DNA from: an uncultured Bacteroidales bacterium
Lineage (GTDB): Bacteria; Bacteroidota; Bacteroidia; Bacteroidales; UBA10428
Direction of reading: 5' to 3'
Assembly (NCBI GenBank): GCA_963705125.1
Contig: CAVPIY010000012.1
Coordinates: 722,443 to 786,442 of the forward strand
Length of the DNA: 64,000 nt
A program made the position numbers and the translations under genes. Below are positions 1-64,000 of this stretch, piece after piece; position 1 is the first letter of the stretch, and each line of letters opens with the position of its first letter. Below the pieces are notes generated by a model, which ran no database searches, had not been told where the DNA came from, and was given only the letters and a program-made list of their open reading frames with translations.

Positions 1-455
1 GTGCGGGCCGCTTGTTTGATGCCATTGCAGCCATATCAGGGATTTGCATCAATGCCCTGTTTCATGCCGAAGCACCCATGAGGCTCGAATCCTGTATTAA
101 TCCGGATATTCACGATTGCTATGATTTTGAGATAAATACCAACATCTCATTCTTGCCGGCCATACGTCAAATCTGTTCTGATCTGGCGGCCGGGATCACA
201 ACCGATATCATATCCTCCCGGTTTCACAATACACTGGCTGAAGCCTCACGGCAAATGGTTCAGCATATTTCCCGGAATACCGGAATCAAAAAGGTAGTTT
301 TGTCGGGTGGTACCTTTCAGAATAAATACCTGTTTGAATTATTGGAAAACAAATTGCTAAAAGATAACTTCGCCGTGTTCTCGCACAGCAAGGTCCCCTG
401 CAATGACGGTGGTGTGGCACTTGGACAGTTAGCTGTGGCGGCTAGTAGGAAGTAA
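1..455 (+). CDS. hypF: carbamoyltransferase HypF, C-terminal fragment (5' end lies outside the window)
   Basis: The frame is open from the window edge. The tail ...VVLSGGTFQNKYLFELL...PCNDGGVALGQLAVAA is typical of the HypF C-terminus. It sits directly upstream of hypC-hypD. Confidence 0.8.
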   Translation, partial: AGRLFDAIAAISGICINALFHAEAPMRLESCINPDIHDCYDFEINTNISFLPAIRQICSDLAAGITTDIISSRFHNTLAEASRQMVQHISRNTGIKKVVLSGGTFQNKYLFELLENKLLKDNFAVFSHSKVPCNDGGVALGQLAVAASRK

Positions 456-591
456 CAAGGGACAAGGGACGAGGGACGAGGGACAAGGGACGAGGGACAA
501 GGGACAAGGGACGAGGGACAAGGGACAAGTCACTAATCACTAATTACTAATTACTAATCACTAATCACTAATTACTAATTACTAATTACTT
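456..591. repeat. two abutting heptanucleotide tandem arrays
   Basis: (A/G)AGGGAC occurs about 10 times (456-529), followed by T(C/T)ACTAA about 9 times (530-591). Together they fill the hypF-hypC spacer. Confidence 0.95.
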
Positions 592-593
592 AC

Positions 594-815
594 ATGTGTC
601 TAAGCATACCTGCCAAAATTCTATCCATTGAAGGCAATACCGCACAGGCTTCAGTGGGTGGGGCTGTAATTCGTACCAGTCTTCACCTGGTGGACGATGT
701 GAAAGTCGGAGATTACATCCTGATCCATACCGGATTTGCCTTGCAGAAGATCAGTGATGAAGAGGCGCTGGAGATGATCCGGATCATCCGGGAACTTGAA
801 CAGGAAATCCCTTGA
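594..815 (+). CDS. hypC: hydrogenase maturation chaperone HypC/HupF
   Basis: 73 aa with the N-terminal MCLSIP motif. The stop/start overlaps hypD as ATGA. Confidence 0.9.
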   Translation: MCLSIPAKILSIEGNTAQASVGGAVIRTSLHLVDDVKVGDYILIHTGFALQKISDEEALEMIRIIRELEQEIP

Positions 816-1891
816 TGAAATACCTTGACGAATACCGCGATAAGCAGCTGGTCAGCACACTGTCGGAGGCTATCCGGCGTAAATCCAGGCGAAAGATACG
901 CATCATGGAGGTTTGCGGCGGGCACACGATGGCCATACGTAAATATGGAATCCAGCATCTGATTCCTGAAACCATTGACCTTCTGTCCGGTCCGGGTTGC
1001 CCTGTTTGTGTGACCGACCGCACATCCATTGATAAGGCGATAACCCTGGCCCGCACAGCGGGTGTAATTATCACCACGTATGGTGATCTGATCCGGGTTC
1101 CGGGTTCTGATTCAAGCCTGAACCAGGAGAAAGCCCGGGGAGCAGATGTTCGCATCGTTTATTCAACGCTGGATGCATTGGAAATTGCCAGGACCAATCC
1201 ACACAGTAAAGTTGTTTTCCTGGGAATAGGATTCGAAACCACAGCACCTTCCAGTGCAGTGGCCATTATGGAGGCGGCAAAACAGGCGGTATCCAATTTC
1301 TATCTCCTCAGCATGCATAAGATCATGCCTCCCGCAATGGCAGGATTAATCGACCAGGGCATAATGATCGACGGATATATCGGACCGGGACATGTCACAA
1401 CCATTGCCGGTGCATCCATGTACAATGAACTGGTAGAGAAATACCACATTGCCGTTGTGATTTCCGGTTTTGAACCGGTCGACCTGCTGCAGACCATTTA
1501 TATGCTGGTATGCATGGCCGAAGAAGGAAGAACTGGTACCCTTATTCAATATAAAAGGGCGGTTACTCCTTCAGGCAATCTAAAAGCGAGAGATCTCGTA
1601 TCCCATGTTTTTGAAGCGGCAGACGATTCCTGGCGTGGATTGGGCATAATTCCAGGCAGCGGTCTGAAAATCAGGCCTGCATTCAGCCGGTTTGATGCCA
1701 GCCTGCATTTTGACCTCAGTACGGACCCTGTGACTGAACCAAAAGGCTGTCTTTGCGGGGAAGTACTCAGGGGTTTGAAAAAACCGGATCAGTGTGTCCT
1801 GTTCGGCAGCATCTGTACACCTGTGAATCCGGTTGGAGCATGCATGGTGTCCGGTGAAGGTGCCTGCCAGGCATTTTATAATTTCCGGTAA
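812..1891 (+). CDS. hypD: hydrogenase maturation protein HypD
   Basis: 359 aa. The EVCGGHT and GPGCPVCV motifs and the length are characteristic of HypD. Confidence 0.9.
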   Translation: MMKYLDEYRDKQLVSTLSEAIRRKSRRKIRIMEVCGGHTMAIRKYGIQHLIPETIDLLSGPGCPVCVTDRTSIDKAITLARTAGVIITTYGDLIRVPGSDSSLNQEKARGADVRIVYSTLDALEIARTNPHSKVVFLGIGFETTAPSSAVAIMEAAKQAVSNFYLLSMHKIMPPAMAGLIDQGIMIDGYIGPGHVTTIAGASMYNELVEKYHIAVVISGFEPVDLLQTIYMLVCMAEEGRTGTLIQYKRAVTPSGNLKARDLVSHVFEAADDSWRGLGIIPGSGLKIRPAFSRFDASLHFDLSTDPVTEPKGCLCGEVLRGLKKPDQCVLFGSICTPVNPVGACMVSGEGACQAFYNFR

Positions 1892-1949
1892 ATCGAAAAT
1901 TCTTTTATCTTTGACCGTCTCATAGACATATTTTAACTTCTTTTTCTTC

Positions 1950-3557
1950 ATGAATACCAAAAAGCGTCTTCTGCTATCTGTTATCAGCGGCTTGCTGTTA
2001 ACACCAGCCTGGTATGAATGGGGACATGGGCTTTTTCTGATCATAGCCCTTGTGCCATTGCTTTTTGTAGAAGATTACCTTGACCAGCATAAAAATGAAT
2101 ATGGTTCGGGTACCTTCTTTATATATGCCCTCATTACTTTCTTCATATGGAATACCGCCACAACCTGGTGGATCTTTTATGCTACCCTGATTGGGGTAAT
2201 AGCTGCCGTTCTGATCAATACTTTCATGTGGTCCATTGTAGCCTGGTTCTTTCATCTGGCCAAAAGAAGACTTGGCCCGCAATTCGGATACTTCAGCCTC
2301 ATTCTCTTTTGGATAACCTGGGAATATTTTTACCACAATTCAGAGATCTCCTGGCCCTGGCTGACCCTGGGCAATGGTTTTGCCTATAACATCAGGCTGA
2401 TCCAATGGTATGAGTATACGGGAGTACTCGGCGGATCATTGTGGGTTCTGTTACTCAATATATTAATATTCAATCTGATAAAAGGTTATACAGGAAATCC
2501 GGGAAGAAGGTTTTTCGCCCAACTTGCGGTTGTAATTGTCATTCTTGCCGGGCCTGTGGTCATTTCCCTGGTCAGATTCTATACATATACAGAAAAGCCG
2601 GCTCCGAAAAATGTTGTGGTCATTCAGCCCAACATCGATCCCTATCAAAAATTCGTTTCCATTCCCAGTTTGGACCAGACCAATGTTCAGCTGATCGAGG
2701 CAGCCAAAATGGCTGACTCCGCAGTCGATTATTTTATAGCCCCGGAAACATCCATCAACAATAACATCTGGATGGATGAGATAGAAGCGGTCCCTGATAT
2801 CCGGCTTATCAGGCAATTTCTATCCGCTTATCCCGGGGCAGCTTATATTCCTGGAATTCAGTGTTATAAGCGATATAAACCCGGAGAGAAGCTCTCCGGC
2901 AATGCACGTGAGATACCGGGAACCGGCATGTATTACGAAAGCTTTAATGCTGCCATTCAACTGGACTCCACCCGGAATGTACCCTTTTATTTCAAATCAA
3001 AACTGGTCGTGGGTGTTGAAAAGATGCCTTATGCCAGGTACCTCAGATTTTTGGAGAAGTTAACACTGAAACTGGGCGGTACGATGCGTGGATGGGGTAC
3101 GCAGGATTACCGGGGAGTATTTTACTCATGTATCGATTCAACAGGTGTCAGTCCCATTATCTGCTATGAATCCGTCTATGGTGAGTTTGTCACAGGATAC
3201 GTGAGGAACGGGGCAAATCTTCTTTTTGTGGTAACCAACGACGGCTGGTGGGGAGATACACCAGGTTACCATCAGCATGCCTCTTTTTCCAGCCTCCGTG
3301 CAATTGAAACACGCCGCAGTATAGCCCGTTCTGCAAATACCGGCATATCCAGTCTGATTAACCAGCGCGGCGAAGTGCTGCAGGAACTGGGTTGGTGGAA
3401 ACGGGGTGCCCTTAAAGGTACGCTGAACGCGAATGACAAGATGACCTATTATGTAAAAAATGGCGATTATCTTGGTCGAACAGCCTGTTTCTTCTCCCTG
3501 TTGATCGTTCTTGTATATATTACCCGTACGGTCCTTATCCGCTCCCGGAAGAGTTAA
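1950..3557 (+). CDS. lnt: apolipoprotein N-acyltransferase
   Basis: 535 aa with a multi-TM N-terminal half. The CN-hydrolase half carries ICYESVYGEF (catalytic Cys context) and NDGWWGDT. Confidence 0.85.
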   Translation: MNTKKRLLLSVISGLLLTPAWYEWGHGLFLIIALVPLLFVEDYLDQHKNEYGSGTFFIYALITFFIWNTATTWWIFYATLIGVIAAVLINTFMWSIVAWFFHLAKRRLGPQFGYFSLILFWITWEYFYHNSEISWPWLTLGNGFAYNIRLIQWYEYTGVLGGSLWVLLLNILIFNLIKGYTGNPGRRFFAQLAVVIVILAGPVVISLVRFYTYTEKPAPKNVVVIQPNIDPYQKFVSIPSLDQTNVQLIEAAKMADSAVDYFIAPETSINNNIWMDEIEAVPDIRLIRQFLSAYPGAAYIPGIQCYKRYKPGEKLSGNAREIPGTGMYYESFNAAIQLDSTRNVPFYFKSKLVVGVEKMPYARYLRFLEKLTLKLGGTMRGWGTQDYRGVFYSCIDSTGVSPIICYESVYGEFVTGYVRNGANLLFVVTNDGWWGDTPGYHQHASFSSLRAIETRRSIARSANTGISSLINQRGEVLQELGWWKRGALKGTLNANDKMTYYVKNGDYLGRTACFFSLLIVLVYITRTVLIRSRKS

Positions 3558-3560
3558 TCT

Positions 3561-3666
3561 GTTACAAGTTACAAGTTACAAGTTACGACTTACTATAAGA
3601 CCTGACCTGCCCGCACCCAAAACCCAATTCCCTACTTGTCCCTTGTCCCTTGTCCCTTGTCCCTGT
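3561..3666. repeat. pair of heptanucleotide arrays (GTTACAA x4; CTTGTCC x4) separated by a ~40-nt spacer
   Basis: GTTACAA-type units lie at 3561-3593 and CTTGTCC units at 3635-3666. The second array is the reverse complement of the GGGACAA unit at 456-529 and encodes the last codons of xseB. Confidence 0.9.
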
Positions 3667-3868
3667 TACTGTCATCCAAATCCTCCAAAATCTTCTCGAT
3701 ATCCTTCTCGGTCTGGAATAATTTACCCTTACAAAGCTTCAGCAGTTCTGAGGCCTGCTTCACCTTTTCGGCCAGTTCATCAACGTCCAGTTCCCCGGTT
3801 TCGATCTGGTGAAGGATGTCTTCGATTGCAGTCACTGCTTCCGTATAAGTCAGGTTCTTCTTTGCCAT
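3632..3868 (-). CDS. xseB: exodeoxyribonuclease VII small subunit
   Basis: 78 aa with an XseB-like core, LTYTEAVTAIEDILHQIETGELDVDELAEKVKQASELLKLCKGKL. It is adjacent to xseA. The C-terminal RDKGQGTRDK tail is encoded by the heptamer array. Confidence 0.85.
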   Translation of the reverse strand: MAKKNLTYTEAVTAIEDILHQIETGELDVDELAEKVKQASELLKLCKGKLFQTEKDIEKILEDLDDSNRDKGQGTRDK

Positions 3869-3878
3869 GGTATGATGT

Positions 3879-5114
3879 TCAGGTTGTTTTGCTTTTCAGT
3901 ATTCCCCCGGTGACACGGGTTGTAAGATCCGCGTTTTTCGGAACGGTTGCCGGATCCTTCACAGCTTTGCCCAGATAATACGTTACAGAATAGCCTCTTG
4001 TCAGGATCTGGAATGGGTCCAGGTATGTGTTTTTCTTATCAAGCATGTCCAGTGTATGTTTTTCTTGCTTCAGAAAGGCAAGACTGCTTTCCCGGATTTG
4101 CCCTGACTTGATTGTCATCCGGTGTGAGGCCCTGATCAGACATTCTTTTGATACCGGTTTCAGCGTTAGCAGGTAGATGTTCAGCCGGTTCTTTGCTTCT
4201 TCAACAAGGGATTGGGCAGCATCGGTCAAGGTCAGTGATAGCGTATTGATTTTCTCATCTGCCTGTCTGAACAGGCCGATCAAAAACTCGGCCACTGCCG
4301 TAGGCGTTTTTAAGCGGGTATGTGCTACCAGGTCCGCAATGGTTTCATCCTGTTCATGTCCGATACCGGTGAGGACGGGCAAGGGGAACTGGCAGATGTG
4401 ATAGGCAAGCCAATAGCTGTTAAAGCAATTGAGTTCCGATTGGGCGCCTCCACCCCGGATGATCACCACAAGGTCGAATAACGGTTCAACCGTAAAAACA
4501 GCATCGAGAGCAGCTATGATTGACTGTTCGGCTTCCTCACCCTGCATGACCGCAGGAAATAATTTCACATAGAATTTGTAGCCAAAAGCATTCCCGGTGA
4601 GCTGGTCCATGAAATCACCCAGTCCGGCTGCGGTCTCTGATGAGATAACGGCTATCCTGCGTGGCAGTTCAGAAAGGGCAAGCGCTTTGTTCATGTCAAA
4701 TACACCCTCCGCAACCAGCCGGTTAATGACCTCCTGCTTTTGCCGGGCCATCTCACCGATCGTATAAGAGGGTTCAATATCGGTGATATTCAGGCTAAAC
4801 CCGTATAATTCATGAAACTCTGCAGTGACTTTAACCATGACCTTCATACCGGCAGCAAGGCGTGTACCCGTGGTGGTTTCAAAATAAGGCTGGATCATTC
4901 GGTAAACCGAAGACCATATCGTAGCCCTTGCCCTGGCCAAAATGGATTCTCCGGTTGATTCCTTTTCTATGAGTTCAAGATAGCAGTGACCGCTATAATT
5001 GACTTTTAGCTCGCTGACCTCAGCAACCACCCAGAATGCAAAAGGAAGATTATTTTTGATGCTCGATCTTACCTGACCCAGGAGTTGGTATAGTGATAAT
5101 GACTGATTTTCCAT
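3879..5114 (-). CDS. xseA: exodeoxyribonuclease VII large subunit
   Basis: 411 aa with an OB-fold N-terminus (FWVVAEVSELKVNYSGHCYLELIEKE) and an XseA catalytic region. It is paired with xseB. Confidence 0.9.
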   Translation of the reverse strand: MENQSLSLYQLLGQVRSSIKNNLPFAFWVVAEVSELKVNYSGHCYLELIEKESTGESILARARATIWSSVYRMIQPYFETTTGTRLAAGMKVMVKVTAEFHELYGFSLNITDIEPSYTIGEMARQKQEVINRLVAEGVFDMNKALALSELPRRIAVISSETAAGLGDFMDQLTGNAFGYKFYVKLFPAVMQGEEAEQSIIAALDAVFTVEPLFDLVVIIRGGGAQSELNCFNSYWLAYHICQFPLPVLTGIGHEQDETIADLVAHTRLKTPTAVAEFLIGLFRQADEKINTLSLTLTDAAQSLVEEAKNRLNIYLLTLKPVSKECLIRASHRMTIKSGQIRESSLAFLKQEKHTLDMLDKKNTYLDPFQILTRGYSVTYYLGKAVKDPATVPKNADLTTRVTGGILKSKTT

Positions 5115-5117
5115 GAC

Positions 5118-6866
5118 TCAGAATTTGATCAGTTTGGACAAACTGCTTCGATCAGCAATGGTTACCTTCAGTGTATAAATTCCTTTGTATAGACCAGCCA
5201 GGTCATTCTCAACTACAATGTATTTTCTTCCCGCAAAGCCTGGGTAAAGTTCATGAAATACTTCCCTTCCGGCCAGGTCTATCATACTCACATCAACCGG
5301 ATCATCCACCGGGGAAGGAAAAACAATGTAAAATTCAACGCCAAATGGATTGGGAAATGCAATTATACTCTCATTTTCCGGAAATCCTTCTTCCAGGCGG
5401 TTCAGCAAAACATGGGCAAGATTAAAATCAGGAATGCCGTAACCGTAATCAGCATCAGGCTGTGTGAACCGGTCACTGCTTTCCCTGATCGCGTTCAGCA
5501 CTTCCATGGAAGTTGCTTCGGGATTGGCCTGCCACAGGCAGGCAGCCAGGCCGGTTATAACAGGCGCTGAAAGGGAGGTGCCGTTTCCCTGCCTGACTCC
5601 GCTTTCAAAACCGGCCACCCAGGTTCCCTTGCCAATGGCCACTATATCGGGCTTCACCCGCATGTTTGATGAGGGACCCCTGCTGCTGAAATCGGCAATA
5701 TAGCCATTGGCATCGATGGCACCCACGGCAAGTACACTGTCAGCATCGGCGGGAGCTGAAATGTAATGCCAGTTGCCAGCACCCAGATTGCCCGCGCTCA
5801 CCACCACCAGCATGCCTTTGGAAGCTGCTATATCCGCTGCCCGGGAAATACGCGTGGTATTGCCATCCATATCAGCATAGGTATGATCCATTAGGTGATT
5901 ATCAAACTGCGAATAACCCAGCGATGTATTCAGGATATCTGCACCTGCACTGTCGGCAAACTCTGCAGCTGCAGCCCAGTTATCTTCTTCGATCAGATAT
6001 TCCGAACCTGCATCCTCACAACGCAGCAGCCAGAAGTCAGCATCCGGGGATGTTCCGATCAGTTCACCCGGCAGATTACCGCCCATAACCGAAAGCACAA
6101 CCATGCCATGGCTATGTCCTTCGTAAAGATTGCTGCCTGCCATAACAAAATCGTGCGTACCCAGGATCTGATCGTTTTCCCATAAATAGCTGAAAGCAGG
6201 AAGCTGATCCACGTGGTAGAAACCGGCATCGAGAATGGCAATCGTAACACCCTGTCCGGTAAATCCCTGTTCATGCAGGGTTTGCCCCTTGTGAATTGCA
6301 GTTTGCCATTCTGATACACCATAGTTGAGATACTGATGGTTAAATAATTGTGCCCTGCCAGTATCCTGGATCTTCTTTATTGTGGAAGTCCTGATCCCGT
6401 ATACTACATTCTTCTTTACGAAAGTAAAACGGGCAATCCGTTGGAGTATAGTGTCTGATGTTGCCTTTATGGTAACTGAGTTGAACCATTTTGAAATGGT
6501 GAGTACTTCAGCACCGGTTGACCGGATGCTGTCAATGTATACAGGAGAAACCGGCAGATCCTTGTACTCCAATGAAATTCCCTGTTTCTGCCTTCTTTCT
6601 ATTGATTTTTCTGAAAGAAATTCCTGTGGGGTATCAAGCGAATATGGATTATTATCCTTGTTTATGAATTCTATCCGGTATCGCTGTGGAGCGGTCTCCT
6701 CAAAAAATACCTGGGCAAAGCCCGGTTGTGTCAAGAAGAGATACAGCGTACCTGCAACCAGTATCCTATGGAATGGCAAAATCCTTCCGTGGCCTGTATT
6801 ACCTGCCTGAAGGCGCAAGAAAATTCGTCTCATCAGGTTCCTCAAATTTACCCTGGTTATCATCAA
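5118..6866 (-). CDS. S8 family serine peptidase with T9SS C-terminal sorting domain
   Basis: Subtilase triad contexts are present: VTIAILDAGF, HGMVVLS, GTSLSAPVITG. The C-terminal FPNPF...IYTLKV...KLIKF resembles a T9SS CTD. An alternative start lies at 6833. Confidence 0.85.
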   Translation of the reverse strand: MMITRVNLRNLMRRIFLRLQAGNTGHGRILPFHRILVAGTLYLFLTQPGFAQVFFEETAPQRYRIEFINKDNNPYSLDTPQEFLSEKSIERRQKQGISLEYKDLPVSPVYIDSIRSTGAEVLTISKWFNSVTIKATSDTILQRIARFTFVKKNVVYGIRTSTIKKIQDTGRAQLFNHQYLNYGVSEWQTAIHKGQTLHEQGFTGQGVTIAILDAGFYHVDQLPAFSYLWENDQILGTHDFVMAGSNLYEGHSHGMVVLSVMGGNLPGELIGTSPDADFWLLRCEDAGSEYLIEEDNWAAAAEFADSAGADILNTSLGYSQFDNHLMDHTYADMDGNTTRISRAADIAASKGMLVVVSAGNLGAGNWHYISAPADADSVLAVGAIDANGYIADFSSRGPSSNMRVKPDIVAIGKGTWVAGFESGVRQGNGTSLSAPVITGLAACLWQANPEATSMEVLNAIRESSDRFTQPDADYGYGIPDFNLAHVLLNRLEEGFPENESIIAFPNPFGVEFYIVFPSPVDDPVDVSMIDLAGREVFHELYPGFAGRKYIVVENDLAGLYKGIYTLKVTIADRSSLSKLIKF

Positions 6867-7596
6867 TCATCCGGAATAGCTCCTGCTGTCTTTCATTCAG
6901 CTTATCTTCATTCGCTGTTATGCCATCTTTGTATTCCAGCTCCAGGTCTACAGTCCCATCCTCTTTAAAGAATATCCATTTTCCGTCCTGGAGGTCATTT
7001 TTGTATACACCCCTTAAATAAGGATTCCCCTTGTCATAGTTCACCAGGAAGTCTCCTGTGAGCCTGTCCTCATGATAGGATCCTTTCAGTTTAAGGATAT
7101 TATTGCTGAAATACTGCTCCCAGGGTCCCTCTTTTTTGTTGTTGACCCAGGTAAGCTTCTCTGAGAGGTTCCCGTTGTTGTAATAATGAAGCATAAGCCC
7201 GTTCCGGAGACCCTTTGAGTAAACTTCACGTGATGTGAGCGTATGGTCATAATAGCTGTAATAAGACCATGTACTGTCCTTTTGCGAATTATAGTACCAT
7301 CCCTCGGCTGCAAGCTGACCGTCGGCATAAAAAAGCCTGGCATGGGCACATTCACTTTTGTTGTCATAGAACAGCACAGCCCTCCTTGCCCCGGTTTCAT
7401 AATAACGCTGCATTTCCCCAACCGGTTTGTCATCCTTGAAAAATCCTTTATACATCAGATTGCCGTTGGAATAGGATTTTTTCCACCAGCCCTGTTTCAG
7501 GTTGCGGGCATCAGTCTGGTTGAAGAGGGTATCATTCTGGGCCTGTACAATGAAAGCCGTATACATCAATAACGTAATTATGAAAGAAAAACGCAT
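6799..7596 (-). CDS. MORN-repeat-variant (YwqK-like) protein with signal peptide
   Basis: It contains repeated G-W-x-x-Y-x-x-G type units. I chose the start at MRFSFIITLLMYTAFIVQAQ (signal peptide) rather than the ORF-track start at 7653. Confidence 0.6.
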   Translation of the reverse strand: MRFSFIITLLMYTAFIVQAQNDTLFNQTDARNLKQGWWKKSYSNGNLMYKGFFKDDKPVGEMQRYYETGARRAVLFYDNKSECAHARLFYADGQLAAEGWYYNSQKDSTWSYYSYYDHTLTSREVYSKGLRNGLMLHYYNNGNLSEKLTWVNNKKEGPWEQYFSNNILKLKGSYHEDRLTGDFLVNYDKGNPYLRGVYKNDLQDGKWIFFKEDGTVDLELEYKDGITANEDKLNERQQELFRMIDDNQGKFEEPDETNFLAPSGR

Positions 7597-7737
7597 TTTT
7601 CCGGGATATTGCTGATCAGGGTGTAAAGATAGCAAAAAAGGGGTGTTCAGCATATGTTACCTCGATGTAGTTATAGTATTGATTCTGAAATTTTTGACAA
7701 ATTACTTGACAATGGCTTCATTATTTTGTATCTTATT

Positions 7738-7766
7738 ACCCTGTCAGGGTGGCACCCTGACAGGGT
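7738..7766 (+). promoter_or_regulatory. perfect 13-bp stem / 3-nt loop hairpin in the leader of the DUF362 gene
   Basis: The sequence is ACCCTGTCAGGGT-GGC-ACCCTGACAGGGT. It lies 27 nt upstream of the ATG at 7793 and downstream of tandem TTGACA boxes at 7694-7713. Confidence 0.4.
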
Positions 7767-7792
7767 CAATTTAACTCCAAGAAATCTATCTT

Positions 7793-8890
7793 ATGAAAAC
7801 AACCAGACATTCCGGTCTTGACCGGAGGGAATTCCTGAAAAAAAGTGTGGTTACCATGGGCGCATTGGCTGCTGCACCGGCTATTAATTCTTTTGATCAA
7901 CTTTTTACTGCTTCCCAATCGGTGGTCAGTATAGTGAAAATACAGGATGACCGGGTGGATTATGCGGTTGAGAAGGCGATCGACCTGCTGGGCGGCATCA
8001 AACAGGTTACACAACACAAACAGAAGATCATGCTGAAACCCAACCTGGTGGCAGATGATCCGAACTGTACCACAAAACCGGTTGTCATTAAAACCCTTGC
8101 CAGAATGATGAAAACAGCCGGTAAAGACGTGCTGATCGGTGAAGGATCAGCGGCTGCAGGAGGAATCAATGCAGACGATAACGGGATTTACTTCACCCGG
8201 AATCCTGAATTGCTTGATAAAATGCAGCAACAGGTATTCGATACCCTGGGGTATACGGATCTGGCCAGGGAGCTTGGTATCCCCCTGATCAACCTGCATA
8301 CGGGTGAAATGGTTGAGGTGGAGGTCCCGGATGCCCATTACTTTAAAAAGCTAACCATACATCGCTCCCTGCGGGATATCGACCTGTTGTGTTCGGTACC
8401 CATGATGAAGACTCATGTACTGGCCACCGTTACTCTGGGATTAAAGAATGTGATAGGCCTCTACCCGGGAACAGCCTATTGTTCGGTGAGATCTTGCGTG
8501 CATGCAGAGGCCGAGCAGGGCGGATCACCCGGTATTGCCTATGAGATACTTGACATGGTGAAGGCCAATAAAATGGGACTGACTGTCATCGATGGTTCCA
8601 TGTCCATGGAAGGAGATGGCCCTTCAGGCGGCCCGCTGGTCAAAACAGATCTGATCATTGCCGGCACCAATCCCCTGGCCACCGATATGGTGGCTGCAGC
8701 TACCATGGGTTATGAACCCGGTGAGGTCCCCACCTTCGACCTCGCCCATAAATCGGGCATGAAACCTGATACGCTTGATGAAATAGAGATCAGGGGTGAA
8801 AAAATAGAATCAGTCAGGCGGATTTTTGCAAGGGCCAATGTAATACCTTTTCATAGCATTAAGGATTGGTGGGGGGTTAAGGAGGTGTAG
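7793..8890 (+). CDS. DUF362 domain protein with twin-arginine signal
   Basis: 365 aa with the N-terminus GLDRREFLKKSVVTMGALAAAPA (Tat-like). The KIMLKPNLV... core is typical of DUF362. Confidence 0.65.
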   Translation: MKTTRHSGLDRREFLKKSVVTMGALAAAPAINSFDQLFTASQSVVSIVKIQDDRVDYAVEKAIDLLGGIKQVTQHKQKIMLKPNLVADDPNCTTKPVVIKTLARMMKTAGKDVLIGEGSAAAGGINADDNGIYFTRNPELLDKMQQQVFDTLGYTDLARELGIPLINLHTGEMVEVEVPDAHYFKKLTIHRSLRDIDLLCSVPMMKTHVLATVTLGLKNVIGLYPGTAYCSVRSCVHAEAEQGGSPGIAYEILDMVKANKMGLTVIDGSMSMEGDGPSGGPLVKTDLIIAGTNPLATDMVAAATMGYEPGEVPTFDLAHKSGMKPDTLDEIEIRGEKIESVRRIFARANVIPFHSIKDWWGVKEV

Positions 8891-8902
8891 AAGCGGTAAC
8901 CG

Positions 8903-8948
8903 GTATTCAGTAATCAGTAATCAGTAATCAGTATTCAGTATTCAGCAG
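8903..8948. repeat. heptanucleotide tandem array TCAGTA(A/T) x ~6
   Basis: The tandem units are read directly from the sequence, between the convergent DUF362 and zinc-ribbon genes. Confidence 0.9.
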
Positions 8949-8954
8949 ATTGTA

Positions 8955-9218
8955 TTACTTTTTCCACCGCTCGAGCCTGCCCATACCCATTGTCATGAAC
9001 TTCGCAACAAACCGGGGATATTTCATTTCCACCAATTTGTCCACCACAAAATCACGCATTTGCGGCTTGGTCATGTCGGGTTCGAAGAACTGGCCGTTCT
9101 GGTAGCAATAGCTGCAATACATAGCGGATCTGGTACCATCAGCATTGGTCCCTCCGCCTTGCGGGTCCTGCTTGAAAGGCATCATACAGCTCTGGCAGAA
9201 TTTGTAGGTTTTTTCCAT
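8955..9218 (-). CDS. zinc-ribbon domain protein
   Basis: 87 aa with CQSC...CSYC cysteine pairs. The pattern FCQSCMMP...YCSYCY resembles the putative zinc-ribbon (Zn_ribbon_2) family. Confidence 0.65.
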   Translation of the reverse strand: MEKTYKFCQSCMMPFKQDPQGGGTNADGTRSAMYCSYCYQNGQFFEPDMTKPQMRDFVVDKLVEMKYPRFVAKFMTMGMGRLERWKK

Positions 9219-9228
9219 GGAACAGGAT

Positions 9229-9269
9229 GTTAGTTGATAGTTGATAGTTGTGTGTTGTGTGTGTTGATT
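9229..9269. repeat. heptanucleotide-type tandem array (AGTTGAT / GTTGTGT units)
   Basis: The tandem units are read directly from the sequence. They lie just upstream of the zinc-ribbon gene. Confidence 0.8.
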
Positions 9270-9446
9270 ATAATCTAATCAAGTTTGCTGTTTATAATGT
9301 AAGAAAAATACGCTGGTTCTCAAAACAAAATGCCCAAAAAAATCCAATATTATTTTTTCGTCACCCCTGAATATAATCTGTAAAGATTGAGTAGATTTAA
9401 AGTATCCCAAATGTTTAAATTCCGATAACCACCATCTAACATTCCT

Positions 9447-10445
9447 ATGTCTAAAAAAGAAAAGTTTGATTCATTTCTGAAAGAGGGGCCTGTCAGGGGA
9501 TATATTCCCTTCCACCCGATCCTGATGCATTTTGCAGCCCGGTTCAGCCAGTCCACCTACGGTGAATTTGCTTCCGATTACCGTGTCCTGGTAGAAAGCA
9601 ACATCAAAGCACTGGAGTATTTTGATCTTGACTGGGTTGAACTGATCTCGGATCCGTACAGGGAAACCACGGCCTTTGGTGCCGCCATCGAATATGTCCC
9701 CGAGGGTGTTCCCAAATGCCTGCAAAAGATCGTCGAGAACCTAGACGATGTCCTTGCCCTGAAAAATCCGGATGTCTATAAATCAGCCCGCACCCTTGAC
9801 CGGATCAGGGGTGCTGAATTATACCAGAAAATGCTGAAGGGAACGGTCCCGGTATTCGGATGGATTGAAGGTCCGCTGGCCGAGGCATGCGATCTGGCAG
9901 GTGTAAGCGAGATGCTGATGATGCTGATGTCGGATCCTGATTTTTCAAACCGGCTAATGGATAAATGCATGGTGACAGCCCGTGAATTTGCCAGGGCACA
10001 GGTTGAGGCAGGCTGTGACGTGATCGGTATGGGTGACGCCATTTGCTCACAGATCGACCTGGAAATGTACAACACCTATGTAAAAAACCGGCATATTGAC
10101 CTGGTGGATTTCATTCAATCGATTGGCGGCAAAGTGAAACTTCATATTTGTGGTAATATTACACATCTGCTCCCAGCCCTTAAAGATCTCGGGCTTGACA
10201 TCCTGGATATCGACTGGCAGGTTGATTTTGAGGAAGCCCACCGGATAATCGGGGATAATGTATCCATTTGTGGCAACATCAACCCCGTAAAAATCCAGGA
10301 TGCGCATGAAGAAGAACTTTATACCATAGTCCGTGAACTCATGCAAAATGAGAAAAACAAAAGGTTCATCTGCAGCGGCGGATGCGAAATAACCGTGAAT
10401 ACACCTGCCGGGAATTTGCTGGCCATGAGAAAGGCACTTGAATGA
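9447..10445 (+). CDS. uroporphyrinogen decarboxylase (URO-D) family protein, MtaA/CmuA-like
   Basis: 332 aa with a URO-D-like TIM-barrel pattern (ISDPYRETTAFG..., GMGDAICS, HICGN). Confidence 0.65.
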   Translation: MSKKEKFDSFLKEGPVRGYIPFHPILMHFAARFSQSTYGEFASDYRVLVESNIKALEYFDLDWVELISDPYRETTAFGAAIEYVPEGVPKCLQKIVENLDDVLALKNPDVYKSARTLDRIRGAELYQKMLKGTVPVFGWIEGPLAEACDLAGVSEMLMMLMSDPDFSNRLMDKCMVTAREFARAQVEAGCDVIGMGDAICSQIDLEMYNTYVKNRHIDLVDFIQSIGGKVKLHICGNITHLLPALKDLGLDILDIDWQVDFEEAHRIIGDNVSICGNINPVKIQDAHEEELYTIVRELMQNEKNKRFICSGGCEITVNTPAGNLLAMRKALE

Positions 10446-10457
10446 CAAAAAACTCAA

Positions 10458-10479
10458 GGGGCAGGTCGAGACCTGCCCC
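10458..10479. terminator. GC-rich hairpin between convergent genes
   Basis: GGGGCAGGTC-GA-GACCTGCCCC lies between the URO-D stop (10445) and the dnaK stop (10501). It has no clear U-tract. Confidence 0.5.
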
Positions 10480-10500
10480 TACAAGTGTATAATTATGATC

Positions 10501-12430
10501 CTACTTCACCTCCTCAAAATCCACATCCGTCACCTCGTCATCTTTCTTTCCGCCACCCGGTTGCTGGCCGGCAGAGGGACCTGCATCTGCTGTATATCCG
10601 TCCTGCGGACCCTGTGCCTGCTGCTGCTGGCTATGTTTGTATAATTCCTCCGAGGCAGCCTGCCATACCGTGGTAAGATCCGCTGTGGCCTTGTCTACTG
10701 CTGCAATATCCTGGCTCTTGTGGGCATCCTTCAATTTGGAAAGTGCCTCTTCAATGGGACCCTTTTTATCAGCGGGAAGTTTATCACCGAATTCCTTCAG
10801 CTGTTTTTCCGTCTGGAATATCAGGCTGTCGGCAGCATTCAGTTTATCAACCCGTTCGCGCTGTTCTTTGTCCTTTGCTTCATTTTCCTTGGCTTCGCGT
10901 TTCATCCTTTCAATCTCCTCACTGGTAAGTCCGGATGATGCCTCGATACGAATGCTCTGTTGTTTGCCGGTGCCCTTGTCTTTCGCGGAAACATGCAGGA
11001 TGCCGTTGGCATCGATATCAAAGCTGACCTCGATTTGCGGGATGCCCCTGGGTGCAGGGGGTATACCGTCGAGGTGGAAGCGGCCGATTGTCTTGTTGTC
11101 GGAAGCCATAGGCCGTTCACCCTGCAATACATGGATCTCAACTGAGGGCTGATTGTCTGATGCCGTAGTGAAAGTTTCCGACTTCTTGGTGGGAATGGTG
11201 GTATTGGCTTCGATCAGTCTGGTAGCCACTCCCCCCATGGTTTCAATACCCAGTGAAAGCGGTGTTACGTCAAGAAGCAGGATGTCCTTCACCTCGCCTG
11301 TCAGCACACCACCCTGGATGGCTGCGCCCACGGCAACCACCTCATCGGGATTTACGCCCTTTGGAAGGTTTGCGGTTGAAAAACTTTTCCACTACTTCCT
11401 GGATAACGGGTATACGGGTAGAACCCCCAACCAGGATAACTTCATTTATATCTGATGTTGTCAATCCGGCATCTTTCAGAGCCTTCCGGCAAGGTTCAAC
11501 GGTTGACTGAACCAGATGATCAACCAGGCTTTCGAATTTGGCCCGGGTGAGTGTTTTTACCAGGTGCTTGGGAATTCCGTCAACCGGCATAATATAGGGC
11601 AGGTTGATCTCGGTCTGTGTTGAACTGGACAGTTCGATCTTGGCCTTTTCGGCAGCTTCTTTAAGCCTTTGCAGGGCCATGGGATCCCGCTTCAGGTCTA
11701 TTCCCTCATCTTTTTTGAATTCTTCGGCAAGCCAATCGATTATGCACTGATCAAAATCATCTCCTCCCAGATGGGTGTCACCATTGGTTGATTTCACCTC
11801 GAAAACACCGTCTCCGAGTTCGAGAATGCTGATATCAAATGTTCCGCCGCCCAGGTCATACACGGCAATTTTCATATCATGGTGCTTCTTGTCGAGACCA
11901 TATGCCAGTGAAGCTGCTGTAGGCTCATTAATGATGCGTCTGACCTTAAGCCCGGCAATCTCACCGGCTTCCTTGGTCGCCTGACGCTGGGAATCACTGA
12001 AATAGGCCGGAACGGTAATGACCGCTTCGGTAACTTCATGGCCGAGGTAATCCTCAGCTGTTTTCTTCATTTTCTGCAGGACCAGTGCTGAAATTTCCTG
12101 CGGTGTAAACTTTCGGTCATCAATCATGACACGCGGTGTATTGTTGTCACCCTTGGATACTTTATAGGGTACACGTTGAATTTCTTTCTGTACCTTGTCA
12201 TAGGTTTCTCCCATGAACCGCTTGATGGAAGAGACAGTTTTAACAGGATTGGTAATGGCCTGACGTTTGGCAGGATCACCAACTTTTCTCTCTCCATTGT
12301 CCATAAAAGCCACCATGGAAGGCGTGGTCCGCTTACCTTCACTGTTGGGAATTACAACCGGTTCATTACCCTCCATTACTGCAACGCATGAATTGGTCGT
12401 CCCCAGATCAATTCCGATTATTTTGCTCAT
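10501..12430 (-). pseudogene. dnaK: molecular chaperone DnaK, frame broken by one extra nucleotide (probably a sequence error)
   Basis: The N-terminal 362 aa ([15 protein letters not shown]...) and C-terminal 279 aa ([19 protein letters not shown]...) lie in adjacent frames. Removing one C from the CCC run at 11357-11359 restores ...[16 protein letters not shown].... Confidence 0.95.
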
Positions 12431-12662
12431 GCTGTTTTATTTATTTTGGTTATATATTCATGTATTATTGACTATTCGTTTGACAAGGATTGTGCCAATT
12501 GCGCAACTGCTGACAGAATTGCGCCATATTATTGCACTATGACCGTGATATTCCCGGTATTGCATGGCCGTGACAAAACGACAGTATTGACAGAATATTT
12601 TATTGGTTAATCCGTGTTTATTTATGAACTTTGAATATCAGGTATTATTTAAATTACGCATT

Positions 12663-13485
12663 ATGTCAGTTGCTTCAGCTGAAAAACCAAAAAGAATCAC
12701 CACCCATGTGTTGCAGGAAATGAAAATACGGGGTGAGAAAATATCCATGCTTACTGCCTATGATTATTCCATGGCAAAGATACTTGACCGGGCAGGGATT
12801 GATGTGATCCTGGTGGGTGATTCCGCCTCAAACGTGATGGCAGGCCATGAAACCACCATACCCATTACCCTGGATGAGATGATTTATCATGCTGCCTCGG
12901 TGGTACGGGCAGTGGAAAGGTCACTCGTTATTGTGGATATGCCTTTTGGTTCATACCAGGGAAATTCCAAGGAAGCCCTTAACTCTGCCATCCGGATCAT
13001 GAAAGAGACCGGGGCAAGTGCGGTAAAACTTGAGGGTGGCCGTGAGATCCAGGAATCCGTTATCCGCATCCTGTCAGCCGGAATTCCCGTAATGGGGCAT
13101 CTGGGACTCACTCCCCAATCGATCCATAAATTCGGAACATTTGTGGTGCGGGCCCGTGAGGACGCAGGAAGCCCAGAAACTGGTGGATGATGCACACGTG
13201 CTTGAGGAATCCGGTTGCTTTTCCATCGTGCTTGAGAAAATACCGGCCAGACTGGGAGCACAGGTAGCACAGGAAATAAAGATACCCATCATCGGCATTG
13301 GTGCAGGCCGGCATGTTGATGGGCAGGTGCTGGTGCTGCATGATATGCTTGGTATAACGCAGGATTTTTCACCCCGGTTCCTGAGAAGGTATCACAATCT
13401 TTACCAGGAGATTACCAAAGCTGTGACCAATTACGTTGACGATATTAAAAATCTGGAATTCCCGAATGAGAAGGAACAGTATTGA
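12663..13485 (+). pseudogene. panB: 3-methyl-2-oxobutanoate hydroxymethyltransferase PanB, one frameshift near 13167
   Basis: The two pieces are [25 protein letters not shown]...GHLGLTPQS and [26 protein letters not shown]...IGIGAG, joined by a 1-nt indel. I chose the ATG at 12663. Confidence 0.9.
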
Positions 13486-13618
13486 GTAGGGACGAGTAAA
13501 GAGTGATGAGTGATGAGCGGGTTTAGGGAGTTGGGATTTGTGCATGATTATTTCTGATTACGCTTTACCCAATACCCGAGCCTATAACCCGCTGATTACT
13601 CATTACTCATTACTAATT
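13484..13618. repeat. imperfect long inverted repeat built from heptamer units (AGTGATG / CATTACT)
   Basis: The left arm (13484-13535) and right arm (13568-13618) share GAGTGATGAGTGATGAGCGGGTT with its complement AACCCGCTGATTACTCATTACTC. The centre is ~32 nt. Confidence 0.8.
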
Positions 13619-13654
13619 GTACACAAAGTACAATATTTTTATTAACGTTACAGA

Positions 13655-14344
13655 ATGTCTGATAACATAAACATCCTCTACGAAGACAACCACATCATCG
13701 CGGTAAACAAGACGCATCACGACCTGGTTCAGAAGGATGCAACCGGTGATCTGTCGCTGGATGAAAAACTGAAGCAATACCTGAAGAAAAGGTACAACAA
13801 GCCCGGTGAGGTGTTTCTGGGTGTGGTGCACAGGCTTGACAGGCCGGTCACCGGCGTTGTGTTTTTTGCCCGTACCAGCAAGGCATTGACACGTCTTACC
13901 GGCATGTTCCGGGAGGGCAGGATAAAAAAAACCTATTGGGCCATTGTAAAGAATCAGCCTCCAAAAGAAGCCGAACAACTGGTACATTATATGGTGCGTA
14001 ACACCAAACAAAACAAATCCTATTGCAGCGACACACCGAAACCGGATTCCAGGGAATCCATCCTGGATTATTGTCTTATTGGCCGGTCAGACAATTACTT
14101 TTTGCTTGAGATTAACCTCAGAACCGGCCGTCATCATCAGATACGTGCACAATTGTCACATATAGGCTGTCCCATCAAGGGTGATCTGAAGTACGGCTTC
14201 CCGCGGTCAAATGCGAACGGGGGCATCAGCCTGCATGCCCGGAAGATCAGCTTTACGCATCCGGTAACAAAGGAGGATGTTGAAATTACAGCCGGATTGC
14301 CGGAAGACGATAATCTCTGGAATGCCTTCGGTATTTCCCGGTAA
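13655..14344 (+). CDS. RluA family pseudouridine synthase
   Basis: 229 aa with the HRLDRPVTGVV catalytic motif and HQIRAQL. Confidence 0.85.
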   Translation: MSDNINILYEDNHIIAVNKTHHDLVQKDATGDLSLDEKLKQYLKKRYNKPGEVFLGVVHRLDRPVTGVVFFARTSKALTRLTGMFREGRIKKTYWAIVKNQPPKEAEQLVHYMVRNTKQNKSYCSDTPKPDSRESILDYCLIGRSDNYFLLEINLRTGRHHQIRAQLSHIGCPIKGDLKYGFPRSNANGGISLHARKISFTHPVTKEDVEITAGLPEDDNLWNAFGISR

Positions 14345-14374
14345 ACTATGTATTTTACATTACAGATATTGTCC

Positions 14375-15310
14375 TTACCAGGTCCGGTCCTTGAGGTATT
14401 CATCCAGTTCTTTGCGTGACATGGACATCTCCTTAGGATTCTTCTCCAGCCATTCCATAAATGCGTTTTTTATCTCGTCAGTCCATTGTGCATCGATCTG
14501 TCCGGGTGAATAACGGCCTTCCCGGAGCATCTGGTGCCCGAACTTGTCTCTCATCATGATAAACTCTCCCGTGAGCACCACTTCTTCAACCAGATGCGGT
14601 GGTACAAAAATCACCCCTTCTTTTTTAGCCAGCACCACATCACCCGGGAAAGCCAATGCTCTCCCGATGCGTATGGGAACGTTGATGCCCATAAGCATGG
14701 TTTCCGTCAGAAACGAAGGATCAAAACCTCGAACAAAGGCATTGAATCCGTTAATCTTCTGAAGTCCTTCGAGATCCCGCACACCAGCGTCGAAAACCAC
14801 ACCCCGGTGTGATTTTGTAAATATGGAATTTCCCAGGTTATCCCCGATGAGGGTGCCATCAATGACCTTTCCAAAGCAGTCTGCCACATAAACATCACCA
14901 TCCTGTAACATATCTATGGGCCAGGAGTTGGATGCACCCTTTCTGCCCTCAGCATGACCCTTGTCGAGTATACTTTTTTCAGCATCCGGTCTCTTTGGGT
15001 AATAGAGAGCGGTCAATACCCTGCCTGCAATGGGCATGTCGTCATAGATCATTTGCCATCCGCTTTCAAACTGGTTGTTATAACCCTTGTTCCGCAAAGT
15101 ACCCCACACCTCTTCGATCGACAGGTTCTTCAACCGGGCGATAAGCTCATCGGGCACTTTCGGGCGACCGTCCTTCAACCGTTCACCGTCCCACTGTAAA
15201 GTATAGAACTGCATAAGATCTCCGGAAATCACGGTTTGTCCGAGAATTTCGGCAGCACCCAGTATTAAGGCTGCAAAAAACAAAATCTTCATATTCTTCA
15301 TTTCGATCAT
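14375..15310 (-). CDS. RraA-family (aldolase/regulator-like) protein with N-terminal signal peptide
   Basis: 311 aa with an RraA-like core: DGDVYVAD...GDNLG...GVVFDAGVRDLEGL...FVRG...GINVPIRIG...PGDVVLAKKEGVIFVP. The N-terminus MKILFFAALILGAAEILGQ looks like a signal peptide. Confidence 0.6.
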   Translation of the reverse strand: MIEMKNMKILFFAALILGAAEILGQTVISGDLMQFYTLQWDGERLKDGRPKVPDELIARLKNLSIEEVWGTLRNKGYNNQFESGWQMIYDDMPIAGRVLTALYYPKRPDAEKSILDKGHAEGRKGASNSWPIDMLQDGDVYVADCFGKVIDGTLIGDNLGNSIFTKSHRGVVFDAGVRDLEGLQKINGFNAFVRGFDPSFLTETMLMGINVPIRIGRALAFPGDVVLAKKEGVIFVPPHLVEEVVLTGEFIMMRDKFGHQMLREGRYSPGQIDAQWTDEIKNAFMEWLEKNPKEMSMSRKELDEYLKDRTW

Positions 15311-15325
15311 ATTTTATGATAACAA

Positions 15326-16615
15326 TTACGAATTGGTTTCAGTTTCTTTTGTCTTGTTTCGCCAATAATTGGCCAGGGTTGAACCGGTAATATTCATCAG
15401 TGGCCCGAATATGGCCGGTGCCAGTCCCACTGTGGCAATCTTACCCATCTGCATGGCCAGTCCCGAAGCCAGGCCACCATTTTGCATCCCCACTTCGAAA
15501 GCGATTGTCCGGCTATCCCGTTCCGGCATTCCTGACAACCTGGCAAAGGTATATCCGAGGGTATAACCTGACAGGTTATGGATCAGGGTTGCCAGGAGAA
15601 GCAAGCCACCGACCTGCAGGAGACTGTCGCGTCCGGCGGCAGTTATGATGGTAATAATCACCGCAATACCCAGCATGGAAATAAAAGACAGGATCTTCTC
15701 CATCCATTGGTTATTCCCTGCTGTAAGGCGGCTTAAAATATAGGCGCCTGCGGCCGGAAGTAAGACGAACCATCCGATATCTTTGAGGAAGGCCACGGCC
15801 AGATGTGACAGGCTGGTTTCACCGGTCTTCAGCAGAATGGAATTCTTCAGGATGATGATGAAGAAATACACGATCAGCTGAATTATCGCGTTCTTCCTGG
15901 TCTCTTTTCCATGGAAGAACAGGTTAAAAACAAAGCCTGCCACAACCGGAAGTATGATCATATTGATAATTTCCAGCATCATCTTCCAGACATTTATCTC
16001 AATAAACTGACCTGCAAGCAGTTTCATCAGCAGCGGTGTAAGGAGTGGTGAAAGTAAGGTGGAAATGGCAGCAACCGTAACTGCCAGTGCAAGGTTAGCT
16101 TTGGCAATATATGACATAACGTTAGAAGCCAGGCCGCTGGGTGCACAACCGATTAAAAGCACACCTGCCGCAATTTCGGGAGGGAAGTTAAAAATGTTTG
16201 CTATGGCAAATCCCACGCCGGGCATGATGATATAATGTGCCGAGATGCCGATGATAACCCCTTTTGGCATTTTAATGACACCTGTAAAGTCATTCACGCT
16301 CATTTGCGATCCCATACCAAACATGATGATCTGCAGCAGGGGAACAATCATTTTTTTCAGTTCAAAATCACCTGCCCTCTGAAAATACTGTGGATAATAC
16401 ATGCTCAGGGCAACTGCAGCGAAAATCCAGATCGTATAGGAAAGGCTTTTAAACAATTTAAACCCCCTTACGCCAATGGCAAGAAAAACCAGGGCTGTAA
16501 TAAGAAAGGGTCCTGCGGCAGCAAGTCCGCCGGTAAATATCAGGTATAATACAATTATCAGCAGGATCAATGCTGCACCAACAGCAGATTTATACAAAAT
16601 TTGTGTCTTATTCAT
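15326..16615 (-). CDS. bile acid:sodium symporter (BASS) family transporter
   Basis: 429 aa and polytopic. The GCAPSGLASNVMSYIAKANLALAV segment is typical of the SBF/BASS family. Confidence 0.7.
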   Translation of the reverse strand: MNKTQILYKSAVGAALILLIIVLYLIFTGGLAAAGPFLITALVFLAIGVRGFKLFKSLSYTIWIFAAVALSMYYPQYFQRAGDFELKKMIVPLLQIIMFGMGSQMSVNDFTGVIKMPKGVIIGISAHYIIMPGVGFAIANIFNFPPEIAAGVLLIGCAPSGLASNVMSYIAKANLALAVTVAAISTLLSPLLTPLLMKLLAGQFIEINVWKMMLEIINMIILPVVAGFVFNLFFHGKETRKNAIIQLIVYFFIIILKNSILLKTGETSLSHLAVAFLKDIGWFVLLPAAGAYILSRLTAGNNQWMEKILSFISMLGIAVIITIITAAGRDSLLQVGGLLLLATLIHNLSGYTLGYTFARLSGMPERDSRTIAFEVGMQNGGLASGLAMQMGKIATVGLAPAIFGPLMNITGSTLANYWRNKTKETETNS

Positions 16616-16675
16616 AGATGAAATTCAAGATCGGTTTTTACACGGTATTTCAAATCAGGCAGGACGGACAGCAGA

Positions 16676-18091
16676 TCAACTCCATGTCCTGTCCCAGCTC
16701 CTTTCCTTATCCCACTGGGGAGTAGGTGCAAAATAGTCTTCTCCCTTCCTGAGGCGTTCTTTGATCACCTTCTCATTCAGATCAATTCCAAGTCCGGGTG
16801 TATCAGGCACTTTTATAAATCCGTTGTCAAGAATTGGTTTTTGAATCCCTTCAGCCATATCTTCGAAGTTTTCATCGTCCACATGATGATGCTCCAGTGC
16901 CATAAAATTCTGTGTAGCTGCAGCACAATGCACGTTGGCCATGAGCGAAACAGGTGAGCCAGCCCAATGTAATGCCATGGCTACTCCTTTTTCTTCAGCG
17001 TAATCACCAATTTTCTTGGTCTCCAGGATTCCACCGGAGGAAACCAGGTCGGGGTGAACCATATCCACGGCATGAGAATCGCATAATTTAATAAATTCCT
17101 CCTTCAGGTATATATCTTCGCCGGTAAGGGTGGGTGTTTCAATAGCATGCGATATTTCTTTCCACTGATCAGTATAGATCCAGGGAATGAGGTCCTCAAG
17201 CCAGGCCAGCCTGTATTTATCCACGGCTTTCCCGAGTCGTATGGCCGTATTGACATCAAAATGCCCGAAATGGTCAGCGGCGATCGGCACTTCGTAACCT
17301 ACAATATCACGAACTCTTGCAATATATTCTTCCAGTTTTTGAAATCCGATTTCGGTTATCTGCAGTCCGGTAAAGGGATGTTTTGTTTGTCCATAAGTCA
17401 TCCATTCATCCGTCCAGGCTTTGTTCAGGTCCTGGTTTTTACTTCCTACTATGGCATTTGGCACATTCCGGATCAATTCCAGTCCGAAATCAATTTTAAA
17501 GAAGGTGAAACCTTTTTCCTTTCGTTTAATGATTCTGCTGGCGGTAACTTCGGGATCTTCAGAGGAGGGCGTATCGGCATACATCCTGATTTTGTCACGG
17601 TATTTACCACCCAGCAACTGATATACAGGTACCCCATAAGCCTTACCGGCAAGATCCCAAAGGGCTATTTCAATGCCGGAAACTCCCCCCCCCTGGCGGC
17701 CATGTCCACCAAACTGCTTCAGGTTTTTAAATATCTGTTCCACACTGCAGGGATTCTTACCCAGCAATCTGCTTTTCAGAAATAGTGCATAAGTGGGGCT
17801 TCCGCCGTCACGAACCTCCCCAAGCCCGTAAATATCCTGGTTGGTGTAGATTTTTATGATCGGCACATTATCAGCCCATGCTATGCGCATATCCGTGATC
17901 TTCAGATCAGATGGAGCAGAGTACCGGCTTACCTTCTGGGTAGCGAATTCAATTTCCCGGGCAACTGAATTTTGTGTAAGGAAAGTGCCCATGGCCAATC
18001 CGCCGAGGGCAGATTTGCGGAGAAAGCTCCGCCTGTCATTTGGAAAGTGGTTGCTGATCTGCGAACCTTCCAGTTTATCCTGCTTCTTCAT
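16676..18091 (-). CDS. enolase-superfamily (mandelate racemase/muconate lactonizing, sugar-acid dehydratase-like) protein with Tat-type signal
   Basis: RRSFLRKSALGGLAMGT lies near the N-terminus and is followed by an MR/MLE-like capping and barrel region. I chose the start at MKKQD (18091). Confidence 0.7.
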   Translation of the reverse strand: MKKQDKLEGSQISNHFPNDRRSFLRKSALGGLAMGTFLTQNSVAREIEFATQKVSRYSAPSDLKITDMRIAWADNVPIIKIYTNQDIYGLGEVRDGGSPTYALFLKSRLLGKNPCSVEQIFKNLKQFGGHGRQGGGVSGIEIALWDLAGKAYGVPVYQLLGGKYRDKIRMYADTPSSEDPEVTASRIIKRKEKGFTFFKIDFGLELIRNVPNAIVGSKNQDLNKAWTDEWMTYGQTKHPFTGLQITEIGFQKLEEYIARVRDIVGYEVPIAADHFGHFDVNTAIRLGKAVDKYRLAWLEDLIPWIYTDQWKEISHAIETPTLTGEDIYLKEEFIKLCDSHAVDMVHPDLVSSGGILETKKIGDYAEEKGVAMALHWAGSPVSLMANVHCAAATQNFMALEHHHVDDENFEDMAEGIQKPILDNGFIKVPDTPGLGIDLNEKVIKERLRKGEDYFAPTPQWDKERSWDRTWS

Positions 18092-18234
18092 GATGGTCAT
18101 ATAATGAAAAATTGAAATTAGTAATTTCCTGCAATTAATCAATTCCGATTTAATAAGATCTTAGATTTATTGCCATGTAAAGAAATTGATAATCCAGGTT
18201 GATCCACTGTCAGGAGGGTATATCAGGAAAAAAA

Positions 18235-18365
18235 GAGGGTGTCTTAAAAGCCCTGATCTCAAGAACGTCATTGCGAGCGAAGCGAAGCAATCTGTTGTAA
18301 ATTAACAGATTGCTTCAGTCGTACCTTCTTCGCAATGACGTTTTATCGGCTTTTGAGACACCCTC
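18235..18365. repeat. nested palindromic element, copy A
   Basis: The outer inverted repeat is GAGGGTGTCTTAAAAGCC / GGCTTTTGAGACACCCTC. The inner boxes are GTCATTGCGAG...GAAGCAATCT // AGATTGCTTC...CGCAATGAC. Confidence 0.9.
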
Positions 18366-18383
18366 CACTACATAACCCCCTCT

Positions 18384-19733
18384 TTACAGCACAATGGGTT
18401 TTCCCATGTACAGATCAATGATCTTGAGTTTAAAAATGTATTCGTATTTCGCCTGCAGCATGCTTGATTTGGCGCTGATCAGGTTATTCTGAGAGATATT
18501 GTAATCCACAGAATTCACCAGGCCTACCTCCAGTTTCTGGCTGGTGTATTTAAAGGCCTCTTCGTTGTATTTTACCGCCTCCACACTGGAATAGTATTTC
18601 TCCCTTGCAGCTGAAGCATCGGTATGAGCCTGCTGGACTTCTTTATAAAGGGCCATTTTCGCAATTTCAAGCTGAAGCTTGTAATCATTTAATTGCAATT
18701 TCGAATTGCTTATTGAATTTTTGACTTCCAATTTGTTAAAAAGAGGAATCGATACACCAAAGTTCAGATTTTTGTAAAAGAAATCATTCATCTGATCCTT
18801 GAATTGGTAATCTGTTTCCGGATCCAAAGGATAGTTGGCGACCTGGGAATACCGGCTGGACAGGTTACCATTCATGTAAATGGAGGGACTTACCCGACCC
18901 CAGGCCATGGAAAGCTGTTTTTCGGAACTCTTCAGGGCAAATTCGGCACTTTTGATCTCTGGCATGGTATTCAGGGCTTCAGTGAAAATAACCTGAACCT
19001 GTTCAAGGGGTGCCAGTAACTCAACCTCAATATTACTGGGAATAACGACATCAAAACCACCTGTCGAATCCAGATCCAGCAATTGGGTCAGATCGAGATA
19101 GGCGATTTCCTGGTTGTTTTGTGCATTGATGAGACTGGTCTTGTCATTTGATTCCTGTGCTTTGATCTGCAAATATTCACCCTGCGCTACATTGCCAACT
19201 TCCAGCATCTTGCGTGTGCGTTCCGCCTGCAAGGCAGTTACGTCAAGCTTGCTTCGGGATACTTCAACCAGCTCTTTGGAAAAAAGGACCTGCAAATAGG
19301 CCAGTGCCAGTTGAAGTGCGATATCATTTTTTGATTTTTCCAGGTCTGATTTGCTTTTTAAGAAATCATACTTGGTTTTCATTATGTTGTTGATAATCTG
19401 AAAACCCCCGAACAACGTCACACTGCTGTTGAGACCAACCGTTCCTGACCAGTATTGTTCATTGATGTATTTCGGAATTGTACTGGAGTAGTCAATGGTC
19501 TTTCCGTCGCTTTTGCCATAGTTGATTTGCCCGTTCAGATCGGGTAATGTATTGAAATAACTTTGATTATGATTGTTCTTATTATATTGGACGTTCAGTT
19601 CCTGCCGTTTGATCTGTAAATTATTCTCAAGTGCATATGCAATACATTCCTCCAGCGACCATGCTTTTTGTGCCTGCAAAGGCATGAAGCCTGAAACAAC
19701 AAGCAGGCACAAAAATAACACTACTTTTCTCAT
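18384..19733 (-). CDS. TolC family outer-membrane efflux protein
   Basis: It has the signal peptide MRKVVLFLCLLVVSGFMPLQAQ and two TolC-like repeats (LEECIAYALENNLQIK...). It is the last gene of the efflux operon. Confidence 0.8.
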   Translation of the reverse strand: MRKVVLFLCLLVVSGFMPLQAQKAWSLEECIAYALENNLQIKRQELNVQYNKNNHNQSYFNTLPDLNGQINYGKSDGKTIDYSSTIPKYINEQYWSGTVGLNSSVTLFGGFQIINNIMKTKYDFLKSKSDLEKSKNDIALQLALAYLQVLFSKELVEVSRSKLDVTALQAERTRKMLEVGNVAQGEYLQIKAQESNDKTSLINAQNNQEIAYLDLTQLLDLDSTGGFDVVIPSNIEVELLAPLEQVQVIFTEALNTMPEIKSAEFALKSSEKQLSMAWGRVSPSIYMNGNLSSRYSQVANYPLDPETDYQFKDQMNDFFYKNLNFGVSIPLFNKLEVKNSISNSKLQLNDYKLQLEIAKMALYKEVQQAHTDASAAREKYYSSVEAVKYNEEAFKYTSQKLEVGLVNSVDYNISQNNLISAKSSMLQAKYEYIFKLKIIDLYMGKPIVL

Positions 19734-19767
19734 ATCATTGATTTTTATATAGTTGGCTGTAATAATA

Positions 19768-20064
19768 TTACGATTTCTTTTTTTTCCGGTATAACACATG
19801 GATATGATCGGCATGCTCATCGGGATTAAATATCTGTATCAATTCCCAATCCTTGTCATATCCGTCAATGGCGCTCTTAAGCTTATAAATCCGGGCCAAT
19901 GATTTTTCGAGTGGATCAGAAAGATTGGAAAATTCGTTTTCTTCTTCCCAGGGGAATGATTCAATCCTGAAATCATACCGTATCTTCTTACCTGCCAGAA
20001 GGACTTCAACTTCGGCAACCTCTTTGTCTTTGAGGTATGGAATGGGAATACAGATCTCTTTCAC
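19768..20064 (-). CDS. hypothetical 98-aa acidic protein
   Basis: An intact ORF lying between the ABC ATPase and TolC genes. It has no TM segment and I recognise no family. Confidence 0.45.
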   Translation of the reverse strand: MKEICIPIPYLKDKEVAEVEVLLAGKKIRYDFRIESFPWEEENEFSNLSDPLEKSLARIYKLKSAIDGYDKDWELIQIFNPDEHADHIHVLYRKKKKS

Positions 20065-20075
20065 GTCATCACAGA

Positions 20076-20759
20076 TTATAAGATTTGTCTGATATTTTCA
20101 GTGACTATATGTCCGTCGAACAGCTGTACAATGCGGTGGGCTTTGTCGGCATCCGAGGGTGAATGGGTAACCATGATGATTGTGGTACCTTCATTGTTCA
20201 GTTCGGAAAGCAGGTTCATTACCTCTTCACCATTGGCTGAATCCAGGTTTCCTGTCGGCTCATCAGCCAGAATCAGCTGAGGCCTGGTTACAACTGCCCT
20301 GGCAATGGCCACGCGCTGCTGCTGACCTCCGGATAACTGCTGGGGGAAATGTTTTTTCCGATGCGTAATTTTCATGCGTTCAAGCACATCTTCCACTTTC
20401 TTACGCCGTTCGGAAGCTGATACTTTCAGGTACAGGAAGGGTAATTCAACATTTTCGTAAACAGTAAGCTCATCAATGAGGTTAAAACTTTGAAAAACGA
20501 AGCCGATATTTCCTTTTCTCAGGTTGGTCCGTTGTTTCTCCCTGTATCTGGCTACTTCTTCACCGTTGAAATAATACTGTCCGTCTGAAGGAGTGTCCAG
20601 CAATCCCAGTATATTCAGAAGCGTTGATTTTCCGCATCCTGACGGACCCATAATGGCAACAAATTCACCCTTTTCCACGGTGATGTTTACCTTGTTCAGT
20701 GCAGTTGTTTCCACTTCGTCTGTGCGAAAAACTTTTACGAGGTCAATTGTTTTGATCAT
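20076..20759 (-). CDS. ABC transporter ATP-binding protein (MacB/LolD type)
   Basis: It carries Walker A GPSGCGKST, the signature LSGGQQQRVAIARA and Walker B LILADEPT. Confidence 0.9.
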   Translation of the reverse strand: MIKTIDLVKVFRTDEVETTALNKVNITVEKGEFVAIMGPSGCGKSTLLNILGLLDTPSDGQYYFNGEEVARYREKQRTNLRKGNIGFVFQSFNLIDELTVYENVELPFLYLKVSASERRKKVEDVLERMKITHRKKHFPQQLSGGQQQRVAIARAVVTRPQLILADEPTGNLDSANGEEVMNLLSELNNEGTTIIMVTHSPSDADKAHRIVQLFDGHIVTENIRQIL

Positions 20760-20789
20760 ATCGGAAATTTTAGGTTATATAATTTCTGG

Positions 20790-22062
20790 TTAATTCTTTT
20801 TCAGGATAAGTTTATCCGCATCACCAAAGTTCTCGTAGTCAGAGATGATGACCTTCTCACCTTTCGAAAGTCCTTCCAGGACTTCATAATAACGCGGATT
20901 CTGGCGCCCGAGCCGTATCTTCCGGCGATAAGCCATATCGCCTGACGGATCGATGACAAAGACCCATTGTCCGCCCGTGCTTTGATAGAATCCTCCTCTG
21001 GGAAGCAGAAGGGCATCTTCCGATTCTCCAAGCTCCAGATGAATGCGGGCTGTTTGCCCGATCCGGATCTGTGCCGGAATCTGGCTGGTGAATTCCATAT
21101 CCACGGCAAACGTTCCGTTGCTGACCTCAGGATAGACCTTCATGATCCGGAGTGAGTTCTTTTGTCCGGCAAAATCAAAGTCAGCCGGTAATCCCCGTGG
21201 CTATCCGGGTAATGTAATGTTCATCGATCAGCACACGCATTTTATATGAATCAAGAATATTTATTGTTCCGATGTGACTGCCATAATTGACCACCTCACC
21301 CACCTCGGGATTCAGTGTGGCCAGTTCGCCGTCAACCGGAGCTTTGATATCCAGATTCTCCAGTCTGCGCCGTGTGAGGTGCAGGTTTTTCTGCATGCGA
21401 TCAATGGATTCTTCATCTGCTGCCATACGGGTTTTAAAGTAAATCGAATCCCGGTTGTATTTTTGTTTCTGCAATTCCAGCTGCAATTTGTTTTCCTCGA
21501 AGAGTTCCTTCGAATAAGCAAAATCTTCTTTGGAGATCAGGTTTTGTGAATACAGCAAGAGGTTGTTTTTATATTGTCTTTCAAGCTTCATCAGACCATA
21601 TTGCAGTTGAAGAATGTTGGAACGTGTTTGCAGGTTCTGGTTCTCGAGGTTAATGCGGGCTGTTTTCAGGTCATTCACGGCCCGCGAAACATCTGCTTCA
21701 TTGCTTGAGATATCGAGTAAAAGATTGTAATTGCTCAGCTTCAAAATCACATCACCCTTTTTAACACGGGTTCCCTCTTCGATCAGTTTTTCTTCAACCC
21801 TTCCTGATTCCACTGCATCCAGGTAAACATTTTTGATGGGTTCAACAGTTCCATTCACGGAGATGTAATCCTGGTATTTGCCGGCAATAACTTCCCCGAT
21901 GGCAATCTTGTCCTGCTCCACATTCAGTTTGGAGCTTTTATCCCCAAATACGAGTTGTAAAGCAACCAGGATAAAAACCAGCACACCAATCCCAATCCAA
22001 ACATGCTTTTTTTTCAGGCCCTTTTGTCTCGATTTTACGATCCATTCCTTCCATTGGTGCAA
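20790..22062 (-). pseudogene. HlyD-family periplasmic adaptor, one frameshift near 21185-21196
   Basis: The N-terminal 293 aa contain a TM segment, lipoyl-like region and coiled coil. The C-terminal 117 aa form a beta-barrel. A 1-nt correction reads ...RIATG(I)TADFDFAGQKNSLRIMKVYPEV.... Confidence 0.8.
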
Positions 22063-22287
22063 TTGAAAAAGCTTAAATCAATAGTTAAAAATAACAAAAA
22101 AGTACACGAATTATGCCAATTATAATAAACTGTTAAAATACAATTATTTATTTAATTTTGTGTCTGGTAACTATTCAATTATTTTGTACAAAAATGAAAC
22201 ACCAGTCGTTCGGAACCGGACACTTTCAGACCGCATGAAAGCATGCAGAAAGCAATTATACGCCCTGTATTTTTCAAACTATTTCCA

Positions 22288-22295
22288 TACATTTG
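22288..22295 (+). promoter_or_regulatory. candidate Bacteroidota -7 box (TAcaTTTG)
   Basis: It matches the TAnnTTTG consensus, 28 nt upstream of the response-regulator ATG at 22323. Confidence 0.35.
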
Positions 22296-22322
22296 TTAGG
22301 ATAATGAAATGCAAACAATCAA

Positions 22323-23700
22323 ATGAGTGAAAAAATTGGAAACATTCTGGCAGTTGATGATAACGAAGATATTTTATTTGCGTTAAAACTCTTGCTGAAA
22401 CCTCATGTCGAAAAACTAACCACCCTGAACAGTCCGGACAAGATGCCGGAAATGCTGACCAAGGAATATTTCGACATGATCTTGCTGGATATGAATTTCA
22501 ACAAGGACGCCATTAGCGGACAGGAGGGATTCGACTGGCTGGGCAGAATACTGGAAATCGATCCCCAGGCTGTGGTGGTGTTTATCACAGCATATGGTGA
22601 TGCGGAAAGGGCTGTAAAAGCCATTAAATCAGGCGCCACTGATTTTGTCTGAAAGCCCTGGCAAAATGAGAAACTCCTGGCAACCATTTCCTCCTCAATT
22701 AAACTGAGGCGGTCCAGGCTCGAAGCCAATGAACTGCGTGCCAAGCAAAAGGAGATCAGCGCCGTGATGGATCAGCCCTTTGTCGATTTCATCGGCAGTT
22801 CTACCCGGATGCAGGAGGTATTCAACACCATTAAAAAAGTGGCCCAGACCGATGCCAACGTGCTCATACTGGGAGAAAACGGTACCGGTAAGGAATTGGT
22901 GGCCCGTGCCCTGCACCGCAATTCACCCAGGCGCGATGAGGTATTTATCAGTGTTGACCTTGGATCGTTGAGTGAAACCCTGTTTGAGAGTGAGTTATTT
23001 GGTCATGAAAAGGGTGCATTTACCGACGCCAAAAAGGAAAAACCCGGACGGTTTGAAATTGCCTCCCACGGTACCCTTTTCCTCGATGAGATCGGGAACC
23101 TCACCTTCCCGATGCAATCGAAGATACTCACGGTTATTGAACGTCGTGAAGTCACCCGGGTGGGTGCAAACCGACCGGTCTCCGTTGATGTAAGGCTGAT
23201 CTGTGCCACCAACAGTGACCTGTATGAATCGGTGAGCAATAACCTGTTCAGACAGGACCTGTTGTACCGTATCAATACCGTGGAAATACACCTGCCGCCC
23301 TCTGCGTGATCGCGGCGATGATATTGAATTGTTATCCAATCCATTTCCTGAAAATATATTCTAAAAAATACCGGAAATCCTTACGGGGGATTACTGCTGC
23401 TGCTTTGAAAAAGCTGATGCACTATGGCTGGCCGGGTAATGTGCGTGAATTGCAGCATGCCATTGAACGGGCTGTTATCATGACAGAAACACCCTCGCTT
23501 GAACCTGAAGATTTTATCTTTCCCCACCCCGTAAGAAATCAGGCGATCTTGAATTTGACACCTATAACCTTGATGAAATTGAAAGACGGGTTATTGAAAA
23601 AGTGATGAAACAGAACCAGGGCAATATTTCCCAGGCAGCACAGGAACTCGGGCTTACCAGAACTTCTTTCTACCGGAGGATGGAGAAATATGGTTTTTAG
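22323..23700 (+). pseudogene. sigma54-dependent (NtrC-type) response regulator, with multiple indels
   Basis: It has a REC domain (DMILLDMNF), an AAA+ domain (GENGTGKE, GAFTDA, GTLFLDEIG) and a Fis HTH (GNISQAAQELGLTRTSFYRRMEKYGF). There is an in-frame TGA at 22650-22652 and frameshifts near 23297, 23336 and 23530. Confidence 0.85.
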
Positions 23701-25048
23701 AAATTTCAGGCTGAATATTATTATCCGCGTCATCCTGCTGGCTGCGTCCATCTACCTTCTATTCTATATTTTAAGGTCCGACTATTTCATTGCACCTGTC
23801 ATTGTGGCAGTAGTCGTAATTTTTGAGATAGCCTCACTGATCCGGTATCTCGATAAAACAAACCGGGAACTGACCAGTTTTCTTGAATCAATCCGGTTCT
23901 CCGAATTTACCCGGACATTTCAGATAGAAAGCATGGGCGGCACATTTAATGAGTTGAACAAGGCTTTCAATGAGGTGATGCAGGATTTTCAGAAAGGTCC
24001 GGGCCGAAAAGGAAGAAAGCTTTCATTACCTGCAAACCATCGTGCAAAATATTGATGTAAGTGTTATTGCCTACAGCGCCGACGGGAATATCGAACTGAT
24101 CAATAAAACTGCCAAAAAACTTTTTCAGCTGGCCAGCATCAAAAATATCAAGGCACTGGAAACACTCAGCCCTGAGCTTGTCTGCCACCCTGCTGAACAT
24201 CAAAGCCGGGCGAGAACAAACTGGTCAAAGTGCAATACGATGATGATATCCTGCAGCTGGCTATTTATGCATCAACCATCAAGGTAAAGACAAGCTTATC
24301 TTATCTGGTTACCATCAAGGATATCCAGAATGTGCTCGAGGAACAGGAAACTGAAGCATGGCAGAAACTAATCCGTGTGCTTACCCATGAGATCATGAAT
24401 TCCATTACCCCCATCGCCTCGCTGTCATCCACGCTCGATCTGATGCTGAAAGGCATGGTAGCCGGGGGAAACGGTGAAGAGCTGAATATAGATAAGGAAT
24501 CGGTTTCGTGAAATTCAGGAAGCCCTCCAGACCATCAACAAACGGAGTACAGGTCTGTTGCATTTTGTCAATACATACCGGAACCTGACGCGTATTCCCA
24601 AACCCAATTTCAGGCTCTGTCAGGTAAAGGAACTCTTCAACAATATCGAGAAACTGATGGAGGAGGAGATGAAGCGATGCGGATTTGAATTCATTGTCAG
24701 GGTTGAACCCGAAAATCTGCAATTCACCGCTGATGACCAGCTGATTGAACAGGTGCTGATCAACCTCCTGAAGAACTCAATGCATGCATTGAACGGCAGG
24801 CCAGACGGCAGGATGCAGTTGCTTGGATTCCTGAACAAAAGAGGAAGGGTGACCCTTCAGGTGACCGACAACGGACCGGGTATTCTGAAAGATGTGCTGG
24901 ATAAGATTTTTATTCCTTTTTTCACAACCAAACCATCCGGATCGGGCATCGGACTGAGTCTTTCCAAACAGATCCTGAGGTTGCATAACGGCACCATTAC
25001 AGCCATTCAGAACCGGAAGTGGAAACGGTGTTTACGATGACGTTTTAG
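23690..25048 (+). pseudogene. sensor histidine kinase, with multiple indels
   Basis: It has two TM segments, an H-box (LTHEIMNSITPI) and an ATPase domain (DNGPGI, FFTTKPSGSGIGLSL). Frameshifts lie near 23995, 24190-24230, 24505 and 25005. Confidence 0.8.
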
Positions 25049-25081
25049 GCTGTAGGCTTTAGGCTGTTAGGCTGTTAGGGG
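25046..25081. repeat. heptanucleotide array TAGGCT(G/T) x ~5
   Basis: The tandem units are read directly. They are the reverse complement of the array at 25514-25585. Confidence 0.9.
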
Positions 25082-25147
25082 TAATTAATTTCTATTTTTA
25101 TTAGAATATAATGTACTTTATATGTTATTTGCAAAAAACCTAAAAAA

Positions 25148-25519
25148 ATGAGAGACCATACTAAATTAAGGGCATTTGAATTGCCGATGAAGCAGCAATC
25201 ATGATCTATAAAATAACCCGGAGGTTTCCAAAAGATGAAATATACGGATTAACATCACAAATGAGGGTGCTGGTGTATCAGTGGCATCAAATATCGTTGA
25301 AGGATGTGCCCGTAAGTCAAAATGAGTATTGTAGATTTCTTGAAATGGCCTTTGGATCACATAGGGAGTTGCATTACCAATTTGGATTATCATTCGTTAG
25401 GATACATTAAGAATCAGGAAGGCAATTTAACTGTGAATCGAAAGTACTTGAGCGCTGAGGAGTCTGCCATTCCTGAATACGAAGATTGCGTTAAAATCTG
25501 CTACTGTCTTAACGCCTAA
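25148..25519 (+). pseudogene. four-helix-bundle protein (23S rRNA intervening-sequence protein family), frame disrupted by homopolymer indels
   Basis: MRDHTKLRAFEL..., IYKITRRFPKDEIYGLTSQMR, AGVSVASNIVEGCARKS and EYCRFLEMAFGSHRELHYQ are spread over two frames. The 3' end is uncertain. Confidence 0.7.
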
Positions 25520-25585
25520 CAGTGCCTAACAGTCTAACAGCCTAATAGCCTAACAGTCTAACAGCCTAACAGTCTAACAGCCTAA
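25514..25585. repeat. heptanucleotide array CCTAACAG-type x ~10
   Basis: The tandem units are read directly. It is the inverted partner of the array at 25046-25081. Confidence 0.9.
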
Positions 25586-25636
25586 TTTAAAACCATTCTA
25601 AATACAATTATCTATATATATATATCTATATTTTTA

Positions 25637-25644
25637 TATATTTG
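25637..25644 (+). promoter_or_regulatory. candidate Bacteroidota -7 box (TAtaTTTG)
   Basis: It matches TAnnTTTG, 16 nt upstream of the ATG at 25660 in an AT-rich spacer. Confidence 0.4.
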
Positions 25645-25659
25645 CAGCAAATATTAACC

Positions 25660-26308
25660 ATGGATACTTCATCAATCGATATCCGTTATTCTGCCCTGGC
25701 AGAACAAACCTGCTGCCTTTCCTGCGGCGGGGCAATCATTTTGCCGGGCCCCTTCCGGGAGAAAATTGTGTTGATCTTGGCAGTGGCCGTGGGAACAGAT
25801 GTTCTCCGCATGGCTGAAGAAGTTGGTGAAAAGGGATTTGTGATCGGTGTGGATGTGTCGGAAGGCATGCTGGAGACAGCCCGCAGAAATGCATCCAAAC
25901 TGGGCATTTCCAATGTCAGTTTTATCCGGTCCGACCTGGAGACCCTTCCCGTTGCAGACGGATTCGCTGACCTGGTCATTTCCAATTGCACAATCAATCA
26001 CGTAACCGACAAGAATAAAGTATGGCAGGAAATTTATCGCATATTGAAAAGCGGGGGCAGATTTGTGGTGAGCGATATTTATGCTGTTCACCGTGATCCC
26101 GGATGAATACAGGAATGATCCGGTGGCTGTTTCCGAATGCTGGGCAGGAGCCGTTACACGTGAAGAATATTTGAAAACACTGATTAAAACCGGATTTAAC
26201 AGTATAGAAATACTGGAAGAAAGCGAACCTTACCAGAAAGGTAAGGCAGAAATCGCAAGTTTTACTATATTTGGGAAAAAAGAAAAGAAATGCAGTTGTT
26301 GTTCATAA
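25660..26308 (+). pseudogene. arsM: ArsM-like SAM-dependent (arsenite) methyltransferase, frame disrupted
   Basis: It has an N-terminal CCLSCGG, VISNCTINH (conserved Cys context), GGRFVVSD and a C-terminal KKCSCCS. Motif I reads VLILAVAVGTDV, which becomes VLDLGSGRGTDV after reversing two homopolymer changes. A frameshift lies near 26090. Confidence 0.65.
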
Positions 26309-26324
26309 TAATATAGTTCACATC

Positions 26325-26423
26325 ATGAAATCACTAACCAAAAAGAAAAATCAGGCAAAAACCCGTAAGGTTGCACAATGCTGTGCCAAGAATTCTAAAA
26401 TAGTTGCCGGCTGCCACGACTAA
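26325..26423 (+). CDS. 32-aa Lys/Cys-rich small ORF (MKSLTKKKNQAKTRKVAQCCAKNSKIVAGCHD)
   Basis: It starts with ATG 16 nt after the methyltransferase stop and ends 52 nt before the radical-SAM start, on the same strand. The frame is uncertain because the ORF contains A-runs in an error-prone region. Confidence 0.35.
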   Translation: MKSLTKKKNQAKTRKVAQCCAKNSKIVAGCHD

Positions 26424-26475
26424 AAATGATCATGGCGGTTTAATCAGGTGCCTTATCCGGCAACCTGTAAAAACC

Positions 26476-27781
26476 ATGGAACGCTCCAGACACAATATTT
26501 TCTCGGCAATTCATCAGTCAGATGAATACTTTCTTGTCAATATACTTTCAGGAAATGCAGATATTCTTAACTCCGGCAGAAGCTCAGCGTTATCTCAGCA
26601 ATGAGGTAAACGGTGACCCGGAATACATTGAAAAAGGATATGTTGTCGATCCGGTTGAGGAAGAAAGGCTGTATCGCCGGAAGTATCTGGATTTCCTGGA
26701 TACCCGGGATAATGATGAAATTCAGCTCTTCTATGCTCCTTCCTATGCCTGCAATTTCAATTGTTCCTATTGTTATCAGGACGGCTACGGGCAGGGGGGA
26801 GCGAAAATGACCCTGCCGTAACCGCTGCATTTTTCTCCTATATCCGGAACCATTTTCAGAACCGGCAGAAGTATATCACTCTTTTTGGCGGAGAACCCTT
26901 GTTGGGTGGAACAGGCAACCGGAAATTCCTGACACGATTTTGTCCGGCAATGTCGCGAAAATAACCTCGATCTGGCCGTGGTTACCAATGGTTACCATCT
27001 TGAATCGTATATTGCCCTTCTGTCCGGTACCCGTATTCGCGAAATACAGGTTACACTCGACGGTCCTGAATCTGTCCACAATAACCCGGCGTCAATTGAA
27101 AGGAGGGCGTGAAACATTTTCATCCATAGTCCGGGGTATTGATGCTGCCCTGGCAGCCGGATTGCCGGTGAACCTGCGGGTAGTGCTTGACCGGGAAAAC
27201 ATCGCCGCATTACCTGAGCTTGCACAATATGCAGCAGACAAAGGCTGGACAGAGTCACCTCTTTTTAAAACCCAGCTGGGCCGGAATTATGAATTGCATT
27301 ACTGCCAGTCGCAGCAGTCCAGGCTATATTCCAGGATCGATCTTTACAAAGACCTGTATAACCTCATCCTGGAAAATCCGGTCATTCTCGATTTCCACAA
27401 ACCGGCTTATTCTGTCAGAAGTTTCTGTTTGAGAACGGCGAACTTCCCTCCCCCTTGTTTGATTCCTGTCCGGGATGCAAAACCGAATGGGCGTTCGACT
27501 ATACCGGTAAAATATATTCCTGCACAGCCACCGTGGGCAAGCCGGGTGAGGAGCTGGGTGCTTTTTATCCGCAGGTAAATCTGAACGGTGAACTGGTGGA
27601 AAAATGGCAGCAGCGGGATGTACTTAGCATCAAGGCATGCGGGAGTTGCAACCTTCGTTTGGCCTGCGGCGGAGGTTGTGCCAGTGTTGCCTATAACCGT
27701 GAAAAAGAACTGCATGCACCTGACTGCAGGCCGGTCAAAGAATTGCTGGAACTGGGAATGTCCCTTTACTCCCGAACTTGA
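26476..27781 (+). pseudogene. radical SAM / SPASM-domain enzyme with a ~90-aa N-terminal extension, at least 5 frameshifts
   Basis: CNFNCSYC (CxxxCxxC) lies at about residue 92. It also has ITLFGGEPLL, VVTNGY and a C-terminal CGSCNLRLACGGGC (Cx2Cx5Cx3C). Frameshifts lie near 26570, 26800, 26930, 27085 and 27425. Confidence 0.8.
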
Positions 27782-27823
27782 AGAGAAGAATCCTCAACAA
27801 CATAAATTAAATCCTTAAACATC

Positions 27824-29097
27824 ATGAAAGAAATTGCTACCGCTGATTTTGAAGCCGAAGTATTGCAGGCTGATAAAGTGGTCCTCGATTTTTATTCCTC
27901 CGAATGTCCGCCATGTGAGGCATCTGGCGCCAAAATTCGAATCCCTGGCTGCCATTTATGGCAAAGACATCAAATTCCTGAAGGTTTTCAGGCAACAGAA
28001 CCGCGACCTGGCTGAACGGCTTGGTGTATCAGGCTCCCCAACCCTGGTCTTTTTTGATCACGGCAAAGAAGTGGGCATCCGCTTATCCGGAGGGATCAAG
28101 CGATCGGAAATCATGGTTAACCTGAATGCCATGTTGGCCCCGGAGAGGGTTTCGGCCCTGAAGAGCAAACTTAAACCTTTTACTTCCGATTATGATGTCG
28201 CCATCATCGGCAGCGGTCCCGGTGGACTCACAGCAGGATTATATCTCTGTCAGGCGCGCATCAATACGGTATTGATCGATACAGGCCTGCCCGGCGGTCA
28301 TGTCAGCCTCACCCACCAGGTTTCCAATTATCCCGGATTTCATTGATCCCCAACCGGGATACCTTCTCTCACACAATATGTCAGAACAAACCAAAAAATG
28401 CGGGAGCACATTCAAGGTTGCCGTGGATGTCACACGGGTTGACCTGGAGAAAAAGCAAATTATAATCGACGAATTCGAGACGATTCAGGCCAGAAAGATC
28501 ATCATTGCCACAGGCACCTCGCCCAATTATCTCCATGTTCCGGGAGAAAAGGAATTTAAAGGCAAGGGAATTTCGTATTGTGCAACCTGTGATGCAAAAT
28601 ATTATGTTGATAAGGAAGTTTTGGTCATCGGGGGTGGCAATTCAGCCGTGGAAGAGGCTGAATTTATTACCAAATTTGCCTCCAAAGTCACGCTTGTTCA
28701 TCAGTTCGACAAGTTTCAGGCTAACAAGCAGGCCCAGGAGAAATTGCTGGCCAATCCCAAGGTAAAGGTCTTGTTCCGCCATGAACCCAGGTCCTTCAGC
28801 CGTAAAGGCGACAGAATGGTTGTTACCATAGAGGACCTGAGCACCAGTAAATTGAAGAAGCTGGTCGTGGACGGGGTGTTCATCTTTGTCGGCTTAAAAC
28901 CGAATATCGACCTGTTTGGCGGCAAACTGGAAACCGACAAATGGGGTTACCTCAAAACGGATGAAGATATGCATACCAACCTGGATGGGATTTATGCAGT
29001 CGGCGATGTCAGGAGCAAGAAGTACAGGCAGATCACAACAGCCATTGCCGATGGGACAATTGCTGCCATCAGTATCACCCGGGAGCTGGACAACTAG
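27824..29097 (+). pseudogene. thioredoxin-domain / thioredoxin-reductase fusion protein, 2 frameshifts
   Basis: The N-terminal Trx fold carries SECPPCE...GSPTLVFF. The FAD/NADPH reductase part follows with DVAIIGSGPGGLTAG, CATCD, GGGNSAVEEA and GDV. Frameshifts lie near 27925 and 28340. Confidence 0.8.
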
Positions 29098-29121
29098 GCT
29101 GTTAAGCTGTTTGCTGAAACT

Positions 29122-29212
29122 TCTTCGGAATTCGACATTCAGCGTTCCTTGTTCGGTGTTATTCTATAGCAAATAACACTGAACAAGGAACATCGAATAA
29201 TGAATAACGAAG
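29122..29212. terminator. long hairpin (20-bp core stem) downstream of the Trx-TrxR gene
   Basis: GTTCCTTGTTCGGTGTTATT (29144-29163) pairs with AATAACACTGAACAAGGAAC (29172-29191) with one G:T position. The outer arms are imperfect and there is no U-tract. Confidence 0.45.
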
Positions 29213-29283
29213 ATGTCAGCTACCACAAGATGTCGCCAATAAGCAACCCAGAATGATAAAGGTCTGTTTCATAGTATGAGTAT

Positions 29284-31138
29284 CTATTTTTCCGGAATCC
29301 AGGTGCAGATCTTTTTCCCCTTCCAGCTGTCCACCGAAGCATAATCTGTCATATGGATCATGCCATCAGTTGTGGGAACAAGAAATTGCATTTTTGTTGT
29401 TTTCAGGATGGGTGTTTCACTTTTAATATCCACATAACCATCTTTTGAAATAAGTGTGACGGGCTTGTCAAAATCAGGATCGATGTTTTCATCCCTGGCT
29501 ATAACTATGGGTCCCATTACCAGGGCCTGAAAATGATCTCCTTTCCTGTTGCTCCCCTTTGGTGCATCCATCACACGGCATCGCATGTCAAGCAATAATT
29601 CAATCTGATCCCCGGCAGTCCATTTACGGTTTATGTCTGCATAGGTACCTGCCAAAGCCTGCAACGGTTCTCCATTAATTTTCAGAATTGTTTCCCTGCT
29701 CCATGAGGGGATCCTCAACCTGAGACTGAACTTCTCTGATTTTTGTGGTGTCACCAGCAATAATATTTTTCCGGATAACGGAAAGTCTGATTTAATTTCC
29801 AGTTTTACATCCCTACCATCCGGTGTCTGTGCTGTTGCAACAGCTGCATTATACAGGTTTATAACCGGGCCCTGCTTCGAATTCATAACCGCTACAAACG
29901 GCAGATAGGCCAATCCCATCGGACCGTTTAAATTGCAGCAGGTAACATAAACGCCATCTACATTTCCGCCCCAGCCTTCGGGATTTGTTTTTACCCCATT
30001 TAAAAGATTGACATAACTGAATCCGTCCCCTGCAGGTTTCATCGCTCCGATCAATCCGTTATAGGCATACTTTTCAATCATATCCACGGCCAGAGGATCA
30101 CCGGTTAACCGCAAGTATCTGGCTGCACAATTTTAACCAGGTTACGCCGACACATGTTTCCATCATCCGTTGCATATCCGGGTTTGTTTGTTCAAGTGCT
30201 GTATTATCCCACCCCTCACCCATCACAGCCGGATGATAGGGCTGATCTCCGCCGCCGTTTCCAATGAGGGTAATTTCCTGTTTTATGATATTATGATACA
30301 GGTTCATAATTGACTGCTTCCAGTAATCATTCCGGGTAATCCTGTAGTATTCCGTGAGCCCTTCAAATAGTGACATCATTTCATAGGCCTTTGGATACAC
30401 ACCACCAATTTTCATCGGAATTACATGGTTATAAGCGTCTTCAATGATCCGATAACCCTTGGCGCCTCCCTCGGTTTCAACGATATATCGGGCAAAATCG
30501 AGATACCGTTCATATTTTGTCAGGTTATATAAACGCAGGATCGGTTCAAGGACCGTACTTGACTCTATATGGTTCGGGCTCCAACCCTGATCAAGGATCG
30601 GGACCTTTGGGTAAGGACCTGTTTGCGCAAGGATGCAATCCGCCTGATCGATCATGGCTTGTAATACTGCCGTATCCTGGTTCACCTGCCTGTAATATTC
30701 ATCCAGGCCTAACAAAACATATTTTCTTTCCCATAAATCACCTCCCGGACCATCGGGTTGCTGAGAAACAGGGGAACAGCTGATGCTGCCATTTTCGCGT
30801 TTTGCAGATAAAAGATCGTAAACAGTAGATTGAAGTATCTCTTTTAATTCAGGATCCTGTGTATAACGATAAAACATACAACCCGACCGGACCGCCTTCC
30901 CCCACATTTCTCCCTGTGCAAAAAATTCTCTTCCGGTCCTGAATTTCTGTACAAATCCTGCATATGGCACTACCCCTTTATTCCAGTGGATTATGGAGTT
31001 CTGTATATAGTCTTCAAAATAGCCTGTGAAATGAATTGAATTGGGATTTAAAGGAGTAAACTGATCCGTTTCCTTCGACGAAGGACGGCATGCAGTGAGT
31101 GCAATACAAACGAGAATAAGAATCCCGGATTTTTTCAT
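29284..31138 (-). pseudogene. GH127-like (DUF1680, beta-L-arabinofuranosidase family) lipoprotein, one frameshift near 30105
   Basis: It has the lipoprotein signal MKKSGILILVCIALTAC. ETCVGVTWLKLCSQIL is followed, in the next frame, by RLTGDPLAVDMIEKYAYNGLIGAM. Confidence 0.6.
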
Positions 31139-31150
31139 TGACAAAGTTTT

Positions 31151-32435
31151 TTACTCAGTTTTAATCTCCTGCCGCATATACCTGATCTGGTCGTAAAACC
31201 AGTTATAATCGTCCTCCTTGAAGAAGGGATATTTTTTCTCGCCCTTTCGCCATCCTACCTGTGTGGCATAAAACACATACAGCCACCATTTTCCTTCCCG
31301 GATAGGTTACCAGTGCCTGGGGGATCTGATTGGCATCAATACCGGGATCCGGATCAATAAAGTACATTTTTTCCCATGTGATCCCGTCAGTTGATTTGGC
31401 CATGCGAATCTGTCTTCCCTGCCAGCCGGAATCAATTTTTTTCCCGGCAGGCGCAGTTGATTTTGTATAACCCGGGGCATCTGAAAAGGCATAATAACAC
31501 GATCCGATTTTCACCACTTCAGGATTCGGCCATCCGGTTAGTAAGGGGTTTTCCAGGGGATGGGCAAATTCAAATTTCCCCGTTCTGAAATCTCCTTTAT
31601 TTAAAGCCAGGCCCATGTATAGCCCGGGGTTAGCGGCATTGTAATAATCAAAATAGAGTCGCCAGTTTCCTGCTTCATCATCCCAGCGAAGGCAGGGACG
31701 ATGAAAATCACCGATCCGGGTGGGAGAAGGATCAGGCGGATATTTATTATCTACCGCTGCAATGAGCAAGGGTTTGTCGGTCTTCGTCCAGTGAATGCCA
31801 TCGGCAGATGTTGCCCCGTTTACACACTGGATCATATGCGAGGGATATCCTTCAATGTCCTTGTTCGAAAATTCAGGAGGTTCAATCGGCTCCTTGCTGT
31901 TCGGATCAGTAAATGCCTTGGATGTGGCACTATAGGCCATATAATACATCCCGTCCCTGTAAACTACCGAAGGATCTCCGGCATGGAAAGTATCGTAGTA
32001 ATTATTCACCGAATCGGTGGAAGCATACAAAACAGAAGCCCATTTGGTGTTTATTTTGTTTGCATCCCAGCTTCCATCTTTACAATATACTTCCCAGGTA
32101 TCGAGATCTTTTCCCCTGGCGAAGTAGATGGCATCCATGCCTGCTATATCTGTGTTACCTATATCCACAATCCATCCGAAAAACCACATGCGATAAGGAT
32201 AAGCACTATCGGGTACCTCGACAATGCATGGATTGTACGCATGCATGAACCCTTCAAATGCCGTTTTATAGTTTCGTTCCCATCCTTCCAGGGGAAAATC
32301 CGGACACGTGGTCATGGATAATTTTGGAACTCCGTATTCGGCTTTCTTCTTCTCCATAGTTTGACATTGTGAGAAAATGAAAGCAACTGACAAAAGCAGG
32401 ATGCTCTTTTTCAAAAAAGATAAATCTGTTTTCAT
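31151..32435 (-). pseudogene. beta-propeller glycoside hydrolase-like lipoprotein (GH43-like), frameshift near 31300
   Basis: It has the signal LLLSVAFIFSQC and AGDPSVVYRDGMYYMAYSA. A C-terminal frame switch restores GKWWLYVFYATQVGW...IKTE. Confidence 0.45.
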
Positions 32436-32451
32436 GCTGTGTTTGTATTAA

Positions 32452-35400
32452 TTATTTTCTCTTTACCAGTTTGATCGCTTTTTTGGAACCGTCAGTACTT
32501 TTCACTACCAGCAAATAGATGCCTGGCTGAAGATCAGACCCGATCCTGCTTGTTGCAGAACCATTTCTGATTGGCTGCAGATCCGTAAGCTGGCCCAAAA
32601 GATCATACAATTCCAACCTGTCAGTTGGATCTTGCGAATGGATCACAAATTCGCCGGATGAAGGATTGGGCATGACAACGATTGAATTTTCGGTTGCATT
32701 GGAAATCCTGGTGGGAAGGGATGTGATTTCAATCCTGTGCACGATAACTACGCCTTCAAAGTCAAATCTCAGGATCTGGTTTCCGGCCGTTAAACTGATA
32801 TCCGTTTCAACATCATACCATGACTGCGCAGTACCCGTGTTCCCAACATCCACGGTGGCAACTTCTTCACCATTGGCTTTTATAATTATCAATTTTGTTC
32901 CATTGGCAGCCGGAACACGGAACTTGATATCATAGTTTCCTGGTTCGGCTACATTGACCGGATAATCAACAAAACCATAGGCTACCCTGATGTTCTTGCC
33001 GCCGTCACTATCGGTAGAATTCATTATTGATACGCTCTTCCCTATTCTGAAGTCCTCCAGGGTGAGTGAACCGGGTATCAGCATGGAGGCTTTTACAGTA
33101 AGGCTCAATACATTTGATTCGGTAAGTACTCCGTCATTATCCTGAACACTGGCTGTCAAGGTATGAGAACCCAGGGCAAGATCTTTTACAGGGAAATCCG
33201 GTTCGGTATTTTCGGTAATGAGCTCGTCATTATCATACACCTTCACACTTTCTGCCACACCATCCGGATCTGTCGCATGGACTATGGCTACCGTATCGAA
33301 CGTACTGAAGTAATTCTGGGTGGCATTGAATTGCAGGGAGACAGAAGGCGACTCGTTGTATTTGAAAAGCATGGAAGGAGATACCTTACTCTTTTCCTGG
33401 CCCGAGCCTGCAATTTCAATATCAAGCAGTTTAGTGTTCTCTGCCCTGGTAATATAATCTACCGTGATTGGGTGCTTCCCGGGCATAAGCCGGATCGTAC
33501 CGGATTGCTTTCCTGCAACTGCATCCACAACAAGGGCATTGCCTATATATAATATAGCATTCAGGTCTGTATTAAGTGTAAATGTATAGGTATCTTTATC
33601 CGGCACATCAATGAACCCGGTATACCTCAGACCAAAATCAGTTTTGCTTGTAGCCGGAAAATTAAAATTGTCCGGGTAACTTGTACCCGTAACTTTATGA
33701 TCATAGAATGAGGGTACAGTGTCGAAATCACCGTCATATTGTTCGCATTTCAGTCCCAGGTTTATTCCTTCAGGATATTCCGCATTGCGGTACCTGTCAT
33801 CTGACCACTCAACCTTATAAACATAATTAAACCTTCCACCGGGGGCTGCATCACCATTTTCATAAAAATCCATGATGTTGCCTTCATCCTGCATGTTATC
33901 GCTCCACTTGAATTCAAAATCGATACCCTTCTCTGCAGTCAGGTTGAAAACTGAGCGTTTAACTTTAATGACCAGTGTTTTTCCGTTAATCACATAAGCG
34001 GCCTTACCGGCAACATTCCAGTTCCATGAACTTGCGCTTTTTTCAACATAGGCAGAATCTTCAGGATTCAACCGGTTTACGACAAAATCATATCCTTCCC
34101 AGCCTGTGCTTTTACTTCGATCTATGTCAATGAAAAGTCGCATCCATTTCAGATCGGCCTTATCAGTCAGGTCATCAGCTGTCTCCACATAGAAATAGAG
34201 GTAATCGGCATCCCTGGCAACCTTTGCGCCAATAACGTCATTTCTTCCCGTTGTATTGGTATAGACCAGTTCAGTTCCCTGGCCGGCATGATTCCGGTGC
34301 AAAGTATTTCCTTCATAGGAGAGGTATTCCGGTTTTACACCGGCCCAACCGGCCAGATCATCCACCACAATGGTTTTGGAACCGGAGGCGGTGTCGGGGC
34401 TCTGCATTCCTTTAAATTTACGTACATTGCTGACCAGTTGCATGTAATATGCATCGCCTTTATTGCCCCAGGATTTAACCGGTTCAATATCACGGCTTTT
34501 CTCCGCACTGTATTCATCAACAAATGCAAAAGGCTGCACGTCCCAATTGAAAAGGCGACCGGCAATCCATTCATTCCATCCGGTAACAAATACCAGGTCG
34601 GGATCCAGCTCAAAAGCACGGCTCCATTGCTCCTGGAAATTAAGGCCCTTTAAATAGGCTTCCGGCCTTGGATCCTGTCCGGCTGCTTTTGTGTAACTCC
34701 TTCCATAGGTAAGGGCAGTATTAAAACCTGATGCATGGCCGCCACTGGCATCAGAAGCATTCTGGGCAACACCGACTGTAGCCTGCTCAAAGCCTCCTTC
34801 TGCTTTTTGAGCATATCCATGTTGCGGGTAATTTTCAAGCCAGCCCCAATGATCATTGCGGCTTGGTCCGTTCACATAATCGGGTTGTCCCGGACGAAAG
34901 GTGAAAAACTCCTTCATGGCATTTACGGCTTGCTGATCAATCGAACCGGTAACTGCAACGGGAGTATGATTGGTTCCTGTCAGTAAGCGGGGTAAAAACT
35001 ATTTGCGGGTCATAAGAAATCTCACTTTCGTAATTTCCGGCAACCTGGCTTCCTGCGATAAAAACTAACAACAGGATCATTACTGTCAGTCCACTTCCAA
35101 ACTCCAACTTCCTCAGTGCCATTGCTTAATTCCCATACATAATCACCTGGTTCCTGCGCGTCAAATGTTAATTCGAGTTTTTGGTTATCGTTGAAGTTAA
35201 CATGGGTTTTCTCCGCAATAGGCGTACCGGCAATGCTTTGTAGCATAATTCGTATTCCATTTATATAGCCGGAAAGTCATATTTCCGATATTGTTATTCT
35301 AGCTGGGACAGGTAGCATTAATTGCATAAAAAGTGGCAGGTGGCCGTAAATTTCAATCCGGCATTATTTCCGCTTTGGGGTACCAGACTTTCAGGATAAG

Positions 35401-36056
35401 ACATGATCAAAGGCTTGCCCTTCCATTTGAACCACAGATCTTCATATAAACCAGGTTGATACACTTCGGTGTACAATTGATACATGGATGCCAGGGAATT
35501 TGATCCTGCACTGAAAGGGAGTAAGAAAGCAACCTGGGGTGTTTTAACACCGTCTTTCCTGGCCTGATCCCAAACCTGGAACAACACCGTATAAGATGAT
35601 CTTCCAGGTAAGACTGCCATTTGTGCAATCAAAGAAAACCACATCCACACCGGCATCGGCAAGCATTTCAGCATGTTTGCGGAGGATCCATTCATCAGTG
35701 GTCCTATAGTAGCCGAACAAGGGTTCATCCCACCAGAATACTCCCGGGGATATTCCCTGCCAGGCCGGATGATCTTTATCCGTAGCTGCTTCAGGGTATT
35801 GTTTCAGAATTTCGGTAATATTCATAACCGGGGAAAAATAGGCATTGCCGTCAGTATGCCAGGTCCAATAAAACATACCTATGTACTTGTCATTTTTTGC
35901 AGATCCTGTCTGGTTCACCTCCGGTAACTTCCGGCCGAGGCCATCCGTAGCAGTCCACTGATCACTGGTGATTTTCCACTCCTGGCTGTATGCTGCAACC
36001 GGGAATAAAAAAATGAATACGATCAATGAAAGTGCAATCCTGATATTCATTTTCAT
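32452..36056 (-). pseudogene. large secreted glycan-active protein with PA14 domain and T9SS C-terminal sorting domain, at least 4 frameshifts in the N-terminal third
   Basis: It has the signal MKMNIRIALSLIVFIFLFPVAAYSQ and a TIM-barrel-like YIGMFYWTWH region. The PA14-like segment is GLRYTGFIDVPDKDTYTFTLNTD and the CTD is VVMPNPSSGEF...GIYLLVV...KLVKRK. Confidence 0.6.
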
Positions 36057-36083
36057 GGTATTGTTAAATAAAGATTATGCCTG

Positions 36084-36200
36084 CTCCGAAAAGTCTAAAC
36101 GTCATTGCGAAGGAGCAAAGTGACTGAAGCAATCTACTGAAATTGAGCAGATTGCTTCGCTACGCTCGCAATGACGTGATGCATTGTAGACTTTTCGGAG
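36084..36200. repeat. nested palindromic element, copy B
   Basis: The outer inverted repeat is CTCCGAAAAGTCTA / TAGACTTTTCGGAG, with inner GTCATTGCGA...GAAGCAATCT // AGATTGCTTC...CTCGCAATGAC. Confidence 0.9.
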
Positions 36201-36241
36201 TGGACTTAAGATTGAAAATATAAATGCATTTTTTGATGTAA

Positions 36242-38067
36242 TCATTTCACTGTCAGCTGTTTACTTACTGTAACCGGCAAAGGTTTTTCCGGTAATTCAT
36301 CATACGCTGTTTTTGAAAGAGCGTAATAGGTATGCACTTCATTGGCTGTGATCGTGATAGTATGGTTACCTTTTGCCAGATCTTTGACCGGAATTTCACA
36401 AGTCATTCCGGTTACTTCCTGAAGAACAACCTTACCATCTACTTCAACCGTATAGCTTTTGGGTTCTGCTCCTGCCACCGACCAATTCAGTTTTACATTT
36501 TGGTTATTTACATCCGCAACCGTGGCAGCCATGACGGTGCTGTTCATATCCTTTTCATTGAATATGTCCATCAATGCCCGGGTCATATTCAGATAATAGA
36601 AACCCCAGCCTCCTGTGCTATCACGATAACCGGGAGCTGTAAGTGAAACAGGTTCAAAATCATCACTCAACTCGATACTGTGTTCATCCAGGTACATATC
36701 ATGGTTTTTACCATAGCCATGACCTTCAGCCTGCCCGGCAAACTCGTTGAACTGGTGCAGGAATATAACACGCGGCTTTGATTTGAGAGCAAACCTGAAT
36801 GACTCGATATAGGTAGTTCCTCCTCGTCTTCCATATGAATCCGGGGCTGTCCAGCCCTGAGGTGTGAAGAATGCGGGCGTTACGGTGATAGCCTCAGCTT
36901 TTCCGTCCTTATAGGTCACCAGGGGTTCCAGCTGTCCGTCCATCCAAGACCAGTAACCCAGTTCATGGTGCCTTGTTACCTGATTTTGTGAAGACACATA
37001 GCGGATTGTAAAATGCGAATCATCCACTGGTCCCTGTGTTCTACGGAAGGCATCCAGTTCCTGTTCCTTCAGCGACAATGTCATTTCGAAAAAGGGTACT
37101 GTGAAGGCTGATTTTGCAGTGCCTTTTTTATGTCCAACAGCGCCCGTATCCAGGATAAGCATAAGCGGCTTGCCGTCATAGTCCTGGAAAAGACCTTTAA
37201 ACCGCGGATTCAGAACATAATTCTGATAAATCCATTCCAGTTGTTCATTCAGGGCAGTCATTGTGGCAGGCGGGCCATTGCTCAGACCAGGCATCAAGGC
37301 AACCCTGGGGACATCCAATCCTTCGGCACGCATCTTGGCCAATACCTCAAGGAAGCAGGTAGTGGCATGAACGATTGCGCGTGCCCCATCATCAATTTCG
37401 TTCCAGTGTTTTTTTCCCCAAATATGATTGGACCAGTCGGGCATAATAAAATGAACACCCAGATCCATAAACCAGAGAATATGCTGACGCATAGCATTTT
37501 CATTATACGAATCATACATACCAATTACCGGAACTGCTTCGGCCGTGGTCCATGAACCCGGACCCGGGATGAACCAGGGTTCCCATTGTACACAGAAAAG
37601 GTGATCCTTACCGGATAAGGCGGGCATTGTTCTTTTATTTACGATAATATTGAGTGCAGTTTGAAAAAATACCCGTATCCGGGATCAGATTACCGACCAT
37701 AAGAAGTTCCCGGTTTGAAGTACCCATCCAGTTCTTTGGCTCTGCCTTCACAGCAACAACCTGAATCTCCACCTTGCCTGGATTAGGCAAGGGCAGAAGG
37801 AATGTGGCATTACCTTCCTGATCAGGCCGTTCATGAGATCCCCATCTGCGTTGATTAACATAGGGAAGCAGCAGGTAATCACCAGCCTGATTACCCGATT
37901 TAATTACGAGATGAGCTGTAACCTTTACTGAACGCCCCATAGGTACTGTAATTCTTGTCCGCCTTTATTGTAATTGAGTCTTTCAGAAAAGCTTTTTCCG
38001 TACAGGCAAGGTTTCCCATAATGAGACCCCCCATTATGGCCATTTGAAATTTGGATTTTAATTTCAT
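36242..38067 (-). pseudogene. putative glycoside hydrolase lipoprotein (family not assigned) with a C-terminal Ig-like domain, 2 frameshifts
   Basis: The signal is MKLKSKFQMAIMGGLIMGNLAC and the catalytic-like region is CVQWEPWF...DWSNHIW. One frameshift lies in the T-run near 37665 and another near 37920. Confidence 0.45.
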
Positions 38068-38241
38068 GATTGATTTCAGTTTATCAGTAATAATACCTTC
38101 AGCGCTGTAAAAAACGGGCAAAATTATTACATAAAAGAAAAGGAGAGTACGTAAAATCAGTTACTCTCCTTTTCATCATTACTCTTTTAACGCAGTGCCT
38201 TTCCTCACTTCGTTAAAACTGATCATTTGCAATTCAAGTGC

Positions 38242-40856
38242 TTATCTGGCGATAATTACTTTTTGTTGTGAAACATTATTTCCTTCTTTCATGGTAACTG
38301 AATACAGACCATTGGAAAGATCAGAAATATTCACACTTGATACATTCTTTGCACTTCTGACTATGCGACCATCAATATTCATGATCGTGATGTCAGCATT
38401 TTTGGCACCTTTCACGTTCAGAATGTCATTTGCGGGGTTGGGGTAAACAAATAAACCCTCAGATTTAACATCCACAACGCCAGTAGCCACAGGTACTGCG
38501 ATATTATCCATGTAAACTGTAGTACCAGAGGTCCTGGTATCCGGAAAATCAGGGAATATCACAATTCTCGCATAGTTATATCCGATGAGGGCACTAAAGT
38601 CAGCAGTGACCTCTTCCCATTGATTTGTTAGGGTAACCGGAACTTTAACTTCCGTTACAGCGCCACCATTTGTACTTGCTTCGACCTTAAATCCAACCGG
38701 ATCGGTACCTGTTTTCCAAACCATCATGGTAACCGTATGCGAAGCTTCAGTAAATCCAACGACAGGGTATGAATCTGAAAATGCACCTGCCCAAGGATCT
38801 GCGTCATCGTTAACAATGAATTGCAATACTTTATCGGAGGTATTGATTCCTGATTTATCCGGATTGTCTATAACCATGAAATCAGAAGGACCAGCGGTAC
38901 CATTGGCAAAAACAGTCCAGACTGCATCCGTTTCGGTTTCAAAGTCAATTGGGAATGAGGCAGGCTCACCAGCAGGCGGAATCAATACAGCATCAATGAC
39001 ATGAACGACACCGTTATCTGCCTCGAGATCAGCAACGGTTACCTTGGCATCATTGATAAAGACGCCGTCGCCATTGATGGTCACGGTAACATCCTTACCC
39101 AACAGGGTAGTGGCCACCATGCCGTCGGAAAGATCAGTTGACATGACTTTCCCGCTTACCACATGGTAAAGGAGAACATTGGCCAGAGCACCGGTCGGGT
39201 CTGCGAGCAAGGCATCCAGAGTGCCTTCGGGAAGCGCAGCAAATGCATCATCTGTGGGAGCGAACACGGTGAAGGGACCCTCACCTGAAAGGTCATCAGC
39301 CAATCCGGCAGCGATGACAGCGGTTTCCAGTGTATTGTGATCGGGGCTTCCAACAATAATATCAACAACAGTAGTGGTTGTTGTGCCATATCCGATATCA
39401 ATCTGCTCTTCATTACCAGCCTGCATGTGCGCCCAGATTTCAGCATTATTGTTCTTCCCATGCAGCTTTTGCTTCCGGCCACCAGTTCAGGTCACCCAGC
39501 GGAACATTTTTTTCGATTGAACCTTTTAAAGTCTGTTCATTTGTGTAGGTTCCGTCAAATACAGGCCATACGCTGTTATGGGATAGATCACCACTGGGAA
39601 TCCACCAATATTGCGGCCATTCAGTTGCGGGAGGATAATTTTCCGAAGGTTGTCCAAGTGCATGAATATAATTTGCAGGACTTGCCCATTCAATGAAATT
39701 AGCTTCATGGTCATAAATAGTTGCATCAGTCCACTGCAGGATCCACATCTGCTATGTAATTGCCATACTTGAAATTTGGCCAGTCAGTATCGTTGCGCAA
39801 ACATCTGAGCTTCTCTGGATGTTAAGTGTATCCGGAGGCCAAACGAGAGGATATAGATAAACACCGGGCAGTGGAGGTTCCTGTTCTGCACAGAATACAT
39901 TCATCTCGTCAACCAGGTCATAGAAACCCTGGGCCCTGTAAAGCGAATTATATTACAACGAAAGAAGGACGTTCGGAAGGCATAACTTCACCAGGCAGGG
40001 TATCTGCATAAATCAGGTTAGGCTTGGGCATACTCGGATCGCCACCCGGCATGGGTTGCCAGTTATTTGCGTAAGGATCAACCTGAACATCGAACATCAG
40101 GTTGTTTGTCCAGTACTGTTCCATTTTTTTGAGTGGCTCCAGTCAATCTGACTTTTGGCAAAAACAAAAGTATTGTGATTGACAAGCATACGTTATTTAC
40201 CATGTACGGCGAAACTTCCCTGAGAAAAAGTTCATACCCACACAAACAAATGTATTGTTTTCAACCCACAAGGAATCAAAACCATTACCGGTAGTATTAC
40301 CGAAATTAAAGATATGGCCATCATTCGGGCTCAGCATGTGACCATGGTCAATAGCCTGATTGTTTGTAAAGTAGCATTTATTGCCACCACCTGATCCGGT
40401 GATAGCCTGGCCAACACCCATAGGATGAAGTACACAATGATCAATGACAATGCGGGCACCGGTCTTGCTTTCTAACAAGCCACTCAATTGGCAACCTGGG
40501 CATTAAGGTCTGCATTGACAAAGTAAATGTTCTTCAGGGTTATATCACCCTTGGCATCGAACATGTTACTAAAAACAGCACCATTTACATCGCTACCGGT
40601 TTGCAGCGTTGCGGGCATTCCTCCCGGTTCAGCAGGTTCACTGCCAATGATCTGCAAATGATAATCCACGTTTTCGATCGGTGCATCCAATTGATACCAT
40701 TCGCCGGCGGTAAGTTCATAGATCTTATCACCGCCATAAGTGGCAACAGCAGCATTCAATGTTCCTATACCGGGATCAACCTCCAGGATTTCCTGGGCGA
40801 TCGATGTTCCCGATAAACAGGAATGCCAGAAATGTAATCATGTAAAATTTTCTCAT
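38242..40856 (-). pseudogene. secreted beta-helix-like / fasciclin (FAS1) domain protein with T9SS C-terminal sorting domain, many frameshifts
   Basis: The signal is MRKFYMITFLAFLFIG and the beta-helix-like segment is ITLKNIYFVN...IVIDHCVL...LWVENNTF. The FAS1 domain reads FTVFAPTDDAFAALP...NGVVHVIDAVLIP and the CTD reads VYPNPANDILNV...GLYSVTM. Confidence 0.6.
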
Positions 40857-40995
40857 TTTGTAATCTCCTTTGATTTTAAATTAGTGTTTAGATAAGTCCA
40901 GTTAAAATAATTTTAAAGTTAGTTAAAATTAGTCACTTACTCCTTTCTTTTTTAGTTAATAATAAATAATAATGTTATTTTGATGTTAAAGCTGA

Positions 40996-43967
40996 TCAGA
41001 ACCTGTATCGTACTCCCAGGTCAGCCGTCATGCCAAAATTCTCCTGGTAGGTGGGCCGCGGATCACCCCTGAGCCTTTGTGATTCTGTAAAATCGGTGAT
41101 GTTGGCAATATTGGCGATCACTTCAAATCCCTTCACCTTCCCGATCCTGAATTTCTGTGTCAACTGCAAATCCCATCTGTAGAAGTAATCCTTTTGTGAA
41201 TCCAGTCTTGGTGCTCCCCGGTAATTCTTCCCGGTATAGATCAGACCATTATACTGGAAGGAAAGCCAGGCATTGAATCCCTTATAGTTAAAGCCCAGCG
41301 AAACATTGGCAATTTGCTGCGGCTGATAAAGCATCGGGCCTTTTGTGGTTGAATCAACCCTCACGGCCACAGGACGCCCGCCTCCCGGAGGAACAACATT
41401 GTCTATGCGGGTATACGGGTAATTGGTTTCCGAATGGGTATAGGTATAATTGGCGTACAGGGTGAAGAAGTTAAAAGGTTTTGGCAGATAGAAAAAGGAT
41501 GTTTGCCATTCAAATTCAATGCCTTCAACAAAAGCAGTATAGGGGTGGTTCTCCCAGACGGTAACATTAACCACAGAATTATCTGAAAGGGTTCGATCAG
41601 CTGGTCACCCTTGATGCGCTGATAGGTCCTGCTCCATATTTTATCTTCCACCGTTTTGTAAAAACCGGTGACCGATAAAAGCCCGATCTTATTCCCGTGT
41701 AAGGTAAACTGGGCATCGTAGCTGGTCCAGAGTTCAGGTTTTAATGCAGGATTGTTGGCTGTGTATGTAAACGGTACCCAGCCGGTATTTACGTAATAGT
41801 TGGGTGATATGGCATTGAAATCGGGCCGGCTTAGAGTTTGCGTGTAATGAGAAATGCACATAGAAGTTCTTTGCCGGTTTTATCCTCAGATGGATCATCG
41901 GCAGAAAAAAATCATCTGACCTCGTGGCTGCTGTATCCTGACCCGGACCAGGTTCAAAATGACGGAGGATATTGCAGGAGGCAATGCATAGAAACCCTTC
42001 ATGTCGGCATATGTATTTTCATAACTCACCCGGGCATGAACATTACATACTTTGTGATATTAAATTCCGGCATAATATAGCCAGCAGTATATCTTCCTTT
42101 ATATCCTGGTCATTTATCATGCACCCGGGTAATCCTGAATGAAAAGCAAATATTCCTGTAATCAAAGATAATGGGAAGAGCATCGGCGGGCCCCATATCC
42201 AGAAAAGTACTTCGTTAATATCCATCCACTCGTCGTAACATCTGATTCATCCTGTCCATATTAAAGTTATATCCAAAATTGTAGTCCCCGTTCAGAAAGT
42301 CATTTACCTTTCCTCACCCCCAGACCGACAGCAGAAATATTAATATCATCGTTTAAGGTGACCAAGTCCAATTGAATCGGATAAAAATTCGGGCCTATCA
42401 CATTTACACTTGATTCAAATTGCCGGTGCCTACCTGTCATTCCTGAACCTGTTTTTTTCCCGGTACATGCCTCCGAATTTGACATTCCCTTTATCAGTTC
42501 TCCTATTTTAAAAGGAATTGATAAATTCAGATAAGTGGTTAGATTTTTATCTTCCGTTTTACTGTCAGTTACTGCATAATCCATTCAGCCAGCAATCCAA
42601 AGTTATTCGGATCATCCGTAAACAGGGGCACGATTTCCGTGGGATCCATCTTCCGTTGCTCGATATAGTAATTTCAGTAGAGGATGCATTATTAAATGTC
42701 AAACTCCAGCTTCTGGCATCCTTATTACCGGCATAACCCAGAGAATAAGAAATACCGTAATCCGCCTTAATATTCAGAAATTTCAATTTGGATTCACCGC
42801 TCAGGGAAGTCTGTAAAATATCGCTTTTATTGTCGGGACGACTATCGAAAGAATATCCCACATATCCTGCCCCGATCACACCATAGCTTTTCGACTGGCG
42901 GTCAAATTCATTCTTTGAATTGTTATACATACCATATAACATCAGGGTCGTACCCGGTGATAACTTATAATCAAGGGAAACCATGGCCGACTTCCGGTAT
43001 ATGAGAGAAGAGATATCGTTCAGGTCACATGTTGAAGCAATAATATCCCCTTCCTGATCAGTGCCTTCCGTAATCCGGCACTCATGGTCTGGATACTCCG
43101 GTTCACCCTTTCGGCATTGACCGAAACCAATACCCCAAGTTTGTCATTCAGGAACCGGTTGCTGACTTCGCCCAACAGCTTGTAATTGCCCCAGTAATCG
43201 TTCAGCTGATTATAGCCCCCCTGGGCCATCACATTCACATGAAAATTCTGCGGCGCTTCCCTCAGCTTCAGGTTTACTGAACCTGCCACGGAATTCGCCT
43301 CCATATCCGCTGTCAGGGATTTGTATACTTCAACTCCCTGCAGGGCATACTGTGATATGCCGCTGATGTTCGTCCCCCTGCCTTCTCCGCTCGTTGCGGC
43401 CATCTGTACTCCGTTTAGGGAAACCGATGCATACCGCGGTTCAAGCCCGCGGATCACCAGTCCCGTACCCTCACCTCCCGAACGTATCACCGATATACCC
43501 GGCAAACGGCCAATGGCCTCCGTGGCATTGGCATCCGGGTTCTCCTGCAAACGGTCAGGCGCCACCACGTTCTTGATCGTATTCGAATTGATCTGCTGCT
43601 GAACAGCCTGCTTCTGCCCCCTCCCCTGCGCCGTGATCACCACTTCCTCCAACGCCTGGACATCGAGTCCCAGCATAATGTCAATTGAACTTTGTGTACC
43701 CACAGTTACGTTCTGTGTGGCATAACCGATAAAGGAAAATACAAGAACTGCTTCCGGTCCATCCACCAGAAGAGAATACCGGCCATCAACTCCGGTCGTG
43801 GTACCGCTAAAGGTCCCTTCTATCAGTATATTTACGCCCGGTAACGCTTCTCCGGTAGTTGCATCAGTCACCTTCCCGCTGATCCTCACCTGTGTCTTTG
43901 CCTGTCCAAAAAGGAGAGTGGATGAACTGAAAATGATTAAAACTAACAGGGTAAATAGGTTTCTCAT
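40996..43967 (-). pseudogene. TonB-dependent receptor (CarboxypepD_reg + plug + barrel), many frameshifts in the barrel
   Basis: The N-terminus is ISGKVTDATTGEALPGVNILIEG...GYATQ and the plug is GRLPGISVIRSGGEGTGLVIRGL. The protein ends in ...LGVRYRF. There is no adjacent SusD-like gene. Confidence 0.75.
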
Positions 43968-44396
43968 AATTCTTTCGATTAGTTTAGTGTTGAGAATACT
44001 GTTAAAGATCATTACTACATATCTCATGTCAAAATTATGATCAGATATCCGAGATGGTTGTTAATACAAGTTTAAGATTTTATTGCACACCTGTCAATTT
44101 TTTTTGCTTTTTTCTTTTATACTTTTTATCCTTTTGAATATACAAAATGATACAATATGTATAAAGAGTTTATTGTTTCAATCGCGAATCAATTCACTTA
44201 TAATGATGCTGATTGATTATAAAATACCCATGAAAGTCAATGTCATTGATATATACTGAACATAAAGATAAGTATAAAATTTCGAAATCACCAATTATTC
44301 AGAAACCGAAGCTGATCTCCTTGTAAGATGAGATTATTTCATTTTAACAACCAGATAAACCAAAACAATCACAATAATAATCCTTTTCTTCTTCTT

Positions 44397-44427
44397 GCAT
44401 CTGCAATCTTCGATCTGCAATCTACAA
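44397..44427. repeat. heptanucleotide array ATCTNCN x4
   Basis: GCATCTGCAATCTTCGATCTGCAATCTACAA abuts the corrected stop of the sulfatase gene. Confidence 0.7.
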
Positions 44428-45949
44428 AACATCCACCGGCCTCCCCTTGAACCCCTCTTCCTGCGTATCCTCAGGAAATCTGCCATCCGCATATCCATAT
44501 GCCCGGTTTATTTCAGCCGGCGATGCACCCCGGTCGTTAAAGTGTTCCATCCATTTCCGCGTGAGTTTCTCCATTTCCTTTTGAAGGGCGGTGCACCTTG
44601 CGTCCCATACAGGTTATTCAGCTGGAAAGGATCCCTGCGGCGATCATAGAGGCTTCTCACCGGAACTTCCTTAAAGGCCAGCTTACCCTCAGCATCCAGG
44701 ATAAAGTGCTCCAGAACTCCAAGACCATAGGTCACATCCCGTGTGTAAACACCCCGCCAGGAGGGATTGAAAAAGAACAGCGGGACTGAATCGATTACAT
44801 CATCCTTATGCTTCAGAATGGCATGGGAAAGGTTCTGTCCCTGAACGCTTGCGGGGATATCCAGACCCATGAGTCCAAGAACGGATGGCATCATGTCCAT
44901 GGGATTTATCAGCAGCGAACTGGTCTGCTTGGCCCTGAGTTTATCCGGCCACCTCACCAGGAAAGGGATCCGGGTAGCAGTATCTTCCGGGTGATTTTTA
45001 GCGATCTTGAAGTCATAGGAATTCAGGTTATCACCATGATCGGAAGTATATACCACAAGGGTATTCTCATCGAATCCTTTTTCCTTCAGCTTGTCCATCA
45101 GCCATCCAAAGGCCCTGTCCACGCCAGCTGCACATGGCATAATACCCATGATAAGCCTGCCGTACCCGTGGACTGTCCTTCACACTCGGACGCAGCTTTA
45201 TTTTTTGCGGATCATACAGGTCCATTAATTCCGGAATGGTATCATATTTATATACCAGTTCATCGGTGTAAATACCCCAATCATGCGGCGGATGCCAGGA
45301 GACAAAAAGGGCAAAAGGCTCATCATGGTTACATTCATCCAGAAACTTCAAAGCCTGGCGGGTTTGTCCGTAAACTTCCCATTCGTCGAAGTATTCCTTT
45401 TCATTATTTTCATTCCAGAAAAAACAATTGCCCGGGCGGAAATCCACATGACAATTGTTGGATTGGAAGGTGCCATTGAAACCATACCGCATCTTCCCTT
45501 CAGGAATCGGCCTGTTCGCGGTCTCCGCCCAGGAGATGCCATTTGCCGATATACCCCGTACGGTAGCTTAGCTTCATCCAATACATGTCCGAAATATTTG
45601 CCATTGTTTGCCAGCAGGGGAACATCATTTGTAAATGCACCATTATACAGCGGATGCTGACCGGTCAGCATCATGCCCCTGAAAGGTGTACAAACAGGCT
45701 GTGAGGATACACAATGTTCGAACCGGATCCCATTTGTGCAAACCGGTCAAGATTGGGTGTAAGGATATCTTCGTTGCCATAACAGCCCAGCATGTCACGC
45801 GAATGCTGATCAGAAAAAATGAAAACCAGATTGGGCCGTCCTGGTTTCTGCTCCATGGGTAACGAAGGGATCACGGGAGCCACTGACAATGCCGCCAGTC
45901 CTTTCCCGGTTGTCTCCAGGAATTCCCGTCTGCTCAAATGCTCATTCAC
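44422..45949 (-). pseudogene. sulfatase (formylglycine-dependent type) with Tat-like signal, at least 4 frameshifts
   Basis: It has SRREFLETTGKGLAAL, NLVFIFSDQH and the active-site context PVCTPFRGMMLTGQ. The corrected C-terminus ALQKEMEKLTRKWMEHFND...VDVL ends at 44422. Confidence 0.75.
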
Positions 45950-46003
45950 TGTGGTTTGTTTATATGATATTGTTTAATTGATCTGGTTTTAATCCTTGAA
46001 TTC

Positions 46004-46122
46004 ACTCCGAAAAGTCTACAAGGCATCGCGTCATTGCGAGCGTAACGAAGCAATCTACTCATTTTCAGCAGATTGCTTCAGTCGCTATGCTCCTTCGCAA
46101 TGACGTTTGGACTTTTCGGAGT
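46004..46122. repeat. nested palindromic element, copy C (inverted orientation relative to copy B)
   Basis: The outer inverted repeat is ACTCCGAAAAGTC / GACTTTTCGGAGT, with the same inner boxes. It lies between the two sulfatase genes. Confidence 0.9.
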
Positions 46123-46132
46123 AGATTCATCC

Positions 46133-47545
46133 TTATTTTACAGATGTTTTCAGCGGAGAGAATCGTTCTTTCAATATGGTGATCTCCTGCCTGTACTTCA
46201 CGTCAGCAATACAATTATGAACTTCGTAAGGATCTTTCTTCAGGTCGAAATATTCTTCAACCTGGTAATCAGGCCACCAGATATATTTTGCATTTTTTGT
46301 AACAATGGCCTGTGAGGCTGGAATTCTTTTTTTATCAAGACCACAGGATGCTCATAAAAGAATTCTTTGCGCCAGGAATTTTGCCGCTTGTTGTAAAGGT
46401 CACTGAAATCCCGGCCCTGCATTTCTGCGGGTAAGGAATGCACTCCGGCGACTCCCAGCAATCCGGGCGCTATATCAATATTCAGGACCAGTTCGTCAAT
46501 TGACCGAACCTTTTATTTTCTCCGGCATCCTCGGTATCCTTTACCACAAGTGGTATCCGGATTGATTCCTCATATGGATACCATTTGTCAGCCAGTTGAT
46601 GTTCACCTTGAAAATAACCGTTGTCACCCATGAAAATAATCAATCGTATTATCATAGGCATCCTGCCTTTTCAGTTCGGCAACTATTGAGCCGACTGCCT
46701 GATCCACTTCGGCCAGCATTCTGTAATAGGCCTTCATGTATCGCTGATACTTTTCGGGTGTATCGAATCGCCAGTGCCAGCGTCTCCTGCCTTCATTCTC
46801 CTCACTGCTGATAAAGGGCGGCAGCAATTTCAGATATTCCGGGGTAGCCGTTACCGGTAAAGGAATTACCGTGTTCCGGAATAAGTCGCTCACTCTGTGG
46901 CTGATACCGGTATTGGTCCGGATGACCATCCTCTGCGTGGGTGGCAAAAAAACCCACTGTTAGACAAAATGGCTTGTCGGATGGACGTTGCTGTAAAAAG
47001 ACAAGGGCATCCCTGAGGTTTTTTCGGGTCACATGAACTGAATCTCCTTTTTCATCCCTGATCCAGTGCTTACCTTCATATTCCGTTGCAAAATCAAACT
47101 GTCCCGGCTTAATATTGCCTACACCATATTTACCGACATACCCGGTATAATATCCGCTACCATGCAGCAGGGCAGGATAGGTTCTTCCAATTGCCTCATC
47201 GGAGAGGGGTTGCAGAAAACGATCGATGCCATGCCGGCTCATATATTGTCCGGTCAGGATCGACGCCCTGCTCACCATGCAAATGGATGTTGTCACACAG
47301 GCATGGGAAAACCGCACTCCTTCGCGGGCAATCTGATCCACATTTGGCGTCTGCACAACAGGATTACCTGCACATCCCAGGGAATTCCAACGCAGATCAT
47401 CCACAAGCAACAGAACAATGTTGGGGCGGTTTACATCCCGGATTCCCGAAACCGGTGCCTGCGCCATTACAGGTTTGGCCAAGGCTAATCCAAAAATGCT
47501 CCCTACCATGAGGAGGTCGCCAACTATTCTACCTTCATTTTTCAT
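46133..47545 (-). pseudogene. sulfatase family protein with signal peptide, at least 3 frameshifts
   Basis: It has NIVLLLVDDLRW and ACVTTSICMVSRASILTGQY. The C-terminus is EYFDLKKDPYEVHN...TSVK. Confidence 0.7.
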
Positions 47546-47548
47546 TAT

Positions 47549-49620
47549 TCACTTTTCACTTTTCACTTCTCCGGGGATCACCGGCCTTATATCCCCTTCC
47601 CTGTAAAGGATACGCCAGGTGTTTTCAGGAAAGAGGTCATTCATATACAAGGGCTGCGGCAGCCATACCCTGAAAAGATTACTGGTACTGTATTGATTCC
47701 CGGCGGATGCATAATCACACATCACCAGGTTGATCTGTTTATGATCGAAGAAATGAGTATACCGGTAAAGAAAAGGTACTTCAAATGCCATCCATACATT
47801 CTTCGGCTTATCAGCAACAGATTTTATATCAATATATTGCATCGGGTCATCAGCTGTAAGAGCAGGTTTGGGCAAAACATATTTTAGCCCTCCTAGTTCA
47901 GCCTTATAAGTCCATTGTGTACTATCCGGCAGTAACCATAAATTATAATTCTCACTTTTAACCATCCTGCTGTCCAATGCCAGCACTACCGGTCCCCTCA
48001 TTACAGCCATGTCATTGACATTTCCCGGAGCCCTGATGATCCGGCCACGAAGATCCAGTTCAAGGTGTATCCTGTCTCCTTTGTTCCATTTCCGCTGAAT
48101 GTGTGCATAAGCACCGGCTCCTGTGCTGATTGGCTCTCCGTTTACAGTCAGAAACGTTTTTTTGCTCCATGCCGGTATTCGCAGGCTGATCGTAAACTCC
48201 GCCGAACTGGATGGATCAACAAGAATCGTGACGTCCTTATTAACAGGATAATCTGTTTCCTGGGTAATACCCACAATAGTACCATTTTCAAGTTGATGTT
48301 GCCAGCTGCCTGCACTGTATAAATTAATGGCAGGTCCGTTTTTACTGCCCATGACCGACCAGCCCGGGGTGATCAGCAGTCCCCTGGGGCCATTGGCCAC
48401 ACAGCAACTCGACTGGCAAACGGGGACCTGCATCGGACTTGGCATTCGTTCTCCTGCAAGCTGTGAGTAATAAGCCCACCAGGTACCGCTTTCACACATC
48501 GCGCCAAGCAAGGCATTATATAAGGATATTTCAAGCTGATCAGCCCATACCGGATCCCCTGTGAGCTTTAACAACTGATAGCACAATTTCATCCAGGTGG
48601 CAGTTACACAGGTTTCCATCGGCTGTTCCATCATTTCTGTCTGGCGATTGGCACCATCGCACCACAATTCCGCACTCGATCCGGAACCTACAATCATAAT
48701 TTCCTTCTTCAGCACACTTTCGCCAAATTTAACCACAGCATCCAACAGTTGCTGATCTCCAGTAACGCGGTATAACTCGCACAATCCCTCATAACACGAC
48801 ATCATTTCATAAGCCTTAGGTGCTGTCATTAACACGGGATCAACCCGGCCAAAGCATCCTCGATATACCGGAGTCCTTTGGGATTATAGGCGTCCGGTTC
48901 ACTCCATAACTTCACAAGGTATTTGGCATAATCGAGATACTTTTTATCTCCCGTCCGCTCATAGACGAGCACTACGGGTTCAAGAACTGAAACGGAAGAC
49001 AGCGAACCCAGTATCTGAAGCCCGGTTTCAGTGAGTTTTTTCTTTCCCGGTCCGGATATGTCAATCAAGGCATCAGTTGCACGGCAGGCCGCTTTAAGCG
49101 CAGATATTTCTCCTGTCTGGTCATAATATGCAATAAGCCCCAGCATGGCGTATTTCCGGCTCCAAATATCCCAAAATCCAAATTCCTGCGATCTTGAATA
49201 GCTGCTCAGCCGTCCATCAGCGTCCTGAGCTTTAAGCAATTCTGAAACTGCTTTATCTAAAATGGCTTTATTGCCAGCGGTGGGTTGATATGCATACCCC
49301 AATGCAGCAGAAGTAAACCACTTTCCCCAGAATTCACCGGTAAAACCACCCCCATCATCGAGTTTATTTATAAATGCGGCAGAATAGAGGAAGAAATTTC
49401 TGGCCATTACCCCATGCTGAATGCACTGATCAATCTTGCCTCCCAGCATACCCTTTATCTTTACAGATGAAAAAACGGGAGCTGATAATTCATCCTTCAC
49501 TACCCTTGTATTGGCATGATCCTGGCGTTGCCCGTTTACCTGGATGAATATGCACAGCGAACAGACCAGAAAAATCCGGCCATAAAAATTGCTCATTGGT
49601 TTCTTCACTCTATTATTCAT
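47549..49620 (-). pseudogene. GH127-like (DUF1680) protein, one frameshift near 48832
   Basis: It has an N-terminal signal and ETCVTATWMKLCYQLLKLTGDPVWADQLEISLYNALLGAM. It is a paralog of 29284-31138. Confidence 0.6.
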
Positions 49621-49642
49621 TTAATAAAAAAACTACTCCAGG

Positions 49643-51724
49643 CTATTCTGCCGGTACCTTAAGCGGTAGATCCAGAAAGGCCAGTCCGATACTGCGCCGC
49701 ATATGGCTAACGCTGTTGCCTCCGGGCGCATCATACAAAACAGCGAGTTTATTCCCATACCTGACCACCGTTGGCATGCCGATGCACCTGTGCGACCACT
49801 TGCAATTGCTTCCGTCCAGTACAATGGCTTTGTGCTCAGCATCCCATTTTTCAGGATCTTTGGACCAGTATACCCACACAGCATCGGTATATTCACCCTC
49901 CTTATCAAGGCCAACATGATTTGTAAACAGAAACCAGGTCTGGTTTGCTTCTTCAAAATAAAGAGACGAATTTTCAATCTGTTCGTTCTGTGGGACAATG
50001 GGAAGAGAATCAACCTTCCAGGCTGCATCCAGGTTTTTCGTACGGGCAATACAGAGGGTACGCTTAATTGAAAAATCAGCCGCAGAGAAATACATCAGGT
50101 ATTCCTGGTTGTGTTTGATGATGTATCCGGGACTGCAGGTTGAACTGTAAAAAGAGTTTTTTACAGGTTTGAACGGGATCACCCCCGGCTGCTTTTTCCA
50201 CGGACCTTCGATTTTTTCACTTTTAGCCTTCAGTGTGAGATATGGAAATGCGGGAATATAGTCAGGCGCCGGGGTGGTATTGGGAGTACCCAGGTAAAAC
50301 ATGTGCCACGTATCGCCCTCTTTCACGATCCATGGTGAACAGGCACCGGCCTGGTCGGGATCCCCTTTTTTACCGAAATCGATGATCTTTCCCTTTTTCT
50401 CCCAGGCTACCAGGTTTTTGCTCGTGGCAAGGCAGGCAAGCCAGCCTTTTGAACCTGCACCATCGTAAAACAGGTAATAGATACCCTTGTCTTTTGTAAT
50501 GATTGCCTCACGCGCCCCCAATGCATCACAGGAATCCGGACCGTTGCCATAAGGCAGTACAATACCCACATCCTCAGCATCCATCCTGTACTTTGCCGTT
50601 GACCTGTTATCGAGGTATCTGACCGGTGCTACCGTATCAATCCTGACTTTTACCTTAAGCATACCCAAAGAGCCATAATTATTCCTGTCATATGCGGTGT
50701 GAAATACGGTATAAATACTGTCATTCTCTTTGATAAGACAGAGCGGGGTTCGCATCCAGCTCCACCATTTCGGGACCTTATTTTCGAGGTAGCACAGGCG
50801 TTCTTTCGACCAGTGAATGCCATCCCTTGACCAAAAATAACCAAAAGCATGACGTTGAAGTCCGGAAGAATCAGAACCCGCATCCACGACAGTCACATAC
50901 AGTCCGTTATCCAGTTTGGTCACCACCGGATTTTCAATAAAACTGAGCCCGTTGTTTAAGGGATTCAGCTCACTGCGACGCTTCCATGGACCCTCAGGTG
51001 ATTCTGCACTGGCCAATCCGATCTGCCATGCCGGAATGGGTTTATATTGCGTTTGTGCACTGCCGTAAAATCCATAAAACTTACCATCTGATGCCTGGTA
51101 AGGGAAAAATGAGTCAGTACCCTGCAAACCTTCCCATGGGTCCGAATCCTTTCCAGGTTCCAGGATCAGGTTGACATCCTCATAAGGACCTGCAAGTCCT
51201 TCTTTACCTTTCGTTTTAGATACCGCCCTGAATATTCTTCCTTCGTAATTGCCAAACCACATACCACCACTGTCGGGCTTTGATTTATACCCAACATAGA
51301 ACAGATTCCAGCGTTCTTCTTTTTTATTGAAAAAAGGCATGGGTGACCACACAGCTGCCCTTGGATCACTGCCCGTAAAATTGCCGCTAGACTCGAACAC
51401 CGTATTGATCCGCTTCCAGGTCTTTCCATCTGCACTAAGCCAATGTCCCAGTTTCATCTTCACCCAATGCGGATCGCCCACCATTTCAGCACTGAAGAGA
51501 TGATATCCGTCGGGCTGTTGAATTACTGTTCCCCCCTCGAAACCGTATTTGTTATCCTCTGTACCGGCAATTCCTTTTGTAAGAACGGGAGAATCCACAC
51601 CCTCTATCACTTCGAGTGAGACCTTTACCTGAATTGAATCTGAGAGCTGTTCAGACACAATCCGGCTGTTTTTGCATGATGCCAGGGCAGATGCCGCGAC
51701 GATAACAAACAGGATGGGTTTCAT
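49643..51724 (-). CDS. lipoprotein with two beta-propeller glycoside-hydrolase-like domains
   Basis: An intact 693-aa ORF with the signal ...ASALASC. It contains two repeated segments of the type ...GxYxLFY.G....W.....S.DG..W. Confidence 0.4.
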   Translation of the reverse strand: MKPILFVIVAASALASCKNSRIVSEQLSDSIQVKVSLEVIEGVDSPVLTKGIAGTEDNKYGFEGGTVIQQPDGYHLFSAEMVGDPHWVKMKLGHWLSADGKTWKRINTVFESSGNFTGSDPRAAVWSPMPFFNKKEERWNLFYVGYKSKPDSGGMWFGNYEGRIFRAVSKTKGKEGLAGPYEDVNLILEPGKDSDPWEGLQGTDSFFPYQASDGKFYGFYGSAQTQYKPIPAWQIGLASAESPEGPWKRRSELNPLNNGLSFIENPVVTKLDNGLYVTVVDAGSDSSGLQRHAFGYFWSRDGIHWSKERLCYLENKVPKWWSWMRTPLCLIKENDSIYTVFHTAYDRNNYGSLGMLKVKVRIDTVAPVRYLDNRSTAKYRMDAEDVGIVLPYGNGPDSCDALGAREAIITKDKGIYYLFYDGAGSKGWLACLATSKNLVAWEKKGKIIDFGKKGDPDQAGACSPWIVKEGDTWHMFYLGTPNTTPAPDYIPAFPYLTLKAKSEKIEGPWKKQPGVIPFKPVKNSFYSSTCSPGYIIKHNQEYLMYFSAADFSIKRTLCIARTKNLDAAWKVDSLPIVPQNEQIENSSLYFEEANQTWFLFTNHVGLDKEGEYTDAVWVYWSKDPEKWDAEHKAIVLDGSNCKWSHRCIGMPTVVRYGNKLAVLYDAPGGNSVSHMRRSIGLAFLDLPLKVPAE

Positions 51725-51802
51725 TGTACTAATGTATTATATGAATATTGTGTGTTAAGAGCAGAAAATTAAAAAGATATCGAATTAAAGGTATTAATTC
51801 TC

Positions 51803-51990
51803 CGCCACAAAGTGGCGAAATCTCAATAACCGTGGGTGTCAACCCACGGATTAAACTGCAAAGACATATCAGCCACGAAGTGGTTGAACTTTTAGAAATA
51901 GTTCAGCCCACTTCGGGGCTGGTAATCTGAGCAAACCACTTAACCGCGGGCTTCACCCACGGTTATTCAGATGAAACCCTTTTAGGGTTT
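51803..51990. repeat. array of six short GC-rich hairpins
   Basis: The hairpins are CGCCAC-AAA-GTGGCG, CCGTGGG-TGTCAA-CCCACGG, CAGCCAC-GAA-GTGGTTG, CAGCCC-ACTTCG-GGGCTG, ACCGCGGG-CTTCA-CCCACGGT and AAACCC-TTTTA-GGGTTT. Confidence 0.8.
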
Positions 51991-52017
51991 TTCAATATAC
52001 TTCTAAATATTCAACTC

Positions 52018-54383
52018 TTAATTCGCATTACTCACAAAAAACAAAGCCTGCGACCCCCCCAGATCGAGCTGGAATTCTGTCAGCACGATCCCGTTTTGAG
52101 AACTATGTTTGCACTCAACCGGGCGTGATTCACCTGTATCCGGGTCCCATATGGCAAGATCCTGTTTACCCCTCAGCCGGATGGTTGTAATGACCGGATC
52201 CCCTGAGGAATTGGAAAAGAAGTAAATGTCATGACCCTCTTTCACCTTATGGGTATAAGTCAGCGCTCCATGGTAATTCTTGATCGAATCATTGTTGAAG
52301 AAAATAAAATCAACTTCTCCGATTTTGTTTCTGATTGATCTCATTTTTTCATAGGGATTCCCAAGCTCAAGTTCCTTAAACGTAACATCCCTGACCGGCA
52401 GACACAGGTCAACTGCTTCATTAAGCAAGACCGGCGCAGGACTTGGAAGGAAACAGGATTTCCCTCCCTGTTGATTTGAATTCTCCAGATATTTGCCTGT
52501 CATGGTATACTTGTTATTCAGCAAGGCTTCTCTGTCAATTCCAAAAACTTTCATCATGGCATCCCGGACGACTTCATCCTTCCCAAATTCTGCTGAATAA
52601 TACGGAAGCATACTGGTAGCAATGATCTTTCCTCCCTGGTTATAATAGGCCAGAAGCTTTTCCGCATTGCTTGCCCTGATCGTTGATCCTCCGGGTAAAA
52701 TAATGAGCTTGTAATCTTCAGAATTTTTTGCATTTGCCAGATGGATCTCATCCTTTTCAATTTTGCATTTTGCATCAAATACTTCAGGATGCAGATAAGT
52801 ATAGTCCAGCCTGAGCATCCGGAAAAGATATTCGCCTACTGTCATGTAGTCAAATTCTTTTGGCATCTTACCCCCCAGATACGCATATTCCCATCCCTCG
52901 CCAAACACATTATAAGCCATGGCAGAAGCAATCGGGTATAATACGGCTACATCCGAAACATGTCTGCCCCCCTGCAACATGTAACTCAACCGCCCGATAT
53001 ATTTATTAAAATCCTGCGTTTCACCCAGGCTCATTTTTTCTTCAATCCCGGAAGGGAAAGGAGTCTGCATATTGATGCCCATGGCATACTGATCCATGGC
53101 AACCCTGTAGGCGGTATCCTTATTAATTACGCCATAGGCAGCATATGTCTCCGCCCAGGTGACGGGTTTGTCATAATTGTAGGAAGCGGAGGTAACAATC
53201 TTATACCCCGTATTTGCCCTGCCCCAGAAGAATATATCATCAGCAGCCGGCACATCCTGATATTCAAATATCTTCATTAAATCTCCGTTGCTCATCACAG
53301 GATTGGGAATCTCTTCCTGATCCATATGCCCGGATAGTCTGAGATTATGTTTTGCACACCAGTCATTGAGCTGCTTTATGAAAGCTTCAGCGTACATTTC
53401 AGTCCTTAATCCCATGCAGTGCATTTCGCGCTGATGCGGTTTTTTCCCCGATATCATACCACAGGGCCGGATAATATTTTATCGGCGATTCACCATATTT
53501 TTCAGTGAATTTTGTATTCAGATCTGCTGACCACATTCTGCCATCCAGCCAATGCAGGGAAGGCTCATCATAAAATGACATCGGGATCACCGTGCCAAAA
53601 TATTCGCCTACGGCATCATAAAATTTATCGTAGGAAATAGTGAGGAACTTCTCTACCGATTCCATTTCAATATAATTAATGATACCCGGGATTTCGGATC
53701 TTTAAAACCGCTTCATGGTTCAGATAAAATCCCATGAGTTTCCAGTCGCCTTGGCAACAGGGATACTCAGCATTTTTCCCTGAATCTGATCGCTGACATC
53801 CTTTAATGATTTATCACCCTGGTTCATCAATACCGCACCGAGAACAGTACCCTCCGGAAAAGTAATCATCAATGTACCCTTGCCTTTCCTGTCTGCTTCC
53901 ACCTTATCCAGCCTGGAAGCCATCAATTGAGGAAACTTCTGATAAAACTGTCCTGCCACGGTGCCTGTCGGAAATGCATAATCGTCATACAGTATAACCT
54001 GCATGCCTGAACTTCTTTGCTTCCTCCACAGCAGCTTTATAAACATTAAGAAATTCGGCGCTTAAATAAACCAGCCCTTTATCACCCAAACTCAGGTGGG
54101 GATTTGCCTGTGTTATATAACCCTTATCCAGGTCACCAGCATTTGCATTGTTTGAAACGATGAAAACACCTCCGTAGCCTTTTTCCTTTGAATCATGAAT
54201 CATATCCGTTGCACTTTCAATATCCAGGGTTCTCAGATCAAATTCGCGACCGGCGTATGCCCTGTAAACCGGGTCAGGATTGGTAAACTGTTTGGAATCA
54301 GGAAACGGGATTTTATGATTGCAGCCTGGAAAGAATGGCAACAACAGGAACAGGATGAATAGACAATATTTTCTGTTTTTCAT
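52018..54383 (-). pseudogene. glycoside hydrolase-like protein (tentatively GH106-like), 3 frameshifts
   Basis: The signal is MKNRKYCLFILFLLLPFFPGC. FTNPDPVYR...KEKGYGGVF parallels the paralog at 55558-57858. Frameshifts lie near 53430, 53690 and 54010. Confidence 0.4.
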
Positions 54384-54444
54384 GAAGAATTGGATTAAAA
54401 TCATTCTAAGAAAATACCCTGATAATTTTCATGCCTGCCGCTTG

Positions 54445-55545
54445 CTAATACTTACCAAACTCCCTGACAGCCTGAATCATCGCTTCTACGGTTTCCATGC
54501 TGACATCAGCCTGCAGGATATGGGCCGGAGCAAGCAGGTATCCCCTGTCCTTGCCCAGAATATCAATCCTTCTCTTTATCTCCTGCCGGATGTTCTCTGC
54601 ATTGCCTGAAGGAAGCAGATCCTGCTGGTCGATTCCGCCAAAGAAGGAGACCCTGTCCCCGTATTTATCCTTAAGTTCTTGTGGATCAGAACCCGGAACA
54701 TTGGGCTGTACAGGATTGTATACATCCACGCCGATTTCGATGAAATCGTCAAGGAGCGGTGCCACGGCTCCATCCGAATGCATGATTACAATGATATCGG
54801 GGTTCACCTGACGCATTTTTTCGATCATACGCTTATGCCGTGGTTTGAATTTCACCCGCCAGTCATCAGGCGATATAAGTGTGGAAGTCTGGCTTCCCAG
54901 GTCTTCCCCAAGCCATACGGCGTCAACACCGGCTTTTACAAGTTGAAGCGCCAGTCCGGTGCTCCATTCTTCCACCCTGTCATTCAGCAGGTCAAGCCAG
55001 GGTTCTTCGCACATCATGGCCATCATGTACTTTTCCAACCCGGTCAGATGCCAGGCCAGTTCAAAAAGGGATATCTCCACATCACCCATTATGAAATAGT
55101 CCTTTCCAAACCGGTCGATGTCCCGTTTGGCCTTTTCAAACCTTCCCGGGGCATAGGCATCCGGATAAGCATATTTTTCAATATCCTCAATTGATTCAGC
55201 GTGATCCAGCGGACATTTTACCACTTCAACATACAGCGGAGTGGGCTTCATAAACATGCCAAACTCATTCTTTGTGATATTTTCACTTACCGGTTCAGGG
55301 ACATAACCGTTTGACACCGTGCCACCAACCACCACAACATCGCTGCCGAGCTTTGTTCTGATCTCATTGGCTGATATCCGGTAAGTCAGATCTTCGTAAT
55401 ACGACAGCGCATAATCAGGTTGAATACCCAGTTTTTTGCCAAATTCTTCTGTCAGCTGTCTGCAAAGGTCGAATTGTACCGGAATCCTGTCCGGATTTCC
55501 GCTTTGCTTTCTGAAAGCTTTTAATACCCTTGTTTTCGAATTCAT
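54445..55545 (-). CDS. uroporphyrinogen decarboxylase (URO-D) family protein
   Basis: An intact 366-aa ORF with URO-D-like segments (RIPVQFDL, VWLGEDLGSQ, VIMHSDG, LAPAHILQADV). Confidence 0.6.
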   Translation of the reverse strand: MNSKTRVLKAFRKQSGNPDRIPVQFDLCRQLTEEFGKKLGIQPDYALSYYEDLTYRISANEIRTKLGSDVVVVGGTVSNGYVPEPVSENITKNEFGMFMKPTPLYVEVVKCPLDHAESIEDIEKYAYPDAYAPGRFEKAKRDIDRFGKDYFIMGDVEISLFELAWHLTGLEKYMMAMMCEEPWLDLLNDRVEEWSTGLALQLVKAGVDAVWLGEDLGSQTSTLISPDDWRVKFKPRHKRMIEKMRQVNPDIIVIMHSDGAVAPLLDDFIEIGVDVYNPVQPNVPGSDPQELKDKYGDRVSFFGGIDQQDLLPSGNAENIRQEIKRRIDILGKDRGYLLAPAHILQADVSMETVEAMIQAVREFGKY

Positions 55546-55557
55546 ACTATTGATTTT

Positions 55558-57858
55558 TTATTGTTTGAAAACAATCAATGTGGATCCGAAGGGATCCAGA
55601 TGTACCGGCAACATTGTCCTGCTGCCACTTTGGCTGCCTTTGACGATTTCTATCGAGCCTATCAGGGGATCCCAGATTTCAGCACTGCCTGTGGCACTGA
55701 AGGTAACATTTCTTTGTACCGGCTGATCAGATAGGTTGATCAGATAGTAAACATCTGTCTGATCATCTCTCCTGTGGTTGTAAAATAACTCACGGAAGGA
55801 CTTATCCAGGGTCAGATCCGGTCTGCAAAAAGTTTTAGCAGCCTTCGAAACATCAGGGATCAGGGTTACGATTCTGACATGGTCTGATTGCTTCAGTTCA
55901 CCCGATAGTTGGCGGATAACCGTGGTCTCCTGAGCACTCAAACCCAATTGCGGGAGTTGTCCAAGCGCAACCACATATCCACCTGATGCAACAAAGGCGG
56001 CTATTTTCCTGTAGGTTTCCAGCGGGATGATCCTGGTCTCGGGCAATACCAGGCAGCTGAAATTCTCTCCGGTCACAGCAAGCCGGCCATCCACTATGAC
56101 TGACTCAAGTAAGGCCTGGTCATCGAGGTAATCGAAATCGGTCTGTGCGGCCAGCAGTTCTCCGGATACTTCACCAAATGCGGCGTCAACGCGTTGGGCA
56201 CTGGGTAAATCGGGAGTGTAGGGAATGATATGTGTGTACAGGTAGAGCTTATCCTTTTTGTTGACAGCCACCGGTGATTCTGTACGCATAGGATCGGGAG
56301 GTTCCCAGGTAGTTTTTGCCGTGGGGGTCAGACTGCCCCACATGGTCTGGATTGGGTAATAGACCGCCACATCCGCAACGTGCTTTCCTTTTGACAAGAC
56401 CAGCCCCAATCTGCCAGTAAAATCATTGAATATTTTTCTTTCTTTATCCGTGAATTCACCATAACCATAATAGGAAGTCACCCGCGTCAAACCCAGGGCA
56501 TACTGGTATCCCACAGTGGCCAGCCGCATATCGAATGAAACAGGCATCTTCACAGACCTTTCCTGATGAGAGGAGGTTTCACTCATGTTCTCCCATAAAC
56601 CAGTCATGTGGGTTACCGAGCTCACAAATTTTGGAACCGGGATCTGGGTGGAGCGGGCCAGTGCCATGGGATCGGATGTAAGCATATCCAGGCCCGGAAG
56701 ATCCATTCTCCGGAGATCCCTGTATAAATTGCCTTCATATACTGCATGCCAGTAGAGGCTTTCTTCCAGAAGGGCATGCCCTGATGCTGCCGGTCCGTTT
56801 GCCCTGCACCAGCTCTGGATCTGTCCGTAATAGTTTTCCTCGATCAGGGAAGAAACAAATCCCCAGAAATCAAGGCGCCTGTATATCGTCTCCGGCCCCC
56901 CATCCTCGAACAGATAGGGCAGGATTGAAACCGGATCATATGCGTACTTATACCTGAATTCTTCCCGGAAGGTCCGGCTCCAGGGTATGGCAGGAAGCAG
57001 TCCGTCTTCACTCTTCAGGTAAGAGGTCATTAAAGAGGGTTCATCAGTAAACACAGCGCGTATGTAGTTCCTGGTCTCTTCCGGTGCTCTTGCCTTATAG
57101 GCCTCATGAGTTAGGGTGATGAAACGGTTCATGGCATCCCTGTCCAGTATATTGATATACCGGTTAGTATCGGAGACATTGGCTACGATATGTGTTCCTT
57201 CATACATCCGTTTGATGAGGAAAGAAAGAACACCCCATTGTGCCTTATCAGGAGCGGTCCATTCCAAAGTATGATTGATCCGTTTGTAACCGGTCAGATC
57301 AATCATTTTTGAGAAATCATACAACCCGTCTTTTACCGGAGCTGCACAAATGAGCAGGGGTTCTTTACTGTAGCGCTTGCCGGAAGGCAATTGGTGCGAA
57401 AGTTTACCCCACCCTTCTGTACGACTGTACACAACACCAATTGTCTCATATTCAGGGTGATCCTTTAATGTCAATACACCAGCCTTGCCACTGGGATATC
57501 CCTTTTCATCATAAAGCCAGAAATCCATGCCCAGGCTGCGGCATTGTTTCATGTAATCCAGGAAAAGCTGCCACTCCGTTTCGTCCTGCAAATAATTACT
57601 GAATCCCACATTGGAAACCACCCCGCCGTATCCGTACTTTTTCAGGCTGTCGAGGATACCGTCGAGCGCAGGCTGATGTGTGATTTGCAGCATCCGGTAT
57701 TTTATGGGAGGATTCAGGAATTCCTTTGCCAGGGTTGACAAATCAATGACATTAACCCGGTTGAAGGGCTCCTGTGCATGTAATGATCCGCTAAGGACAA
57801 ACCCCAGGCAAAGAAGCAAACATTTTCCGGGTATAGTAAAACGTTTTGAGTTATTCAT
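55558..57858 (-). CDS. glycoside hydrolase-like protein (tentatively GH106-like)
   Basis: An intact 766-aa ORF with a signal peptide and FLNPPIKYR...KKYGYGGVVSN...LYDEKGYPSGKAG. Confidence 0.4.
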   Translation of the reverse strand: MNNSKRFTIPGKCLLLCLGFVLSGSLHAQEPFNRVNVIDLSTLAKEFLNPPIKYRMLQITHQPALDGILDSLKKYGYGGVVSNVGFSNYLQDETEWQLFLDYMKQCRSLGMDFWLYDEKGYPSGKAGVLTLKDHPEYETIGVVYSRTEGWGKLSHQLPSGKRYSKEPLLICAAPVKDGLYDFSKMIDLTGYKRINHTLEWTAPDKAQWGVLSFLIKRMYEGTHIVANVSDTNRYINILDRDAMNRFITLTHEAYKARAPEETRNYIRAVFTDEPSLMTSYLKSEDGLLPAIPWSRTFREEFRYKYAYDPVSILPYLFEDGGPETIYRRLDFWGFVSSLIEENYYGQIQSWCRANGPAASGHALLEESLYWHAVYEGNLYRDLRRMDLPGLDMLTSDPMALARSTQIPVPKFVSSVTHMTGLWENMSETSSHQERSVKMPVSFDMRLATVGYQYALGLTRVTSYYGYGEFTDKERKIFNDFTGRLGLVLSKGKHVADVAVYYPIQTMWGSLTPTAKTTWEPPDPMRTESPVAVNKKDKLYLYTHIIPYTPDLPSAQRVDAAFGEVSGELLAAQTDFDYLDDQALLESVIVDGRLAVTGENFSCLVLPETRIIPLETYRKIAAFVASGGYVVALGQLPQLGLSAQETTVIRQLSGELKQSDHVRIVTLIPDVSKAAKTFCRPDLTLDKSFRELFYNHRRDDQTDVYYLINLSDQPVQRNVTFSATGSAEIWDPLIGSIEIVKGSQSGSRTMLPVHLDPFGSTLIVFKQ

Positions 57859-57901
57859 TTTTTAGTGTCCGGTTAAATTATGGTAGTTCTCATTCACCTT
57901 T

Positions 57902-58113
57902 AATAATTCAACCTCTACGAGGTTGTAATAGATAGACTTTATTATATACATGCTACAGTAATGCAACTTCTATGAAGTTGATTGATAGCCAGCAATTGTA
58001 TATGCCACAGTAATGCAAATACTATGAAATTGACTTATATCCTCGTAGAGGATATATTTTTGTAGCATAATTATTTACATATTTATTTGCAACCTCGTAG
58101 AGGTTGAATTATT
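57902..58113. repeat. hairpin-rich spacer bounded by a perfect 24-nt inverted repeat
   Basis: AATAATTCAACCTCTACGAGGTTG (57902-57925) is the exact reverse complement of 58090-58113. Internal ~36-nt direct repeats lie at 57950-57985 and 58002-58037, and a further hairpin ATCCTC-GTA-GAGGAT is present. Confidence 0.9.
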
Positions 58114-58126
58114 CATTATCCGGATT

Positions 58127-61033
58127 TTATCGTTCGCATATATAAATCCATTTCCCTGATGTATTTGCATCGATCTCCAGGGTTACGGCATCATGATCCA
58201 GGCTGAACCGCAGGGATTTGAAGGCTTTACCCTGCCTTGTAACAAGCCGGACACCCTTTATCCCCGAACGAATCGGAATATATATCCTGCCGGCTCCTTC
58301 GGTAAACACCTTAGCAATCGCCTTCAGTTCTGCCGCTTCCTGTTCACTTACACCTGTCCACACGATGATTGGTTGTTCCGTATCACTCAGTTTAAATGAC
58401 CTGCCATCCACCGTCACCTCTTTGCACTGGTGCCCTTCGAATGAAGTCAGCCGTCCATCAGGGCCTGTATTGAAAGCTGTGATGAGTCTTCCGGAATAGG
58501 TTACAATATGTCCATTCACCCTGAAATCCTTCAGTGTAATCTGGTCGGTGGGCAGGGGATTTTCCTGAAGGGCGAGGTTATCCAGTGAATCATTCCTGGA
58601 AAAACCATCCGGCCAGTTTTCGCGGTGAGTTCTGTAATGCCTTGCTATAACAGTGGTACCGTTTAGAAACCGGGTAGCAAGATAGTCGGATGTACGTGAA
58701 ACGTATTCTGTATTGTCGTTTACATCCTTAAACTTTTCAGTCGACGGATATGCTCCTGCAGCAGCAAGGATCCCAAAAAGCGTTCCGGTTTCATAACCCA
58801 GGCTGGCCGACTGATCATCACGGGGACGGAAACCAAAATAATACATTCCCCCTTTACCGGTAATCTTTCGTGAGCCAACCGGCATTCCATCCACTTCAGC
58901 TTCCTGTTCGGATCCAGTATTCAAGGTGACCGGATATACGTGGTCAACCAAAAAATCCGTAAGAATTACCTGGGAGGGAACCTTATTAAACTGGTTAATG
59001 AAGGTCACTTGCTTTCCCGGGGCAACCTGGCCCGGAAACCAGGATGGTGTATAGGTGACTCCAAAAAGTGCATTCCACTTTTCTATGCAGGATATACCCC
59101 GGTTATCCAGCACCGGCGGGGGACCACACCAGATCACCCGACCGCCTGATTCGCCCAGTTGTTTCATCATATCCAGAAGTGCAGGAGGCGGGATCACCTC
59201 AAACAACGTCACGAGTGTAAAATATTTCCGTCCGTTCACTTCAATGAACCCCTCTGTATTTACCTTACCCAATTCTACCAGCTTTTCAGCCGTAATATAG
59301 TTTGCATAGGAATATTGGCTCATCCAGCTGCCGAATCGTTCTTCGGCTGCAACAAGGTTCATAGGGTAAAGGATCAGCACATTCACATCCCTGTGAAGAT
59401 TATCGGTAATGGCACGGATCGTTGGAGTAGCACTGCAGCCAAAGGCGCTGTTTATGGCCCATTTCCTTTCGGCTACCAGATCAGGCATTCCCCAGAATGC
59501 AGCATAGGCATTGGGGTATTTGTTCAAAACTCCAATGGATGCCGACATGGCTGCCCCGTAATAATCGCGGTCAGCCCACCCGCACTCGGCAAAATCGTTG
59601 CCGGTGGGCTGAAGATAATCTCCCCATTTGAAATAGTCGTAGCAAGCTGCAGCGGCCTGTTGTACCGCATTCGACCAGATAAAATTTGAGGTGTATTCGT
59701 ACTGATATGCTTCCATTTTCAGATTCCCTGCGTCCCAAAGATCAATGGTGGGGCTTTGAGCCCAGGATGCATGGGCACCATTATGCAGTTCGCGCTTATA
59801 CATGGATTCAGCATATTTTTTTGCCGCAATGAAAATATCAACAACCTTGTTATTCAGCATTTTATAATATCTATCCCGGAACAGGATGGTGCGGTGGATG
59901 GCTTCAGCTGTTTCACCCATCACATATTGCGTATTATTCACAGCATAGGGACTGTTTGTAATTGATTTGGGCCCGGAAACGAAATAGAGCATGTATTTAT
60001 CCATATCCGTGTATTCCTTTCCAAACGATGCGGCATATTGGGCTGCCATATTTTTGGTCATGTATCGCACACTGAGCTGGCCGTTATCATGGTGATTGTA
60101 ATAATACCAGTCCTGTTGAATATGCATTTCATCCGAATACAGTGAGGTAAGGTTAATACCGTTTTTATAGTATTTTTCCAGCATATTGTTTAAGAACCCG
60201 GGGACCTCCGGGCTGAAATAATCCATCTCCGGGGTTTCATATTCCAGCATGACCAGAACCCGATCATAACCGGGAAGCTGGTTATTCCCCTCACTGCATA
60301 TGTTTACACGCTGTATGGGAAGGGTGACGTCTGTGGCCAGGCTGGAAGGTTCCCAGGCCGGAATGATGGAAGTGGTGTCATAAAATTCGATATTGACACC
60401 GGATGTGATGCGCCGGATATCATCCGGGTTCACCACGCTGTACCTGCCATTGGCAATGACCTTTTCCCTGAATGCAAAGGCTTGCACACCTTTGAGTTTA
60501 AGCAGTATCTTGCCCTTGTTGTTGGTCCAGTATATTTGACGCCAAAGCTGAACATTGAACCGCCCTGTCCGGGAGTCGCGCACCCCCACTGCGTAATGCA
60601 TCCAGCGTCCGCCTTGGCCTGTCTTGTTAACAAATCCGGGACCGATATCAAGCGGGCTGAGCAGGCTTAATCCGATCCCCATGCTGTAACTGGCTGCAAA
60701 ATCACTGATCTTCTTGATTTTCATGATGTACTCATCCATGTCGGGAGTAAGCCTGCGCACAGTCCCTGCCTGTTCGCGGTATTGCCTGAAGAACTCATCA
60801 AAAGCGATCACCAGGGATTTATCACCCCTCTTTCTGGCTTCTTCACAGATCTCACGCAGACTGGCAAAACGTTTATCAAATCCGGTTGACAAATCGATTT
60901 TTTTATCGGGATCCATTAGATCAGACAACTGCTGATCACTGGTGAGAATGATGGTGGCGCTGAACGTTGGAGCGCCGGTGCAGAACCAGATGAGATTTAA
61001 TAATAAACATATTTTAACAACACATTTTTTCAT
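58127..61033 (-). CDS. hypothetical secreted protein, 968 aa
   Basis: A long intact ORF with an N-terminal signal-like segment (KICLLLNLIWFCTGAPTFSA). I recognise no family. Confidence 0.5.
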   Translation of the reverse strand: MKKCVVKICLLLNLIWFCTGAPTFSATIILTSDQQLSDLMDPDKKIDLSTGFDKRFASLREICEEARKRGDKSLVIAFDEFFRQYREQAGTVRRLTPDMDEYIMKIKKISDFAASYSMGIGLSLLSPLDIGPGFVNKTGQGGRWMHYAVGVRDSRTGRFNVQLWRQIYWTNNKGKILLKLKGVQAFAFREKVIANGRYSVVNPDDIRRITSGVNIEFYDTTSIIPAWEPSSLATDVTLPIQRVNICSEGNNQLPGYDRVLVMLEYETPEMDYFSPEVPGFLNNMLEKYYKNGINLTSLYSDEMHIQQDWYYYNHHDNGQLSVRYMTKNMAAQYAASFGKEYTDMDKYMLYFVSGPKSITNSPYAVNNTQYVMGETAEAIHRTILFRDRYYKMLNNKVVDIFIAAKKYAESMYKRELHNGAHASWAQSPTIDLWDAGNLKMEAYQYEYTSNFIWSNAVQQAAAACYDYFKWGDYLQPTGNDFAECGWADRDYYGAAMSASIGVLNKYPNAYAAFWGMPDLVAERKWAINSAFGCSATPTIRAITDNLHRDVNVLILYPMNLVAAEERFGSWMSQYSYANYITAEKLVELGKVNTEGFIEVNGRKYFTLVTLFEVIPPPALLDMMKQLGESGGRVIWCGPPPVLDNRGISCIEKWNALFGVTYTPSWFPGQVAPGKQVTFINQFNKVPSQVILTDFLVDHVYPVTLNTGSEQEAEVDGMPVGSRKITGKGGMYYFGFRPRDDQSASLGYETGTLFGILAAAGAYPSTEKFKDVNDNTEYVSRTSDYLATRFLNGTTVIARHYRTHRENWPDGFSRNDSLDNLALQENPLPTDQITLKDFRVNGHIVTYSGRLITAFNTGPDGRLTSFEGHQCKEVTVDGRSFKLSDTEQPIIVWTGVSEQEAAELKAIAKVFTEGAGRIYIPIRSGIKGVRLVTRQGKAFKSLRFSLDHDAVTLEIDANTSGKWIYICER

Positions 61034-61098
61034 GGTGTCACTGTATTTTGGTGGATAAATACTGGATTTTCGCTGAAAGGAAAATGTATAACAGGATA

Positions 61099-61300
61099 CG
61101 TCATTGCGAGGACTCCGTTTACAAGGCTAGGCCCCTTAACAAAAGATGATGGAGTCCGAAGCAATCTGAAAGGGTAAAACGGAGTAACTTTGGATAGGGT
61201 ACTTGGGATAAGTTTAGGGTACTCAGGCAGATTGCTTCGCCACAAATAGGCATGTGATTTCACAAATTTGAAATTCCAGAAAAGTGGCTCGCAATGACGC
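61099..61300. repeat. nested palindromic element, copy D (expanded)
   Basis: It has the same boxes: CGTCATTGCGAG (61099), CGAAGCAATCT (61157), AGATTGCTTCG (61229) and CTCGCAATGACG (61289). All three variable positions carry longer inserts. Confidence 0.8.
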
Positions 61301-61333
61301 GCTCTGTTTTTCATTTTATGCAATAAACTTAGT

Positions 61334-64000
61334 TTACTTCACGCTGAAATGATACTCCCCCGACCCTACCATCAAAATCGTCCTGCCATTCTCATATCCG
61401 ATGACCTTCAAGTCTGCGTTCTTTCCGACCAGCATTCCATTTTCAGACACCCCGTCGGGATTCCCCGAAGGAATATACAGGACCGCTGTGGTATTGCACG
61501 GAATCGTCACATCCAGGCTGAATGCTTCGTTTTCATTCCTCCAGTTGCTCACGATTTTTCCGTACGGTGATTCCATTTCAGCTTTGGCCCACTGAAGCTG
61601 CCCGGTTAAGCACGGCTTTACCAGGAAATGTTTAAACCCTGGTTCATCCGGTGAGGGTCTGATACCTCCGGCACACTCGTGGAAGAAAGCAGCAAAACCC
61701 GAATTCATGGGATGGTTGAAGGATGCTTCCCTTTTCACCGATGGATCTTTATAATCCAAAGGAACCTCCGGCCATGTGGTCAGATCACAGGATAGTGAAT
61801 ATGCCAGGCTGGGGAATGAGGGAACAGTCATGATACGGTAAGCGAGCTCATCCTTTCCATTCTCACATAAAACCGAATAAATCCGCTGGCCATGAATGCC
61901 CGTGGCATGGTGACCCTGATGCAAATCATTGATGTCATTTACAAGCCCGGCCATGACGGGAGCGATCTTCTCTTCAGGGATCAGGCCAGCCCTGTATGCC
62001 GATACGATACCGGTCTGGCTTCCATATGTCCAGTATTCTGTGCCTTTGACGGGCCTCAGGTAGGCTTTGTTGAAGCTCGCTTTTACCTCATCCATTTTCT
62101 GGCGGCACCAGACGGCATAAGGTTCATCCTTGAATTTAGGGGCCATGAATTCCAGTATATCCAGCATTTTATAAAAAAATGCCGTGGAAGTAAGCTCAGG
62201 CGGGCATTCCATTTTTTCATTGCTTCCCGGCGGACACCAGTCCCCATAACCATTTTGGATAATACCATTCTTGTCTTCGTAGCGCAGGGTATAGGTAATA
62301 AAATCTTTCATATGCGGGTAGAAATCGCTGAATACCCTGATGTCACCGTTATACAGATAAAGGTAATAGGGTATAAATACAATGGCCGCGCCCCAATCGA
62401 CCCTGGCTTCCTGGCAAATCCGCTTCCCCGTGGAAATGTTCCCCGGGATGCCGGGAGTTGCCGGTTCCCCGAGATAGGTCTCCCCTCCTCTGCCGAGCTG
62501 ACTTTTAATATCAGCCATGTATTTGGTAAAAAAGAGGGCCATGTCAAAGTTGAAAAGATCTGTTTCAGCCGTGCCGTGCGCGTCACCAAGCCATCCGCAT
62601 TTCTCGCGTGCCGGACAATCTTCGGTTATGCTGTGGAGGTTGTCCACGATCGTCCAGAGCGAGGTTTCATAGATGCTGTTCAGCAGGGTATCAGCCGAGG
62701 CAAAGTTGCCGGTCCTCTCTACGGAACTATGGACCAGAATTCCCTGCAGGGTTCCGGTATCCGGCTGTTGTGTCAATCCATCGACCTCGATATACCGGAA
62801 TCCGGCATAGGTGAACCGGGGCTCCCATTCCTCCAGGCCACTGCCTTTACAAACATAGATATTGGTCTGGATCATGCCGGTATGTTGATGCCCTAGGGAG
62901 GCAAAATCCAGTTCGCGGCCTGCTGCATCCAGGTTCTCAGCCAAGCGCATGGTGATCTGCCTGCCGGCTTGCTCCCTGACCCGGATCCTGGCCCATCCGG
63001 CGATGTTCTGCCCAAGATCAAAAATCCATTTCCCGCTGGCCGACTGAAATATCTTCACAGGGGTGAGGGTTTTCATCCTTTTAATGGGAGGCAGCAACTG
63101 GGACCGCAGGCTGTCGGCAGGTGCATCCACCAAAATGGCCTGCTGCCAGGACTCATCCCCGAAACCGGCATCTGTCCAGCCCTCTTTTTCTTCCCGGGCA
63201 TCATAACTTTCGCCCCCATACACATTATCGAACAAAACCGGACCGGTGGAAGCCTTCCAGTCGGGTCCGGTAGCCAGACTGTCCTGGGTACCGTCGTTGT
63301 ATTCAATCCATATTTTGCATTTCATCCGGGGAGAACCATAATTGAGCCATTCGGCAAAACCGATGTTTTGTCCGTAAAAGCCACTGCCCAGCATTACGCC
63401 AACGGCGTTTTCACCTTTTTTCAGCATGGTCGTAATGTCATGCGTCACATACAGGGAAAATACATCATAGTTGGTCTGTCCCGGGTCGAGCACATTTTCA
63501 CCTGCTTTTTTCCCATTGACATATAATTCGGCATAACCCAGGCCCGAAATATACGCCATGGCATTCCGGATCTTTTTGGTGACGGTAAATTCCTTCCTGA
63601 ACAAAGGAGAAGGATGGGATTTTTTCATCACCGGTTCTTTCATTAGAAAATTCTGAAAAGGTCTTTCACTGAGCGGAGATGTTCGGGTATCCTCCTTAGG
63701 ACCGATCCATTCTGCCCCATTCCAGTCATCTTTCGTCAGAAGAGCCATCCTCCATGTTGCGGTTTTTGACCAACATGAAGGTTTGCCATCCTGGTCCCAG
63801 ATGCGGACCTTCCAATAACAATGCTGGCGCGACCTGAGCTCGGACCCGGCATAGATAACCTGTGTTGAACTGGATGATTCCACAATTCCGCTGTTCCACA
63901 GATCCCCGGTATTTTTATCAATCATCTTACGGCTGCTTGAAACCAGGACCTGATATGACTTCTGGCTAAGGTTTCTTAATTCAGGTGAAGCAGGTTCAAG
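61334..64000 (-). CDS. GH78 alpha-L-rhamnosidase (N-terminus lies outside the window)
   Basis: The frame stays open to the window edge. SYQVLVSSS...DLWNSG...YWKVRIWDQDGKPSCWS is typical of the GH78 N-terminal domain. A large (alpha/alpha)6-like region follows. Confidence 0.75.
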   Translation of the reverse strand, partial: LEPASPELRNLSQKSYQVLVSSSRKMIDKNTGDLWNSGIVESSSSTQVIYAGSELRSRQHCYWKVRIWDQDGKPSCWSKTATWRMALLTKDDWNGAEWIGPKEDTRTSPLSERPFQNFLMKEPVMKKSHPSPLFRKEFTVTKKIRNAMAYISGLGYAELYVNGKKAGENVLDPGQTNYDVFSLYVTHDITTMLKKGENAVGVMLGSGFYGQNIGFAEWLNYGSPRMKCKIWIEYNDGTQDSLATGPDWKASTGPVLFDNVYGGESYDAREEKEGWTDAGFGDESWQQAILVDAPADSLRSQLLPPIKRMKTLTPVKIFQSASGKWIFDLGQNIAGWARIRVREQAGRQITMRLAENLDAAGRELDFASLGHQHTGMIQTNIYVCKGSGLEEWEPRFTYAGFRYIEVDGLTQQPDTGTLQGILVHSSVERTGNFASADTLLNSIYETSLWTIVDNLHSITEDCPAREKCGWLGDAHGTAETDLFNFDMALFFTKYMADIKSQLGRGGETYLGEPATPGIPGNISTGKRICQEARVDWGAAIVFIPYYLYLYNGDIRVFSDFYPHMKDFITYTLRYEDKNGIIQNGYGDWCPPGSNEKMECPPELTSTAFFYKMLDILEFMAPKFKDEPYAVWCRQKMDEVKASFNKAYLRPVKGTEYWTYGSQTGIVSAYRAGLIPEEKIAPVMAGLVNDINDLHQGHHATGIHGQRIYSVLCENGKDELAYRIMTVPSFPSLAYSLSCDLTTWPEVPLDYKDPSVKREASFNHPMNSGFAAFFHECAGGIRPSPDEPGFKHFLVKPCLTGQLQWAKAEMESPYGKIVSNWRNENEAFSLDVTIPCNTTAVLYIPSGNPDGVSENGMLVGKNADLKVIGYENGRTILMVGSGEYHFSVK

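Follow-up and report, generated by a model that had tools for sequence, protein, structure and literature searches.

The four-gene operon and its distribution

The window analysed here, a 64,000-nt stretch of a contig from an uncultured Bacteroidales bacterium, carries at positions 25660-29097 of the + strand one copy of a widespread, vertically conserved operon of four genes, encoding an ArsM-like methyltransferase (MT), a 32-aa peptide, a radical SAM/SPASM enzyme (rSAM) and a thioredoxin-thioredoxin reductase fusion (Trx-TrxR). Our best explanation, to which we give as a whole a probability of about 0.5, is that the operon makes a RiPP-type, probably intracellular thiol peptide whose partners would be a dedicated reductase and a metalloid-type methyltransferase. 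We infer all the chemical steps of this model from the gene content, synteny, invariant residues and fold-level similarities that we observed. The features of the locus are as follows.

22323-25045, + strand: genes for a sigma-54-type response regulator (22323-23697) and a histidine kinase (23690-25045), each frameshifted, immediately preceding the cassette
25044-25585, no strand assigned: lineage-specific insertion, inverted 8-mer arrays flanking a frameshifted four-helix-bundle gene (about 25180-25410, PF05635)
25637-25644, + strand: Bacteroidetes-type -7 box TATATTTG (TAnnTTTG), read from the sequence, 15 nt before the MT ATG
25660-26308, + strand: ArsM-family SAM methyltransferase, about 215 aa, assigned by NCBIfam, cysteines and AF2 fold; three single-base indels
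26325-26423, + strand: predicted precursor peptide, 32 aa, intact, MKSLTKKKNQAKTRKVAQCCAKNSKIVAGCHD, called from its presence in 79 of 80 loci, invariant core and codon data
26476-27781, + strand: predicted RRE-radical SAM-SPASM peptide maturase, about 435-441 aa, assigned by HMM, AF2 and orthologs; five single-base indels
27824-29097, + strand: thioredoxin (CPPC) fused to a TrxR-like flavoprotein (CATC), about 423 aa, assigned by Pfam and TIGR01292; two single-base indels
29119-29216, no strand assigned: long imperfect hairpin with a 20-bp core stem (29144-29163 paired with 29172-29191), in the gap where the Trx-TrxR and GH127 genes converge

The genes and motifs described in an earlier, sequence-only reading of this DNA were confirmed from the window, including the same-strand packing of the four ORFs with spacers of 16, 52 and 42 nt. 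Its interpretation was supported in part: the proposal of a RiPP-like pathway stood, that of an organoarsenical pathway stood by half, and the description of the module as bounded by repeats did not stand. In a scan of a one-genome-per-species collection, the rSAM enzyme was encoded in at least 583 stretches, the best 80 of which were surveyed in detail. These 80 loci span at least five phyla (Bacteroidota, Ignavibacteriota, Spirochaetota, Myxococcota/'delta-proteobacteria' and Syntrophomonadaceae), and the neighbourhood recurs in them: 76 have the MT, 79 the peptide and 78 the TrxR, in a gene order that is nearly always colinear. Both Spirochaeta isovalerica and metagenome contigs of Bacteroidales carry intact MT-peptide-rSAM-TrxR cassettes. 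None of the four proteins is covered by a Pfam family or a curated NCBIfam equivalog, the curated NCBIfam cutoffs are missed by every member, and our literature search found no description of the cassette, consistent with the earlier remark that the combination is not a described system.

A conserved Cys-rich peptide adjoins the radical SAM gene

The peptide is 31-32 aa long across operon copies and consists of a Lys-rich leader, MKSL..KK, followed by the core AQCCAKxSxxxxGCHD and the stop codon. Eleven core residues are invariant in all 82 copies compared, and these include the non-Cys residues Q, K, S, H and D. At the DNA level the core exists in 82 distinct versions among 84 copies, with all synonymous codons in use, and dN/dS of the peptide between the window and locus L001 is 0.056. 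Such codon usage clearly points to purifying selection acting on the core. The peptide matched no NCBIfam or Pfam model; a profile search retrieved 1453 protein clusters, without a Pfam domain on the cluster matches, and among the 120 listed each named one was 'hypothetical'. It could be argued that the locus is an ordinary arsenic-resistance arsM lying beside unrelated genes, with the small ORF present by chance, since the JGI annotation names many of these methyltransferases 'arsenite methyltransferase'. We give this virtually no chance, as it is already contradicted by the codon-level selection on the small ORF and by the genes occurring together, in the same order, in about 76-79 of 80 loci from several phyla; an ars operon context is also lacking in the surveyed loci.

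The rSAM protein, stitched across its frameshifts, is 91% identical to intact 441-aa orthologs. It carries the expected CxxxCxxC motif at residues 92-99 and the SPASM Cx2Cx5Cx3C motif (CGSCNLRLACGGGC), the latter with a TIGR04085 score of 43 bits for a cutoff of 27. Among orthologs, the CX3CX2C cysteines (92/96/99), Cys276 and the seven-Cys SPASM motif (331, 349, 388, 391, 397, 401 and 417) are all invariant. In the AF2 model (pLDDT 87), the N-terminal ~77 residues are predicted to form a three-strand, three-helix RRE-like domain, in agreement with the peptide-recognition extension suggested earlier. CteB is the best match in the PDB both by structure (TM 0.65-0.70) and by sequence profile (E = 1.6e-19), followed among structures by anSME and SuiB, and the closest HMMs are those of the Cys-rich-peptide maturases CefB, TIGR04463, Clo7bot and PapB. 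The protein is classed as a SPASM peptide maturase and not an ArsS/ArsL-type enzyme.

The ranthipeptide enzyme of the SCIFF/CteB system shares with rSAM an N-terminal RRE, a radical SAM barrel and a SPASM domain with auxiliary clusters, and both precursors are short, Cys-rich and highly conserved, adjoin the enzyme gene and have no dedicated protease. However, identity between CteB and rSAM is only ~17% (TIGR03974, 65 bits for a cutoff of 425), the peptide core bears no relation to SCIFF's six-Cys-in-45 pattern, and SCIFF is a two-gene system whereas an ArsM-like MT and a Trx-TrxR are obligate partners here. The in-silico families CefA/CefB (Cys-every-fifth, NF038107) and TIGR04463, which also target Cys-rich peptides, have the NCBIfam models with the highest scores, and these align along the whole protein, N-terminal domain included, yet rSAM lies far below their cutoffs (144 for 600 and 121-142 for 525, respectively); we found no published chemistry for either family. 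The PQQ (PqqA/PqqE/PqqD) and mycofactocin (MftA/MftC/MftB) pathways likewise start from a very short precursor whose core is conserved across phyla and which is modified by an RRE-using SPASM enzyme, and the peptide studied here shows the same housekeeping-like conservation, unlike the variable cores of bacteriocins. Family-level homology to their precursors or maturases is nevertheless absent (58 bits for a cutoff of 265 with the mycofactocin rSAM model), the partner enzymes differ, and the cassette has neither a peptidase nor a downstream tailoring set.

Taken with the adjacency of small ORF and rSAM gene in 79 of 80 loci from several phyla, the invariant core, the signature of purifying selection, the modelled RRE-like domain and the CteB match, the RiPP-like reading is strongly supported by comparative evidence. 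The peptide is very probably the substrate of the rSAM enzyme: its leader would be bound by the N-terminal RRE-like domain and its core then modified. By analogy with the nearest relatives, the most likely modification would be one or more Cys-derived thioether cross-links, for which we see about even odds.

The frameshifts look like consensus errors

Ten single-base indels, placed relative to the intact 91%-identical ortholog, interrupt three of the cassette genes over 3.4 kb. Three lie in the MT gene (at about 25737, 25790 and 26089), five in the rSAM gene (about 26564, 26800, 26934, 27083 and 27418) and two in the Trx-TrxR gene (about 27924 and 28332), while the peptide ORF has none. They look like consensus errors, and the window copy would then be intact in reality, because frame-corrected dN/dS is 0.05-0.09, no in-frame stop is found in the cassette genes after correction, and the related noisy contig L087, from an assembly of the same kind, has its frameshifts at other positions, with an intact MT gene. 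All the coding lesions are single-base indels, and no larger internal deletion occurs in these genes. In addition, the DLGSGRG SAM motif of the MT is still readable in the other frame between two indels 53 nt apart. These observations, together with the untouched peptide ORF, make it quite improbable that the cluster is a decaying pseudogene array whose indels are real and whose system is non-functional in this genome, an alternative raised earlier. In its favour, and against the error reading, are the density of the frameshifts, the fact that the neighbouring MFP, response regulator, histidine kinase and GH127 genes are also broken, and the concentration of indels in 20.8-31.1 kb of the window when long intact ORFs occupy 49.6-63.9 kb.

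The methyltransferase keeps the ArsM cysteines and fold

The MT starts with the ATG at 25660; a TTG at 25642 was considered as start and rejected. Once the frame is corrected, the protein keeps the ArsM-type Cys motifs noted earlier: Cys18, 19, 22, 37, 110 and 160 are near-invariant in 79 orthologs, and C22, C110 and C160 align with C72, C174 and C224 of CmArsM. A Foldseek comparison of the AF2 model (pLDDT 87) with the PDB gave ArsM/AS3MT structures as all of its 12 best matches. The MT shares with CmArsM (4fr0), CrArsM (5evj) and human AS3MT (8xt7) the Rossmann SAM domain, the As(III)-binding domain with its conserved cysteine equivalents and an N-terminal CC. With ~215 aa, it lacks the ~100-aa C-terminal domain of the crystallised ArsMs and ~50 N-terminal residues. 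Also unlike ArsM, it was never within an ars operon among the loci examined, and the peptide and the rSAM enzyme are its constant partners. Its best NCBIfam match, NF008823 (arsenite methyltransferase), gives 194 bits for an intact ortholog, below the cutoff of 263, and ArsM models specific to the arsinothricin and arsenosugar pathways score far below cutoff. The missed arsenite-methyltransferase cutoff and the missing ArsM C-terminal domain were counted against our best explanation.

A C-terminal CC/CCCC tail ends most MT orthologs. In a preprint, Haft and Gwadz proposed that repeated CC/CU motifs across one neighbourhood suggest soft-metal handling. As the MT keeps the full As(III)-binding Cys set and usually this tail, we tentatively propose a thiophilic substrate, which could be As(III) or a metalloid like it, with the peptide thiols holding or delivering it; the MT would then not methylate an ordinary C, N or O of the peptide. 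One consequence counts against our best explanation: if rSAM turns cysteines into thioethers, fewer thiols are left to chelate a metalloid.

It is possible, although doubtful, that no metalloid is involved, and that after cross-linking by rSAM the MT methylates the peptide itself (Cys thiol, His or C-terminal Asp carboxylate), with Trx-TrxR only keeping peptide and enzyme cysteines reduced and the product being a peptide cofactor, signal or metal ligand. RiPP tailoring often employs class I methyltransferases, and the weaker PDB sequence matches of the MT include LahSB (6uak), a lanthipeptide methyltransferase. The missed ArsM cutoff and the missing C-terminal domain, the absence of ars genes from the neighbourhood, and the invariant non-Cys core residues, which fit recognition by several enzymes, also agree with such a methylated RiPP. 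On the other hand, metalloid-binding cysteines and a CC tail kept across phyla would be needless for C-, N- or O-methylation of a peptide, and the structural matches all point to ArsM/AS3MT.

The retained cysteines and fold are the part of the organoarsenical reading that held. The part that did not concerns rSAM and the neighbourhood. In the ArsL-ArsM (arsinothricin) and ArsS-ArsM (arsenosugars) pairs, an ArsM-family gene likewise adjoins an rSAM gene, but ArsL is a non-canonical rSAM with CX3CX2C at 194-201, whereas the present enzyme is an RRE-SPASM maturase with the motif at 92-99 and a peptide of its own. None of its top 25 NCBIfam matches is an ArsS or ArsL model; this list ends with P0001 at E = 8.6e-12. 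Moreover, the flanks of the surveyed loci show no recurring ars genes (ArsR, ArsC, Acr3/ArsB), and the neighbouring regulators vary by clade (sigma-54 two-component system, MarR or LysR), so nothing ties expression of the operon to arsenic, a point that also counts against our best explanation.

An AhpF-like reductase completes the operon

Trx-TrxR combines the Pfam domains Thioredoxin and Pyr_redox_2 and scores 322 for a TIGR01292 cutoff of 343; among orthologs, CPPC is kept in 71 of 76 and CATCD in 74 of 76. Like AhpF-type fusions, it joins an N-terminal Trx fold with a CxxC to a low-Mr TrxR-type flavoprotein with CATC. Both parts are covered by the AhpF model, yet with only 202 for the 503 required by TIGR03140; Trx-TrxR has a single Trx fold with a CPPC active site where AhpF has two folds, and the cassette contains no peroxiredoxin, whereas AhpF has AhpC. 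That AhpF serves one dedicated partner suggests, by analogy, a dedicated partner for Trx-TrxR as well. The electron donor is uncertain, as the stretch corresponding to the NADPH motif of E. coli TrxR, HRRxxxR, reads HQF(D/E)KxQA in 41 of 76 orthologs matched by motif search. In vitro, the disulfide cascade of ArsM is known to be reduced by the thioredoxin system (work of the Rosen laboratory), and it is reasonably likely that Trx-TrxR would re-reduce MT and peptide disulfides formed in turnover.

The neighbours of the cassette include thiol- and metal-themed accessory genes, namely DUF1847, a DUF6132-like protein with a PCxTC tail, a membrane-anchored thioredoxin, DUF302 and MarR, each in a minority of loci (5-21 of 86). 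Redox and sulfur genes of this kind (extra thioredoxin, DUF302, an MBL-fold gene, MarR, DUF1847), the AhpF-like reductase, and the anoxic, often sulfidic habitats that record titles suggest for many source MAGs could indicate a thiol, sulfide or oxidative-stress module, in which the peptide would be a ribosomal low-molecular-weight thiol or redox buffer recycled by Trx-TrxR and the MT would detoxify reactive sulfur or selenium. We consider this unlikely: it gives the radical SAM maturase no specific role, the accessory genes are sparse, and the conserved core is devoid of peroxiredoxin or rhodanese partners.

Flanking elements are lineage-specific

The TATATTTG box, whose TAnnTTTG pattern had been noted earlier, would act as a putative promoter. 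A TAnnTTTG lies within 100 nt in 33 of 79 loci, those of Bacteroidales type, and in most of those 33 at 19-27 nt upstream of the MT start; a sigma-70 consensus scan gave no enrichment. The upstream array reported as a heptamer array at 25514-25585 exists, but its period is 8 and its span 25510-25585, with 9.4 copies of TAACAGCC, and a reverse-complement array, TTAGGCTG, occupies 25044-25079. The arrangement of arrays and four-helix-bundle gene is shared with one close relative, L087, where that gene is intact, and is absent from L001 and from 86 other loci. The downstream 20-bp-stem hairpin was borne out (-54.3 kcal/mol, z = -9.07) and is unique within the window. It has no T-run or real Rfam match, is not conserved in L001 or L087, and is probably a local terminator-like element. 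Array and hairpin are thus lineage-specific and lie outside the conserved module, so that boundary repeats are not a property of it. In 17-21 loci, which all belong to the Bacteroidales clade, the cassette follows the response regulator/histidine kinase pair; a functional link to the cassette is possible, but the pair is not conserved outside this clade.

A probable intracellular role for the peptide product

Neither a protease nor an exporter accompanies the cassette consistently in the surveyed loci, and for this reason the peptide product is probably a carrier or cofactor at work inside the cell rather than a secreted antibiotic. In the Bacteroidales clade, a MacAB/TolC-like efflux set lies near the cassette, and export is possible there. 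The operon itself is real and nearly unchanged in hundreds of anaerobic bacterial species.

The four-gene cassette and its layout

The cassette comprises four same-strand genes coding for an ArsM-like methyltransferase (MT), a 32-aa peptide, a radical SAM enzyme with a SPASM domain (rSAM) and a thioredoxin-thioredoxin reductase fusion (Trx-TrxR). The spacers between them measure 16, 52, and 42 nt, exactly as in the sequence-only reading, and the other elements that it had placed here were also recovered: a CxxxCxxC motif in rSAM (residues 92-99), the SPASM motif CGSCNLRLACGGGC, an upstream TAnnTTTG box and a downstream hairpin with a 20-bp stem.

Elements of the cassette (window coordinates)
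25637-25644: Bacteroidetes TAnnTTTG -7 box, TATATTTG
25660-26308, + strand: MT gene, starting at the ATG that gives MDTSS..., as in the orthologs
26325-26423, + strand: ORF of the 32-aa peptide, MKSLTKKKNQAKTRKVAQCCAKNSKIVAGCHD
26476-27781, + strand: radical SAM/SPASM gene
27824-29097, + strand: Trx-TrxR fusion gene
29119-29216: strong hairpin, 20-bp core stem, -54.3 kcal/mol, z = -9.1

Scans for sigma-70 promoters and intrinsic terminators returned 8 and 4 sites, against 8.5 and 4.1 by chance, and no sigma-54 promoter was seen by eye 5' of the MT gene, though a sigma-54 activator gene adjoins. The hairpin occurs in this genome only; its sole Rfam hits were miRNA look-alikes under the threshold, and no tRNAs were found. 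It is all that lies between Trx-TrxR and the convergent GH127 gene (29098-29284). Relatives carry one or two genes 3' of Trx-TrxR, YceI-like in 17-18 loci of the Bacteroidales clade; in L001, the intact ortholog locus, these are a gene of 212 aa, in which no YceI domain was found, and a DUF3307 ORF (L001 8612-9631).

Origin of the frameshifts

Alignment to L001, whose rSAM protein is 91% identical, revealed that three of the four cassette genes are broken by single-base indels. The neighboring membrane-fusion protein (MFP), response-regulator, histidine-kinase, and GH127 genes are likewise split.

Single-base indels in the cassette genes
MT: 3, at ~25737, 25790, and 26089
Peptide: 0
rSAM: 5, at ~26564, 26800, 26934, 27083, and 27418
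Trx-TrxR: 2, at ~27924 and 28332

The alternative is a decayed cluster, as the sequence-only reading had proposed should the frameshifts be real. We think that the indels are probably consensus errors, because the frame-corrected genes contain no in-frame stops and have dN/dS values of 0.05-0.09 against L001, the SAM-binding DLGSGRG motif of MT can still be read, in the other frame, at a pair of indels 53 nt apart, and all coding-region lesions are 1-nt indels. In addition, the close relative L087, a noisy contig (ENA assembly, 64,397 bp, 89.5% nucleotide identity), is frameshifted too, at different positions and with MT intact. The indels of the window are concentrated in about 10 kb (20.8-31.1 kb). 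The region from 49.6 to 63.9 kb holds six ORFs without interruption, 366-968 aa in length and in four cases 693-968 aa, and the concentration is therefore local. Low coverage at this place, a mixture of strains or genuine decay could each lie behind the uneven density. Finally, a TGA triplet inserted relative to L001 ends the rSAM gene about 8 codons early (27779-27781); the C-terminus may truly be shorter, or this may be one more error.

Distribution and synteny of the cassette

A search with the stitched rSAM protein returned more than 3500 relatives, the best 120 of which share 57-91% identity with it and range from 418 to 481 aa, with nearly all at 432-461 aa. The four genes are intact and colinear in a JGI Bacteroidales-like contig, in a 566-kb MAG contig and in the isolate Spirochaeta isovalerica, a cultivated carrier with a peptide of 31 aa (ORF MBB6478724), an rSAM enzyme with accession WP_184742836 and an operon of less than 3.5 kb. 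In a one-genome-per-species scan, at least 583 stretches encode an rSAM relative. The best 80 of these loci include Bacteroidales, Cyclobacteriaceae, Salinivirgaceae, Ignavibacteria, and Melioribacter, and also Spirochaetota (Brevinematales among them), Myxococcota, "delta-proteobacteria," and Syntrophomonadaceae. The 90% cluster of the Spirochaeta enzyme also contains a Calditrichota protein.

Co-occurrence of the four genes, small ORF included, had been left to be checked by the sequence-only reading and is borne out: beside rSAM, the best 80 loci contain MT in 76 cases (a contig edge accounts for three of the four absences), the peptide in 79 and Trx-TrxR in 78, and the order MT-peptide-rSAM-TrxR is kept almost throughout. 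Starting from MT, we found the full cassette in two further complete genomes. A single locus of the 80, L066 from an Ignavibacteriales MAG, has rSAM and Trx-TrxR but neither MT nor peptide in the 5 kb upstream, where an MFS transporter takes their place; L006 and L051 have no Trx-TrxR gene beside rSAM.

Neighboring genes and repeat arrays

Several further genes recur around the cassette; in the surveyed flanks, none that is conserved between clades codes for a protease or a transporter.

Recurrent neighbors of the cassette
Cys-rich DUF1847 protein: 21 of 86 loci, in several of which its gene separates rSAM from TrxR
79-aa DUF6132-like predicted membrane protein with a PCxTC end: 16 loci, mostly directly 5' of MT
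Membrane-anchored thioredoxin: ~14 loci, 3' of the cassette in some genomes
MarR regulator: 14 loci
DUF302 protein: 5 loci, 3' of the cassette in some genomes
YceI protein: 18 loci, Bacteroidales clade only
Sigma-54 response regulator and histidine kinase: 17-21 loci, Bacteroidales clade only

DUF1847 appears as an optional fifth operon member, located between rSAM and TrxR in L025, L026, L031, L033, and L064. The DUF6132-like gene lies at 7717-7956 in L085, at 7736-7975 in L086 and in 14 other loci; the C-terminal PCxTC is present in both L085 and L086, and GCTSGSC in L086. In the Bacteroidales clade, the window included, a divergent tripartite efflux set is found upstream of the two-component system.

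Efflux set in the window
18384-19820: OEP
20076-20759: ABC ATPase
20793-22062: HlyD-like MFP

Upstream of the operon, an array of period 8, TAACAGCC, extends over 25510-25585, and its reverse complement, TTAGGCTG, occupies 25044-25079. These inverted arrays bracket a frameshifted gene for a four-helix-bundle protein (PF05635, 23S_rRNA_IVP), the whole unit spanning 25044-25585. The same arrangement, with the gene intact and weakly matching bAvd, is present in L087 (9340-9930) and absent from L001 and the other 86 loci. The unit has been inserted 3' of the kinase gene and ahead of the promoter of the operon, in the window and L087 only, and the earlier description of a repeat-bounded module does not hold. 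The arrays and their gene are small and, as a unit, may be mobile or prone to recombination. After the Trx-TrxR stop, at 29099-29112, there is one more, degenerate copy of the 8-mer.

The peptide is a predicted RiPP precursor

The last 16 residues of the peptide, compared in 82 copies, read A-Q-C-C-A-K-x-S-x-x-x-x-G-C-H-D followed by the stop codon, with 11 positions invariant. At the DNA level this core has 82 distinct versions in 84 copies, and its invariant positions show the full range of synonymous codons, Ser codons of both families among them; all three stop codons occur. Since the residues are invariant while synonymous codons vary, the pattern indicates that selection acts on the translated product. 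The N-terminus is also conserved, with MKSL followed by a Lys-rich stretch. The peptide is therefore what is expected of a RiPP precursor, a small translated ORF beside a maturase with a leader/core organization, and its modification is predicted. A profile search for homologs gave 1453 peptide clusters; among the 120 listed, every named one is labeled "hypothetical protein," and Pfam domains are absent.

Some precursors (L032, L060, L072, L074, L079, and L081) have a longer leader with a second CC pair, e.g., ...PVCCAPPPDAKVAQCCAK...; such leaders are found in Myxococcota, in delta-proteobacteria, and in some spirochaetes. The second pair suggests that vicinal dithiols matter functionally beyond the core.

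The rSAM enzyme defines a candidate new family of maturases

The cysteines C92, C96, and C99 (CX3CX2C) are invariant in all 81 orthologs. The intact ortholog scores 62 bits against PF04055 (cutoff 29.5) and its fold matches radical SAM structures, and the C-terminal rSAM fragment of the window itself reaches 43.1 bits against the SPASM model TIGR04085 (cutoff 27), so that the enzyme belongs to both groups. The seven-cysteine motif CX9-15GX4C...CX2CX5CX3C...C, with which the SPASM subfamily binds two auxiliary [4Fe-4S] clusters, is complete here, with C331, C349, C388, C391, C397, C401, and C417 all invariant, and Cys276 is an extra invariant cysteine.

The AF2 model of the intact ortholog has a pLDDT of 87 overall and of ~95 over residues 1-70. 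Ahead of the barrel, it places strands at residues 7-11, 18-22, and 27-31, then helices at 33-40, 48-52, and 59-77. In the model, this N-terminus has the three strands and three helices of an RRE, with a putative role in leader binding. In Foldseek, the SCIFF thioether maturase CteB ranks first (whole-length TM 0.65-0.70, over 453-474 alignment columns for a query of 441 residues), followed by anSME and SuiB, and the family profile matches CteB with E = 1.6e-19. The top-scoring NCBIfam models are without exception maturases of Cys-rich peptides, each matched far under its cutoff.

NCBIfam scores of the rSAM enzyme (bits; cutoff in parentheses)
CefB, NF038107: 144-153 (600)
TIGR04463: 121-142 (525)
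Clo7bot: 108 (600)
PapB, NF047865: 89-114 (340)
SCIFF maturase ScfB/CteB, TIGR03974: 65-86 (425)
anSME, TIGR03942: 61-76 (349)

Because these closest models all score far below their cutoffs, the enzyme is, judged by sequence, a new family, probably inside the RRE-SPASM maturases. Identity with anSME or another characterized maturase, on which the sequence-only proposal would have fallen, is ruled out by the same cutoffs; moreover, anSME lacks the N-terminal RRE-like domain that the cassette enzyme appears to have, and the SCIFF precursor, with six Cys in 45 residues, differs from the cassette core. No ArsL- or ArsS-type model appears among the 25 best rSAM matches. Altogether, we consider that the peptide is the substrate of the rSAM enzyme, with a probability of about 0.85.

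The methyltransferase and the arsenic question

The best family match of MT is arsenite methyltransferase NF008823, at 193-194 bits for the intact orthologs, under the cutoff of 263. Of 79 orthologs, all retain its cysteines C110 and C160, 77 have C22 and C37, and 74-75 have C18/C19. HMMER aligns C22, C110, and C160 with C72, C174, and C224 of the crystallized CmArsM, which are its As(III) ligands. MT thus has the set of cysteines with which ArsM binds As(III), the N-terminal Cys included. Its AF2 model (pLDDT 87) retrieves only ArsM/AS3MT structures among the top 12 Foldseek matches in the PDB, with TM scores of 0.72-0.79 normalized to the query and ~0.5 to the target, in agreement with the ArsM fold of SAM and As-binding domains. 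In contrast to the crystallized ArsMs, MT, of ~215 aa, has no C-terminal domain. Most members end in CC, CCC, or CCCC.

The sequence-only reading had offered an organoarsenical pathway as one option. The ArsM part of it stands, the cysteines and the fold being kept, while its pathway part does not: the rSAM enzyme is not of the ArsL or ArsS type, the ArsM models of the arsinothricin and arsenosugar pathways are far from reached (NF040538, 107 bits against 500; NF040539, 108 against 240; NF038099, 82 against 400), and the 392 flanking proteins, which form 226 clusters, include no recurrent ars-type family.

The JGI annotation labels many cassette MTs (among proteins P0247-P0348) "arsenite methyltransferase," with "UbiE" used for others; this family probably enters the arsM counts of metagenomes from anoxic habitats. 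ArsM-like selenoproteins are listed in the selenoprotein preprint of Haft and Gwadz and in a 2026 selenoproteome review, neither of which lists the cassette system.

The reductase fusion

In the fusion, the thioredoxin fold is N-terminal and carries CPPC (in 71 of 76 orthologs); the TrxR-type flavoprotein joined to it carries CATC (in 74 of 76). It scores 297-322 bits against the thioredoxin-disulfide reductase model TIGR01292, just under the cutoff of 343, and 197 bits against Pyr_redox_2. The AhpF model (TIGR03140) aligns across both parts and gives 192-202 bits, under its cutoff of 503; AhpF has two N-terminal Trx folds and an AhpC partner, whereas the fusion has a single Trx fold and the cassette no peroxiredoxin.

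In E. coli TrxR, the HRRxxxR motif binds the 2'-phosphate of NADPH. At the equivalent stretch of the fusion, around residue 290 (window ~28690-28720), a motif search matched in 41 of 76 orthologs, and these read HQF(D/E)KxQA. Because this sequence replaces HRRxxxR, the electron donor is uncertain, and the substitution hints at NADH or another donor than NADPH.

A possible mechanism

In the mechanism that we propose, the RRE-like domain would bind the MKSL/Lys leader, and the rSAM enzyme would abstract a hydrogen atom in the core and form one or more cross-links. By analogy with the closest relatives, Cys thioethers would be the likeliest product, and we give a thioether an even chance. The ArsM-type site of MT would then bind a thiophilic center and methylate it with SAM, and the Trx-TrxR fusion would turn the resulting disulfides back to thiols.

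That the substrate of MT is a metalloid we hold only tentatively, at somewhat less than even odds. The form of this reading that we favor is a metalloid presented by the peptide, because the full set of As(III) ligands is kept across phyla, because ArsM turnover uses the thioredoxin system and because CC motifs recur at the N-terminus of MT, in its tail, in the peptide, and in some leaders. The same CC-motif logic has been applied to soft-metal systems in the Haft and Gwadz preprint. The chief competing reading, in which MT does no more than methylate the peptide, we consider somewhat less likely; the cassette is not accompanied by ars genes or arsenic-type regulators, which speaks for this rival and against a metalloid, and the conserved ligands speak the other way. 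Extending the peptide-presented metalloid, one may speculate that in many glutathione-poor anaerobes, As or Se methylation needs an rSAM-matured tri-thiol peptide that a short ArsM requires as its carrier or co-substrate, or, in the extreme version, that rSAM and MT build a peptide-bound organo-metalloid. This proposal is a long shot, and in either form it would connect RiPP biosynthesis with metalloid biochemistry for the first time and would redefine a large share of the "arsM" genes in anoxic metagenomes.

Novelty and significance

None of the four cassette proteins reaches a curated family cutoff in NCBIfam (June 2026), the SPASM domain model TIGR04085 aside, and the peptide has no family. 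No description of the cassette was found in the open full-text literature that was searched, where "QCCAK" has zero occurrences. The sequence-only reading had not recognized a described system; we agree, having found no name, model or paper, and only generic names in the source records. We rate the RiPP-type pair of a precursor and an rSAM-SPASM enzyme as a known kind of system; what is unprecedented is that an enzyme of the ArsM family and a private reductase are its obligate partners.

The cassette is thus unrecognized and widespread: the peptide core is invariant across at least five phyla, and the system was met in at least 583 stretches of the one-genome-per-species collection and in more than 1400 peptide clusters. 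Because conservation is so wide, it points to a probable physiological role, as for PQQ, mycofactocin or SCIFF, rather than to a strain-specific antibiotic. With a cultivated carrier, Spirochaeta isovalerica, a short peptide and a small operon, the system is experimentally tractable. If the cassette MTs are not arsenite methyltransferases, arsM inventories are inflated for anoxic sediments, groundwater, and wastewater. Anaerobes carrying arsM are often poor arsenic methylators in culture; if the cassette MTs are arsenite methyltransferases, arsenic methylation in anaerobes may depend on a partner peptide and on a dedicated reductase, both missing from standard assays.
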